From assembly GCA_965637545.1 (NCBI GenBank), contig OZ281498.1, positions 11,966,001 to 12,030,000 of the forward strand: a stretch of DNA of 64,000 nucleotides. Direction: 5' to 3'. Position 1 is the first letter of the stretch, and every line of letters begins with the position of its first letter. Shown here piece by piece: positions 1 through 64,000 of this stretch. The position numbers were made by a program, and so were the translations under genes. The notes under the pieces are model-generated. The model saw nothing but the letters and a program-made list of their open reading frames with translations, ran no database searches and was not told the DNA's origin. The DNA comes from Phallusia mammillata. Taxonomy: Eukaryota.

Positions 1-179
1 TAAACGGTTTTCCTATTCACCTAAAAAAACATGTCTTCGTCATATAAAAATCTTTTTGGTAAAATAATTTAGTTCTCATCATGCGATAATTTAAAAAAAC
101 ACATTTACTATCGTGCTTCCAACTTGATGTAATATACGGTTGTTGTGCATTTTCATTACATTATCTAACGGTTCCACAG

Positions 180-700
180 GATGCGGCGGTCCCAGTCTCT
201 TGGCAAACACGATTCGTGGTTCCATTATGAGCAGAAATTACCCACTACCTCACTATGGATCCGGTGATTGCATGTGGATGATTGTTGGGCAACAGCAGCA
301 AACTGACACCACAACCGAGGGATCAACTGAATATTCCTTATCTATTGAATTCAGCGAATTCAAAACCTCGCACGACAATGACGTTTTGTACGTATATGAC
401 GGCGTTGGAAAAGATAGAACTTTGCAAGGTAAATCTTGTTGTAGTTGTTGTTTTTAATTTTACTCAATTTACGTTTTTTTGACTATGTGTTCTGTGCATT
501 CGAATCTGCTGCTTATTATGTGTAAAGTAAGTCATTATCTATCATCCCCTTTTGCAGACACATATTACGGAGAGCGTGGAGTGTTTAACATCAATGTTCA
601 AAATGATCGAGCCACGATAATACTTCGCAGCAATGACGACATCGCCATGAGACGAATCAATGCCACATTCTACCTAAACGCAATGGACTCGTCCGTTTAA
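180..700 (+). CDS. Last two coding exons (180-428, 558-700) of a CUB-domain protein; 5' part lies outside the window
   Basis: The spliced product GCGGPSLLANTIRGSIMSRNYP..DCMWMI..SIEFSEFKT..DVLYVYDG|DTYY..ATIILRSND..INATF has the CUB pattern (CGG, S.NYP, C.W.I, D.L.vYDG). The cag|G, G|gtaaat and cag|AC junctions are phase-compatible; stop at 700. Confidence 0.8.
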
Positions 701-1521
701 TACGGAACATATTTTTATTCGTTTATAGTTCATCATTTATTGTCGCACAAAGTGGCACAATGTGCTGTATTTGCATTGCTGTATTTTTGTAAATTTTTAC
801 GACGTTGTTAGCTTCTCATCAGCTCCGTGCAGCAAGAGCGCACTGGTGCCTTTTCTTGGCAGTTTGATCCTTCAGCGAAATTCTCAAGGCAAGCAAGTCA
901 TCTGAAATTCAAGCCTCTCGTCGATAAGCTCGTATAGAACACAATACCATACCTATTGCTAGCTGCAAGCTGAAGTGTTTTGATGATTTATAAACGCTTT
1001 ACGCTTACACTCAGTGCAAGTCAAATCCGAGTTGTTCCTTTTTCCTTATTGTTTGAATGCATTAGCTTCAGTCAAATAACAGGGAAGTTTCGAAAGTATA
1101 CAGTGAAACTAGTATGACGGTTAGGTATTAAACGCATTAATTTTGTTTGGTCTCAAAGTCACTACTTTAGAAATCGAACTGAGGTTGTTTGTGTCAGTCA
1201 CAACTTCGCTTTCACAAGGGGGCGTAAAGAGCTGAATTTTTATTTAGTGGCTATAAATGGGTTGGGTTGGGAAATATTTACATAAAATTTTTACATTAGT
1301 AACTCATTTTTTGGGTTAGTTTTATTGAATTTTAAGTGCTAATACCTTACCCCGACCCTAATAGCCCTAATCGTAAGCATTTTGGGAGATATAACCAATC
1401 AAATTCGGATTGTGTTTCTCGTTATGGTGTTAGTAGCTCTACGCGCGACCCCCACCAGGATGTGTTTGTACATTTACTAACAAACGTTGCACAGAAAACC
1501 CCTTAAAATTTTGGTTATGGC

Positions 1522-1669
1522 CAGTGGTGGGATTTAATTTTTTTGTTAGTTGGTTCGATCACAAAAGTCCATTGACAGTAACAAGTAATGCTATCCGGTT
1601 TGCTGATCTCATAAAATTTGGTGAGACGGTTCTACACAACCGGTGAAAACCGGCTGAATCCCACCACTG
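1522..1669. mobile_element. hAT-type MITE, 148 bp
   Basis: TIRs cagtggtgggatt / aatcccaccactg; perfect 8-bp TSD gttatggc at 1514-1521 and 1670-1677. Confidence 0.9.
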
Positions 1670-2297
1670 GTTATGGCTCATGTCACCATAAATCTTTACA
1701 TTATTTCATGTCAAACACGCCAAAAAACACAATCATACAGAAGTACATATTTGGGAATACTGTTGTGACAATTCTAAATCAAACTGTCGTGTCAGTTACT
1801 ATGCTAAACAGAAGTCACGGGGAAAGTTATGATGATACGGATAACATCATCCCGAGTTGGGTTGCGTCTAGTGGAAACAACTTTTATGCCTAGTTTTTGC
1901 ACTAACACTCGCTAAAAGGCTTTTACTTGACACCAAATAAAAGTATAAAGCACAAAAAGTTACGTTTTAAGTAGTTTCTTATTGCCAAAAACAAAGCAGC
2001 TTACCTGCAAGTTCGCGTATAAACTGCAATACAAAATTAAGAGTCCACATAAGAAGGTAAGAACCTTTGTCAAATACACAATGCGTGATTTCAAGGACTA
2101 AGATTAGAAGCACGCACACCATCAACTGGCACATGCGCCAAATCATCTTTCATGCCATGATTGAGAGATTATACTGCCATGTAGAAAGATAAGCATGTAC
2201 AGTTTTATGACGTCACAATGAACGTTAATGTAAATACAACCCTTAACTTTGTCAAGGTTTGCAACAACGAAGTAAGTTGGTCTGTATCAAGTGAATG

Positions 2298-3116
2298 CAT
2301 GGGCGCTGGCAAAAAAATGGCTCATATACTTCACCGCATCAAGAATTTGTTACATATGAAGGCATAAATCGTGTACTTCACAATTGAGTTGCCTAAAAGT
2401 TAAAGCATTAAACCAGGGGTGGGGAACCTGCGGCCCGCGGGCCGCATGTGGCCCGCTTGCCTTTTTAATGTGGCCCTCGTCACAATTTTAGTATACAACA
2501 TATTTTAGTATAGGTACAGTATACAACATAGTATAAAAAAACAATAAAATTTTTATGTACAAATATGTCCTTGAAATGACTTCGACACTTCTGGTAATCT
2601 TCCCATCCACATTATGACGCCAAACTTCTAAAAATTGCTACACATTCAACCACTTGCTTTATTTGTGACGTAACAGTCACTCGATTGCCTCTCCTTGCAG
2701 TAACAAATCATTTGTCATGTGGTGTATTTTTTTGAATTGCGTTTAGAGCTGTTAGCGTGGATCCTTATATTGGTATTTTAAATATGTTCTTGGAAAAAAA
2801 GACAGATCGATATAATGGAGCTAGGGTATTCCAGAAAGAATGGACAAACTCTTATTTTTAGTTGAAATAAGTGATAAACCTGTATTATAATATTATAACA
2901 CGGAATTTAACAAAATGTTTGGCCCGCCCGAAAATATTGTGCAATTCATGCGGCCCGCAGTGCTAAGTAGGTTCCCCATCCCTGCATTAAACGATGTCAC
3001 AAATCCCCGCGCTGCCACTTTAATTAGGTTTGCTGCAAAATATGTTAAATTGAGGTACGCTGAAATTCCAAGGGGGGTCAAGTGCCCCCTCTTGCCCTTA
3101 CGTGCCGGCGCCCATG
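2298..3116. mobile_element. Outer MITE (about 240 bp of its own sequence) hosting a younger hAT insertion
   Basis: TIRs catgggcgctggca / tgccggcgcccatg; degenerate 8-bp TSD agtgaatg / ggtgaata. Confidence 0.75.
2414..2984 (+). mobile_element. hAT (Charlie/Buster-like) internal-deletion derivative, 571 bp
   Basis: TIRs caggggtggggaacct / aggttccccatccctg; perfect TSD cattaaac; subterminal cggcccg repeats. A frameshifted remnant KRQID..RVFQKEWTNSYF.VEISDKPV at about 2795-2885 resembles the N-terminus of Charlie/SPIN-type transposases. Confidence 0.9.
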
Positions 3117-3764
3117 GGTGAATACTACAGTTTCAGACTAACTATATCACAATAAAACAAAACAATAAAGTAATTTTACTGCGAAAGTTTGAAGATATGA
3201 GACGATATGTTGCGCGTTAAGCAAATCGTGCAATTTCGACGTAAAATGATTTAATATCAGTTCTTATTTAAACCTCGTATGTTATTTATGCCGTATTAGT
3301 CTAAACTACAATTTTACCCAGTGAGAGAAAGCAAGCAACATCACTGTAGAGATGCATAGAGAAATTATACTAAACACAGAAACAAAGAAGCACAAAAAGT
3401 CGATATATTTGAGTCAGTAACCCAACAACTAAATACTACTACATACCGCACAAGGGAGCATTCTGAACATACTTGAATTTTGTAACTAAACCTTATGATT
3501 TGCCGGGAATGTAATTAAGGGTGTGGTGATAAAATGAGGAGAATACATATCTAGGGTAAATGAGTTTACCGGCGCTTTCATTAGCTAGTTCACTGCCATA
3601 TAAACCGTTTTAATACTCCTTGTTTTATCTCAGTGACTAGTTGAGATTTTGTTTTCAATGTATTTTTGGTTAGCCCCCATGGCAAGCCACAGTCCTCTCG
3701 AAGGTGATCATCCATTCTTGAAAGACACAGTGAATATTCCAGCGCATTTTGATTGTTACGGAAG

Positions 3765-6700
3765 TTACCAGTCGTAGGGAAACCTTAATAGTGAACCGTC
3801 CATTACGACCGCACAAAGGGCAACAAATGTTAAATGAATTGTGAGACATGAAAGCCAGGCGCGATAAACTATGGTTGAGCCAGCTCCAGCTTTATGCTTA
3901 GTTTTCCACCATAATGGAAAAATGCTTGACGCCGAGTTGGTCTTTATGTAACATGGAAGATTCATCGAAGTTTCCTGTGAAGACATCACTGTCAAAATTC
4001 GAACTTTCTCAAATTGTTAGTGCTATGTTACCACTACAAGATCACGGTATTTGTAACCCTAATCAGCATAGAAAATATGACAAATAGTTGCGATTTGAAA
4101 CCTACCGCTTTATGATGAGCAATACAACCGTCCGGCCTCCGTCTTTCTTTGTGTTCCCGAAGTTTTTGACACTTTTTCTCTTCCGGATGTAAGATACAGT
4201 TAAGGTTCCACGGGCAACCGAATTGTCGTTGATTATATTAATATCGACTAACAATAGAACTAATTAAATGAATGATACTTTGAGGGTTTGACGTCACATT
4301 TCTCGAAACTATTTGTTGCATCTCTGGAATTTGGGCAATTTATTTACATGTAACATATATATACCACAACTAAAGCAAGTCTAGACTATTTGTTTTGAAA
4401 GGATATAAATTATTTCTTCGTTCCTTATCGGTGTGATCGGATCGCTTTTGTTCTGGCATTTGCAGTTTACTTCGGACGTTTCCACGTTGCCAACAACAAC
4501 CAAAAACAAGTTGCTGCTACTCACACTAAAAACTCCGTACTGTCTGAAACGAAAGGAACATGATATTAACAACATGTAGACAAACGTAAAAAACGTTCTT
4601 CTTTCTCACCGTTCACACTCCACAGGAATATAATTGTTCCTACAGAGTGTCTGTCCAGAATGTGGCATCTTTGTTCGGTTGACGACAAACACTTCGTATT
4701 TCTTAAGGCACGAGCTGAAAAAGTGTTGTTTACGAATTAATTGGTAAGTTTAATATCGCTTCTAAACAAGGTAATTATATTCCAAAGTAATGAATTGCAG
4801 TTTTCAGACAAATTACTTTATCCTATCTTGTTACAGGGTACTTAAAAGCAATCTATGTAAAAGGTGCTGTGACCTAACCAAATACAATATTCATGAGAAC
4901 TAACCTGACAGTGTCGTCCCCCAGACTTGCCGAAGCAGAAGCTGGTGTTGCTTGAACAGACCAGATCATAGACCACCAACTGTATATCGTGATGTTGACA
5001 ATTGACCTTTAAAAAAATACTTGTTAGAAGTGAGGACAAACTTTCAATTATTTGTCACCTACCTAAATAGCTGTTGCACCAACCACACCATGTTTATCCA
5101 TACCCTGTCGAAATGCTGTAAATAATATAGAGGATCGTTGGTTTAGTGGAGAAACAGAGCGAGATGTGAAGGGTTACGTACCTTTGCACCAATGTTGCTT
5201 GTTCCACTTTTCGCGTTGCTTTCCGGTCGGAAGCACATTGCCCCGTGTTCAAAAAGATCGAGTTTTCGGAACACTCCGGCGTCGATTAGATCCCTCATCA
5301 CGTGACCGTTTAGGGCACCGAAAAACTTTCCCAACTTTATTAAAATTACGGATTATAAATTTTGATAAAATTGCAAACGTTTTTGAAGTACTGACGTGTT
5401 CTTGTTGCCTTGACAACATAACAATTCCATTTTCGTCGATGAGAAAGCAATCGAAGCCAGTGTCAACATCCTAACAAGAATTTATTTGTTATTGTACTTT
5501 GATAGTAAACAAAAACCCTAGTAGGAAATGCGCCTAATTAAACTAATTCCGCAAACAAACATTGAGTTATATAAGTTACAGGTTTGCCATTCCGTACTTC
5601 TTTCTAAGATTTGTCCTTATTTTGAAGAGCAATATTTTGGAAATATATATTGCCCTTATTTCTAAGAAATGTCCTTGTTTTTGACTTGTGTCCCTATTTT
5701 GTCTTATTTTCAACAATTGCAAGTCAAATCCCTGTAACAAGCAATAGTAAATCTAGACCAGAGCCGTGAGATGCACGAAGGCGATCCCTGGTTATATATA
5801 GCTTCTACCTCAGCGCAATTTGTATTTCCGAGCAACGCGGTTTCCTTCCAAAACATGGACTGAAATTGAGTTTGGTTGAGAAGAAGACCACACACTGCAA
5901 ATACAAAACAGTTCGGTCATGTCCTTTTCGAAAAATACTTAATATTTCTAAAACCTTCACTGACCGCCAAGAACTGCAGTACGATGTGTCATGGGCGTGG
6001 TAGCAATTACCACATTTCGACCAAACTTTTCTATTTCTGCATCATTCTCGGGTAGTGTATACATCCAAGTTCCTGTAGGGTAGTTGACAGTTCGACGGTA
6101 TATGCTTGGAAATTCAGTGCGAGTAAATCTTTAACATAGGAGGACGGTCAAATTTAAACAAGGAGGACGTTCAAAATTAAACAAAGTTTAGTACGCTTCT
6201 CAAAAAGAAATTGAAAAATATATACCTACACCAGAGTTAAAGGCAAATAAAGATAGCATCAAAAAATAGAGTGTGTTATGCCTAAAATACAGCGGACTTT
6301 TATTTAGGGTAGTCTAAAGACCATTTCTGCGGCTCCGACAGTGCCAAGTCTTATGATTCTTCCAACTATTGACTCTCCTAGTTTCAAAGGTTGGTGACTT
6401 CTGATCTATACTGATGAATAATCAATGACCAACTTAATATTTTGGAAAATGCACTTCACAATGTGAAGTGTATACTTAATGCAGTTTTGATGAATTTGTA
6501 GTGGCCATTTAATTACGGTTTCTTGCAAAGGATTTCGACTCACATTTAAGAAATTTAGCTGTGTAAAGTCCTGTGGTTGGAGTATTTGGAATTTTCGAAT
6601 AAAAGGTAAACGTACATCTTAATGTGTTTAATGGGTGGAAAGCAATGAATTAAGCACATAAGTTATAATAGAATGCTGAGCAATTTGCAAAATTAAAAAA

Positions 6701-9700
6701 AATGTATATGTTTTGTTGGAGGCAAGTGGGGAAAAATTGAGCGCCTTACCTAAACAATGAAGCCCGGCCGCGTTCGTATTCCTCGGAAACATTTTCGTAC
6801 CAATACTGTCGAACAAGTCCACTCTTTGACACAAAGAAAGACATCTCAATTCCAGCTCTGTACCAAACACGCTTGTCAGTGGGAATTGCCCGAAGACCGC
6901 AATCAATTATTTAGTGCAGTTATGTTTGCAAAAGCCCCAAACCTTGACGAGTTGTTAAAGTCTCTGCGCTCAGACCAAACGGGAACCAACGCAGCTGAAA
7001 GGAACACGTCGAATAGCACTCCGTTCAACAGTTCTTCGTTGCCTACAAAAGATGTAGAATTGAATACATTACTACCTTGCGGGTACAAACAGTAAACTGA
7101 TTTTTTTTTCTCGTTTTAAAAAAATAAGTTATTTTTGACTTGCCTGCTTAATCAGTATTATCGTTTTGACGCGTTAGATTTTAAGGAAGATAATTTGTAG
7201 GTTTAAGAGAAACAAGCGACCAATTCTTTCCAGTGGTTTTTAGTTCCATAATCAGGCTTGTCTATAGCAGAGTGTATGTTCGTTCACACTTACACTTAAT
7301 TGTAGTATTCGACTCATCAAGCAAATACGCTTTCATCATCTGCAGCTGGCTCATCTCGCCCACACTGTCAATCATCTCCTGGTTTCGAAAGTGACAATAG
7401 CGCCACTCAGCGGCCAATTGCACGTCACTGAACATGAGCGAGCAAGTTGCAGCCAACCGATCAATACGGACAGCGTCGTATTCTGCCAACTGCTGCTGAA
7501 TCTGTTACGATAATCGATAGGTTACGAAGGTTCACGACTTGATCCTTAATGGCACAACACGCCCAGTTAAAGACGCAGTAAAAAACAGAAGACAGCCTCG
7601 TGGTAAGGTTGTTTGCTATCAAAATAATTAGACAGATAAAGTAAGTTGAGAAATATTTTAGAGTGTTTTAGTTCGTGTAAAAGATATGATTATAGTTTAT
7701 AGTTATCTTACACGTGAACCATCTTCCCCTAAACCCAGAATTCATTGAAATCTTTCAATTTACTTTTTTCCCTTTGAAAAGCGTGGCGAATAAACTATTA
7801 AATTGAATTTATTCCAGTTGCTCACAACAAACCCTAATCGTTATGTGAATAAACCGAAGATGTTTGGTCATAAACGACTTTAGATGAAAACTGATTGGTT
7901 TAATTTACCATGTCGCAGTGCTTTTCGTCATATGAAGCACCGTGTTGTTTTATGCGTAGGTCAGATGTGTACGTCACTTTGGTTTCTCCGTATCCAGACG
8001 GAAGCACAAGAGCAAGGCGGAACGGGGTACCCGGTATTGGCGTGAAGTAATAAACCCCGCTCGAAATAATCACTCGACTCTGTAAAATTGCAGATTTATA
8101 CGGTTCAAATTATGAGCAAGGAATATATGTACGTCATAACAAATAAAAGGCTTTGTAATATGGCGTAATTGCCGTAAAGGAAAATATTATATTGGCGTTG
8201 ATAACTCTATGGAGGCTACAAGTCATGACATGTTTACCGTTCAAAATTCTTTTTAATATAACAACGGTTGACGTTTATATTGTTTGGAGATCAGTCGAAA
8301 AATATTTTAGTACCCTTTCCTGCATTTGAAAATTAATTTTAAAAGATTTTGTGGTGCAAGATATGGGTTTGCGCGTCCATTATAATCGATGAAATCAATA
8401 CAAATGCATTTGAACTGTTATCGCTTTTCAATCTGCTCCAAGAGGCCCCAAACTTGCTACGGCGTTCGGTAGTGAAGAAGTAAATAAGACTAATCGAGGA
8501 CCAGAAACCCTGATTGCGTTTTTTGTGAAGTAAAGGGTTTATAGACTTCGGAAACTATACACGGACTAGAAGAATACGCCTCCTTCGATTTTTAAAAGGC
8601 CTGATGTTACAGATGTTGGTGGGTCTTATTTAGTTTGCACAATAAAAAAAACACCAACATTGGAACGAATTATTTCTTTCTCTATCGTTTCAAACCGAAA
8701 GAAAACTTTTACCCAGTTATCAAGCGGAGTTACAATTTCTGGGTCCGAAACTGATGAAGATTTAAGTTGTACCATTCCTGATCGAACCAATTCATGTGAA
8801 GACCCATATTCCAAGGAGTCGATGTCAAAACTGAAAAAATATATATTGTATTGGATCTCCATAAATTGAACCAACAACGTGCCACTGACCTGCTCGAATC
8901 AGGATTGTTTGAAGGATTTTCTTTAGCGTTGTACTTGTCGTTCAATCTCGGGTGGAACATTGTGTACCCATTGTTGGTTATTATAAATATGTATCCGTTT
9001 ACGCCAACCCTGTAGCACAGCAAATGTTAGATTTCGACTGTTATATGCACAGGTAAAAAAACGGCCCAGGCGTGTTTCTTTAATTTTGATCAGCAACGGT
9101 TGGGTTTTCAACTTTATTATTTAAAAAAAATGTAGCACAGACATACCAATAATTATGTACATCTGTAAATATTCTAGATTATAAGTACTTACGTGTTTAC
9201 TGGCATCGTATCAATCATATCGCTTACAAGGACATCTATAGCCATGACTCCCAACAATGAGGGTGGAGCGTAAGTAGTGTTTCGATAAACTGGCATCGCC
9301 ACTGTTGTAATCAGTCCCAAACCCTGTTTGTAACATTATTATTGTACACATTGTGCTATATCCCCGCATTTGCTTATTATTGTAATACAAAAAACATAAT
9401 TTAAAGTGTAATCTGTCTAGGTGTAGAGTGCATTGATACATTCTTACCTCATTCTCGTTGGATCTGTCATGATAACCTTTGGTCCAAGCAGTATGATGAT
9501 CTCCTACAAACGCCAGTGGTCGATTGATCACCTTCACGTGTCTCTATTTTAGCAAGTAAAAATATTGTCAAACAATCACATGTTTTGTTACGTAAAATAA
9601 AACGCATATCAAAACAGTACTACAACAAATGTCTGTAATTACGTCAAAGTTACTATACGTGCACTACGCTTACTAGCACTTGTTCTGTTACGCTGTTTGG

Positions 9701-12700
9701 ACTTTCAACTTGCGTGAAGAACCCACGGTTATTGCACGCGATCTCCCTGACCGGTTTTAAGTAATTCTTTTCCTGGCCAACCAAATAGGCAAAAACACGA
9801 ATCTGAAACAACAGCAACAAACGTACTGTTTTACTGCTTCCCGGAAACTAACTATCGAAACACAACGTTGAAATACTAACAGACATGTTGCGAGTTGCTT
9901 TGGCCTCATCAAAAATCCATTGATAATTTTCCGGCGCTCCATCTGTGATGAGCATAATTGCACAATTACATCCACTGCCAGCACTTCCGTTCTTGTGAAA
10001 CTGTAAAGACATATGGGGTAATTTCAGTTCCACATATACAAATTATTCAATGTAGATTTATTTGCTTCTGTTTAACCACAGGCGTAAAAACTCTAAAATT
10101 GGGCAATTTGCAAAGCCTGTGTTAGGGCAAGCGGACTATGTTTTACCCATAACTTTATCCGAAATAAGATTTTAAACTGCTTGTAGTTTGCCATAATCGC
10201 GTCTAAAAAGCAAAAGAGCATGCCGGCCACCGGGGGTGAAGCCATGTGTGGTGAGCGGCATTTAACAAGTTCAAATATTTACTTTTCTCATCAGAAGATT
10301 AAACAACGATTTGAGAGTGACGATGCTTTGACACGTATTTTAGCATTGCGGTTTGTACGCTGGGGATGGGCCAAAATCTCATTGCAGCTTTTGAGCTTCG
10401 CCCTCGGTTTTATAAGTTAATTGTAACTTTTCTGAACTATTCCTAATTTGTTATGATGTTGGTTAAATCAGAACATACGATACAGACAAAACATCGTAGA
10501 TTCCTACCTTTACTGTGACGCGTTTTATCAAACACAAGCGATTTGATATCAACATCATGTGTGGTTAGAAGTAATACAGTTTAAAACTAATTTGCCAGTG
10601 AAAGTACAATACTGCTGAAACAGTATACTTACATTAGTCATTAATTCCAGAGCGGTGCGAAACGCGGTTTCGAAACATGCTATATCACTGGTGGTGATAT
10701 TCTGCAGGCTTCGCAGAACAGTCTGTAAAAAGAGGAAGACAGCATGTCATATCTAGACAGAGATAAGTGCGTTCCTGACGCGCAACGATCACATGTATTC
10801 TTTTCAAAGCAAGTTAGCTTTGCTTAGTGCCATTTGTTTGTCACGGCTTATGTAAGGTGAATTTTTGAAAAATGATGTTTGATATTTGTTTACCACAGCA
10901 TTTGTGACAGTTGTGTATACAACAGTACACTGGGATTTTTGTGCGAACATGTTAGAGTTAGAGTGAAAGCACAGAGGTCAACTACAGTGTGACTTTAAAT
11001 CAGTGTTGCGTATCGGATCTAGTTATTACGACATTAAAAATAGTCGTAGTTTGCAAAAGTCACTGATTTCTTCAATAACATTCCAAATATTTTGATTTGA
11101 ATTATTCAGAATTTACGTAATGTCTTAAAAACTCTCATACGCATGTTCCGGTGAATAATGGCTCGCATTGCACTGCGGTTTAATTGGTCAATATTACAAC
11201 CAATGCGTTATATATACCTCGATATTCTTTTTATCGGCTCGTACAAGAGTTCCGTTGAAACATGGTTCCACCACTTCAGTCGTTTTCTTGAACTAAAAAC
11301 GAACAAAGTAACTGTCATTATACTCTCATATTACTCCAAAAGTTTACAGAACATGATTAACAGCGCGTTTGAGCAACCTCTACAGTCGCGAACAAACAGA
11401 CAACGCAAATACAGCAGGACTGAATTTCAGCACGAAGATTCGTGATTTTCCCTGCTTAACTTTTAACCTGTGCAATATTCACTTAGTATTCGTTTTAAAA
11501 GTCTAGTTCACAACTCGCAACATTTCTTTAATGACTTCATTCATAGGTGTTTCATTTAGGGAGTTGAATAGTTTACAACATGAAAGTGTTGACATTAGGT
11601 TCAGGTGTGTGCGGGAGTACAACCTGACCACACACAGCCAGCTACCAAAGTATAGTGTAGAAAAACAGTTTTGAAATGAGGCAAGCAGAGCACAAACACA
11701 AATAAAAAAGTCTTGGCCGTTCAAAACGCGAAAACAAGGCCTATAAGAATTTGTACGCAGACTCCCCAGTGTGAAAGCGAGCGATGCGCCATCGTAATTG
11801 ACTCGTAAATCTTCTCCAGTAAATTTATTTACAAAAGATGCCAGTATAAAAAAAACGTTGGTCGCAAAAACTAAGTGTTGGTTAAAAAAGCTTTCTCATG
11901 TGGTAGCTTGAAAACAGATCAAGTTGTTTGGCATTTGTTGCGAATATTTAGGAAAACAAAATATCCAGCAACGGCTTTGTTTATAAACACAGTTACAAAG
12001 AGCCTGGGACTCTTAATCAGGCATTCCTGCTAAAAGCGAAACCAGATTTGAGGAACAAAAAATGATATTTGGAAACAATCAAGCGTGTCCTTTGATTTGA
12101 CGGTGTAAGTTTTTCATGTATATTTCGGCAGAATCGTGTAGCTTACAAAATTAACTTTAAAGCTAACTGAGTGTTGGAAAAGGTTTTAACAGGCCGATAG
12201 TTTGCCGGCGATACAGACGCCTTTCACGCTCGTGCAATACAAAAGCGCCCAAAACAGCTTACAGGTGAATAGTCTGCATTTGTTAGGGTAATCTGAATAA
12301 AAAAGTCCCTTTAGTGGGTATTAAGTTTTGAGTCCTGAAACTGGTTTTACGCGTGGGTGTTTAAGTGGTGGCTTGCGACCCTGTTTGCTTTGCACACAGT
12401 CAGTGGTTTGTAGTTCGAAGAAAAACAGTCGCAACGATGCCTTTTTAGTGTATGGTGTAGCTTTAGTTTAATACGCAGAATGTAGACAAAGTACATCAGG
12501 TTCAGAATCATGATAACTTTGGTTTGCAGCAAATGGAACCTTAAGATGGTTACTTTTCTGTACCATTAATTTTTCCGATGTGAAACGGTAAACACATTAG
12601 CCTAAGGTGCCGCTACCAAACTGGAAAATGCTGTGGATAGCGAGTGGCTTCATTTTATTGCTTTGTCAATCTTGTGTCCGTAGTAAATCGGTCACGAAGC

Positions 12701-15700
12701 CTGATCTGCAAACCCATGAGTGTCTACGTCGGGCCCACTATTACCGGGACCCAAGTCGCTTTGCCTGCAAAGACTTTGGTCTGTGCTACAAGTATTATTG
12801 CCAGCAAATTGCGCGAAGATGCAATAGTTGCAAGAAGAGCTCAGTTGTCCAACAACCTTGTCTCGTTGTCGAAAAAAAAGCAGTTGTCAACGTGACACAG
12901 GAACCAAGAAAGAAGTATGTAACCATGGATGCTGACTTGTTTCAAACTGCAACAATGGAAATTCCTGAAGACCTTCCCAAGAAAAACATACTTCGTGTGA
13001 CAGCTGGAAGTCAAGAATGTGCTGCTTTCGTCGCTGAAATTCCGTACAAAAAGAAATCGGCGTACGTACTTTTAACTGCTGCAAGTTGCTTGGTGGATTT
13101 TCAGGTGGAATGTACAGCTAGTAACGAGTACAAAAACGACACACTTCATAGAAAAGAGGATCACGTATGCTTTGGATACAAGCGATGGAAGGTTCAGTCA
13201 GTTAATAAGGGATTCCGGTCCTATTGTGCCACTATACATAAAGAAGGTAATACAATGCATGTAAACGTGAAAAATGCTTCCCCTTTTAGTGATGGGAACT
13301 TCCCATCCATTAATTTCATTGTGAACTTTGCGTCCATTACCACACGATGTAGGCCAATTTAAGTAAGGTCTGCTGCTCGTTAACTTGGTCAAACTATTTA
13401 TCAGCTAATGTCTTTGCGGGTCTTTAGATCGGATGATTTGCAATTTCCAAATATTAACTTTGTCCTAAACTTATAGTTTATTCCTAATGAAACGCCAGTA
13501 ACTTTGGACGGTTGTTTAATCTGTCAATATTGTGCTTTTAAACGGCAAATGTCAAAACGCATGGGCGCCCCGCGTCTATTATAGTATATCTCCTGTGGGA
13601 TGTCAGCTGTCTACAGCAAACAATTGCGGTTTGTCTTCCAGGTCTATCAACGCAGATAGCCTTGAACGGAAAGACGGTAATGGTTCCAAGGCAATTTATA
13701 GAGTGCGGCGACTGTCGTTTCGACTTGGCGATAATTCGGCTAACGTCAAAGCAGTTTGGGGAGTTGAATGTCAGTTTTTCCGGGGCACACACTCTCGTGG
13801 CAAAAGACAAAGCAGAACTGGCCAACCACACTGTTTCAATTCAAAGCATACGTGAAGGCTGTGTGGGAGAGAGCAAAGATTCCACCATACCTCTGACAGT
13901 GGGGGGCGTTATCAGCAGTGCACAAAAAATGAAGCTTTGTATTATGCTTGGAAACATAACACACCGCACGTTCGAGAACTTGCTCTCTGGCGGCCCAGTG
14001 TCGTTGACTAATAGCGACTCAAGAGAGGTTGTGGGGGTAGCAACGCACATCGTACGTACACAAGTGCAGATTGATGACTCCAGCAACGACCTTAAAACTG
14101 TGACAGAAGCTCCTTTTGGAACGCAAATTCCTATTTTGGATCTCCCAATTGTGTCTGCAGTTAGAATATCGAAGGGTTTTATTAGTTTCGTCGGCCGTTG
14201 GTTGGACGCAACGCGAGATAGAAGTCCATGTGCGTTGAAGCTTCATCCAAGGTTTGACTGTTATCCTTCCTACCCAAAAGCCTTTGTAAACCAATCGTTG
14301 TGCATGTGCTCAAGGGGATGGACCAATGAGAGGTAAGTATGTTGCATTTTCAACGGGGACAGGTTGCACTAATAATTTATAAAACTATCTATTGCGTAAA
14401 TTTATTTTCTAACAAATGCGCATACCGCTAGATTTAATGGACAATCAACAGTCAAAAGTTTATTTCAAAATATTTGGTGTAAAACAGAAAAAATGACGGA
14501 CATTCCCCCGTAAATATTTTCAATACATTTGATTAAAAACAGAAATTCGTGCAAGAATTCGCTGGAGGTTATGTCGGAGAAATGCAAGTGGAACGCAAAA
14601 CAGCGGAATGCCAAGTGTAACGACCAACAAAGACTCCCATATAAGATCAACAGTCGGCGAAGACGTGCAATAGATTTGGAAATTATTCCCGGTTTGACAA
14701 CAAAACTGTTGCATACATGATTTAATATTCAAGCGAAGACTTTTTGGCCATTTGAATGCTAAGTTATATATGCCTTAAATTACATTTGGTTTTAACCAGC
14801 AACATTTTCTGTGTTTTTGTCCAATTTTGGTTAAAGAATTAACAACATGCAGTTCACGTTTTCTTTTACGGTTTGAAAGTTAAACGTTTTTATTGGTTTT
14901 ATTTTATTAGTTTATAGAATTATTTACAAACGCGTGCAAAGAAAGTTAAATTGCAATAAACGTAACATATTTGAAGTTTGAACCAATTTTAATGCCCTGG
15001 GGATAATTGATTGATTTTTAAAATTGAAATTTTCCACAACAAATTTTTACAAAACGTTTCAGGATCAACAACAAAACTAAGTCTTCTTTACGACAACATC
15101 ACAAATCCTGTGGAAATTGAGGAACTGCTACGACATCTGACTGACTTAGAAAGACTTGTCCTCGATTGCAATCATTTACAGGTGAAATTCCGTTTACTTA
15201 CTAGGAAATAACTTTGGAGGCGATTGTTTAATCATGAAAGTGGTATTCTGTATTGATTTTCTATTGAAATCCATATTTATGTGTTAAATGCATGCGAGAA
15301 ATAGTCAAAAGCCATCAGCACTGAAGTGGGCGCCAATAAAAATCAATGTTACTTTATCGGATTAATAATCTTGTGGGCAATTAAAATAGATTTGTTGTGG
15401 TAATTTCATGCAACAGTAATTGCTTTTAGAAGCAATCCGTTTTCAACAAATACAGAGTTTGCCATGGTATCATTATTAAAGGATTACAACTCAACGCAAT
15501 AACTTGTTTTCATATTTAAGACCACAAACTGAGTAAACGATTCCTTGCACAACCAGTCTTTTACAAAACTTTCATTTTTTGCGCTAAATTTCAGAAAACC
15601 TTGTGGAAAACATTCCAGTATGGAAGAAAATTGCGTTTTCTATCACTGCGATTTAACAACCTCACATGGCTCCACAGCGGCACCTTTCGGAAAAATCGAC

Positions 15701-18700
15701 AATTGTTATATCTATGTCTGGCAAATAACAGCATACCTGCCATCAACAATAAGCATTTTTCCAAACAAAACCAATTAGTGAATCTGGACCTAAGAGACAA
15801 CAAAATATGCGAAGTGACAGAGAAGGCCTTTCGAAAACTGAAAAACCTTGAAAGGGTGCTGCTGGGTAACAACCAATTGAAAACTTTACCTCGACACTTG
15901 TTTCAGAAAACAAAAAAACTGAAAGAGATTTGGCTTGAAAACAATTTGTTGGTGGGACTGCGCAGGGAGATATTCTCATTCTGTCCAGAACTGCGTTTTG
16001 TCAACTTAGAGGGCAATGGACTGATTCGACTGCCAAATGGCTTATTTATGGGGAATCCCCACCTCTACAACCTAAATTTCAATAATAATCAACTTGAGGA
16101 ACTGCCAAGTGATCTTCTCGATCATCAAAATTATATCACCCACGTCACTTTGTACAACAACACACAACTGCCGTTGCCCTTTACGTTGTCTGAATTTACA
16201 TCTTCGACAATTAACAATCTGAAAGGTTTGCTTGATCGATACGGTCGAGTTTGAGATGCATAATGGAAATTACTTCTCCGATATCACTCACTTAACTTAT
16301 GTATGAATTTCGAGGTTTGAGTGCCAGTTCAGACTATTTAAATTTACTTTGTTTGTGGTTGTTGTTTTTATTGTTGTTGTTTGACGATGTATCTACGCTT
16401 ACCGTATGGCTAATCACAGTAACATTTTAGCCTATAAAACAGTAACTGCCAAACAAGAACTTCCTTGTCTTTGCACTTCTGGGCATAAATAAAAAAGTGT
16501 ATATTTTAACTAATTTGTATTCAGTTACTTGGATTGATTTTAAGGGGGGGACTGTGCAACAGTCGCTTGCTTGTTCAGAATAAACGGTCACAATTATCAG
16601 TTACCGGATTTCAAGAAAAAACACTCTTCGCCCGGCGGTTAAATTAGCGAGTCCGCCTCTTTCAACTGTTCAATATTTTATGGAGTCGCCTGTCAGCCGA
16701 AACTGTTGCCGCTGCGCACGGACGGGCCATTACATGTGTCGCTGAACAACCTCTAGTTCAACAAATTATCCGAAAATCAATAGACCCCGACGGACGCGGA
16801 AATCGGCTTACGAAAGCCAATCAATGAAAAGCGACTACAATCTGTTGCGTTTTGTCTCAATCGACCTACCAAACGCATAAGATCATACCGTAAGCACGTT
16901 GAAGAAGTCGTTGTCACTCAAAGTCCCCAGTAGAGTGGTAACTGCATGAACCGCGATGGATTTTCGTAGCCCTGTCATGCTACCGCTTGAATCGACGAGT
17001 ACCACCATATCCTTGGGGTAAGTGGCGGCTTGAGTGTACCTACAAATGGTTTTCGATGTTGTGTTCGTTAAAATTTGCTACATCACACGAAAGCTCAACA
17101 TGATCAAAGGCCAGATTATGAAAAAGGGACTAGATCCAAACGCATGCTCGAATTTACTGATGCAAGACACTCATATCTATTTTGCCCGTGCCATTATTTC
17201 TTTTCCAAAATAGAGGGAAATTGAATGTAGTTCCTTATGTTAACGAAGGCAACCAGTACCATGACTTGCTAAACGATTTAAACAGGCCGCTTCAATTATT
17301 TTGTGCTTTAAGAATTCAGCAATGTATATCACAACGTACCCGCCCCTAATGTATTATTAACTAAATTAAACAACGTAATATTTATAGTGGATATAAAACC
17401 CTTTCTACTTAACTTTCATCAAAAAATAACTACACAAGAAAACACGGAACACGGACTTAAAGTCGTGTGTTGGCCATAATTATTATAACATTCTATTAAA
17501 ACCATGTCTTCAAATTTTACCCCCAAATAGTTTGACAAATATGTACCATTGTTGAGTGCGACAGTCGTACAAATTCAGCTTTCCAGTATCCGAAACCAAT
17601 TTCCATTGAAATCCTGGAAATATTCGAACGTAGCCTTCAACAGAGCCGAAATATTGCCATTTTAAACTTGGGTCGCGCTGCAGATTTTCCCGAAACTGAG
17701 CGTTTAAATTCTTGGACCATTCAACAGATTTTAATAGATCACTGTCTGAGAAAACAATTAGGAAAAGTTATACTTCCAAGTTTCAAGCTGTTGATAGTAC
17801 ATACAACCAGTGGTGGGATTCAAATTTTTTGTCAGCCAGTTCTGGTTTATGGTGGAAAATAAAATGTATCAAAGAAGGAGTTGGTGCCCTAGATCTCATT
17901 TTGTTTTATTGCAGTTCTTTGTAATCGACCATGGTTCGGGATCTACCCGTGGCTTTACAAATAAAATGCCCTTTGAGGTGACATTAATAAATTATTCATC
18001 TACAGTGAATTAGAATGAAACGCACGCCACGTCTCTAATACATGTTTCTTGGAACGTATCTTCCACCTTTTGTAGATAAGGTAACAGACACATACTGATT
18101 GAAAGCCAAAATTAACTTGATTTAAGGTAACAGTCAGTTAACTTGAATGTTTTGAAAACGTATGTTTGGAGCCAATTTCTTATATTTAACAGAATTAATG
18201 ACTTTCTTACTTTGCAACAGTTTGTTAGGGTTAGCGAATTTGTTTATTACATGATATACCTTTGCAGTAGACGTTAAATGGAACTTGCACAACCGACGTG
18301 TTTATATTTACTTTCGTCTTGAAACGCGAGTTCTTTTCGAAAACCATTGTTTTTCGAAGGTCAGCATAATCGTCATCTGTAAACAAGACATTCATCGTTG
18401 AAAAGATTTGTAAAGTGAGTTGGTATCTACTGTGCACTCACGGTCTAACAAATTATCTTCTTCCCTTGCGTTAATGTACTGCACGTTATTGTAATTGGGC
18501 GAAGGAGTCCACGACCAGTTTGTGGAGGCAGCAAACTGTTCCCCAGCTTCCACAAGACGCTGCCAAATCAATCAAAATTGCGTTAACAGAATCCAAAACG
18601 GTCTGGATCAGTCCCCACTCCCCGTTTTTGTAGTTTAAAAATTATATCCATATAAATTTACATCAGGAGCAAAGAAAAATTAAGACAAATACGTTTACAC

Positions 18701-19894
18701 AGAGGAAAAGCACTACACGACTTACTACACCTTTAAGGCACTGTGTTTTTTGTTCAACATCTTTTCCAGTTCAGAAGCGAAGTGAAGAACTGTTTTGGTG
18801 CCGTTGCGCTTGTGAACGCTGAATTCCTTTGCCCCAAATCGCCTTTCGTACAGCTACAAAAGTTTTTTTGTCATTTTATTTTTTAACTTTACAAAAGGAG
18901 AAAAACGAACGAATCTCCCTTTCAAGACATTGTGATTTTGATAGTAGTGGCCTTAGTGCATGGGGCTCTTAGCTAAACATTACATGTATAATGGTCAAGG
19001 CATTTCAGTCTAACAATTTTATGGCATAATTTTATGATTTAGAATGACTTAAATATTCACCATGTGCAGTTTGGTCAATTTAGTAATTTCTTCATATATT
19101 ACTAACAGTGGTAACAACAACGATTTATTTTAAATAAAATGCATGCGAGGTCTGCGTTGGCATTGGTTTTGATTAAGTCGGTTTAAGTGCTTGTGTTTCT
19201 GTAACCTTTTTCATTAATCATGGCATGACTGCTATATATGACTTTTATAGGAGAGTAACGATGTATAAACAAACGGAATGTTACATATTCAAGTTAAACA
19301 GCTTTATATTTTTAGACACTTTTTGTAAAATTTGTAATCATACGTACGCTTTTCAGTGCCTCACAGCCTGATAACGCCTGCATTTTGTCTTTCAGACCCG
19401 ATCCAAACGAGTCGGCAAGTTCGTTGTTTCTGTGTAAGTAGGAAAAAAATTCGTCACGCTTTCAACCAGCTGGGAATAGGAGGACGGTCATTTGAAAGAA
19501 CAACAGGCCAAAAGTCGAGACCCAACATAAATTATTTACACCCTCGCGCTTTCTAGAGCGATCTCTACGCGCTGATTGAAATGAAACTTGTTCCACAATT
19601 AACCCAGTGCCATTCAGAAAAATCGAATTTCAACGAATCACACGTTCAGTGACAATCCAACAACTATTGGCCTAAGAGTCGGTATTATCTTTATTCCGCG
19701 TATACTTACGATTCAAAATTCATCAAGTAGCTTTTTGCTGACTGACTCGAGCATTCCCGGAAGGTCAAAAAAATTATCAATGAAACGAGGCTTGTGCATC
19801 GAAACGACACTCCATGTTTCCACAGAAATAAAAGGTTAAGCAGGTTTATTATCCAACAAGTAATGCCGTAATTCTTCTTGTACCAAATTTCCAT
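3765..19894 (-). CDS. CACNA2D: Voltage-gated calcium channel alpha2/delta subunit, multi-exon (alpha2delta-3/4-like)
   Basis: Hand-spliced exons give a hydrophobic leader (19894-19708), [27 protein letters not shown] (17745-17546), [21 protein letters not shown] (17039-16889; VWA/MIDAS), [86 protein letters not shown] and RRRPDGC. A hydrophobic C-terminus ends at stop 3765. Confidence 0.95.
12628..16254 (+). CDS. Nested antisense gene: secreted serine-protease homolog (inactive) + EGF-like + LRRNT + about 10 LRRs
   Basis: Signal peptide [19 protein letters not shown]; trypsin motifs [19 protein letters not shown] and LLSGGPV. Exons: 12628-about 13260 (donor uncertain), 13617-14332, 14543-14691, 15063-15181, 15595-16254. 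The last three junctions are phase-compatible (2, 1, 0). The 24-aa LRRs follow LxxLxLxxNxL. The gene lies entirely within the CACNA2D intron 16888-11293. Confidence 0.7.
16488..16493 (+). terminator. Candidate polyadenylation signal of the nested gene
   Basis: AATAAA about 235 bp after the stop at 16254, followed by T/GT-rich sequence. Confidence 0.5.
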
Positions 19895-20035
19895 GTTGAG
19901 GCAGCAACACACAAACTTCTGCTCAGTTTCTGGTCATATTATAGATTTTTTAATGACGACTGCAAAATCAAAATGTTGTTACAATACGAGAACGTGCTTT
20001 CTGTGCTGCTTTCGTGGATCACAACATATTTTGTT

Positions 20036-20095
20036 GGCAACATTATGCTAACTAAAAACCTATTTTGATGGCAGCATTATGCTAACTAAAAACCT
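20036..20095. repeat. Short tandem duplication (34-bp period) upstream of the CACNA2D start
   Basis: cattatgctaactaaaaacct occurs at 20041 and 20075. Confidence 0.85.
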
Positions 20096-22073
20096 TCACA
20101 AACACAGCAGTGAATAAGCTGTTACCAGCTGGTTTCATTCCAGGGCGTCATTTAGTTTATTACTACAGTTGATTTTTTAAAGTAATGCACAACACACGTC
20201 GTATATCTCCTATTACGCTGGTGGGGTTATCCCATGACGTCTTTTGTGTTCTTATAATTTACGATTACAGAAAAAGTGGCTTTGGGCCTACTGGAAATTT
20301 TAACATTAATAATTTATGATGGCACATCACCCGGATTATCATTTAGTTCAAAGTTACAGCAATTCAAAACATCTCAACTAAAATGTGTTCGGCAAAGATG
20401 GCATGCAGTGCCAATTTTCATGCCGAAATAAAGAAATGACACCAATCAGAACTCTTGTTTTGCAGTGACTTAACCTGTATTGCACTTCGGTATATGCAAT
20501 GTAGCCTACTGTTACTTGTCACTAGAACTGCTTCTGCTCTGAAATCTTCACGAAATCTCAAAGCTGAAATCTTGACCTAAATGTGAACCTCGAGTGTAAC
20601 AGAATAATCCACGGCAATATAGCATTATCATTGATCGGCAAATCACAACCCGCTGCCTGCATCGTAATGCAATAAATTATTTAATTTCGACCTAATCAGC
20701 TCTTCCGACTGCTTTCAGGTGCTATTTTTTTCGGAACTTGCGTTCAATTATTCAGTGGTCCTGCTGCGTAGGCAATGTGTTGCTACCCGACTTCTAGCAT
20801 CTAAAACGTGCAGCAGACTTGCCGGACCGTTTTGTTACCATTCTGTGCACTCTGCTCACTACATATCGCCGACTGAATACCGCCAACCCTTGTACGCCAT
20901 AAAATAACGATTGCTTTCTCCGGGCAAGACGACTAGAAGCAGAACATCAATAATTTAAACGACAAGTCCCGGGGCATTTAGTGTGCGTCACTTTTGCAAG
21001 TCTATAGCGCCTCTTATCTCGCAACTGTCAAATAAGAATACAAAGTTCAGGCAACAAACGGACTGTTGACAACCGGAAGTTCTGGTAAAATCATTAAGAC
21101 GTTTCATGATATGATAACAACACACTTGGACGATTTAAAGCAATTTGCTATTTAAAGCAATTGAATACATGTTTTCACAAAGTACTTCTTATATTATAAG
21201 TTAAGACTTATACGTTACATTCAGCACAATTAAATTAACAGTCAAAGTGCGTGTTTTGATTGCCACCGCAGGCTGTTGAGTACGTACAGTGCGGTTCATC
21301 TACTGATGCTAACAACTTATGCTTACAATTGGTGGTTTATATGTTATCCTTGATCAGACACGTCTAAAATCGACTTTATACAAATTTGAAAAATATAGAT
21401 CATGGTTGAATTTTTTACTTTCCTACGGGCCAGTAGTTTTTGTGTAACATAGGGCTTAATAAACTGCCTTTTAACACTATTTTGTTATTTTAGTTTTGGT
21501 GGTTTTGCCCACTGATTGAGTGGTGCATCAATAAGCAAATAATGGTCAGCAGTAACAAAATTAAAGTAATAATATATTTTTAACACACAAATCACAACGC
21601 AAAATAACTACCATACCATTAAAACAGCACGCTAAAAGCAAAGGTACACGAAACATCTCATGGCACAAGAAAAGAATGGCTACGAGGCAAATTATCCAAA
21701 GATTAGTAAATTTTACAGTTGTGCAGGAAGACGAATTAATCGTAACTACATTTGATCAGGTTATGAGCTAATCTACGCTACGATGAACACTTGTGGGCAA
21801 AAAGGCAATGGATTTTGGATATGTAAGCATTGCAAACTTAGAGCGTGAATGCTGTAACACTTGTCAAGTGGTTTCAAAAACCGTTAGGTATTGGCTATAA
21901 CGTAAAGGCAAAAATTGGTTAAGGAACTTTCAAATAACAGTGTTCTAAACAAGTGCTTGTCGCCAAGGCACCAGGAGTATATAAAAGCGCATTGAAGCAA
22001 ATCTCAGAGTTCAAACAGGTAACACTAAAAACACACACACGCGGCATTTAACACTTAGTAATTTAATAGGGGC

Positions 22074-25000
22074 TTATTTCTTTGCTGGAATGAGATCAGC
22101 AATATCTTCACCAGCCATAAGCTTCTTTTCCATCTTTACAAGGATTTCAACACCGTCAACGACACACTGGACTTGTTCCACTTCGGACGAACCAAGTCTG
22201 ACAAAATCAGGAACAGATTAACCCAAATGAAACTGGTTATTGGTTTGACAAATAAAAAGGCAACTTTGCGCAAACCAATAGTTTGCAACTTGTGCACAAT
22301 GCAGTCATTTCTTATTGTTACAAATTTTACCGGTCCAGATTGGAGATATCAAAGGTCCCGTCATCTGATGCTGTATCGACACCTCCGGTGCCGCGCTTCT
22401 GGAGACGCAAGCTTTCAAGAATTTCGTTAAATCTGCGGCAAAAGATAGTGGCACTCATGTAAGATGGTAAATGCCGAAAAAAATGCCAAAAGTTTAAAGT
22501 CTAGTGATTTATTCGACACACGCTGAAACTTTGTAGCTGCGTTCGAACGGCTGGCAAATGATAAATATCGTAAATCTCATTTACTTAACGAGAAGTAATT
22601 ACGGAACACAGTCATTGTTGTAAATAAATCTGCGTGACGGATTAACAATACGACACTGGGACAACCGTTTGCGGTAGGGCACGATACATCGGATTAGGAA
22701 ACATCACCATCATGTAATATGATCACAGAAGGTGGTGCCTACAAACCTTTTGTCCTTGCAGAGAAGGGGCAACTTTACATGGACGCCTCCTCTCAAACCG
22801 GTGCCGAGGTTGGAGGGACAGGTGAGAACGTAGCCAAGATGCTCGTTCCACATAAACGATTTGCCGTTTTGCTTGAGCGAGTTTTCGACCTGCGTGACAC
22901 CGCGACAGAACCTGAACACAGAAAATCACAAAATAAAGTCAATACCATCCAAATCTCAACACTGGCCCTACTAAGTCACAGCTATGAAACAATTGACACT
23001 TTTACGACCTTTCGAAAACTGCTTTCATGTTTCCTCCCTTTTCCATAGAAATCAGACGCAAGTGATCTTCCTCATTGACCCAGACCAAAAAGTTCTTCTG
23101 ATCGTTGTGCCAAATTCCACGAGCATCGGGCCAATCACGTGCCATACCTGTGTTACGTCATATCGAATGAGTCAGTTCGCTGATTGTCAAGATATAGGCC
23201 AATAATTTTACCTGCGCTTGTAAGCAAGGGAGAAACTGGTTTGTCAAAAAGGAAGTGGTCGGCAATAAGTTGGTCCTGTTGAGCTTCTGTCATTTCTCCA
23301 AGCGGGTAGTACTTACCTTGTAAGTCTCCGCTCAACCTAAAGTTTTTTCAAAAAAACGTTATTTCGACGCTGACTTTTCAAGCGTGTTTTAGAAGTTCAA
23401 ATTCTTCAGAATTCATGATTTAAATACAGTAAGTTGTAGGATATGGTATTATAAAACGTATTCACAAACCAACAGCTGAGCTAGCACGAATCTTACTGTT
23501 GCAGAGCGTTGCGAGCAAGTGTTTCGACAGCTCTTCTTTCAGCACGATTGCACCACGGTGGCAGGGAAAGTCCACGGATACTGCGCCCAGTGCGGACTCG
23601 ACTGGAAAGAACGAAGTTTTCGTCGAAATTGCCTCCCCGCAAGTTTTCAGGATTTAGATCTGTCTTGTGCTTGCCATCCGCTGGAAAACCGTTGTGGCGG
23701 TCTAGGAAGAAGACACGAATAGTAACCTCTATACCCAGCGTTGATTAACAAGTAAAATAATTTTCTCTTGCAAACAAATTTAAAACCTAAATAATAGATA
23801 ATTATTAGTTGCTTACTGGAAATGACAGGTTCAAATAGCTCCTTGAATACGTTGTAACATTCCTCGTCACCGGCTGTTAAACCGACTGTGAATATAAACG
23901 GGTGGCCAGGGTTGTCCACTCCGGTCTGTATGCAACTGTCGAGAGTACAACCTATACAACACAATTCATGCACATTATAAAGGAACATTTCAATCACCTC
24001 AACATAACAAGCAAGACATACAAAGCTTCAGCAAAACAGTACATCTAGTCATGGTACTTAGTTTGCCTTAAAACGGTAGTTACGCTAGCAAACAGTTGTT
24101 TCAGTGGCCTCATTAAAAAGTCTTTGTGACAGGTTAGCATACCACTGCTGGTCTTTTTGTTTTCCAAGGCCAGATATATTTCCTTGGTGAGGCATTTAGC
24201 CATCCAATTGTTGTGCTGCGACAAATCTGGATAGTTGTCAAACGAATGCTTCACCTCAACCTGAAAAATATAAGCAAAAGTAACAAAAACAAATGCAATT
24301 TTAAACCGTACATGTTTACTTGAATCTGTCCTTCAAGATCCAAACTTAGGAACCTATTTTACTTCTACTAGGATGTGAAAATGCATTTAAGTTCAGACAA
24401 CTATAGATAAATTTACCTGTGCAACTTGTTTGTCATCTTGTTTGGACAGCTTCTTCTCACTTGGGATCATGTTATCGATGGATTGGCTTGCTTCCAGTTT
24501 TTTCTCCATTTCGATGAGCATTTCGACACCATCAATCACACACTGAACTTGCTCCACTTCCGACGATCCAAGTCTAATATAAAGCAAGACGTTTATAGCT
24601 TACATTTTTTACATAAGCAAACAATATGTTATGGGAAGCATGACTTGTGGAAACGCGTTTTGTAATGATACCTGTCTGAGTTGGAAATATCAAAAGTCCC
24701 GTCGGTGGAGGCTGTGTCCACTCCGCCTGTGCCACGTTTCTGCAATCTCAGGCGTTCCAAAATTGTTTCAAACTTCTTATGTTTGCTCAAAAGAGGAATC
24801 TTTAAATGGACACCTGGAAATGGACAACAGGCAAGATTGCCAGAGGAAAAATCTGATGCTGTTAAATAAGTATGCTCAGAAAAAAGAGGGGGGAAATCGC
24901 AGGCATACCTCCGCGCAAACCAGTACCAAGGTTGGACGGACATGTCAGAACAAATCCCAGATGTTGGTTCCACATGAAAGAATGTCCGTTGCTTTGTATA

Positions 25001-28000
25001 GTTTCTTCAACCTGCGACACGACACAAACAAATGAGGTTAAATTTCCACGACATGTATCGTTTTACATTGAATTGTGTTTAGTTCCACATTTCTATACTT
25101 TAGCACTTGGGGCGGCATGTGATTCGCAACCACTAAAAAATGTTCTTGAATGAGAACTTTCGAAATGGCATAGATTACCTTCTTTAGACCATCGCAAAAT
25201 CGCTCAAAAACAGCTTTCATGTTTCCGCCCTTTTCCATCGATATAATGCGCATGTGGTCCTCTTCGTTTACCCAAACCAGGAAATTTTTCTCGTCGTTGT
25301 GCCTACACACAATAAAGTATAGATAAGGTTTTAGTATGGCAGCAGCACTAAAAAAAGGTTTAATACAAACAGTATCCCTGTCTTATACAATACAAAACAC
25401 ACTTTTTTAATTACCATATTCCACGGGCGTCTGGCCAGTCTCGCGCCATCCCGGAACTGGTGAGAAGCGGGGAAACTGGTTTATCGAACAGGAAGTGATC
25501 AGCAATAAGTTTGTCCTGGGTTTCTTCACTCATTCCAGTTAGGGGGTAATAGGAGCCCTAAAATGGATGAAGAGGAAATACACAATGTTTTTTTGTGTGG
25601 GTAGAAGCCCATTTTTAGATCGGTTGCGTACTGCACGCTTGAGTGAAACTACCTTCAATGGGCCATCGAGGGATGCCAGCGCCTGAGTTACGATGGTTTC
25701 AACCTTTCTTCTCTCCCCACGCGAACACCACGGTGGTAATGCCAAAGTGCGAATGCTGCGTCCTATGTAAATGCAGAGTCAAGTATATTGCGTGATAGTT
25801 TCGTAATGATATGTTATTGCATTAAAACAGCTTATCAAATTGTGCTACAGCTGATAGCAGCTATAACTGACCAGTTCTGACTCTGGACGAAAGGACGTAT
25901 TTAGGATCCAAGTTGTCGCCACCTCTAATGTTTGCTGCGTTAAGATCGGTGCTGTGTTTGGCTGTGGACGAATACCTGAAATATATAACACAAGCTAAAA
26001 GTTTTATCGAAAACAATTAAAAATGACTTTTAGTTTTCAGTGTGTTTGGGCTACTGATTAACAATTTTTGCACCACAATGCACCTAAGGTTCCTATTGGA
26101 CATCAGTGGCAACGTGGTACCACACGTGAGCCAATACACTTTGGGCAAACATCATATTAACTTTATTTGTGCAACACCTCAAACAAATCTTCAAATTGTG
26201 TGTTGCAAAGTTCACAAAGATTCAACTCAAGTGTTTGTGCTATGCACCTGTTAGCCGTCTCCATAGTGTTGCAGTGAATGTTTTTGACAACAAACCCTAT
26301 CAAATTGTAGCCACTAGGAGGCAGTACAAAAACTTTAAACAAAGGAAAACTTTAACAAAGGAAATTTTTTTGTAAATTTTCTACCCGCCATGTCTTCCAC
26401 TGATTACTGGGTCAAAAAGCTCAGAAAAGGTTGAATAACTTTCCTCGTCACCTGCCACCATTCCCACTGTCATAATAAATGGATGTCCCGGATTGTCCAC
26501 TCCTGCATTGCATTTGAAATTTGTGATTTTTCTTAGTTTCATCATTAAGTTTTTCTTACCAGTTTGGATGCAGCCATCCAAAGTAAAGCCACTTGGCGTT
26601 TTTCTGTTCTTGATTTTGTTGTAAATACTTGGTGTGAGGCATTTTGACATCCAGTTGTTGTGTTTTGACAAATCAGGAAAGTTCTTGTCATTCAAATCTT
26701 CAGTTTTCTGTTCACTTGGGAGCAAGTCATCGATCTCGTCACCTAATTTACACAGTTTAGGTTGGTTTCATGTGAAAAAACTGTGTGCCGTGAGAGATTT
26801 CTATGTGTGGTGCAAAATTTTTGGTTATTCTAAAGTGCAAACTGTCCCAGGACTTTATGTCGAAATACTGGTGTGCATGAAAACATTTCAAAGCTCATAT
26901 TTTAGATATAGGTAATAAAAAGCACAATAAAGTTGAAAGTTAAACAACACGTAAATTGTGCCCTTAAAACCGTGATAACTTACCAGCTTCCAGCTGTTTT
27001 TCCATCTTTATGAGGAGGTTGACACCATCAACTACACACTGCACCTGTTCCACTTCAGATGATCCCAACCTTTAAAACAGAGGCATTAACACAAGTTTTT
27101 GCCACAATATCTATGTGCAGAACATCCATGCACCTTTCAGAATTTGAAATATCAAACGTTCCATCAGTGGAGGCTGTATCCACACCACCTGTTCCTCTCT
27201 TTTGAAGCTTCAGTTTTTCCAAAATGTCATTGAATTTAGGATGCTTGGCCATAAGAGGAATCTAAAAAATGATCTTCTGTGACAATTTATTCCTGATTAC
27301 TTTACTTTAAATTTAATACTTGGGATTTCCCAGTACATGATTATTTGTTTTCAGTCATGAATATATTACAAATGCTTACCTTTAAATGAACACCACCTCT
27401 TAGTCCTGTGCCCAAATTTGAAGGACAGGTGAGGACAAAACCAAGATGTTCATTCCACATAAATCGTGACCCATTTGCTTCAATTGCATTCTCCACTTTT
27501 TTAAGCCCTTCACAAAATCGAGTAAACACCCTCCGCATGTTGCCACCTTTTTCCATGGAAATCACACGACTGTGATCTTCCTCATTTACCCACACAAGAA
27601 AGTTCTTTTCCTCATTGTGCCTGAAACATACAAAGTTATAATCCCCCAAAAATCATAAGTTTTAAAAAAGAAATTCCAACCAAATTCCTCTGCTTTCTGG
27701 CCAGTCACGAGCCATTCTGGATGCAAGCAATAATGGAGAAACTGGTTTATCAAAAAGGAAGTGGTCTTCAATAAGTTTATCCTGTGTTTCTTCAGTCATT
27801 CCAGTCAGGGGGTAGTACTTTCCCTTAAATGGTCCATCTAATGAATCCAGAGCTTCCATAAGTATCTTCTCCACCTAACCAAATCAAAGCCATCAACATA
27901 TTACTAATACTACAGTTAAGAGTTCGTACCTCTCTGCGCTCAGCCCGATTGCAGCAAGGTGGCAAGGCATATCCTGCTATACTTCGCCCGGTTCGCACAC

Positions 28001-29298
28001 GAGATGACAGAACATAGTTTGGATCCAGATTGTCTCCACCAATTAAGTGTTCTGGGTTGAGGTCAGTCTTATGAAGTTGATCTTTTCCTGAAAATTGTTT
28101 TAACATTAGGTACACTATTCACAGTTTTGAATAATCTGAGCAAAAAAATCAGAGCCAGTATATTGGTGTATAACATAACTACGTTTCGACAAGTGCTATT
28201 GTCATCATCAGGTTGTAAAAAATAAAAGCGACAGAAGGCATGCAACTGGGTGACATACAACGGTAAAAAAAAGGCGACACGAAGTTAACATGTAAAAGCA
28301 ATTAAACGGAGATAAAAGAACGCACGCAGAAAGGGGGTGTACCCGAGGCAAGTACGACCGCTAGATATTAAACAAGTAGAGTGGTGTAGATTCCTGGTCT
28401 TTGTTTAATTCTAACATTGTTGTTTTAACAATGTTTTAACATTGTTGTGTAGAAACATCCTGAAAATGCTCTTTGGGAGCTTTTGGACTAAAATACACAA
28501 AACAATTTTTGGCATCAAGAATTTGACATGGGTCAAACATATTTGTACTGCAACCATTTTAAATGTTTAAAATCAAAGTGCAGTAGTTAAAATGACAGAA
28601 AAGCAACTTCAAGTGTAAAAAACAGGCATCTGTATTTTGAGTTCAATTTAACTATTCTAGAATATCTAAATTATACATTCCTAATGCAATATTAGTCAAA
28701 GGTTTTGCACTGAAAATACAAATTCTCACCATATCCACCATGTCTAGCACTTATAATTTTGTCAAACAATGGTGCAAACAGTTTATAGGACTCTTCATCT
28801 CCAGCAACTGCCCCCACTGTCATAATAAATGGATGGCCAGGATTGTCCACACCTAAAATGCAGTTAAACATCAACATTTTGGTATTAGGAAACAAACAAC
28901 ATTTTGCTTGAAACCTGTTTGAATGCAATACTCCAGAGTTACCCCAGATGCCGTTACTTTTGAACACAACTCATTGTACAGTTTTGGTGTTAGGCATTTT
29001 GCCATGTGATTGTTGTGTTTAGATAAATCTGGGTAATTGGAGCCAAGTTTGCTGAAAATGTAAAATTCACAACATATTGAGACTTAAAACAAAGTTGCAA
29101 ATCAAATTTTGATTATTTAGACATTCTTTCGAGAGGATTTTAAATAATGATGCTCAATACAAAACAATTAAATAAATACCTTGTTGAAACAGTCACTCCT
29201 AAAAAAACAAAATAAAGAACTGTCATCATCTTTCTTTCTTTTAAAGGATAGTTGCAATTATCATAGTACTTACCATCTTTGGAATTAACACAACCCAT
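22074..29298 (-). CDS. Flagellar-type creatine kinase with three contiguous CK domains (about 26 coding exons)
   Basis: Start MGCVNSKD (29298-29274), 19-nt microexon (29198-29180), then three complete domains. Each has PDLSx[47 protein letters not shown] and [10 protein letters not shown]. Linkers lie at about 26740 and 24420-24260; stop TAA at 22074-22076. Confidence 0.95.
28150..28411 (-). mobile_element. 5'-truncated Penelope-like retroelement fragment in a creatine kinase intron
   Basis: Minus strand 28411-28361 encodes [16 protein letters not shown], resembling the LN....S.PL.LF C-terminus of PLE RT/GIY-YIG ORFs. A short UTR and a hammerhead motif follow. Confidence 0.6.
28174..28217 (-). 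ncRNA. Minimal type I hammerhead ribozyme motif (PLE type)
   Basis: Minus strand reads UACAAC CUGAUGA U GACAA-uagcac-UUGUC GAA ACGU A GUUAUG. This gives the conserved core, a 5-bp stem II, a palindromic ACGU stem III, a GUA cleavage triplet and a stem I with one mismatch. Confidence 0.7.
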
Positions 29299-29461
29299 TC
29301 TGAAATTTGTTGTCCTATTGCAGGTTTGTCAAAATTTTATGGTATCATTCACAAATGGTTTATTTTGCTGTTTACTTCTATTCTAAAACACGGATACAAA
29401 CCCTATAATAAAACGGCACAAACAAATTAGTCATTTTGGTCTAAAATACACATCATAGAAC

Positions 29462-29813
29462 CAGTGGGGTAGGCAGACGAAAATTTTGGGAGGGGCCAAA
29501 TAGTTTGCCGTCTAATACAACTTTTTGCTAATGCTCGGCGAAGGCGTTCTTTTACCAAACACGTGACTTGACAAAGTTTGGTTCAACGGCACAGCCAAAC
29601 GCTTTATTGATTTATTCCATGTCTACATAAATATAAAAAGCATGTATTTTAGCTTGCAACTTGGTGACAACAGTCATGTTAATTTATATATTCCTTTGAT
29701 AGTTGAAAGAAATCACAATGACTAACTACACTAAATTAAAGTTTCTCAATATACAACTTTGAAAATTTGGGAGGGGCCATGGCCCCTTTGGCCCCTCCCT
29801 GGCTACGTCACTG
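29462..29813. mobile_element. hAT-type MITE, 352 bp, in the CK/PRC1 intergenic region
   Basis: Imperfect TIRs cagtggggtagg / gctacgtcactg; perfect TSD catagaac at 29454-29461 and 29814-29821; ttgggaggggcca repeated near both ends. Confidence 0.85.
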
Positions 29814-29883
29814 CATAGAACAGTTACCTCAGTTGAATAAAATTGCAACAATCAGACATCACAACAAGCAAATTGCTATACAC

Positions 29884-29897
29884 GTTACTATAGCAAC
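29884..29897. promoter_or_regulatory. RFX X-box upstream of the flagellar creatine kinase
   Basis: GTTACTATAGCAAC matches the RFX consensus GTTRCYATRGYAAC exactly, about 590 bp upstream of the CK ATG. Confidence 0.6.
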
Positions 29898-30322
29898 GAT
29901 TGACCTTGTGCCACCGCTCACTACTTCCCTCAGTGGGCAAAATTTATTAAATTTATTCCATAATCGATTTTTCTAAATATTTTACAACAGAAAATTAATA
30001 ACAAAACAACTAAAAGTTTTTAAATTATATCCACGTTTTGACATTTAATCGAGCATATCGGTTGATATATTTTACCGAGATGCTCGAATAAATTTGTGAA
30101 CCGATAACAAACAGCCGTTTTGATTGCTGATTGCGAATTCCCATTGGCGTAGTTGGAGGCAACCTTTTAATTAAAAAGAGCAAAGCCTCTCAGTTACTGC
30201 TTGAGGAAAAAAGTGTTTTTTATTTGCATCGAGGCCATTTATTTGCATCGCTTCGCCAGACGTTTTGTAGTTCTTTGTCTCACTGAAAGGTTTAGAAGTT
30301 TCAGTTAATGCTGTTGATCAGT

Positions 30323-33300
30323 ATGTCGCGACGCACTCAACCAGTAGAAATATCAATTCAAAATATCATTCGTATGTATTTAAATAGGTTGGAAGTTGTT
30401 TGGAATGAACTTGGAATCTCTGAGCAACAGGTAAAATAAGCCGCCATTCTTTGTGACGTCATATTTGATAATTCTAGTTGTTTTTGAAAAAAAATGTACA
30501 ATCGAAGTATGCATGAAACAAAATCAAAGTATATGTTTTTTATAGACTTTTGTCACAATCAGTGATTATTCTCATAATCAAGGCAGGGGTCTTTATTTAG
30601 CTTAAGGATTAATGCAAACTTGTTGGTGTTTTACACCAGCAGAGGTTTTTTGCAACAATGTGCAACAATGTACAACAATGTCCTCATCATTTACCAAATG
30701 TGTATCGTAATTTAATCTCGAAATGACTTTATAGTTTATATCATCACCTTTCAGGTCGCTAAGAGAAGTGACACAGTATGTGAGCACATAACCGACCTAA
30801 TGGAAAACATGCTAAATGAGGAAGAACGTTTAATGCAAACTGTGCGGGAAAACTCCGTTCGCTTCCACGAGGAGATAACTATTTTGCGCAAGGAACTTGG
30901 TTTGTCTCCTGAATCAAACGAAACTTCTGTCTTACTGGATTCCAGTTCCTCGAGCATCGCTGGAATGCCACCAGGCAGCTTGTATCTCAAGGTTAGCCAA
31001 TGATAATTTATTTACTACATGTTGGGTTAAGCTGCAGCATCGTTTAACCAAACTACTGTAAAAGTCAAATGTTTATCAGCATAGCCCTGCTGAAAGTTTG
31101 TTTATTTTAGAAGTAACCACCTTAAAATTCTTTTTCTTGCTTAAAGGAGAGAAAGGCGAGGAAAGAAGTTTTGCGCTTGCATGAACTCGAAAAAACAAAA
31201 AAGCAAGCTTTGGAGACTTTACTCTCTGAGGAGATTCGATGTAACAGCCAATTAGATTCAGCGCCACTGCTCCAATCAACGCCTATGTTTAAAAAAGCTG
31301 TTTTGGTGGAAAAAATTGAAATGATGCATGAACGAAATCGTAAATTACATGAAAAATATAAAAAGAGGCAAGTCATTTAATTTTTTTACAATTAAAGAAG
31401 GTTTTAAAACAACGACAAAACGCTACATGTGTTGAACATTTCTAGCTGCCAAACATCAATAAGCACATATACGTGACTAACGTTTGTAGGACTTACACAT
31501 CAATATATAATTGGGTTTAGGGAGAACCACATTTAAACCAGCTGTATCAATGAAGCTGTTTTGAAAATGAATTTGTCCGTTAATTTCAGGTTGGGGGAAT
31601 TTGCTCAACTGCGGTCAAATATTCGCAAAAAACTACAAGAAATTGAATTTGCCCCAAACGATTTCATAAGCTCTGTTTTGGAAAACGACGTCCCAACTTT
31701 CTCTTTGTCTGAGGAAAATCTGCAACAAATTCGAGATTTCGACAATACAATCGAAATGCAGCACTTAGTGTCAATCGCAAGACAAACTGTTTGTGACATC
31801 GAAGATCTGTGGATAAAATTGGACGTCGGTGTCAGAGAGACCACTCCATTTCGTAGAGAGTTTTTTGGCTTTGTAGATGTGGTATGCTGCTTATGTTTCC
31901 CTTGTGCAGTGTGTAAATCTAGCAAACTTTTTTGTTCTCTTTTGAATGACGTTGTAAATATACAATACTTCAACCAATCAACTGGTTATAAAAGTTCGTA
32001 ACACACATTCTTGGCCTAATTGTTTCTTTAACAACATAGAAACGCTTTGTTGTTATTTTACCTCAAGAACATTTACCTATCAGCCTTACAATCACGATCA
32101 TGCTGTCGTATGACATTTGTAACTTATGATCGCTTTTGAAAAGTATAATTATGGCGATGGCACCTAAATAAGATCAGTTGCCTGAATATGCACAAATCGC
32201 TTCTTCTTCTTTCTTTGTTGATAGATATCAGAAGAAAATTTGCAGCGATTAAAAAGTGAGAAGACCAGACTCTTGACTGTTTGGAAAGCCAATATATCTG
32301 ACCTAACTACAAGGGCTAATGAAACTCTTCAAAATATGCTTCGCGATGGATTTCTTTTGGAACCCAAAGAAGACAACAGTACCGAAAAGGTACAAAATGA
32401 CATCTAAAGAGTAAAACCAAACAATTCACATTGTTAATTACAGTATCAGGAAGATCGTGAAGAAGTGTTACTACAGCTTGAAGCCAAGATCGAAAACACT
32501 CGGATTCAGCTCAAAGACCGGGACCAAGTTGTGCGAAAGCTGCAGGTTTGGAAAAAGGCGTTTGACAGAATAACAGAACTTGAAGCCAAAACGCATGATC
32601 CTGATAGGCTTCGAAATCGCGGTAAGACTTTTCATGAGAGTGTTTTTTACGATGCAGTCACATTTTCAATGACATATGCTGCACTCAAATTCGTTTGTTG
32701 AAGCATACCATATTTGAGAAAGCATAGCCTTTTTGTTTACAAATTTATGTTTAAGGAGGAAAACTGCTTGCAGAGGAAAAAGAACGCAAACAACTAAAAA
32801 AACAAATTGTTAAAATGGAGAGAAGCGTCTACGATGCAGCAGAAACGTGGCTACAGAACCACTTACCCTCAAGTTAGTATTATCAATTGAAACTACAATA
32901 GGGCGAAAACTTAAGTTGGTTATTCTCCAGGTTTTCAAATGTATTAAAATCACTAAGTCATCCATCCTTATAAATTAAGATTGCATAAAGTTCATTACAG
33001 TCTTCATCCGCCAAGCAATCAGGTGGGAGATTCTGGTTTAAAGTACTGTATTGTTATTCTTCAGGTGGCGAATTCCTTGCTAATGGACTCCCCCTCAATG
33101 AGTACTTCAGCAGCCAACGAAAAGAACTAGAAAGCCTAAAAGATTTTTATCAAAACCGGCGTCATATTAAGCGCAAGCGAGAAATTGAGGAAGACATAAG
33201 ATATGGAAGCTCAAATCCACAGAAGATTTTTATCAAAACCGGCGTCATATTAAGCGCAAGCGAGAAATTGAGGAAGACATAAGATATGGAAGCTCAAATC

Positions 33301-34168
33301 CACAGAAGTGTGCAAAAGGGAATAGCAAAAGAGTGAAATGCGATTTGAAAAGCACATCCGACGATTCAAACATATCTTGTAAATCGGATAAAAGCTCAGT
33401 GGGCGGTTACCTGACTGCATGGGGAGAAATCCGATTCTCTCCTATTAAATCCACTGTGACTAGCAGATTCGGGACGTTCCCTGGGCGTCGAGCATCCAAG
33501 AAGACCGAAAAGTTGCAGGGTAATATACTCAAACTGCTCAAAAATGTGTAACCTATTCGTCTGCGTTTTCTTTCCTATCAAAGGTGATATTTTGTGTATA
33601 GTGCCAAAGACAACCGATTTTATTGATACGCGGCGAAACTTGGCAACGCAAACCTTCAAACAAAAGAAGCTTCGCAGGCGTTCGAAGTCGGTAGACAATT
33701 TGACGAGCCTTGAACAAAGGCAGGAACCACAAGGTGACATACGAAACTGGCATGCAAGTGTCTGTGGCACCAACCGTAACGATAACTTTGTTGTAGGAAA
33801 GTTTAAACTTCCATTGCCAAGTGGATCTGCGTATCACAACCCTAAGACTACAAGGTCATTAAAAAACAATCAAAAAATTCCAAAAATCTGTGAAAACCAG
33901 GAAGTAAGATATTTTTTTCCGTCACTGCCTAATTGTTTGATGGTTTAACGTGCGAAAAATATTACAGAATGAAAGCGAACATCTGAGCAATGTGAGTCGT
34001 TGGAATACGACCGAGCTGCCAAATTTCAGCGAAACTTTGAGAAACCAGCCGTATGATCGGGAACTCGATATTCAACCTCTTGGTGGACATGATTTTGAAC
34101 GGGGTCTGCTGGCTATAGTGAAGGAAGAACCTTACACCAGAAGCAGCGCGATTGGACTTCCCCGATGA
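30323..34168 (+). CDS. PRC1: Protein regulator of cytokinesis 1 (MAP65/Ase1 family); as assembled, frameshifted by an 83-bp duplication
   Basis: MSRRTQ..RLEVVWNELGISEQQ, FSLSEENLQQI, HDPDRLRNRG|GKLLAEEKER and FLANG..YGSSNP align with PRC1 hallmarks (WxxIGI, DPxRxxNRGGxLLxEEK). Ten exons are phase-compatible, including a GC-AG intron at 31368-31589. Confidence 0.85.
33143..33308 (+). repeat. Exact 83-bp tandem duplication inside a PRC1 exon
   Basis: 33143-33225 is identical to 33226-33308; 83 is not divisible by 3, giving TAA at 33280-33282. Confidence 0.95.
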
Positions 34169-34489
34169 CTATAGCTTATCAATGTATTAATTTGTATGCT
34201 ATTTTCTACTTTTTGTGTGTTCTCAATCTGAAATTCGTCGTATAAGTTCATAGATTTATTTGCATGGTCGAAATATGGTTGCAGTAAAATAATTTTGCAA
34301 ACATTTAGTTTCTCCGCGAAATAGGTAACGCAAGTGTCATTAAAAGGCCATTGGACTAGTAGGTTGGTTCAGTTGAGTTGCAATTCTTGATCTGACTTAA
34401 ATAAGTGTGTCAGGAATCCAACTTGGGTAAACTACCAGCTGTGAAGCTCCGTGGTAGGCTACCACTAACGGTGCGCGTACCTCGGGTTG

Positions 34490-37019
34490 CAACAGGGCTT
34501 ACGGCAAGAATTTGCACAATGTGCGCCAAAATGTGCAGGTCGAAAATGTGCGCACATTTTGCGAAAATGTGCAGGTCAAAATGTGCAGGTGCAAAATGTG
34601 CAGGTCAAAATGTGCAGGTGCCAAAATTTCTCCCTTTCATACTAAAAAAGTCTTTCTGTCCCTTTCACACAAACAATTTTTTGTCCCAATTACATAATTA
34701 TTATATATCTTTCCCTGCATTTTTATTTTAAATAGTGTTCTGTGCAAATCAATTAACTTATATAGGTATGTTATTTTTCTTGTTAAATGCAGTGGATTAA
34801 GTTTTTTAACTGAACAGAATATGACCCTTCAGGGCAAAAATAACTGAAAATACAATGTGGTTTCAAACAAATGCAGTGGTAAATAACTGATGCCTATATA
34901 AATGGTGAGAACTTATACTTTTGCATTGCACATCCATCATTTTTTTCATGACATCTCAGTATTATCCTTTTCTAAACCCGTTTTGTTACCATTGTACATA
35001 TTTTTTACCAAAAATATAATACAGAATGCCCACAGCGGTTTCAAAAAAATATTTTCCCTATCCTAATATTCTTTCTGGCTGTTTCAGTCTCTTTATCTCT
35101 CTAATTGTTCACGCCAGATTTAGTTTGTTTATTTATTTGCAATCCCACATGAAACATACACCTTTTTCGTTCATAATGGCAATCATCTAGTTTCTGTATA
35201 TTAGTCAGGAAACAATTACAAATTTTGCAAAAGCATCTAATGATATTTTGGTGTATTATGATATTCCTACAGTAGGTCTTTTTAGCCATCTGGTCCACAC
35301 AATAGCAAGTCAGAAGCAATAACATGAATGTTTTAGCAAACTTAAAATTAGGGCATCACATCAAGTATTTGTGTGGGTTTCAAAACTAACCTAATTAAAT
35401 ACCCATATACCAAGTTATGTCATGTAAATGAGCCTCAAACAAATAAAAAATGTCAAACATTAAGTTGGGCAACTGTGTGGTTGTCCTTTTCTTTTTGAAT
35501 GTTGTCATTTGAGTTTCTTCCAAAGACACATATATAGTCCTTTTGTCAATTGTGCAGTATAACCCAAAGGATGGAAAACTTTCTAATAATTCATTTGTTT
35601 CATTGAATAAAAATCACTGGACAGCTGGGTCTTTGACTTGGTTTTGAGTTTAATAACAGTATACTCATATGGTAGTCCAGCAACTTCTAGAATTTCACAT
35701 ATGTCTTTTTTGGAAACTCTGTGAGGATCAGTGTAACTTTTGCAATGCAGTAAAAATCTAGCTTGTTGGCTGGCCGTAAACATCCTGTCAGGCATTTACG
35801 CACTTTGTAAAAGTTGCAGTAACTCATAAAAGGATAAGCGAGACCTCCAGACTTTGGCTCCACTAAAGAAATCAGCTGGCCCTGTGGTCGCATGGTTGAC
35901 AACATGCTGACAATTTTGATAACTTCCGTAAACTAGTTTTTTGCCTTGAAAAAACATATCCTCATAAATACTCTGTTGTGTCTAACTCTTTGTTACTTAT
36001 CATAGCAATTTGACTTGTGTTTTCTGCACCAGTTTCCTTGGTGGTTATGATGTCTAGCAATTGTTTTGGTGCCTTGAATTTTTCTTCAAATAAACTTAAT
36101 TTTTGATTCACAAAATTTACCCTTTGTTGACAGTTTAAAATGAGTAACTTTGGAAAAAAACATGATCTTTGTTCAAGCTTGACCTTTCGTCTGTCCAGAG
36201 TTCCTGGTCGAGGCCAAAGTCGTTGAACATCAGTTCAAAGATACAGCCAGTTAGGAAAGTTCTATTTTTACCAGACTTTAAATCAATTAGTAATAAACTT
36301 TATGCACCCTTTAATATGTTAGGTAAAATCACTTCAAAGCGTTTAAAGAAGTACTAAAAAGATAAAACGTACATTAAATACTCTCCAACAGCACAATCAC
36401 AACCACGTAGTAACATTATACAGGGTAGATGCATAAATCTGACCATACAAGCCCAGCTTTGTCATTTGCTTGCTCTTAAAGCACCAAACTCAATGCAAGC
36501 ATCCGACAAGCGTGTAGTGTTAATCAAGCGTGACGGAAACAATAGCTGGACTGTCATATGAGTATACTATTGTCTAATTGTAAAATCTATAGAAGCTGGG
36601 CAGGCTACAAGCTAACAGGCCTTAAATTAAAAACAATAAAGTCAAACCGATTGAGGTGACGATCGTGTACATATCTAGTCTGAAAAACAGTGTTTCCTAT
36701 TTCCTGAATGCTAGATAATTTCACGCTTTGCCATATCTAACAAACACAACATGCATTTTTACAAGTTTCTCTTAAATCCGATTTTAATTTATAGGTCATA
36801 ACTTATAACTAATATTTTTGGCACAATTTATGACCACAACAATAGTTTGACGTTAAATATCAATACTTCATTTGAGCGACTGCACATTTTGGCACCTGCA
36901 CATTATGACTTGCACATTTTGACCTGCACATTTTGGCAGCACATTTTCGAAAAATGTGCGCACATTTCGACCTGCACATTTTCGAGCACATTGTGCAAAA
37001 AACGCTCGCATGCCCGTCT
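34490..37019. mobile_element. Mutator/Phantom-like (foldback-type) non-autonomous DNA transposon, about 2.5 kb
   Basis: 9-bp TSD ctcgggttg (34481-34489, 37020-37028). Long imperfect inverted termini are built of tandem aaaatgtgcaggtc units (34528-34622; inverted at 36877-36995). Degenerate minus-strand coding remnants lie inside. Confidence 0.75.
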
Positions 37020-38062
37020 CTCGGGTTGGGAACCACTGCTCTGAAGAATGTAGGCTAATGTATTCGACCCAATAGACAAAAGTTTATCTTGCTTTTACAA
37101 AATATCTTTGGAATATTAACCTATAAAGCACGGTGCGGTCAGTCATATCGTTCTCTTGGCCTGCAAGGTGAATATGTAGCTCTGCAAAGTCGTTAGACAA
37201 AAAGCAATAAATTCTGAACGAAATAGTAAACCGGAACGGCAATGGAAATTGGTTGCCAAAGAAACTATTTGAGGCTGGATCCATCGGCCATAATTTGACC
37301 TACAATCATTAAAAAAGAATAATTATAAATACACTGTGCTAAAAATAAAATCTCCGATTTGATTTTGCAAAAGAAAGTACAAAAAAGGGCTAATTTAAGC
37401 GAATGGATCAAATTTAGATTATAGCCTATAGGCCCTAGGGAAAAAAGGCCTACAAAACTTGACAGGTCAACAATTTCACATTACCCCCACTTTGTCTTTT
37501 GTATTTGTAAAACAAGCTCCAATCTTGTTGTTTTGTGTACAACTTATCATGGAATCCATTGAATATCTCAACAGATACCACCGACTTTTGAAAAATACGT
37601 CTTTTAAAAACAGAACAGTGAAAAACGGGAAAATTCCCTTTCCAAAGACCACTTTAAATTTCAGCTATTTTGGTAACCTCGCGTGCGGTGTGTGTTACTT
37701 AAAAAGGAGGAAGCTCATCTAAAAACGTGCAAAACAATTGCAACAAGTATCGTCACCCACATTATTTTTGGCTGTTGCTTCAAAAAATGTGTGCATAGCG
37801 ATACCCTTGCTTCTTTGACTTTGTAACACTGTTTTTTTACACGTCGTTGGCAACTGACGTACTTTATGAAGTTTGTTTAATAGTATACTAATGTCTGTAA
37901 ATGTATATCACTTGCAGTAAAAGGGCAGACGAATACCGAAAGTGTAACGAAGTTCCCCAAATTAGGCTTTAAATTTTGGTAAAGTTATGCAAACAAAACA
38001 TATGTTGGATTACTGTTTGTAATTGCACTCGGGCGATTGCCAGAAATTTTCACTTGTTCGAA

Positions 38063-41000
38063 ATGAAAGAAAGTTTGATGGAAATTCCATGCAAAAATAA
38101 TCATTATTTTCAAAACTGGTCACAAACATATTCATGCAAACCAGAATTATATTTTGAACCAAGATGTACAGATGATCTGCGAGTAATACTATTAGAGGCG
38201 AAACAACTGAAGAAAAAGGTATGTGCAGAGTTATTGGGAGTTAAGGCTGTTTTTTAATTTTACAGTCTAATTAATAGCAAACAAATATGATTAGATACAC
38301 TGCTTGTTTTAATTTTTTGCTACTCAATTATTGTACATTAAGGTAAAGGTTGTTGGTGGCGGTCTTTCACCTTCTGATATTGCTTGCACCAATCATTTTA
38401 TGATTTCAATGAAGCTCTTTAATAAGATTTTAGAAATTGACAAGACAAACTGTGTAATTACAGTTGAATCAGGTGTGTCATAAAATCCAAATGCATTTGT
38501 GACTAAGCAATAACATGCTGTCTGTTTTCAACAATTAATTGACACTTCTTGTAAGTTAAATTTACCAAAAATGATTCTGTATCTCTGAAAATATCTGATG
38601 ACTTGTTAGATCATTCATAAAAACAATCTGTCTGCTGTACACTAAAGTCTGCCTGCTGCACTAAAAAGACTAAGATGTCATTAGTGATTAACATGTGTCT
38701 ATGCGATTGTGGTTACCTTATAATTAAAACTGTTACAATCTTGGTTTAGCATATTAGAGGATATCCACATCATTGAAATTTTATATGTGTATGGATACAA
38801 AACAGTTTTTGCTATGACTTTTAGGAGTTACAATTTACCAGCTTAACAATCATGTCCTTCCATCGAATGGTTTGGCATTGAGCAATATGGGTTCAGTATC
38901 TGGCCAGTGTGTGGGTGGAATTATTGGCACTGGTACCCATGGTACTGGAGGCAATTTTGGATCATTTGCCTCTTGTGTGCTGGAAGTTACTTTTATGATT
39001 TCGGATGGTATTGTTAGTTTTGTAATGCACAGTATCAATTTCAGTTGACAGAAAATATGCATTGATTGCAGGGTCAATAATTAAGTGTTCAAAAGAAAAA
39101 AATGGTGAACTGTTTCAAGCTGTCTGCTGCCATCTTGGACTACTAGGCATCATTCTAGTAGTTAAGATTCAGGCAAGTTTACTGATGACAATACTGTAGA
39201 TTTTCTAAATTTTATTTTATTATTTTAATTTGTACAGTGTGAACCAGCATTTAAACTGCATTTGAAACAAGCCTCTGGTTTGCTTGAAGATAATCTGGTT
39301 GATTTAAAGTCACTTATTTCTCAGTCTCAACATTTTCGATTTTTCTGGTTTCCACACACAGGTAAGGAGTGCTTTTTTGTTTGATAATAATTCATTGAAT
39401 AGACCTGAAGTGAACCAAAGTGGTCTTAATTATCTGGTTTTACATAGATTATGTTGTAAACTTCATGGCCGATCGGACTAAAAGACCTTCAAAGGAAGGT
39501 GGCAGTTGGTTCTGGTCTCAACTTGTTGGTCACTATGTGCTTGAGTTTTTTCTGTGGGTTTCAACATTTTTCCCTTGTCTTGTGCCTTTTATTAATCGTC
39601 TCTTTTTTAAAATGTGCTATTCAGGTATGTAAAACAAAATGCTTTTGTTTGTTCGCGTTTTGGTGGTTGCCAACTGCACTATTTAATGTTTTTTAGATAA
39701 AATTCTAGGTTGCTTGCTAAAAGAAATTAACTGTTGGTGCTAATCAGCATGAAATGTTTTAGATTTGAAATTGTTGCCTTGATTTGAGAAATGCAATCCA
39801 CAGTTAGCTAATGTTTAAATAATGACACAGGCCCAAATTACAGGGTCATCCGAAAGTGTGCGCAGAAGTGATCGAGTTTTTACCTTTGACTGTTTGTTCA
39901 AGCAATATGTAACTGAATGGGCAATACCTCAACAAAATACTGTTACTGTCCTTAGGAAAATGAGAGAGTGGATTATTGCAAATTCTCATGTTAAGGTGGG
40001 TAAAATATGTTAAGGCCATGTCTTTCAGATGGCAGAAATTTTTTAGATTTGAAGGTTAAGTGATTATGATTTTGCTGAAACGTTAAACAAACGCCTCTGA
40101 TTGATGTTGGTTTGATTTAAGTTAAGTTTATTTGCGCTCGGTGAAACAATCGTAGTAACACAGTAGCACTAAAATTTTCATCTTGCCGAAACTAGTTGTG
40201 CAAAGTTAAGACATGTTCTGACAAATGCTGCTGTAAATAAACTCTGGTGCATCTACATGTGTTTACAGCCACTTTGCTTAAAAAACGGACTGATAAATAA
40301 GCTCTAAGGGAAGCAACTTTTGCGCCACGGTACCTTTCGGTAATGTGGTGTGTTCATGCCGTTTGCTAAATGGTGACAGTGCAGTAGAAATTTTGCTATG
40401 TAATTTTTAATTTCCTCAGCTTGCAGGATGTTACTGCCTATATCAGTCCGAATATGATTTCCTATTCATCCCACGTTTTTCGCGCAGCTGAGAATAATTG
40501 ATGGATAGCTTTTTGATAGCGTGAAAATGCACTCACGTGCAATAGCACTGTTACATATTTAAATGTTAAACCTGATTATACTGTTTTGTTCTGCAACGTA
40601 ATACGCTTTATTTAGGTAATTTCCCAATATTTGTGTTTACCGTTTTATGTAGACAGTGTTTTTTTAAGGTGTTTTGGGGGACCATTTCTCCAGCGGTTTC
40701 CCAAAATTTGCCAGTAGCCTAATAAATAATTCGTTTAAGCAAATATGGCTATTTTTTGGTATTTAAATGAAACACTTGCGGTCTCTTAAAACTACTTAGC
40801 GGTCACCCAAACCAAACCTTAAAAAAACCCTGTAGGTACACTTTCCAGTAGAAGTTCGATTTGTCAAACAAGATGGAATTATGCTCGCCCCATCAGGAGA
40901 TGAAGACGTCACTTACATCGGAATCATATCCTTCAGGTTTATTACCGTGTCAAAAGTATTGAGCATTTTTTCGTGAACAGAAAATTCTTACAGCTAGTTT

Positions 41001-41770
41001 TTTTTATTGTTTAGACCATACGGCAAAATCGTTCCACACGATGAGTGGTGGAATTTCTTTGAAAACTTGGCAACTGAATATGGAGGGAAACCGCACTGGG
41101 CAAAAGCACACAAGGTATTCGCTGTTTTCTGTTTTGAACACGCTGTTCCAAACGTTGCGTTTATGATTAACTCTTGTTGATGTTGTACAACAGGAGCATT
41201 GAGAGGTTTCGTTGCACTTTCGTTGCACATTGGCACTTTGTTGTTGTTGTTGTTTGTTTCATTTTTATCCTCGGTGGGCGTTCAAAGCCTGAATGCGTTA
41301 TGCTCTCAATGAGTCCGACGTCGAGCTGCCTGTTTTTATTGCAAGCCCGATGATCATTTTTTATTTGATTTTTTCAAATTGAGGCAGTTGGTGACTTCAA
41401 TTTAGTTCAACCCATCGGGAACCACTTGGGTTGGAGCAATGCCGCTTAAGTTTCTTGCTCAGGGAAACACAAGCAACCGAGATAGGATTAGAACCCATGA
41501 CCTTGTGATCAAGGCGGTTGCGTTAACCACTCGGCCAACTTGGCGGCTATTTAAGGATTTTCTTCTTGCGTATAATTTTAACTACTTGTTTTACGCATAA
41601 TGTTAAAGGTTAAAGCTGACGATTTTCGAAGAATGTACCCAAAGTTTGATCGTTTCATGGAAATCAGAAGACAACTTGATCCAACATGTATGTTTTGGAA
41701 TGATTACTGGCGGCGTGTAATGGGCAAGGATGGTTTCCACATGGTGGCGCCAGAGAAACAACGATTGTAA
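38063..41770 (+). CDS. GULO: L-gulono-1,4-lactone oxidase-like aldonolactone oxidoreductase, intact ORF (10 exons)
   Basis: [104 protein letters not shown] and LDPTCMF; stop at 41770. All junctions are phase-compatible, with a GC-AG intron at 39173-39237. Start is at 38063 or 38078. Confidence 0.92.
41235..41548 (-). mobile_element. tRNA-derived SINE with CORE-like body and (CAA)n tail, in the last GULO intron
   Basis: Minus strand has an A-box-like gttggccgagtggttaacgc, a B-box-like gggttctaatcc, the CORE-like gtgtttccctgagcaagaaacttaa, and a caa repeat tail. Confidence 0.7.
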
Positions 41771-44700
41771 CAAAGTGCATTTATGTTGAGATGTAAGAAA
41801 TGTGTGTATTTCGGCACAACTCATTTTATTAATACTTGAATTGCTTATCTGCTTTTGCTGCTCATAATTCTTCGAAATTTTTTTGATTGTGCTTTTATCA
41901 GGGCCTATTGCAATGTTTATTCTCGCAGTTCAATTTTATTACCTTGCTTCTATTTTGTTTTGTCACTTTGGTGTAAGCAGTGTTTGTTTGGTATTGATTT
42001 TAAGGAGCCTGTTTTTTTGAGTGAATTAAAGAATAATGTGCTGTGCAGGTAAATTGTGCTGTAACAGAAACAACGTTTGGAAGCGTGTGCTTATATAGGT
42101 GTAATCGGTGCGCATTTCCTAAAATGTAACTGATGCTGTATATGTTATTACCCTTGTGTTATAAACGATGGATCGAAGAAGCTACGGCTGGTTGGTCGAT
42201 ATTCCTGTGTATCTATATCCGTCGCTACCTGGCTTGTCCAAGGAACTGCAGTTACTACTCAATAAAACGCGTCGTTGTAACACACGGAAACCCAGGGCAA
42301 CTCTATTTATTATCTTTAAAAAAATGAACAAATAGGCTGTAGGTTTTTTGATATGTGCTTTTTGTCAAGTTAAGCATCTTTATTGACCTAAAACCAACTT
42401 GACGAATTATCCGATTGTCAAGTAAAGACTGGAAATCGTAACTTTCTTCGGTTCACCACCACTTCGATTTTCCATATCATCGAGGATTTAATCTCAGGTT
42501 GATTATCAGACATTTGGATTACGATATGGCTCAACGTTGGAGCGAACACTTTTCAGATCAATAACATACGACACCCTACCGTCATCATGTCACTGTTTCC
42601 ATCTGTCATTTTCAACTTCACTCACCATTTCTTCGCCCGTTTTCATGTATCTCTCTTTGTTCCTTGATTTTTAATCTTTGCATCAAGAGGCAATTCACTG
42701 AAACCACTAGAAAACCTATCCGTTATTTTTAATATTTTGGGGGGGTAATTTTTTTGTGTGTGTCACTGGCATCAAAGTATTGAACTTTTTCAGACAAACC
42801 TAACATATTGATTAATTACTTTCTCATAAAACTAATTGGACATTAAAGTTTAATAAACCCACTGTAAAAATTGCTTTTCGTTGCATTGAAAATTGATTAA
42901 TGCCATGAATTGTTTTCATTACAGTTTTGTCATAATTAGCACCGTTGCAAAATTGAGTGGCGTGAAGGAAAATACTTGTAAATAATTTTCTTGCTGTTAT
43001 CTTTGTATGTGAGTCAAAAAAGCTTTGCATTTGCAAATACGAATGCGGTCATTATTTTCTTTGTTAATCTTCTTAATTGCCTTTTGTACACTTTACACAT
43101 GAAATTGTCAGCTGCAGAAATCTTAACGTAGGTAAAAATATGGAGTCACATGCTTTATTCCGACACCATGCCACTGAAAAACAAATAACTTAATTACAAT
43201 TAAAATCCCCCTTAGATTTGTACTAATTAGCAATTTTCGTACATTGGCGCTTATTTGACATGATTAGTCATTACCGGTACACAAAGATGTACATTGTGTT
43301 GTTCAAAAGGATTGATTTTTCTAATACTATCTGTGTTTGATAATGAACTCGGCTTTGCCGTTTACTTCCGTGATTTTATACAGTGTTGTTTTGTGGTTCT
43401 GTAATTACAGGATCTCGAAACAACCGTAACGAAAGATCGACCGTAAACCCTGTTTTATTGCACTCGGCTGTCTTTGTTACTTGTGATTCTTTCACAACTA
43501 CTGTTTGTACCGTTTTGTACAGGGGGAAGTTAGGGAAATGTTTGTGAAGTATTTTATTGCTCGATCACATCCAACGGGCAGTCACTGTTTCGTCTGTCTT
43601 GCTTCCTTGATAGAACTGTCACATCAAGATCGTTTTTCCTGCGTGACATGTGCGGCTTGCAAACAACGCCATGTAATTCTGCATAATTTAGTGGGCTCTG
43701 CTTGGGCGTAAGCAGCAATTACCGTTGAATTTAATGCAAATTAAATCTTGTGTGGAAGAGAGGCCATGAAATATTGATAGCGGGGTCTAAATTTCAACAG
43801 ATGAAACTTTACCAAACGACATAGTTGGTCGCATGCAAGGGCATCTAAGCAAGTTGTAATCATAAAAAACACAGATTTTTTAACAGATAGTGTTTTCCAC
43901 AGAAAAATAATTGGGGTCAAACTCGTACGCGCTTTCTGTCTAAATTAGTGGCTGGCATCGATTGGAGTTTCACACAAATAATCCAGTTAGTGAATTTGCA
44001 GCCTTTTATGCATTTAAGGTTGAAACAGGTGCACCATAATAGAGCTTACTTCAACAATTATTTTCACCAGCAAACGCAAGGACACAGTGGATCTTATATC
44101 AAGGAAAATAGTCGGCATCTCGATTTGATAGCCGGCAAATGGAATCGATCCATTTTTGCGCTGAAACGCCTTCGTCTCATTACGGTGCTGCATCTTCCAC
44201 CCGTCATCCAAACACTTTGTTAATGGGGTATGTGGCGGTTCGGAACGCTCTTCGCTTTTGGACGCAGGTCACCGACGCTTCGCGATGAAGGCGCGAATAT
44301 TCGGGCAAATGGAAAACCAATACCACAGGGTACAACTACGCTGTCTCGGGGGGATTACGTCCATAATTACGAACCAGCCTTCTTTCTTCTGCGCAAATAA
44401 CATCGTCATTCTTTGTCAGCTTCCCTCCCTGCGTTGAAATTGAGAGTGAGCGTGGTCGTTGCGTCATACAGAACGAGAGGTTTAATGTTGGTACAAGCAT
44501 AACACCAATAATGTAAGGTCGAAAGGTACACAACGGTGTAAAGAGACTTGTGATGCAACAAATGTGTTCAAGAATATGCATACTGAAAGTCGATCCATAA
44601 TGTAATGCCGAAACTAGAAATGCATGATCATAAAGGTAACGGTTTCGCTGCGTTTCAGTGCTTTATGCGTTTTTCACAAAGCGATACGCGTTGGCTTGTT

Positions 44701-46687
44701 TAAACTCCGTGGCTACGCACACACGGCGCTGTATTGTTAAGGGTGAGTGCACACACGTGTGGAAGTTGCCTCTGTAGACTTTGTGTTGGTCGCCATCCCT
44801 TTTCTGCGCCTCGTTTGGTCTTTGCTCCGGCGTACTGACGTCGCCAGACGCAGGTGAGATATCGCGTGCACTGTACGTAAACGCTTCAGTTAAATCCAAA
44901 TCTGCTAGTGTCTGGAAGCCGCCTAGCCCCTTGTGAAAATTGTGTTTTCGGTGGACTGGGACTCGGAAGAAGTATTTTTTTTTCTGTAATGTTAATTTTA
45001 TTAGGTTACATCGTTGGATAATTATAAAGCTATTTATTTGTCCGATGATTTAAAACTGGGGTTGAGGGATATTATGTTTGAGCAATTAGTGAAATCAGTA
45101 AATATTTTTACGAGAGGTAAAGATATATACGAACGTTCAGCTAAAGTTTCGAGTTAGAATTTAGAAATTACCTCACAAATGTACAAAGACAAGAATACCC
45201 AGGACAGACGTTGCTTTAGTGCTTCGACCAAATGGTCCAAGTTGGGATCGATAACGGAGAGTAATTACCAAGGGCACAGTTACATCTGGCCTCAGCCTAT
45301 TCCCTTGCAAAATAAGAAAAGAGACGCAGGGACGTGCGCTTTGATTAGATGCGATTTAAAAGATTTTATTTTTGGTCGCTAATACTGCTTTCGACCGATG
45401 CATGGACCTTGACTAATCTTAGCGTTCCACTCGTTCTCTCTCTTGATATTTCGTAGACCCACCTGCGGTGGAAATGTGAGAATCAGAGATTTTTTAAATT
45501 ATTAATACACCTGCATGCATTTTACTGCGTTTTCGCTGGGCGCCCAAGGCAGCTGTTGCTTTCGACTGGTTTAGTCGCTTTGGACAGAAAATGCAGATCG
45601 ATGAATTTTAGGCTACAATTTATTAAAAAGATTTGTCAACATTTGTTAGTACCATTTATCAGGACATAAACTTGGTAGGTGCTGTTACATGGTTGTGAAT
45701 AGCAGCTGATCGCCAGTTTTAGAAAATGGCGGTTGTCAGTTTTTCAGCAGCTTTCAGATATTCGTTCAGGTTGATATAGTTCTAAATGAAAATTATTTTC
45801 CACTTCATTGTGTACCGAAGGTAGAAAAACATTTTGTCATTGCTTGTGTTTTTTTTTTCACATCACTGTGCATTTGGAAAATTGATCTGTTAACGAGACT
45901 GCAAGGCTTGTCGACGCTGTCAAGTCTCATCTAGTTTTAAGTGCATCACCTTGCTGGCTGATATTAGATTGCCAAATTTGATTGGCGATGAGACGTGGGC
46001 TTAGGCTATTTCCAGATTGACAAGCAAGCTGCGGGACATGCCAGTTGCTGCTGTGACTAAGTTGTATGAGTGCATTAACAGTATAACTTAATTATTGCCA
46101 AACCAGCAGTAAAGCTAGACAATCGTCGTTAGGGATTGCTAGGCGCTTTGTGAGAAACATTTTCTTGTAATAATTGGCCTTGACATGACAACATGTGTTA
46201 TTTTTGGCCACAATGGTCAGCAACATTTATCTGTAACTATTTGACATTGTTTAAGCTGCTGTTGTGCTTTGTGTTCAGTTTTGATAATTTCAACAGGAGG
46301 TTACCGTTGACCCCGTAAGGATTTGGTCTAGATTTTTTCACGGCACGTGAATACCAATAACATTGTCAGGGAGATGTAGTTTTTCTAAAGCTTTTGTTGT
46401 ATTGTGTTGCAGATACGTCCTGCCATTATCTTATGGCGGTAGCGGAAACGTCGTCTCTAGATACGGTGAAGTTATTTCTTGGTGTTTGTATCAAATGAAA
46501 CTGCACGTTTACTGACGCAAAGTAGTACATTGGACATCATAGCAATAAGGCTGGTTCATGCGGGGATCGCATAATCGAGCATTCTACGTTGTGCACAGAC
46601 AGGACGTCTGTTTCCCCTGGTGACCAGCACATACCATCGATCGCGCATTATCAAGCTCATCTGGAGGCAAACACACAAAATACGGCG

Positions 46688-49600
46688 ATGGCTGCATCAG
46701 TTGCAGCATGGTTACCCTTCGCCAGGGCTGCAGCAATAGGTAAGAGCTTGTTAGAACGGCTATTATTCTTGCGTTCCATTGTAATTGTGCATTGTATCCA
46801 TTGTTCTTTAACTGCGAACATAATCAGTCTGTTATCCTTGCTTTACGACAAGTTGAAACCAGACTTCTAAGTTGACCTTTACCGATGCCATTGCGAAACA
46901 AATGTCATGCACTTACCAAGAGTGGAATATTGGGAACTGTAAAAAAGTGCCTTTAGGTGGACACGGTACAGTATGTTATCACTTCCTCATCAGACCAGGG
47001 TCGTTTAAACAGTCGATTAACCTTGAATTATTCATAAAGAGTAACTTTAAGCCATAGTTCTTGAAGTACTTAGGCTAACCTTGCAATAGGGTCAACCCCA
47101 GTTTTTGCCAAAAACTTGCATGAAACCTATCACCGAAATGGAAATTGGCTAGTGTCAAGTCCAATGTTGCCAAAGTGCAGTAAAACAAGCCAGCAAATTT
47201 GGATTAAAGCATTGCTGAATAATTTAGTGCCCGTTCGGATGATTTCGGCGATGCAGGCAACCAGACATCGATTTATTGCATTGAAAACGCTCATGAACAT
47301 GCATCTATAGTTTTATATGTTTGTATTTGTCGAAGTTTACTAATCAAGATAATAACCATTTAAAAAAAAATAAGTGTGTAATTTAGAACATTCTAATAAT
47401 ACCAAGAGCACCATGCGTTGATTAAGATGCCAACAAACAACAGTCAAAATCTCATTAGCTGAGCCCTTAGACTCGGTTTGAATGCGTTGCAACATAATCC
47501 CCAAAAATAATGCCATTCTACCTACGTTGGACTAATCTTCCCGATATAAGCAAACGTTTTTTAAATAGTTCTGCAATACTATTTTTGAGATTTATTGTAT
47601 GCAAAAAAGGTTCTATGGAATCTATGCGGTTGCTGCGATGCTTAAATCAATGTTTACTGGTATCTTTTTTCTTTGATAAGAAAAGTATGTGTTGTAAAAA
47701 CGTATTGCGATTTGTTAACAATTAGGGGTTGGTGGACATTGTTGTAAATATATCTGTTTGAAAATGGTCGGTTTCTGTTGTAATAAGTAGTATTATGAGA
47801 TATATTGTTTTATTAGTGTTAATATAAATCCAAAAAGATTTCATAATGACATTCTAGGAGATTGATAACACGAGAATAACATAAAGAGATGAGATTACTG
47901 AAAGCTACATGCATTACTTCTAAGCGTAATCTTTTGACATGTTTGTAGATTGTCATTGCAATTATTTTGACCTATAATAGTCGTTTACACGCAATTCTTC
48001 GTTTTGACGTCCCAATATACTAAGAAAGACATCTCACCTTTGTCACAGGAGAACGGTATAAATAATTAATTGCAGCTTACGAGCTGGGGACACTGTGGGC
48101 GTTTTTGCTCTAAACTTTATTTTAAACCGTATGGAAAGCAAAAATTAAGAATCTTTTTGATGAAGGTGCAACTTTTGCGCAAATTATCATGAATGAAGTT
48201 AGTCACTATAGTTGATTTAATCCACTACATACCATATCAATTGCGGAAGGTCAAAAAGAGAAAAAAGAATTCACCAATCGTGTGAAACGGCACATCAATC
48301 TTTGTAATCGGTTTCCTTTTTATACCTTAATCCCTGTCTCATTGATTTGTTTCCATTGCCAGCAACCCTGAGTTCCAAGAATTGAGTTTCAGATTTGCGC
48401 AATGAGCAGGACGGTCCCAGTTGCAAGGACAGATAAAGTGTGCGAGTTTAGCTATTGACATGTGAATACTACGATATGCTCCGCGTTTATCAAGTTTTTA
48501 AATGTTTGCGGATGGTTTTGTCGCTTTAATTTGATCTACGACTATTTTCTAACACCTAACGCATTTAAACAGGATAGAAAAATATATATATTTGGCTTCC
48601 ATTTATAACTTTATTTCAGAAATAGAAAGAATTTGATATTTTTAACCAATGTTGTAGCTTGTAGGTTATGTTGATAGTCGATACAACTAAAGCTGTGTGA
48701 ATGCCATAAAGAGATTAACTGAGAATTTCGAGATTTCGAGATTTCGAGATTTGGGTTTGATGTTGATTACATTGTCCGTATTTAAATCAGCAAAATGTAC
48801 CAATATTTTTGATGAAAAACAATGTTTGATTTATGTGATTCATTGGACGGTAATTCAGAAGTTTATCTTGGCACTGATGGCAGTATTTATGAATATGGTA
48901 AGCACAAGCTTTTATAAGCGTGCGTGTGTTGATAACTGGTTGATTTGTGTACATTATAAAATTGGCCAATTCACCTGTAGCAGTAAAATCGAAATCGTTA
49001 TTCCCACACTGACTCAAAACATTCAATTTCGCGCCACAGGGTCACATTGCATCCCTTGCCAAATAATTTCTTCATGAATTTTTAAAGCGATTTGCCGCGG
49101 AGCGCTAGAACCGGACACTCCTTTCACTTTAACATGCAACGAAACTGCAATTTTATCGTAAAACTTTCATACTTCAGGCACGAACGGTTGATATGTTTAC
49201 ATTTAAACTCGAGTAACTACACACTACAATCGACACAGTTGACTGGTTACAATAATGACTAAATAATCGGCATTGTGAAAGGTTTGCATTATTTATGACC
49301 TAAACCTTCACGTTTGGCGGTCGAATTTTTTTTAGTTGTGTAAGCAATGTCTGGACCTAACCGTTTAGATATGTGCATTATTATCCGTTGAAGGGAAAGC
49401 GAGCAAGCGTATAGAAAAGTCCGTCTTCCACCATCAAGTTGTACAGTTGACAGTTCTCCTTCATACTGTGCTTAAATTTCTTTTCTTTGAAAATCAGTGC
49501 CGCCAGTATAAGTTGTGTGTGAGTACAAGTGTGTTATACTGTTTGCTGAGAACCACAAAGAAGTTTGCAGCTGGTATTCCTACGGTTTGCAGGCTCGTGT

Positions 49601-52600
49601 TGTGCGGGTCGGCTGTTCCCCAAAGCAAGCATCATCGCTTAAATCCAAACCAATTACCATCAGCGATAGCAAATTCCTCTGGCTTTATTAAACTGTATTG
49701 ACAAACGACTAAGCACACATGGCGTATATGAACTTATTTAATATGAACTTGGAGAAATCATTCTCCATACCTCGAAGCTTCCATTTAACAACATAAAGCC
49801 ATGATTTTTTTTTCAAGTAAACACGTTGTTAAGGCATACCAAAACGTTTTAACGTATGTGGTTGTAAAAAGACAATTCATATCTTCCGGATATTAATTTT
49901 TATTTCTTGTCACATGCTACTGTATTGATTAACATTAAACCGCAACCTATTGCCGCGCTTCAGGTTTTTCAATTTTATCCATCCTGTTTTTGTGGTCGCC
50001 AACGAGCTTGCGCTGTTGCCTAAAAAACCTCTTGTTTAGGCTGGGTGCCAGTTGCTTCAGGTGAACTCCCTCCAATGCCCTTCAGTCACCGCCGAACAAA
50101 GGACGAAGTTGTGAATTTGAACGTCAGTGGGCGTCGCTTCCAGGCCTGGAGAAACACGTTGGAGAAATTTCCTGACACTATGCTAGGAAGTCGGGAAAAA
50201 GACTTTTTCTATAACGAGGAAAAGAACGAATACTTTTTTGACCGCGACCCGGAAATCTTTCGCCACATTCTCTGTTTCTACCGAACCGGAAAGATGCATT
50301 TTCCCCGCACTGAGTGCATTACAACTATCGAAGATGAATTGGCGTTTTTTGGGATCATGCCCGAAATGATCGCGGATTGCTGTTATGAGGACTATCGCGA
50401 TAGAAAACGCGAACACGATGAACGTTTGATGGATGACAACGTTCCAGGTGATGGTACCAGTGAAATGGGCGCCCCTGCGGCAGCCAGCAAACTTACACCC
50501 CCTGCACCCACGTCTCTGCGCAAGCGTATGTGGCGAGCTTTTGAAAACCCTCACACCAGTACCCCTGCTTTGGTTTTTTATTATGTAACCGGTTTTTTCA
50601 TTGCTGTATCAGTGTTTGCTAACATTGTAGAAACCGTACCGTGCGGTCCAAAGCCCGGTTCGCTGGAGGTTCTGCCGTGTGGTGAAAGGTACCAGCTTGT
50701 TTTCTTTTGCTTGGATACCGCTTGTGTAATGATCTTCACCGTGGAATACTTTTTGAGACTCTTCGCCGCCCCTAATCGTTGCAAGTTCTTGCGCTCTGTG
50801 ATGAGCATTATCGACGTCGTGGCCATCCTGCCGTATTATATCGGACTTATAATCACCGACAACGAGGACGTGAGCGGCGCTTTCGTGACGCTACGAGTGT
50901 TTCGCGTCTTCCGAATTTTCAAGTTTTCACGCCACTCGCAGGGTTTGCGTATATTGGGCTACACGCTGAAGAGTTGTGCGAGCGAGCTTGGATTTCTGCT
51001 ATTTTCCCTAACTATGGCCATTATCATTTTCGCGACTGTGATGTTTTACGCCGAGAAAGGCATGGAGGGTACCAACTTCACCAGCATTCCGTCTGCTTTT
51101 TGGTATACCATTGTCACTATGACCACGCTCGGGTAGGTGTGCAATGGCACTATTTCACTTCTTCACCATTGTTTAAACAGCTTTTATGCTAATTAAAGTT
51201 AATTACTTTATTCCGTTGATCAAGTCACATTGGGACACCCCTTAAAATTTTTGATAGCTATATAAATATTTTACGACCTAACAATGTTCACAAAGTTTCA
51301 TGCAGCCTTTGATATGTTAATATTATTTCCCATGTGTGACAGATACGGTGATATGGTTCCTCGAACAATAGCTGGAAAGATTTTCGGCAGCGTATGTTCC
51401 CTTAGTGGCGTGTTGGTGATCGCTCTACCTGTTCCTGTAATCGTCAGCAACTTCGGTCGAATATACAGTCAAAGTCAACGACAAGATAAACGTAGGGCGC
51501 AGAAGGTAAGACCACCGCAACAGCAACAACAAACCATGCTTTTACACTTGATTAGTTGTCTAGAAAGTGTAAGTTCGCTTGCCGTTTGAGACGCATGTAA
51601 AAGACTTACGCTACACGCATTTTTAAACCACGATGGTGGCCAATTAGCGATGCGCGTGCATGGTCAATTGACTTTGCAGGAGCCATGCGGGTTTCGTGCC
51701 GAACACACAGACACACACATGCGCACAACACACGCACTTGTCTTGCAGAAAATAGAAGAGTTAGTAGGTGACAGTGCTTCTGAATTATTAAACTTCAACA
51801 AGGCTTTTAACGCCTTTAATGAACGTCTTCCCTCTCGGGGCGTGTTCAACTCGGAGCGAATGTCCTCGCGTTCTCTAGAGCTGTCTGATTTATGATGGTC
51901 GCAAAGTGTTAATAGCGTGCGATTTACAACCCCACAGACGTTTTAGAAATGTTGACTCATTTTCCTGCATTCAATGTCACTGATCGGAGAGTAACAAAAC
52001 CTACACTAGAATTTCAAGTCGCAAATCAACTACAATTCTATGCCCTTATTCATGTGTGCTACAAATCCTAAACTTAACTAAACAATTACTATCAATTCTC
52101 CGCACTTGTTCAAATAGTTCCTGCAGACTATGCACAGTAAAGGTTAAAGGACAGTTTTTTTGTTTTTTTGCAGAGAGCACGTTTAGCCCGAATACGTGCT
52201 GGTAAACAATCAGGAGCCATCAACTACTTTCAGAAAAAGTTCGATCCCGGATTGGATGAAAATAGAATTCAGTCGGTAGGAAATTTGTATTATTGTATCT
52301 TAGGTTACTATGTTTCTTACTTTTCTGTTGACCTCGAAAAATCGTGCAAAAGGAAGACTACGGTTTGGATGATATCACACCAAACATTTTCTTCGTATTG
52401 ATTTGATCACTTCCACTTGTGTAACCGTCGATATTTTTTGCCACAGAGCGAAACTGGAACGAGCAACTCGAGCAATTCAAACAACAACGGATTCGAGAGG
52501 GAACATTTCCATTTGCTTAATTGCCTCGAAAAAACTACGGTTAGTCTCCAGACAGTCATATAATTGTTTGCATGAACTTATACAACACGACTGCAACAGT

Positions 52601-54209
52601 TGGGATGTAAGGGGGGAAAGTAGAAGAAGGAGAGTTTATACTCTGCTGGCGGTGTTTTACACGACATTTCCCGTTGTTGTCTTATTTCATGAATATTAAT
52701 TTTAAAATAAGCCAGAGCTTGTTTACCCCGAGGTTGTACAGTCACATGGCCCTTTTTCTTCGGTCCTTTAAAACGTTAGGCACATTTATGCATTTAATGC
52801 ATCGACTTTTCCACGAGCACTTAGCGATTGCGCGTGTTGTGCGTTGGAAAACATCAAAAATATTCTTATCCGGCAGCTGTCTTTGCCAGTGCTCTCAAGG
52901 GCCGATCGATCCCATCTTTTTGCGCGCAGAATCACGACATCATGGATAGCGACACGAATAATCCTTCGGCGGCCATCACCATCGGCAATCAAATGAGCAA
53001 CGACCAAGAGACAGAATCGCTAATCTCCGCCAGGTCAGCGGTTTCGCAGCCCGCCGGTTTGCCGCTCTATCATCAAAAGTCTGTCAGTCCACCGGAAAAA
53101 ATAGCTCACAGCAGTTCGGGGCCTGCCACAAATCGCTTACAAAAGGCTGACGAGCATCGGGTTCGGGTAGCGCATGCCAACTCGAGCAACAACAACGGCA
53201 GCAGGTGGGTGGCGATCGTTTTTCCTTGGCGTTGTGTAAAAACGGATTAGGTTGCGTAAAGGCAATAGATAGCACTTCGATGCTGCTGTCAACTGCGTCA
53301 AATCGACCTTCGCTAAACTCGAACAACATGTTTTACTTTGGATCACATCGGTCCACAATAATTGCAACCATTCAGCAGTAGACGTTATTTGTTTCATTCG
53401 ACTCCATGTATATAAGTTGGAGCAAAATAAATTAAGTGATAAATGGAGTAAAATTCCAAAAATATTTTTCTGCATATTACAGGGATGAATCGCCTAATAT
53501 ACCCGGTGCCGTGACGCAGTCTTGGGGCACCGAAAAAAAGTTAAAACCAGGATCCTCCATTGTGTACAACTGCGCGTCGAACGGCGTTCGGTCAATCGAT
53601 AAAGGTGAGAGCGACAAAGACGATGTTTGCCCTTCTCACCCTTCCGTCCCCACTATCGTGACGCAAACCGACAGCGGACGCATCTCCCCCCACCCTAACT
53701 TCAATAACGAGTCATCGGAAAACTTTCAAGAAGCATTTGAGAGATCAAAAGTGACAGAGACAAGCCCAGTCGACACTTTAAACGTCCCAATGACGCCGCT
53801 GGGTTCGTCGGATGCTTCATCGTCGACGTCAGGCGTTAGTGGCGGTTCATCCATGCTGGAGTATTATAGGTACATCGGAAGTGACGACGACGTGCGCCTA
53901 CCTAACGTCATTTCATCGAAAGAAAGCGGACCGAAAGGCTCGTACAGTTTTGAACGAACCTTCTCGAAACCCTTTACAGTCAGTGGCAATTGCGAGATGG
54001 AACAACACCCGCCAAGTTACCTGGACGCACGGGAACTCCCTGTTATCGACCCAGCACAGGTGGACGAACCTGTGACGCGATTGCGACAGAAAGGCGAATC
54101 AAAAAAGCGATTTGGCAATGCTGAGGAGAAAGGGAATATGCGGCCGAGCACGACCGGTGGAAACTGCGATTCTTCAAATCCTAATATCCTCAAGATATCG
54201 TCATTGTAA
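46688..54209 (+). CDS. KCND: Kv4/Shal A-type potassium channel, 7 coding exons
   Basis: [17 protein letters not shown]|GWVPVA (46688-46739, then 50040-51132). T1 domain with the HX5CX20CC Zn site; S4 [16 protein letters not shown]; pore TMTTLG|YGDMVP (51343-51505); PVPVIVSNF; RARLARIR; [12 protein letters not shown]; C-terminal ILKISSL*. Confidence 0.97.
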
Positions 54210-55333
54210 CGGATGACTTGTGTTCGCTGTCGGGCAACGGGAAGCTGATGCGGTGCACTTCTGACACATTTTTTCTACGCTTGGACGATTAACGCTCAAT
54301 ACAATCGCAGACGGGCAGATTTATTAAACAATATGGAAAATAATGAGAAATAGCCTCAATATCGGTGAAAAGATGTATGTTATTTACACCTGCTCTGTCA
54401 TTCTGTCTAATCACATTTTCGTGATAACAACACTCCATCAATTCGAAAATGGAAGTGTAGTTCCCATTATTGAGCTGGAACATTGATCCATCATCATCTT
54501 CATCACTTCCGGGAATTATAAGTGCAATATTATTTGAGCGCCGTGGCTGACAATGGTTTTACCACTGCAACGACTGTACGAATAACCAAAAACACACACT
54601 CTACGATGAACTAACTTTAAAATCTGTAATTAAACTTAGCTATTAAAGGGCGAGATAAACTCAATTTTCGTGACAGACACTTTGCGGATTTATGTGATTC
54701 AAATCATTGGCCTGTGAGATCAGTTTCGATCCCAATCCCTTTCTAACGCTTTTATTGCGTTGCTGGGTAATTGCGATGGTAATCCGCTCCAAGATCATTC
54801 GCTCCAAAAATCAATGAAAAAAATCCATTATAACTATTTTGACCCGAGAGTCTTGTTTTAAAATTAATTCAACAGAACATTTCAATAATCGACCAATTTT
54901 CCGGCGTTATAGTCGTTGTTTTTTGGTATCGTTTATTTTAGTTTCTTGCGCTTGAAACGACGATTGTCGTGTTTTATGTCTGCTTCTTTTGCAAATTACC
55001 CTTTGATACTGTGTCAATGTTTTATTACAAGCTCTTGTGTATGGGAATATATTTCACTATATTTGGTCGTGCGTCAAAGAACTTCGCTGTTTGACGACGA
55101 AGTCTGCGAGCTGATACTGTACAAATAAAATATCGTTCAGTGGATAGGGTGGTTACCACAGGCCGTGTATCAGCTGAGTTATTTGTTTATGTATTTGGCA
55201 GTGTAACCCCTTGAGATTGATTAAGTGAGCAATACATGTTGACGTCTTTGCATGTACGTCACATTGCGCATATGCCTTTGGTGTCCGTAATTTGGAAAGC
55301 TTAACCAATTAAACCAACAACATATGTTTAGAT

Positions 55334-55546
55334 CAGTGGTTCTCAAACATTTTTATTGTCGGGGCCAAACGGTAGTTTTGTGTGTAGGAAGCTGCAAAAA
55401 AACGAAACCTTGAGAAAATCACTGAAGATTAATACTTTGAAAGCTAAAATAGCAATCTTTGGTGGTTTTCTGAGGTTTGGTGGGGGCCGCAAAATAGGTA
55501 GTTGGGAGCCGCATGTGGTCCTGAGAGCCGCGTTTGAGAATCACTG
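55334..55546. mobile_element. hAT-type MITE, 213 bp
   Basis: TIRs cagtggttctcaaac / gtttgagaatcactg; perfect TSD gtttagat. Confidence 0.92.
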
Positions 55547-56040
55547 GTTTAGATGAACGGTTTGTGCACTTTTACTCCACCATTTTAAAATTTAATTATA
55601 GGTATCTGCAAACGAAAGAATGAGACAAAGTTTTCAATCGCCCGAAAGTCACTCTGTTTTCGAAAGACGAGTGGCCTATTCATTTTAGCAATGTTAAAGC
55701 ACATTTTTGTATCAATTTAGGATCTCTTAATTAAACATTTTCTGTAGTCAGTCCTCGGTCGACAATTTTAGGTAACACTGTGTTCACTGTGTTTTTGTAA
55801 CATCGGGTCTTGCGGGTACGTAGGGTCAAGATCTGTTATTTGTAAACTCTACCTGAATAAATTCACATTTTATCTTCATATGAACATAGTCGACACTTCC
55901 TTTAACCTTCTTGCAGGCGACTTATCCTCGTTCCCGTTTAGGCCCGAAAGTTTGATTGATTGGTCAATACTAAAGAAGACATACACAACGGGCAATAATA
56001 GACAATGGCTTCAAACACGACATTTTAGGGCTGCTGGGCA

Positions 56041-56253
56041 CAGAGTTGTAAGCGGGCCCGAAAAAGTACAAGCACGGTCCGAACCCGAATCATTTTTGAG
56101 AAACCCGTTTAGCTACTTACTTGGGTAATTTTATTTGAAAAACAGAAACGGAAAGAATTTAAAGTCAGGCCCGTATCAAGCCCGTTTGTTTAACAAACCC
56201 CAAGCCCGAACCAGACCCCAAACTGAAAAAGCCCAGCCCGACTTACAACTCTG
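56041..56253. mobile_element. hAT-type MITE, 213 bp, with cccga-rich interior
   Basis: TIRs cagagttgtaagcggg / cccgacttacaactctg; degenerate TSD gctgggca / gtcgggca. Confidence 0.85.
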
Positions 56254-56685
56254 GTCGGGCATTAATTACAGTCTAGCAAATAAGGTAATTTATATCGGAA
56301 AAAAATACGGACGAAGCATGTCGAACCAGAACTCGGCCCGCAAAACCCGGAGTTCTGAATCGAACCAACATCAACAAAATGGAAATATTTACAATTAAAA
56401 TGAAACAAGTATCGTTTTACGTATGTGTGCAAAAAATAGATTCGAAGACTTCCGGCACAGACTATATACAAAGTATTTGTTATTGCAGATTTTACGTGGT
56501 ACAGAGCTTTAAAACTATACCTGTGCGAGCAACTGATTTGCTACAAAGAAAACGACACAAATGAAAATCGGAACCAGCCACAGCGACACCAACACTCGAC
56601 CAACAAAACACAAACAATAACTAAACTAGGTGTAGCATCCCTCAGTCAGTCCAAGCTTTTAGTTTACCGCTCGCGATTACCGGTT

Positions 56686-56751
56686 AATTAAGCAAAATTC
56701 CTAGTTTTAAGCAAAAAAAAAAAAAAAAAATTAAGCAAAATTCCTAGTTTT
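56686..56751 (+). repeat. 23-bp direct repeat flanking a poly(A) run
   Basis: aattaagcaaaattcctagtttt at 56686-56708 and 56729-56751, around aagc plus an A-run. Confidence 0.8.
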
Positions 56752-56894
56752 TGATCAGCAAAGTACCAACATCAGTATATAAAGCGTTAAAACAGACCAA
56801 AACGCCGTCAAACGTCGGTAGAGCTGCGATAAGAACTCACAACAGACCAAGTTTGCTAATTACCGATAGATGACGTAAAGGGCATAGTTATTTA

Positions 56895-58490
56895 AACTAG
56901 AAGGGTAGCTTAGCACATATTGCCCTTGCATATACACTATAACCTATTTTAAAACATTGATATATTTCCTATGCTTATTTTATATTGGGTCCCATACCAT
57001 CTACTGTCTTTTATAACCTTAGTTGTTTCTGCAAGCAGAAACTCATGGGTCCCCACACATGCAAAGTTGTAGATAATGCATCAATGACTCAATCAATAGT
57101 ACTGCAAAATTCAGCCAAATCCTCCAATGTTTAAAATGTCGACCACTAGAGGTGTTTTGAGCAACAACCTTTTTTATTTTTTTATTAAAACTGAAACCCT
57201 AACCAGGCCGATAAAAAACAACCCCGACACTGTTTAAAAAACTGACCCATTTTAGGGGGCTAGTAGGGTAACTAATGGGGTCCGACACACAAACTTAAAA
57301 AATAGGAAACCTCAATGACTCAATCAACAGTGCTGCAAAATTTGAGCCAAATCCGCCAATGTTTAAAATGTCGACCACTAGAGGTGTTTTGAGCAACAAC
57401 CGACGTCATAGGGCAGAGATGGCGAACCACTGACCCGCGGGCCACAAAGTGACCCACCACGTGAATTCCAGTGACCCAATTGTAGTTTCAAAAATTTTTA
57501 CTGATTACTATTGGCAGGGTTATCAGATTTCCAAGATTTAAAAGCAACACAACAGTTAACTTCAAGCCCTTTTCCAGATTGCCTATTGTCCTAATACAGA
57601 TGGTTGAGTGAATTGTGAGGCAACAGATATGTTTATTAAAATGTACAAATTGAAACAATTTGTTGTAACTTTGTTGACGTTGTTCGGTTCCACGTATTCA
57701 TGCGAATCCTTGTTTTCACATATGAATTTCAAAAAATCAAGTGCCAGGAATTGTCTCAGCTCAGACATGACTGCTGCGTGTATTAAACTGAAAACTTCCT
57801 AGGATTGCAAGACTTGCAGAGAAGATGCAGCAACGCTTCTCATTGACATTGACATGCAATAAAATATGTGACCCACTTTGTTTTCTTTTTGAAATAATGA
57901 TCTCATGTATGACCCATTTAATGAAAAAGGTTCGCCATCCCTGTCATAGGGCAACAACCTTCACCAAGCAATCCACAAAGTCACAAACGAGTAACATACT
58001 TGCCCTTGTAACACTATTGAGCAACAGAAATCTTTTGTTTGTGGTGTTCAGTAACATACAAATACGTTTTACGCTTTGGGGGCTTGTGGGGTAAATACTA
58101 GGGTTCTTTGGACAAACAAAGTGGGATGCACATCTACATAACTTTATCTACCATCTGTATAAGTTTCAGCCACATCCATCAAACATTTGATAGAAAAACG
58201 AGTCGGACAAACTTTGGGAAGAAAAATACCCATTTTAGGGGGCTAGCGGGGTAAATACTAGGGTTTATCAACAAAAACAAAGTGGGATGCACATCTACAT
58301 AACCATATCTACCATCTGTGCAAATTTCAGCCAAATCCATCAAACATTTGATGGAAAAACGAGTTGGACAAACTTTAGGAAGAAAAAAAAAGAAAATAAA
58401 ATAAAATAAAAGAAACAAAAAGAAAAAAACACAAATCAATTTGAGTAAAATCAATATGCGTCCCATTCAGGGAAGGGGACCCATAATTAA
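56895..58490 (+). mobile_element. DINE-1/HINE-like (Helentron-associated) non-autonomous element with internal tandem repeats
   Basis: Starts aactaga; subTIR gcacatattg (56913) with inverted caatatgcg (58452); 3' hairpin gtccc..gggac; ends ataattaa. Internal repeats have periods of about 230 bp (57040-57400) and about 165 bp (58090-58385). No TSD. Confidence 0.55.
57414..57943 (+). mobile_element. hAT deletion derivative, 530 bp, retaining the transposase C-terminal dimerization motif
   Basis: TIRs cagagatggcgaacc / ggttcgccatccctg; perfect TSD tcataggg. ORF 57608-57802 contains LTLFGSTYSCESLFSHMNFKKSSARNCL (hATC-type FGSTYxCExxFS). Confidence 0.9.
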
Positions 58491-59899
58491 CAGACTGGGA
58501 TTGGGTTTGGAACTAAATGTAGGGTTGGGAATTTATTGCTATAGTTATGGTTTATTGCTATAGTTGTTAAAAACCTCACCCCAACCCCAATACCGTCAGA
58601 CTACTCAAGCATTTATTTAAATTGCTTCTGCAGAATCTTTGGACTTTTGCAGAATCATTAGCAAAGGTCTTTAAACGGAACAAACCGTTTTATTTTTTAT
58701 TTTTTTATCAAAACTGAAACCCTAACCAGGCCGATAAAAAACAAGTTAACTTTGTTTGGGTTTTAGATGAACTGGTTTTCGAACTCGTTACTTAAGCCAA
58801 AGCCACTTACATAACTCCTAGGCACAAGTGATTTTGTTGTTAGGTGTTGGCAGTAGTCGGTGATTTTAGCAACTTGATACGTGCCAAAAAAACGGGTCCT
58901 CAGGACGAGCGGAGATTCCGTTTCCATTGAAATGTAATCAAGTTTCAAATAGCACGCTGTATGTTTTGCGAACAGAAGTCAGGATGTCATGTTCGTTTGC
59001 CACACGGCTAGGTTTCTCGGATTGTGACAAAAACGTCTAGGCTTGCCGTTGTTAAACAAACTAAAACCATGCATTTCAAAACTGGATGATTGATGTGTAT
59101 GTTCATGTAACCTTCGTAACTTTTATTCGCATGTATTCTCTTTGTAGAGTGTAAAAAAAACCTATACGACGCAAACTGGGGAAAGGCACACTAACGCCTC
59201 GCCTTAGCTGCGTCGGGGCAGATGTTTGTTAAGCCTTTGTTGAAGCCCTGTGTTTGTGTAATCTATGATGTGTTGTTAGTATGTAGGGTTGTTGTCATAT
59301 TATGTGTGTAAGCAGATAATCTGGCATTTTTGCCCTGTACTGTGTCATATCGTACCTCCTTTATTAATTTGTGGTGTGTTAAAGGTTGTATGCATTTAGA
59401 GGTATTTTCTTGCTAAATAGTTTCACTCTAATTTAAACTGAAATTAGCACACAAAGATCCATAAACGCAAGAATGAATACACGTTTGACTTAGTATGAAT
59501 TGAAAGACTTCCTTGTTAATAGAAAACTGTATTTTAATTTGTGACGCCAGTTTAGACTTGAAACAGATATAGTAGTCTTAATAGGCTAACTAGGAACGTT
59601 ACTTTCACTGATCCAAAACAATTTGCTTTGGGGTTGATTTCAAATACTACGTGACCAACAATGGATGAAAGAGATTTGATATTGATAAGAGATGAGTCTA
59701 AGTGGAGTAAAAGAGCAGAACACTAGAGCAATGAACAAAGAAGGGACAAGAGATAGGCCGACGTGGAGAAAATCTATGGACTTTTTAGTTTCGGCGATAG
59801 GGTTAACCGTAGGACTGGGTAATATATGGAGGTTTCCATACCTGTGCTTTTGAAAACGGCGGAGGTAGGATATGTGTTCATATTTTGGACGGTTTCGAT

Positions 59900-60162
59900 C
59901 CGGAGTCGGCAACGTACGGCCCGCCAAGAAAAAACATTAAATTGACCGATTTTTGTCTTCGTTTTTTAATATTGGCAAAACGCAGCAAACAGCGAGACAA
60001 TTTGATGTAACGTATATGCTAAACTCAAGAGGTTTAATAACATGGCAAACAGAAAATACTATACTGAACAAAATATGAATAATTACTACGGCCCAGGTCG
60101 ACTTGGCTGATTTTAGTCTGGGCCCCTTCCACAAGGCGTAGACTAGAAAAATCTAAACCCTG
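59900..60162. mobile_element. hAT-type MITE with asymmetric ends in SLC6 intron 1
   Basis: Near-perfect 8-bp TSD gtttcgat / gtttggat; left end ccggagtcggcaacgtacggcccg; right end ..aaaccctg; internal cggccc repeats. Confidence 0.6.
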
Positions 60163-61467
60163 GTTTGGATGTTGTTTAATTTTACTTAAAAACTACACGC
60201 ATATTGAGAAATCGCTTTACTGGATTTACCATTAGGAAATTAAGCACGTCCCAAGGGCATCAAAGAAGGTTTTATCACATCAACATCTTACTTTTTATGG
60301 CTAAAAGTGTTTTTTAATATTTGAAACTACAAACAAATGAAGAGAACAGCATCCAATACCCACCATGTTTATCATAAAGTCTCTATGTCTTGTCGCTCTT
60401 ATTATTCGCCGGCGCATTTCTTATTCCTTATCTTCTCTTCACTGTCCTGATTGCGATTCCTGGTCACGTCCTTGAAATCTCGATGGGCCAAAGATTCAGA
60501 CAGGGACTCGTTAAAAGTTGGAGAATTTCTCCCATAATGAAAGGTCGACACTTACATCAACGATTTATTAGAGTTGCAACTAGTTGTTTAGTTATACTGG
60601 AAATGCACTTTAGCTTAAAAAACCAAAACTGCCAGAGAGTTTGTACACAGGGAATACATTTTCCCTCAGCTTAAAAAAAGTTGATACAATCATGGTTGTC
60701 TGCAATGTATTTCGAAAAACATTTCCTGCATGCAAGGTCTGGCAGTTTCGTTTTAATCACGTTGTATTTACTATTATTTTTAAACGGTTATTTTTTTCAT
60801 TTACTGACTGTCAAATTTTCCAATTTTTAGATACTAAGCTTATGTACAAGTTTTTTTAGTTTATCGTTTTGGATTATAGACTTTCGTATAAATTTTTGTT
60901 TCAATAATGATTTCAAAAGTATTGAATCGTCTCTTTCTGTGCAATGTCCACAAATTACGTTCTTACCACCTTGTAGACGTTAAACAATATGTTTGAACTT
61001 ATATATTCGTTGTTGCGTGATTCGTCTTTGCTAAAGAGGATAAACTCTTTCAAGTCAATTTTGCTTTTTAACTCAGTCACAAATTTCAGGAAGCATTGCA
61101 TTAAACAGTAAGTTCAAGTTTGTTTTTTCACAGGCATGGCTTTCGCACAAATCGTGCTGATGATTCAATTTTCGATCTCCTACCCCATAATACTAGTATG
61201 GGCTGTTAAGTATACAGTGGCGAGTTTTTCGACAAATTTGCCTTGGTCCACTTGTCATAACGATTGGAACACTGCCGACTGCGTCACGCCGAACTATGTG
61301 AAGTTAAACGCCACACAGTTGCTTAGCAACGGAACGGCGGGAAATTTAAGCGGGATAGTGTCTGCGGCCACGGAATTTTGGAAGTTAGTGGTCATTTTTA
61401 CTATCTGGAATTTTTTAAGTTTCATTACAAAATAAATGTCAGTTCAGATGAACATAAATTAAATACT

Positions 61468-61645
61468 GTGTAGCCCCGTTGGTAGAGCGCAAGTTTGTTC
61501 CGTTCGAAGGCTCCGTTCGTGGGTTGAATCTCACCGCATGCTAGATTTTTCTAGTCTAGGCTATGCCTTGTCATTCGTTGCAATGCTTAGTGACCGGCTG
61601 AATCAGTATGACACTTTCAATAGGCCTGAGTACTATAAAATAAAT
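61468..61645 (+). mobile_element. tRNA-derived SINE-like element in SLC6 intron 3
   Basis: A-box-like tagccccgttggtagagcgc, B-box-like gggttgaatc, a non-tRNA body and an A-rich end. Confidence 0.55.
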
Positions 61646-64000
61646 ATTATTAACACATTAAATGCACAGAATTGATAGAATTCGAAGCGAGATTACTCAG
61701 ATTGCAAGTTGACTTTGCCTTGTTTCCATTTATATGATTATCGAAATGTATAACAATATCACGTTAATCCTCTGTGCCATACTGCAACATTGGGGTAGGT
61801 TTTTTTTTAAGTGTTTTGATTTACAATTATAGTCTTGCGCATTTCTAGCCTTCAAGTTCTTCAGAAATCCGCCGGTGTCGAGCAAATAGGAAGTTTGGTT
61901 CCTGATCTGAGTGTTTATCTTCTTATTATTTGGATCGGACTCTACTTTTGCACATTTAAGGGTATTGACTGGTCATCGAAGGTTAAATTAAAAAAATTAT
62001 TAACTTTCTTATTACAATTACAACAGTTTTGTTTACGTCATAATACAGATTGTCTACGTCACAGCTACACTCCCCTTTCTTTTTATTTTCGTCATCCTCA
62101 TACGCAGTTTGCTGCTGGAGGGCGCTATAATGAAGGGATCCAGTTTTTCTTGATTCCGGATCTAAAAAAGTTGTTGGACCCTTCGGTAAGTTTTGTAAAC
62201 ATAGCGACAATGGCTTGCATTCAAATCTCAACCACTTACCCGGATAACGAAGAAAATCGTTGAACTAGTACGCAATAGGCTTACTTGAATTAACAAGAGT
62301 TTAATCAACAAAATAAAATTACCATAAAATTTTGCATTGTGCATTAATATGAAGTTGTACATAAATGGCAAACCTTATTCAAATAAAATCTTGACAGGTC
62401 TGGGTCAGTGCTAGGTCTCAGGTTTTATTCACAAACGGTGTGGCTTCTGGCGTTGTTTTAACTCTCAACACATTTAACGATTATCACCACGACTTGTGGA
62501 GGTAAGTCTGTACATAGTGGTTACGTTTGTAGAGGGTAATTTTTTTTTTTAATTTTTGGTTTTAATTTTTGGTTTTAATTTTTGTAGCACTACGTTGTGT
62601 AATAACAAGTTGATTTTGCACAAGAAAAATCGTAAATTAAACTTAGAGACAAAATCCGTTTTTTGGTATCTGAAGAATATATCTATTTTTATACGATTCC
62701 TGAATTTAAACTTTTGCTTAGAGATGCTTATTACATTGTGTCAGCAAACCTTGTCGCAAGTTTCACAGGAGGATTAGCGGTATTTTCGACACTAGGATTT
62801 ATGGCCAACTACCAGGTATTACAATCTCTACACTGAACATAGTGTCACGGTTTTTAATAAAGCTTGGATACCAAAAAATTCAAAATACATTCCTGCATAT
62901 AAATAGAATTGCAGTAAAGCCTATTACTTACTTTTTGAATGTTTTGAAAATTCGGATTATATCGAGCTCTCAAGTGCACGTTTTTCTGGGTTCGGTTAGA
63001 AGGTATTGTGACAAAATTAAAAGAGGCGTCACACATCGTAGGTCTATTTGTTCCTTTTTTTAGGTTTGACACTATTAATCATTTCAAAATAGTTTGAGCA
63101 GCAAAACATTTGAGTGCTAAAACCTTTCGCTGAAACAAGATCAGACAGTTCTTGGGTTAAAGGAAATAAACTTTTATGTTTGCATAATTAGTTCCTTATT
63201 CAAATATAATATATGTTAACAGTGATCGTCGATATCCCATACTGTTTTTAAATCCTTTTGTTAAAATGTAGTTTTTGTGTAAGTCTTGTATTAAGGCTCT
63301 GCATAACGGTCACAGAATAAAACCTTAGATGAAGTGGCCACTTCCGGTCCGGGCTTGGTCTTCATAGTTTACCCGGAAATCCTTTCACTTCTACCAGCTT
63401 CACAACTCTGGTCAGTTCTGTTCTTTCTCATGATTATTTTCCTTGGATATGACTCACAGGTGGAATATTTGGTGTTTTTTAAGATTGGTTGCATGTGGCA
63501 TCAGATTACCAAACGTTTAGGTACAGCTTCATAATTCATTGTTATCAACGTCTGACCGCCTCATTTCTTTAACTTCTTTTCACATGTTGATCTCAACATA
63601 AGGAAAGCTTTTTGTGCTATTAAGATGTAGCCCGCTACGAATGTTTGGCGAGGGTTTATGTAGCTAGCTACGATTGTTTGGAAGGGTGGATCGTAAAATG
63701 GGTTTACTTATTGTCAAAAAGCAACAAAATGCCTTAAAATCATTAAATTGTTTGCATGTTGCCCCACATTTCGTTTCAGCTTAGCTTTAACAGAATAGTG
63801 TTTGTGTTTAGATTGTTTGCTTGGAAGCATTGATAGCAACAATTATGGACAACTGTCGCATGTTGAGACGATATAAATATGGCAGGGAAATATCACAAGC
63901 GATACTCTTTACTATTTTCTTCCTACTCGGCCTTCCAATGGTCACACAGGTTGGTGTTATTCAAGTTTACGATTTCGTTAAACTTTAACTATCACTGTCG

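What the first reader, a model, noticed from the sequence alone, without database searches (positions are those of the whole stretch)
12628..16254. Nested antisense gene fusing a dead trypsin domain, an EGF-like module and an LRR array inside a CACNA2D intron
Seen: five plus-strand exons inside the 5.6-kb minus-strand intron 16888-11293 can be joined into a protein of roughly 760 aa. The order is signal peptide, 7-Cys region, trypsin fold, CMCSRGW..C (EGF-like), LRR N-cap, about 10 LRRs, with no transmembrane segment. The ORF track shows these only as unrelated fragments. Known: trypsin domains and LRRs are both common in innate immunity, coagulation and matrix signalling, but I do not recognise this combination. 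Inference: a lineage-specific secreted recognition/scaffold protein, with the LRRs as sensor and the pseudo-protease as adaptor or decoy.
Basis: partly seen in the sequence, partly recalled or inferred. Interest (0 to 1): 0.78.

Follow-up and report, generated by a model that had tools for sequence, protein, structure and literature searches.

The report
Tunicate dead-protease–LRR gene nested in CACNA2D
A real, selectively maintained sea-squirt gene for a secreted protein that joins a catalytically dead, trypsin-shaped domain to ten leucine-rich repeats lies antisense in the same intron of the calcium-channel alpha2delta gene in at least five tunicate genomes; databases list it only as an uncharacterised LRR protein.

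Summary
Five plus-strand exons (12628-13246, 13642-14332, 14543-14691, 15063-15181, 15595-16254) join through GT-AG introns in consistent phase into 745 codons. They lie inside the minus-strand CACNA2D-like intron 16888-11293.

The exons tile colinearly onto full-length proteins of Ciona intestinalis (XP_002123780, "uncharacterized") and Clavelina lepadiformis (745 aa), and onto an intronless mRNA-type contig carrying one 705-aa ORF. It is therefore one gene, not two.

Pfam and PDB sequence searches see only the LRRs. AlphaFold models of the orthologues, built with the window's exons in the alignment, give a chymotrypsin (PA-clan) fold: VIA Z 15.6, and all 50 listed Foldseek hits are PA-clan proteases. 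The His57 position is S/K/N/T in every member, so the domain is a pseudoprotease.

The "EGF-like module" is only a Cys pattern and was modelled at low confidence.

The family is tiny, with 8 relatives among 1.84 billion representatives, all tunicate or unnamed marine contigs. The nesting in the intron after the host's MIDAS exon is conserved in five genomes.

The protease-fold plus LRR combination is not unique: arthropod and probably bacterial clusters carry it. Vertebrate LRTM1 is likewise an LRR gene nested in CACNA2D3, but in a different intron.

Function is inferred only: a secreted binding or adaptor protein. No RNA data for this species could be obtained.

The parts
12628..13246 (+). 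Exon 1. It holds the start ATG (A at -3, in-frame stop 13 codons upstream) and a hydrophobic signal-like N-terminus. It also holds the conserved 7-Cys region (12718-12861) and the first part of the PA-fold domain, including 'LLTAASC' (TAASC at 13075-13089), where Ser replaces the catalytic His57.
13642..14332 (+). Exon 2: the rest of the PA-fold pseudoprotease. It carries the family motif ECGDC (13701-13715) and the Asp102-type strand 'DLAIIRL' (13722-13742). 'SGGPV' (13986-14000) stands in place of GDSGGP. The Cys pattern C-M-C-S-R-G-W is at 14301-14321. The donor AG|GTAAGT gives an in-frame stop if the intron is retained.
14543..14691 (+). Exon 3: a 3-Cys linker that may be an LRR N-cap (not confirmed), with the tetrabasic SRRRRA at 14655-14666. 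The donor G|GTTTGA is weak, but its position is conserved in L011.
15063..15181 (+). Exon 4: the first, degenerate LRR and the start of the second ('[11 protein letters not shown]').
15595..16254 (+). Exon 5: eight further LRRs with cores spaced exactly 24 residues apart. It ends in a C-terminal helix-forming tail and the stop codon. There is no TM segment and no hydrophobic GPI-type tail.
16488..16493 (+). AATAAA polyadenylation-type signal, 234 nt after the stop.
16889..17077 (-). Host CACNA2D-like exon with the VWA MIDAS motif (VLVDSSGSM). It is shown as an open frame whose upstream border was not mapped. The donor GT is at 16888-16887.
11218..11292 (-). The next host exon (75 nt, [25 protein letters not shown]), after the acceptor AG at 11294-11293. 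It is 73% identical to the matching exon in the relative L008/L009.
17513..17767 (-). Host exon encoding the end of the VWA_N domain (Pfam PF08399, E 3.7e-18). This fixes the host as an alpha2delta-type gene.

Best explanation
This is one intact five-exon gene for a 745-aa secreted, cysteine-rich, probably N-glycosylated protein. It belongs to a small family seen only in tunicates and unnamed marine contigs.

Its N-terminal half is a 7-Cys module followed by a highly diverged chymotrypsin-fold (PA clan) domain. That domain cannot run the classical charge-relay mechanism, because the His57 position is Ser here and is never His in any relative. Its C-terminal half is a solenoid of ten 24-residue LRRs, reached through a Cys-containing linker.

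The gene has sat antisense in the intron after the MIDAS-motif exon of the calcium-channel alpha2delta (CACNA2D-like) gene since before the sampled tunicate lineages diverged.

Shown: gene structure, colinearity with orthologues, fold of the orthologues, loss of the triad, purifying selection, conserved nesting.

Inferred: it acts outside the cell by binding, not by cleaving. The LRR concave face and the degenerate substrate cleft would be its two ligand surfaces, as in other pseudoproteases such as HGF beta-chain, protein Z, haptoglobin and arthropod serine-protease homologues. In this lineage a furin-type RRRR site may allow the two halves to be separated. Its ligand and its tissue are unknown.

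The confidence given applies to the whole statement. For the shown parts alone it is about 0.9, and for the inferred binding role about 0.5.
For: Gene model:
- GT-AG introns, consistent phases, 2238 nt, no internal stops.
- The five exons tile the Ciona (723 aa) and Clavelina (745 aa) proteins and three unnamed 675-705 aa proteins end to end.
- A 2768-nt contig from run ERR1719351 carries a single 705-aa ORF. The exon-1, 2, 3 and 5 equivalents are contiguous in it; exon 4 (39 aa) gave no separate hit, though the gap between the exon-3 and exon-5 hits is the right size for it.
- The exon-2 donor is at the same codon position in six genomes, this one included.

Constraint: against the closest relative, pN is 0.22 and pS 0.78 (saturated), and the introns cannot be aligned.

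Fold:
- AF2 of Ciona residues 20-416 has a core pLDDT of 70-90 and pTM 0.71.
- Foldseek reports at least 500 hits at E<=0.001; all 50 listed are PA-clan proteases, the best being 1p3c at E 8.5e-7.
- VIA-align gives 1p3e_A Z 15.6, rmsd 3.1, 191 of 215 residues. In all, 116 chains score Z>=8, including the pseudoproteases protein Z and SMIPP-S.
- Atlas neighbours by shape and by language-model features are Trypsin/Trypsin_2.

Dead triad: the alignment shows S/K/N/T at the His position, and the Ser195 position is not conserved.

LRRs: LRR_8 at 1.5e-28, and 10 strands with pLDDT 70-97.

Secreted type: only the N-terminus is hydrophobic, there are 10 NxS/T sites and 29 Cys.

Nesting: the same intron is used in Ciona, Clavelina and two unnamed relatives.
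Against:
- The fold was predicted for orthologues that are 30-38% identical, from shallow alignments of 13-15 rows. It was not predicted for the window's own joined protein, which was deliberately not built.
- Pfam, PDB phmmer and a family profile find no protease by sequence.
- Catalytic-position assignments rest on motif and secondary-structure register, not on a residue-level structural superposition.
- The signal peptide was judged by hydrophobicity only.
- Nothing bears directly on ligand, tissue or role.
Confidence: 0.7

Rival explanations
1. There are two genes: a short secreted pseudoprotease ending at the read-through stop after exon 2 or exon 3, and a separate LRR gene downstream.
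For: Retaining intron 2 gives an immediate in-frame stop (AGG TAA). Reading through the weak exon-3 donor stops at 14720. The Clavelina annotation also lists a 430-aa product that ends exactly at the end of exon 2, so a short isoform may exist alongside the long one.
Against: Exons 3 to 5 have no start codon or signal peptide of their own. The phases match across all junctions. RefSeq models in two species join both halves. An intronless mRNA-type contig and 675-688 aa proteins on 2.8-3.6 kb contigs carry both halves in one ORF.
Confidence: 0.05
2. It is an active protease with a non-canonical active site. The window's copy keeps Asp at the 102-type position and Ser at the 195-type position.
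For: 'DLAIIRL' and 'LLSGGPV' are present in the window.
Against: No member has His at the 57-type position. The 195-type position is P, N, I or E in the relatives, and Pro in the closest one. The Asp is Gly in two relatives. Residues needed for catalysis would be conserved across the family.
Confidence: 0.05
3. The LRR half is the tunicate counterpart of vertebrate LRTM1/LRTM2, which are LRR genes nested in CACNA2D3/CACNA2D4. On this view 'an LRR gene inside an alpha2delta gene' is an ancient arrangement in tunicates and vertebrates, and the pseudoprotease half was gained in tunicates or lost in vertebrates.
For: LRTM1 is listed as nested in host CACNA2D3 (PMC3933685, Table 1) and lies in intron 26 of human CACNA2D3 (PMC2533032). 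LRTM2 adjoins the deleted CACNA2D4 exons (PMC5615344). The tunicate nesting is old and stable. No second LRR gene lies in the host gene within this window.
Against: The intron differs: the one after the MIDAS exon here, against intron 26 in human. The tunicate protein has no TM segment and no Pfam LRRNT or LRRCT caps. The word search with the LRR exon found no LRTM or any named relative. LRR genes are often nested in large neuronal genes, as Table 1 of PMC3933685 shows, so independent nesting is plausible.
Confidence: 0.1
4. It is a decaying or unexpressed relic in this species, an ORF kept open by chance.
For: No RNA evidence could be obtained for this genome.
Against: The gene has 745 open codons over five exons with intact splice sites. 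pN is 0.22 against a saturated pS of 0.78, and the introns cannot be aligned. All family cysteines and motifs are kept.
Confidence: 0.03

Closest known systems
PA-clan pseudoproteases (HGF/MSP beta-chain, protein Z, haptoglobin, azurocidin, scabies-mite SMIPP-S, arthropod clip-domain serine-protease homologues)
   Same: They share the two-barrel chymotrypsin fold with a broken catalytic triad, are secreted, and are fused to or work with other binding modules. Protein Z (3f1s_B, Z 13.4), the SMIPP-S proteins (3h7o_B and 3h7t_B, Z 12.8-12.9) and HGF-beta (4k3j_A, 4o3t_A) are among the structural matches.
   Different: There is no detectable sequence similarity to any of them or to Pfam Trypsin/Trypsin_2. 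There is no activation-cleavage IVGG-type N-terminus. The family has its own motifs (ECGDC, a 7-Cys N-module). The partner domain is an LRR array rather than kringle, EGF/Gla, CCP or clip.
Bacterial and viral minimal chymotrypsin-like proteases (Bacillus Glu-endopeptidase 1p3c/1p3e, V8 and Spl proteases, sobemovirus and astrovirus proteases; Pfam Trypsin_2)
   Same: These are the nearest structural neighbours (Z 13.9-15.6; Atlas rows) and the nearest language-model neighbours.
   Different: Those are active enzymes with His-Asp-Ser. Here the triad is lost, the domain carries long inserts and extra disulfide-type cysteines, and it sits in an animal mosaic protein. The resemblance may reflect divergence back to a minimal core rather than descent.
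Arthropod 'Peptidase S1 domain-containing' proteins with Trypsin + LRR_8 + LRR_4, and an 872-member LRR + Trypsin_2 cluster (ESM Atlas)
   Same: They combine a protease-fold domain with LRRs in one chain. The arthropod cluster is the top feature-space neighbour of the Ciona orthologue (0.92).
   Different: Their protease domains are recognised by Pfam and the tunicate one is not. No sequence homology was detected in an exhaustive phmmer search. Their domain order and catalytic status were not examined here. The combination probably arose independently.
Vertebrate LRTM1/LRTM2, nested in CACNA2D3/CACNA2D4
   Same: A small LRR-protein gene lies inside an intron of an alpha2delta calcium-channel subunit gene.
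   Different: The host intron differs. The LRTMs are membrane-anchored with LRRNT/LRRCT caps and have no protease-fold domain. No specific sequence similarity was shown.

Membership tests
Peptidase S1 / PA clan (chymotrypsin fold) | Two six-stranded beta-barrels with a C-terminal helix | tested here: met
   Tested on orthologue models, not on the window's own chain. VIA gave Z 15.6 over 191 of 215 residues of 1p3e_A. All 50 listed Foldseek hits are PA-clan proteases.
Peptidase S1 / PA clan (chymotrypsin fold) | Catalytic triad His57-Asp102-Ser195 | tested here: not met
   The His position is Ser in the window (TAASC, 13075-13089) and S/K/N/T in the relatives. The Ser195 position is not conserved, and Asp is kept in most.
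Peptidase S1 / PA clan (chymotrypsin fold) | Significant match to Pfam PF00089 or PF13365, or to a solved protease by sequence | tested here: not met
   No hit for the exons or for the full-length relatives. PDB phmmer and profile searches were empty.
Leucine-rich repeat proteins | Tandem LxxLxLxxNxL repeats recognised by Pfam LRR models | tested here: met
   LRR_8 at E 1.5e-28 with 4 stretches in exon 5. Nine strict cores sit at 24-residue spacing, plus one degenerate repeat. The model has 10 strands.
Leucine-rich repeat proteins | Cysteine caps LRRNT (PF01462) and LRRCT (PF01463) | tested here: not met
   No Pfam hit in the exons or the orthologues. The 3-Cys exon 3 was modelled below pLDDT 50. 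The C-terminus is a helix without cysteines.
EGF-like domain | Six cysteines in the C1-C3, C2-C4, C5-C6 pattern, with a Pfam or structural match | tested here: not met
   Only the C-x-C-x2-G-W-x6-C pattern is present, and it spans the exon 2/3 junction. Four Cys are conserved across the family. There is no Pfam EGF hit. The region has pLDDT below 50 in both models.
LRTM1/LRTM2 (alpha2delta-nested LRR genes) | Nested in an alpha2delta gene | tested here: met
   The host is VWA_N/VWA/VGCC_alpha2 in the window, Ciona and Clavelina. The LRTM1 nesting comes from PMC3933685 and PMC2533032.
LRTM1/LRTM2 (alpha2delta-nested LRR genes) | Same host intron, a transmembrane anchor, and specific sequence similarity | tested here: not met
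   The host intron is the one after the MIDAS exon, against intron 26 in human. There is no TM segment. No LRTM appeared among the word-search hits. A direct alignment to an LRTM sequence was not possible, because no tool supplied one.

The most novel reading that the evidence does not exclude
An LRR gene living antisense inside the alpha2delta calcium-channel subunit gene is an ancestral feature shared by tunicates and vertebrates. On this reading the tunicate pseudoprotease-LRR gene and vertebrate LRTM1/2 descend from one nested gene. The long co-residence would then reflect a functional or regulatory tie between the secreted or anchored LRR protein and the extracellular alpha2delta subunit.
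Probability: 0.1. Interest if true: 0.75.

Novelty: new variant of a known kind. Interest (0 to 1): 0.5.

Why it matters
- It gives a fold and a probable mode of action (binding, not cleavage) to about 400 residues that every database leaves blank in a conserved tunicate protein. It also adds a very divergent branch to the pseudoproteases.
- It documents a host-nested gene pair that has stayed together through the fast-rearranging tunicate radiation.
- That pair parallels LRTM1 in CACNA2D3 in vertebrates. The parallel turns "why do LRR genes sit in alpha2delta genes" into a question that can be tested in Ciona, for example by in situ hybridisation, knockout, or a binding screen that includes alpha2delta itself.

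The finding is not a new kind of system.

Tried and rejected
Tried without useful result:
- Pfam on each exon at E up to 10, PDB phmmer on exons 1 and 2, and a family profile against PDB all gave no protease signal.
- A word search with the Ciona N-terminal half found only Ciona and Clavelina.
- A word search with the LRR exon gave one unnamed hit. My 1e-5 cut-off was strict, but only 280 candidates existed.
- Exon 2 has no paralogue in this genome.
- pN/pS among four near-identical environmental haplotypes rested on at most 5 coding differences and is uninformative.
- Searches for LOC100181791 and for protease-homologue/LRR/tunicate architectures found no paper on this family.
- Earlier scan notes hold nothing on it.

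Left out by rule: the joined 745-aa protein was not assembled, searched or folded. All searches used single exons by reference or database orthologues.

Rejected: two-gene model, active protease, pseudogene, true EGF domain.


Full report
**1. Observation**

The plus strand between 12628 and 16254 holds five open segments. With GT-AG borders they join in consistent phase. The exons are 12628-13246, 13642-14332, 14543-14691, 15063-15181 and 15595-16254. The intron phases are 1, 2, 1 and 0. The total is 2238 nt, or 745 codons plus a stop, with no internal stops.

The start ATG has A at -3 and an in-frame stop 13 codons upstream. An AATAAA lies 234 nt after the stop.

The host is a CACNA2D-like gene on the minus strand. 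A VWA_N exon lies at 17767-17513 (Pfam 3.7e-18) and the VWA MIDAS exon (VLVDSSGSM) ends at 16889. It is followed by a 75-nt exon (11292-11218) that is 73% conserved in a relative.

Everything below uses single exons by reference or database orthologues.

**2. It is one real gene**

An exhaustive phmmer search with exon 2 against 1.84 billion representatives gave only nine hits, eight of them true relatives. The named ones are Ciona intestinalis XP_002123780 ("uncharacterized protein LOC100181791", 723-724 aa) and Clavelina lepadiformis XP_076807665 (745 aa). The rest are unnamed marine contigs.

The window's five exons tile these proteins end to end, with no gap at any junction.

A 2768-nt contig from run ERR1719351 carries one uninterrupted 705-aa ORF. 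In it the exon-1, 2, 3 and 5 equivalents lie back to back, so it is a spliced mRNA of the whole fusion. Exon 4 (39 aa) gave no separate hit there. The 123-nt gap between the exon-3 and exon-5 hits is the right size for it.

The exon-2 donor falls at the same codon position in six genomes, counting this one.

Against the closest relative (L011, 60-75% amino-acid identity), pN is 0.22 while pS is saturated at 0.78, and the introns share no detectable similarity. That is purifying selection.

Exon 2 is single-copy in this 240-Mb sea-squirt genome.

**3. The N-terminal half**

Pfam sees nothing in exons 1-2 or in the first ~400 residues of any relative. PDB sequence and profile searches are empty as well.

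Language-model neighbours of exon 2 are Trypsin_2/PA-clan clusters, which is a lead only.

An AlphaFold model of Ciona residues 20-416, built with the window's exons among 13 alignment rows, has a confident beta core (pLDDT 70-90, pTM 0.71).

- Foldseek against PDB returned at least 500 hits at E<=0.001. All 50 listed are chymotrypsin-fold proteases, the best being 1p3c at E 8.5e-7 with TM 0.60 on the target.
- VIA-align, which does not depend on Foldseek, gave 1p3e_A at Z 15.6, rmsd 3.1, over 191 of 215 residues. In total 116 chains score Z>=8, including the pseudoproteases protein Z and SMIPP-S.
- The Atlas shape search agrees.

The family alignment shows S/K/N/T at the TAA-H-C position; the window has TAASC at 13075-13089. 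Asp is retained in most members (DLAIIRL, 13722-13742). The Ser195 position is not conserved: it is Ser in the window, Pro in its closest relative, and N/I/E elsewhere.

This is a pseudoprotease family. The 7-Cys N-module is conserved but modelled at low confidence.

**4. Linker and LRRs**

C-x-C-x2-G-W-x6-C fits an EGF-type cysteine pattern. However, only four Cys are conserved, Pfam EGF is silent, and the region has pLDDT below 50 in both models. The EGF-like module is therefore not confirmed, and neither is the LRR N-cap.

The LRR array is solid. LRR_8 scores 1.5e-28. Nine strict cores sit exactly 24 residues apart, with one degenerate repeat before them. The Clavelina full-length model has ten strands at pLDDT 70-97 and a terminal helix.

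No TM-grade segment follows the signal-like N-terminus, and there are 10 sequons and 29 Cys.

Exon 3 has SRRRRA (14655-14666). L011 keeps it as GRRKRA, and more distant relatives lack it. It is a possible furin-type site specific to this lineage.

**5. Conserved nesting**

The orthologue lies antisense between the host's MIDAS exon and its next VWA exons in four other genomes. These are Ciona (L002), Clavelina (L003/L004), an unnamed relative assembled from several environmental samples (L006-L009) and a further one (L010). It has the same exon blocks in each.

**6. Comparison with known things**

The combination is not unique. The Atlas has an arthropod cluster with Trypsin+LRR_8+LRR_4, which is the top neighbour of the Ciona protein at 0.92, and an 872-member LRR+Trypsin_2 cluster. 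No sequence homology links them to this family.

Vertebrate LRTM1 is a nested gene of CACNA2D3 (PMC3933685, Table 1) and lies in intron 26 of the human gene (PMC2533032). LRTM2 adjoins CACNA2D4 exons (PMC5615344). This is a striking parallel. But the intron differs, the LRTMs are membrane-anchored, and the LRR exon found no LRTM in a word search. No other LRR gene sits in the host within this window. I rate common descent at about 0.1.

**7. Mechanism and verdict**

The gene, its architecture, the dead triad, the constraint and the nesting are shown. That it works as a secreted binding or adaptor protein with two ligand surfaces is inferred from pseudoprotease and LRR precedents. No ligand, tissue or role is known, and no RNA data for this species could be obtained.

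It is a new, very divergent variant of known kinds (pseudoprotease; LRR mosaic; nested gene). RefSeq already lists it as an uncharacterised protein. Interest is moderate.

Noticed in passing
window 22000-29200, minus strand: There are several tandem creatine-kinase-type gene copies. Repeated exon sets encode [42 protein letters not shown] and [12 protein letters not shown]. Earlier notes place a hammerhead ribozyme in one of their introns.
   Followed up: no
window 14655-14666 (+); L011:1352-1495: A tetrabasic SRRRRA (GRRKRA in the closest relative) lies between the pseudoprotease half and the LRR half. It fits a furin-type R-x-[KR]-R site and is absent from Ciona, Clavelina and the mRNA-type relative.
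   Followed up: partly
P0007 (Clavelina CAK8690516.1) against P0020; window 14331-14336: The Clavelina annotation lists a 430-aa product ending exactly at the end of exon 2 (…GWKNER). In the window, retaining intron 2 gives the same ending (AGG TAA), so a pseudoprotease-only isoform without LRRs is possible.
   Followed up: partly
L006-L009 (JGI 3300001913; ENA ERZ27241786/789/799) and L010 (ENA ERZ17174905): Contigs of 16-30 kb from tunicate-like genomes sit in assemblies filed as metagenomes and were gene-called as if prokaryotic. As a result, single exons of this gene appear in protein databases as separate short 'proteins'.
   Followed up: partly
(model of P0006:20-416): The nearest structural neighbours of the pseudoprotease are bacterial and viral minimal chymotrypsin-like enzymes (Glu-endopeptidase, V8/Spl, sobemovirus, astrovirus) rather than animal S1A trypsins. 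Whether this reflects origin or only loss of the animal-specific loops was not examined.
   Followed up: no

Follow-up and report, generated by a model that had tools for sequence, protein, structure and literature searches.

Does an animal L-gulonolactone oxidase (GULO) that lacks the histidine to which its flavin is bonded remain a working enzyme and, if it does, how might it hold its FAD and which lactone might it oxidise? The question is raised by a gene of the ascidian Phallusia mammillata that lies in a 64,000-nucleotide stretch of genomic DNA, from this point on referred to as the window. According to the current account (PMC11099136, PMC11505616), the GULOs of living animals conserve a Gly/His pair and a pocket Asn, and covalent FAD separates the animal and fungal enzymes from those of plants. 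A Leu-to-His replacement in the opisthokont ancestor is held to have installed covalent flavinylation, with the Gly/His pair and the Asn described as conserved since (PMC11099136). Covalent members have His in all cases, and non-covalent members have Leu or Lys (PMC11505616). A sequence-only reading of the window had reported Leu in place of this His, in an otherwise intact gene, as a state not recognised in animals. The gene and its protein, the Leu included, are already public and annotated; what is new here is the reading of the residues.

Gene structure and independent support for the leucine codon

The gene model on the window gives an intact GULO ORF of 461 codons in 10 exons on the + strand (CDS 38063-41770; Table 1); of its nine introns, eight are GT-AG and one is GC-AG. 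Translation begins 17 residues ahead of a conserved NW motif, with an in-frame stop further upstream, and the protein has no N-terminal (mitochondrial) presequence. Translation of 38343-38393 shows Leu60 in exon 2 to be encoded by CTT, a single base away from CAT. The transcript extends beyond 41900. High-copy intronic stretches, scanned for tRNAs and for repeats, gave no matches.

Contigs from two DNA runs (X3 and X4) and two probable RNA runs (X6 and X13), representing four separate studies, were compared with the window over 37900-41900. No base of the Leu60 codon differs from the window in any of them, which bears out the Leu codon in an intact gene that the sequence-only reading had reported: the two DNA and two RNA contig sets all have CTT, not CAT. 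The DNA runs depart from the window at other sites close by, and they therefore come from individuals other than the one sequenced. Eight of the nine introns are reproduced exactly as splice joints in the RNA contigs, and the GC-AG intron is supported by the RNA contig's own numbering. Since the codon is unchanged in four runs and the RNA contigs are spliced, we conclude that the codon is real, that the gene is expressed and that splicing occurs as modelled. Coding polymorphisms in these runs comprise three synonymous and two non-synonymous changes (E7K and S246L), with no stops or frameshifts. A profile search built from exon references and two guide proteins recovered the 461-residue UniProt entry A0A6F9DF31, annotated as "L-gulonolactone oxidase" of P. 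mammillata, which is 99.6% identical to the window translation. It differs only at residues 7 and 246, the same two polymorphisms, which were seen in run X3.

Table 1. Features of the GULO locus, numbered by position in the window
Feature	Position	Strand	Basis
GULO gene, first RNA-contig-covered base to stop codon	37916..41770	+	gene model, RNA contigs X6 and X13
Coding exon 1, Met1-Lys52, start of FAD-binding domain	38063..38218	+	gene model; RNA joint 38218/38343
Coding exon 2, FAD_binding_4 segment with GGG-L-SPS motif	38343..38472	+	Pfam PF01565, E 3.6e-06; RNA joints
Leu60 (CTT), flavinylation-His position (mouse His54, GalDH Leu56)	38364..38366	+	four runs; alignments
Coding exon 3, FAD_binding_4 segment with oxygen-gate residue	38825..39007	+	PF01565, E 1.7e-06; RNA joints
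Gly118 in SNMGS, oxygen-gate position (mouse Gly111, GalDH Ala113)	38890..38892	+	alignments; role: PMC11099136
Coding exon 4, followed by GC-AG intron 39173-39237	39072..39172	+	gene model; RNA contig numbering 616-714
Coding exon 5, start of ALO domain	39238..39361	+	Pfam PF04030; RNA joint
Coding exon 6, ALO domain	39448..39624	+	gene model, RNA contigs, Pfam
Coding exon 7, ALO domain; gating-loop residues Cys307, Gln311, Glu315	39844..39995	+	gene model, RNA contigs, Pfam, alignment
Coding exon 8; Glu347-x-Arg349 pair (PVEVRF, 40845-40862) and substrate-pocket position	40836..40936	+	gene model, RNA contigs, Pfam, alignment
Gly370 (GGA), substrate-specificity position (mouse Asn363, GalDH Gly413)	40920..40922	+	alignments; role: PMC11099136
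Coding exon 9 with HWAK motif (41094-41105; residues 402-405)	41015..41114	+	gene model, RNA contigs, Pfam, alignment
Coding exon 10 and stop codon	41609..41770	+	gene model, RNA contigs, Pfam

Domain content, fold and phylogenetic placement

PF01565 (FAD_binding_4) is found on exons 2-3, above its gathering score, and PF04030 (ALO) on six exons, 5-10. An AlphaFold2 model of Phallusia GULO (mean pLDDT 92.8, pTM 0.91) superimposes on GalDH, alditol oxidase and DprE1 at TM 0.72-0.86, with 8QNC and 8QNB as the best fold matches (TM 0.84-0.86 at 25-26% identity). By sequence, too, the best PDB match is 8QNC (E 3e-50), an ancestral GalDH with the A113G change; neither the sequence search nor the fold search of the PDB returned a GULO structure. 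The FAD_binding_4 domain and two-domain VAO fold mark the protein as a VAO/PCMH-type flavoprotein, while PF04030, the HWXK motif and the Glu-x-Arg pair mark it as an aldonolactone oxidoreductase.

In a search with A0A6F9DF31, the first matches are XP_002122023.1 of Ciona intestinalis (60% identity) and H2ZBD3 of C. savignyi (61%). Amphioxus (53%) comes next, followed by molluscs, sharks, amphibians, echinoderms, cnidarians and others (44-51%); no tunicates beyond Phallusia and Ciona occur among the top 120 matches. A search of representative proteins with exon 2 only found no identical protein, returning relatives at 62% identity or less, non-His variants among them. A word search restricted to residues 45-100 matched the query itself only and is not informative on other Leu-bearing proteins.

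Maximum-likelihood analysis (LG+C20 PMSF, quick search) of 80 sequences, which included fungi and bacteria and left out GalDH sequences, groups the three ascidians as one clade with support of 100. This clade falls inside a 71-row animal GULO clade (SH-aLRT 99), to which the trio thus belongs, with the fungi and bacteria outside. Where the ascidians belong within the animals is not settled by the tree; they attach close to a rotifer, probably through a long-branch effect. The sequence-only reading had taken the gene for an animal enzyme of the vitamin C pathway, and the gene does prove to be intact, expressed and placed within the animal GULO clade.

The active site of the ascidian enzymes

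Active-site positions were taken from Boverio et al. 2024 (PMC11099136, Supplementary Table 4) and located in an alignment of 126 sequences. Phallusia mammillata, C. intestinalis and C. savignyi all have Leu at the position of mouse His54, the flavinylation His of animal GULO being absent from each. All three retain the oxygen-gate Gly (mouse Gly111). At the position of mouse Asn363 all three have Gly, as in plant GalDH, in place of the pocket Asn of animal GULO. The 11 other tabulated positions, nine active-site residues together with the His and Ala of HWAK, are retained throughout; in mouse numbering the ascidians have Pro56, Ser at 112, Cys300, Gln304, Glu at 308, Glu340, Arg342, Ile365 and HWAK. 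The last of these is HWAK and not HWGK in Phallusia and both Ciona species, which is the animal GULO form (PMC6582580). The gate Gly in SNMGS, the PVEVRF stretch and HWAK are thus present as the sequence-only reading had claimed. The change of the substrate-pocket Asn363 to Gly had been overlooked there.

Asn363 is retained in 117 of the 118 non-tunicate animal GULOs sampled. Among the sampled animals, Gly at this position occurs only in the ascidians and in the octocoral Dendronephthya, which retains His. The ascidians retain 56-57 of the 61 near-invariant columns (at least 95% conserved in the 118 other animal GULOs), and their only shared departures in such columns are L330M, N370G (mouse N363) and Y386W, a pattern that fits a constrained enzyme with specific changes rather than decay. 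His and Asn occur together in amphioxus, vertebrates, echinoderms, hemichordates, molluscs, a sponge, a placozoan and most cnidarians sampled. Since this pair is so widespread in animals, the Leu and Gly of the ascidians arose secondarily and were not retained from an ancestor.

The PDB sequence alignment places Leu60, Gly118 and Gly370 opposite Leu56, Gly113 and Gly413 of 8QNC. As aligned, the Leu/Gly/Gly triad of the ascidians is identical to that of the engineered GalDH A113G. The likeness to plant GLDH drawn by the sequence-only reading also holds, as Leu60 aligns with the Leu of GSGLSP in the solved plant and ancestral GalDH structures. Of the two replacements, the Asn-to-Gly change in the pocket is the more distinctive: it is much less common in animals than the Leu, and it resembles the GalDH state more closely.

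Loss of the flavinylation histidine in other animals

Among the other animal GULOs sampled, about 8% have a residue other than His at the His54 position and about nine in ten have His; the sample consists of best matches to a Leu-bearing query and is hence biased, so that the figure of about 8% is only indicative. Parsimony on the tree requires at least nine changes between His and non-His. Tyr is found in Nematostella and in the nematode Romanomermis, and Cys in the tubeworm Lamellibrachia. Among proteins from transcriptomes, those placed with the hexacorals have Leu and Tyr, the octocoral placement goes with Asn, those in a clade shared with molluscs have Cys and Arg, and those beside the chelicerates have Leu and Phe. 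The exon-2 search adds Arg in the myxozoan Henneguya, as well as fragments with Leu, Gln, Asn and Cys. The Leu-variant proteins trace to SRR19411310, SRR12053377 and GCA_000205965.1, and the tree suggests that one Leu variant may belong with a chelicerate-related lineage and another with a hexacoral. Like the ascidian proteins, these non-His GULOs have their replacement at the same position and lie inside the animal GULO clade. Unlike the ascidians with their Gly, they retain Asn363 wherever the sequence covers the pocket, the Henneguya and Lamellibrachia sequences being fragments whose span does not reach that position. Even with the sampling bias, loss of the flavin-anchoring His is recurrent in invertebrates, so that the anchor would be repeatedly dispensable, though a Tyr or Cys at the site might yet make a covalent link of another kind.

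The view that the Phallusia state is unique in animals thus does not survive, both because Leu is also present in the C. intestinalis RefSeq protein and in C. savignyi and because of these other non-His GULOs. The alignment of tunicate and other invertebrate orthologues, which the sequence-only reading had proposed as a check, confirms a Leu common to both Ciona species; it also finds Leu in other invertebrates, so that the residue is not confined to tunicates. In the literature searched, which included evolutionary surveys, reviews and PMC11099136, we found no mention of the tunicate Leu or Gly or of non-His GULOs, and the wider literature may differ. A 2011 review cites the Ciona protein by accession, but solely because it is 48% identical to that of chicken. 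A search of the supplementary files of PMC11099136, including part of its sequence list, found no entry for Ciona or other tunicates; that list does include Nematostella and Dendronephthya.

Proposed mechanism and its alternatives

The Phallusia GULO gene has an intact reading frame, yields a spliced transcript and appears to be under purifying selection, and we have little doubt that it encodes a functional orthologue of animal L-gulonolactone oxidase, which catalyses the last step of ascorbate synthesis. In a lineage of ascidians to which at least Phallusia and Ciona belong, the flavin-bonding His (the 8-alpha-N1-histidyl site) was replaced by Leu and the substrate-pocket Asn by Gly, with the gate Gly retained. 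FAD would then be held non-covalently, as in plant GalDH and the trypanosome enzymes. With the sole known FAD anchor of the family absent and the gate Gly, the Glu-Arg pair and HWAK retained, a non-covalent flavin is the sensible expectation, and from these residues we predict it as very likely. Rat GULO apoprotein with non-covalently bound FAD is as active as the covalent holoenzyme (PMC11505616).

Oxygen would still reach the flavin N5-C4a through the gate Gly, making the enzyme an H2O2-forming oxidase, an activity that we consider likely by analogy with GalDH, where Ala113 keeps oxygen away from the flavin and the A113G change speeds up the oxidase reaction 15- to 200-fold, reaching GULO levels (PMC11099136). 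Without the Asn side chain, binding of L-gulono-1,4-lactone might be weaker and preference might move toward L-galactono-1,4-lactone, or become broader. Gly413 versus Asn363 is described as the sole conspicuous difference between the substrate sites of GalDH and GULO, and introducing the Asn (G413N) selectively reduces the KM for L-gulonolactone (PMC11099136). This step is the weakest, as it is extrapolated from G413N in GalDH to a GULO background, the reverse N-to-G change not being reported in PMC11099136; by that analogy a shift in substrate preference is conceivable but falls somewhat short of probable. For the reading as a whole, that of a working animal GULO orthologue with putative non-covalent FAD, oxidase activity and possibly a shifted substrate preference, the residues suggest a probability of roughly 0.7. 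A bolder version would have the ascidians rebuilding the last step of vitamin C synthesis as a natural copy of GalDH A113G, with non-covalent FAD and a pocket favouring L-galactono-1,4-lactone or another non-gulono lactone, and flavinylation lost at least nine times in animal GULOs; this we regard as doubtful.

Several other explanations of the Leu were weighed. That CTT lies one base from CAT might point to a sequencing or assembly error or to a private mutation of the sequenced individual. The same codon, however, is found in the contigs of four studies, which differ from the window elsewhere, and Leu is present in the cDNA-derived UniProt entry and in two Ciona species; error is ruled out on these grounds, and the chance that either cause accounts for the codon is negligible. 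Decay of the gene deserves somewhat more thought, with loss of the anchor as a step toward loss of GULO as in primates and teleosts, or with a product that has no enzymatic role. GULO has been lost repeatedly in animals (PMC6582580), two strongly conserved functional residues are altered here, and the top 120 matches held no further tunicates. A decaying gene would nonetheless be hard to reconcile with an intact 461-codon ORF and spliced mRNA in several runs, or with two substitutions common to Phallusia, C. intestinalis and C. savignyi, whose proteins are only about 60% identical overall. Retention of all the other catalytic residues and of most near-invariant columns, and the 3:2 ratio of synonymous to non-synonymous polymorphism within the species, also stand against decay, which we hold to be quite improbable. 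A plant- or protist-type GLDH, either acquired or an ancient paralogue, would account for the GalDH states at 56 and 413 and for GalDHs being the closest solved structures. GalDH is merely the nearest solved relative, at an identity of 25-26% against 50-53% to the GULOs of amphioxus, shark and mollusc; the ascidians lie inside the animal clade (in a tree without GalDH sequences), the gate is Gly and not the strictly conserved Ala of GalDH, and no mitochondrial presequence is present, which together make a GLDH origin highly improbable.

The remaining alternatives accept a functional GULO and concern its flavin. Members of the VAO superfamily use several flavin attachment sites and chemistries. 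The ascidian enzyme might therefore still be flavinylated through another residue or chemistry, VAO His422 being one example of such variety (PMC11505616). His at the present position is, however, the only link known in aldonolactone oxidoreductases, and every characterised member with Leu or Lys at the site releases its flavin (PMC11505616). Among the strongly conserved columns, the ascidians were not seen to share a newly gained His, Cys or Tyr, and an alternative covalent link has in our view only a slim chance, scarcely better than that of decay. Somewhat less remote, if still improbable, is an enzyme with non-covalent FAD that acts in vivo mainly as a dehydrogenase, passing electrons to an acceptor other than O2. 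Covalent linkage raises the redox power of the flavin in the VAO superfamily (PMC11505616), so that its loss could lower oxidase efficiency, and residues around the flavin other than the gate also tune oxygen reactivity (PMC11099136). Against this stand the gate Gly, retained in all three ascidians, and the GULO-like oxidase rates attained by GalDH A113G with the same Leu/Gly pair (PMC11099136).

Implications

The ascidian enzymes break two of the three rules of the current account, those of the His and the pocket Asn but not that of the Gly, and yet are conserved and expressed; the His rule is also broken in several other invertebrate lineages. Such proteins offer natural experiments on why covalent flavinylation is kept or dropped, and on the coupling between redox tuning of the flavin and reactivity with oxygen. 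They bear, too, on whether a single pocket residue sets gulono versus galactono preference in a GULO background, and raise the question of which lactone a non-vertebrate chordate oxidises for ascorbate. A galactono-preferring ascidian enzyme, if true, would imply an upstream route unlike the textbook glucuronate-gulonate pathway of animals.

Comparison with characterised enzymes

The galactonolactone and arabinonolactone oxidases of Trypanosoma cruzi and T. brucei resemble Phallusia GULO in that they have no flavinylation His and bind their flavin non-covalently (PMC11505616, PMC6582580). They differ from it, in a comparison by published description only, in having Lys where Phallusia has Leu, and HWGK in place of HWAK, and in being glycosomal enzymes of protists (PMC11505616, PMC6582580).

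Plant GalDH (GLDH) shares with Phallusia GULO the Leu adjoining the dimethylbenzene ring of the flavin and the Gly at position 413. Natural GalDH has a strictly conserved Ala at the gate and uses cytochrome c as acceptor, whereas the Phallusia gate is Gly, so that the plant-type combination Leu56/Ala113/Gly413 is not present. Overall identity between the two is low (25-26%), and Phallusia GULO has neither a mitochondrial presequence nor membership of the GalDH clade, belonging instead with the animal GULOs.

Vertebrate GULO (rat and mouse, UniProt P58710) is a member of the same orthologous clade, at 45-50% identity to the Phallusia protein. The two have in common both Pfam domains, the gate Gly, the Cys/Gln gating loop, the Glu-Arg pair, Ile365 and HWAK. 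They part at two residues of the active site: His54 of the vertebrate enzyme is Leu in Phallusia, which leaves the latter without the 8-alpha-N1-histidyl FAD site, and Asn363 in the substrate pocket is Gly.

Structure and variation of the GULO gene

RNA contigs from two different runs begin at exactly the same base, with an acceptor-like TTGCAG immediately before this shared start and the ATG 147 nt downstream of it. The boundary could be a spliced-leader trans-splice acceptor, in which case the contigs would break at the leader they have in common, or it could be the edge of an unseen upstream exon. Within the gene model, the intron that follows coding exon 4 is the sole GC-AG intron, all others being GT-AG, and its removal fits the numbering of the RNA contigs. 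Two intronic stretches are high-copy interspersed repeats, in which the summed contig depth of the DNA runs reaches thousands to hundreds of thousands and the DNA-run contigs carry many variant joints; a tRNA scan and an internal repeat scan of these stretches gave no match. The coding polymorphisms differ between individuals, and K7 and L246 are the alleles found in the UniProt entry for the Phallusia enzyme (A0A6F9DF31).

Features of the GULO gene (window coordinates)
Feature	Position	Strand	Detail
Acceptor-like site with the contig start after it	37910-37916		TTGCAG
Shared RNA contig start	37916
GC-AG intron	39173-39237	+	5' CAG/GCAAGT, 3' AG
High-copy intronic stretches	40580-40847, 41250-41650
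Non-synonymous polymorphism	38081		E7K
Non-synonymous polymorphism	39490		S246L
Synonymous polymorphisms	38200, 38865, 41018
Insertion polymorphism, intron 7	behind 40330		11 bases

Other animal GULOs with changed active-site residues

The flavinylation His is replaced by Tyr, Cys, Arg, Leu, Phe or Asn in 11 animal GULO-clade proteins, namely those of Nematostella vectensis (P0258), Romanomermis (P0060), Lamellibrachia (P0005) and Henneguya (P0024), together with P0212, P0217, P0225, P0285, P0303, P0082 and P0296. We found no account in the literature of the characterisation of any of these 11 proteins. Where Tyr or Cys occupies the site, a different covalent link could in principle still form. 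A 104-residue ORF fragment (L001) from contig ADGO01187120.1 of the animal-like draft assembly GCA_000205965.1 reads GSG-L-SPS and, by this motif, is one more Leu variant. The GULO of the octocoral Dendronephthya gigantea (P0241) is another unusual combination among animal GULOs, in that it keeps the His, has Pro at the oxygen gate (mouse Gly111) and Gly in place of Asn363 (mouse numbering), and carries HWGK instead of HWAK.
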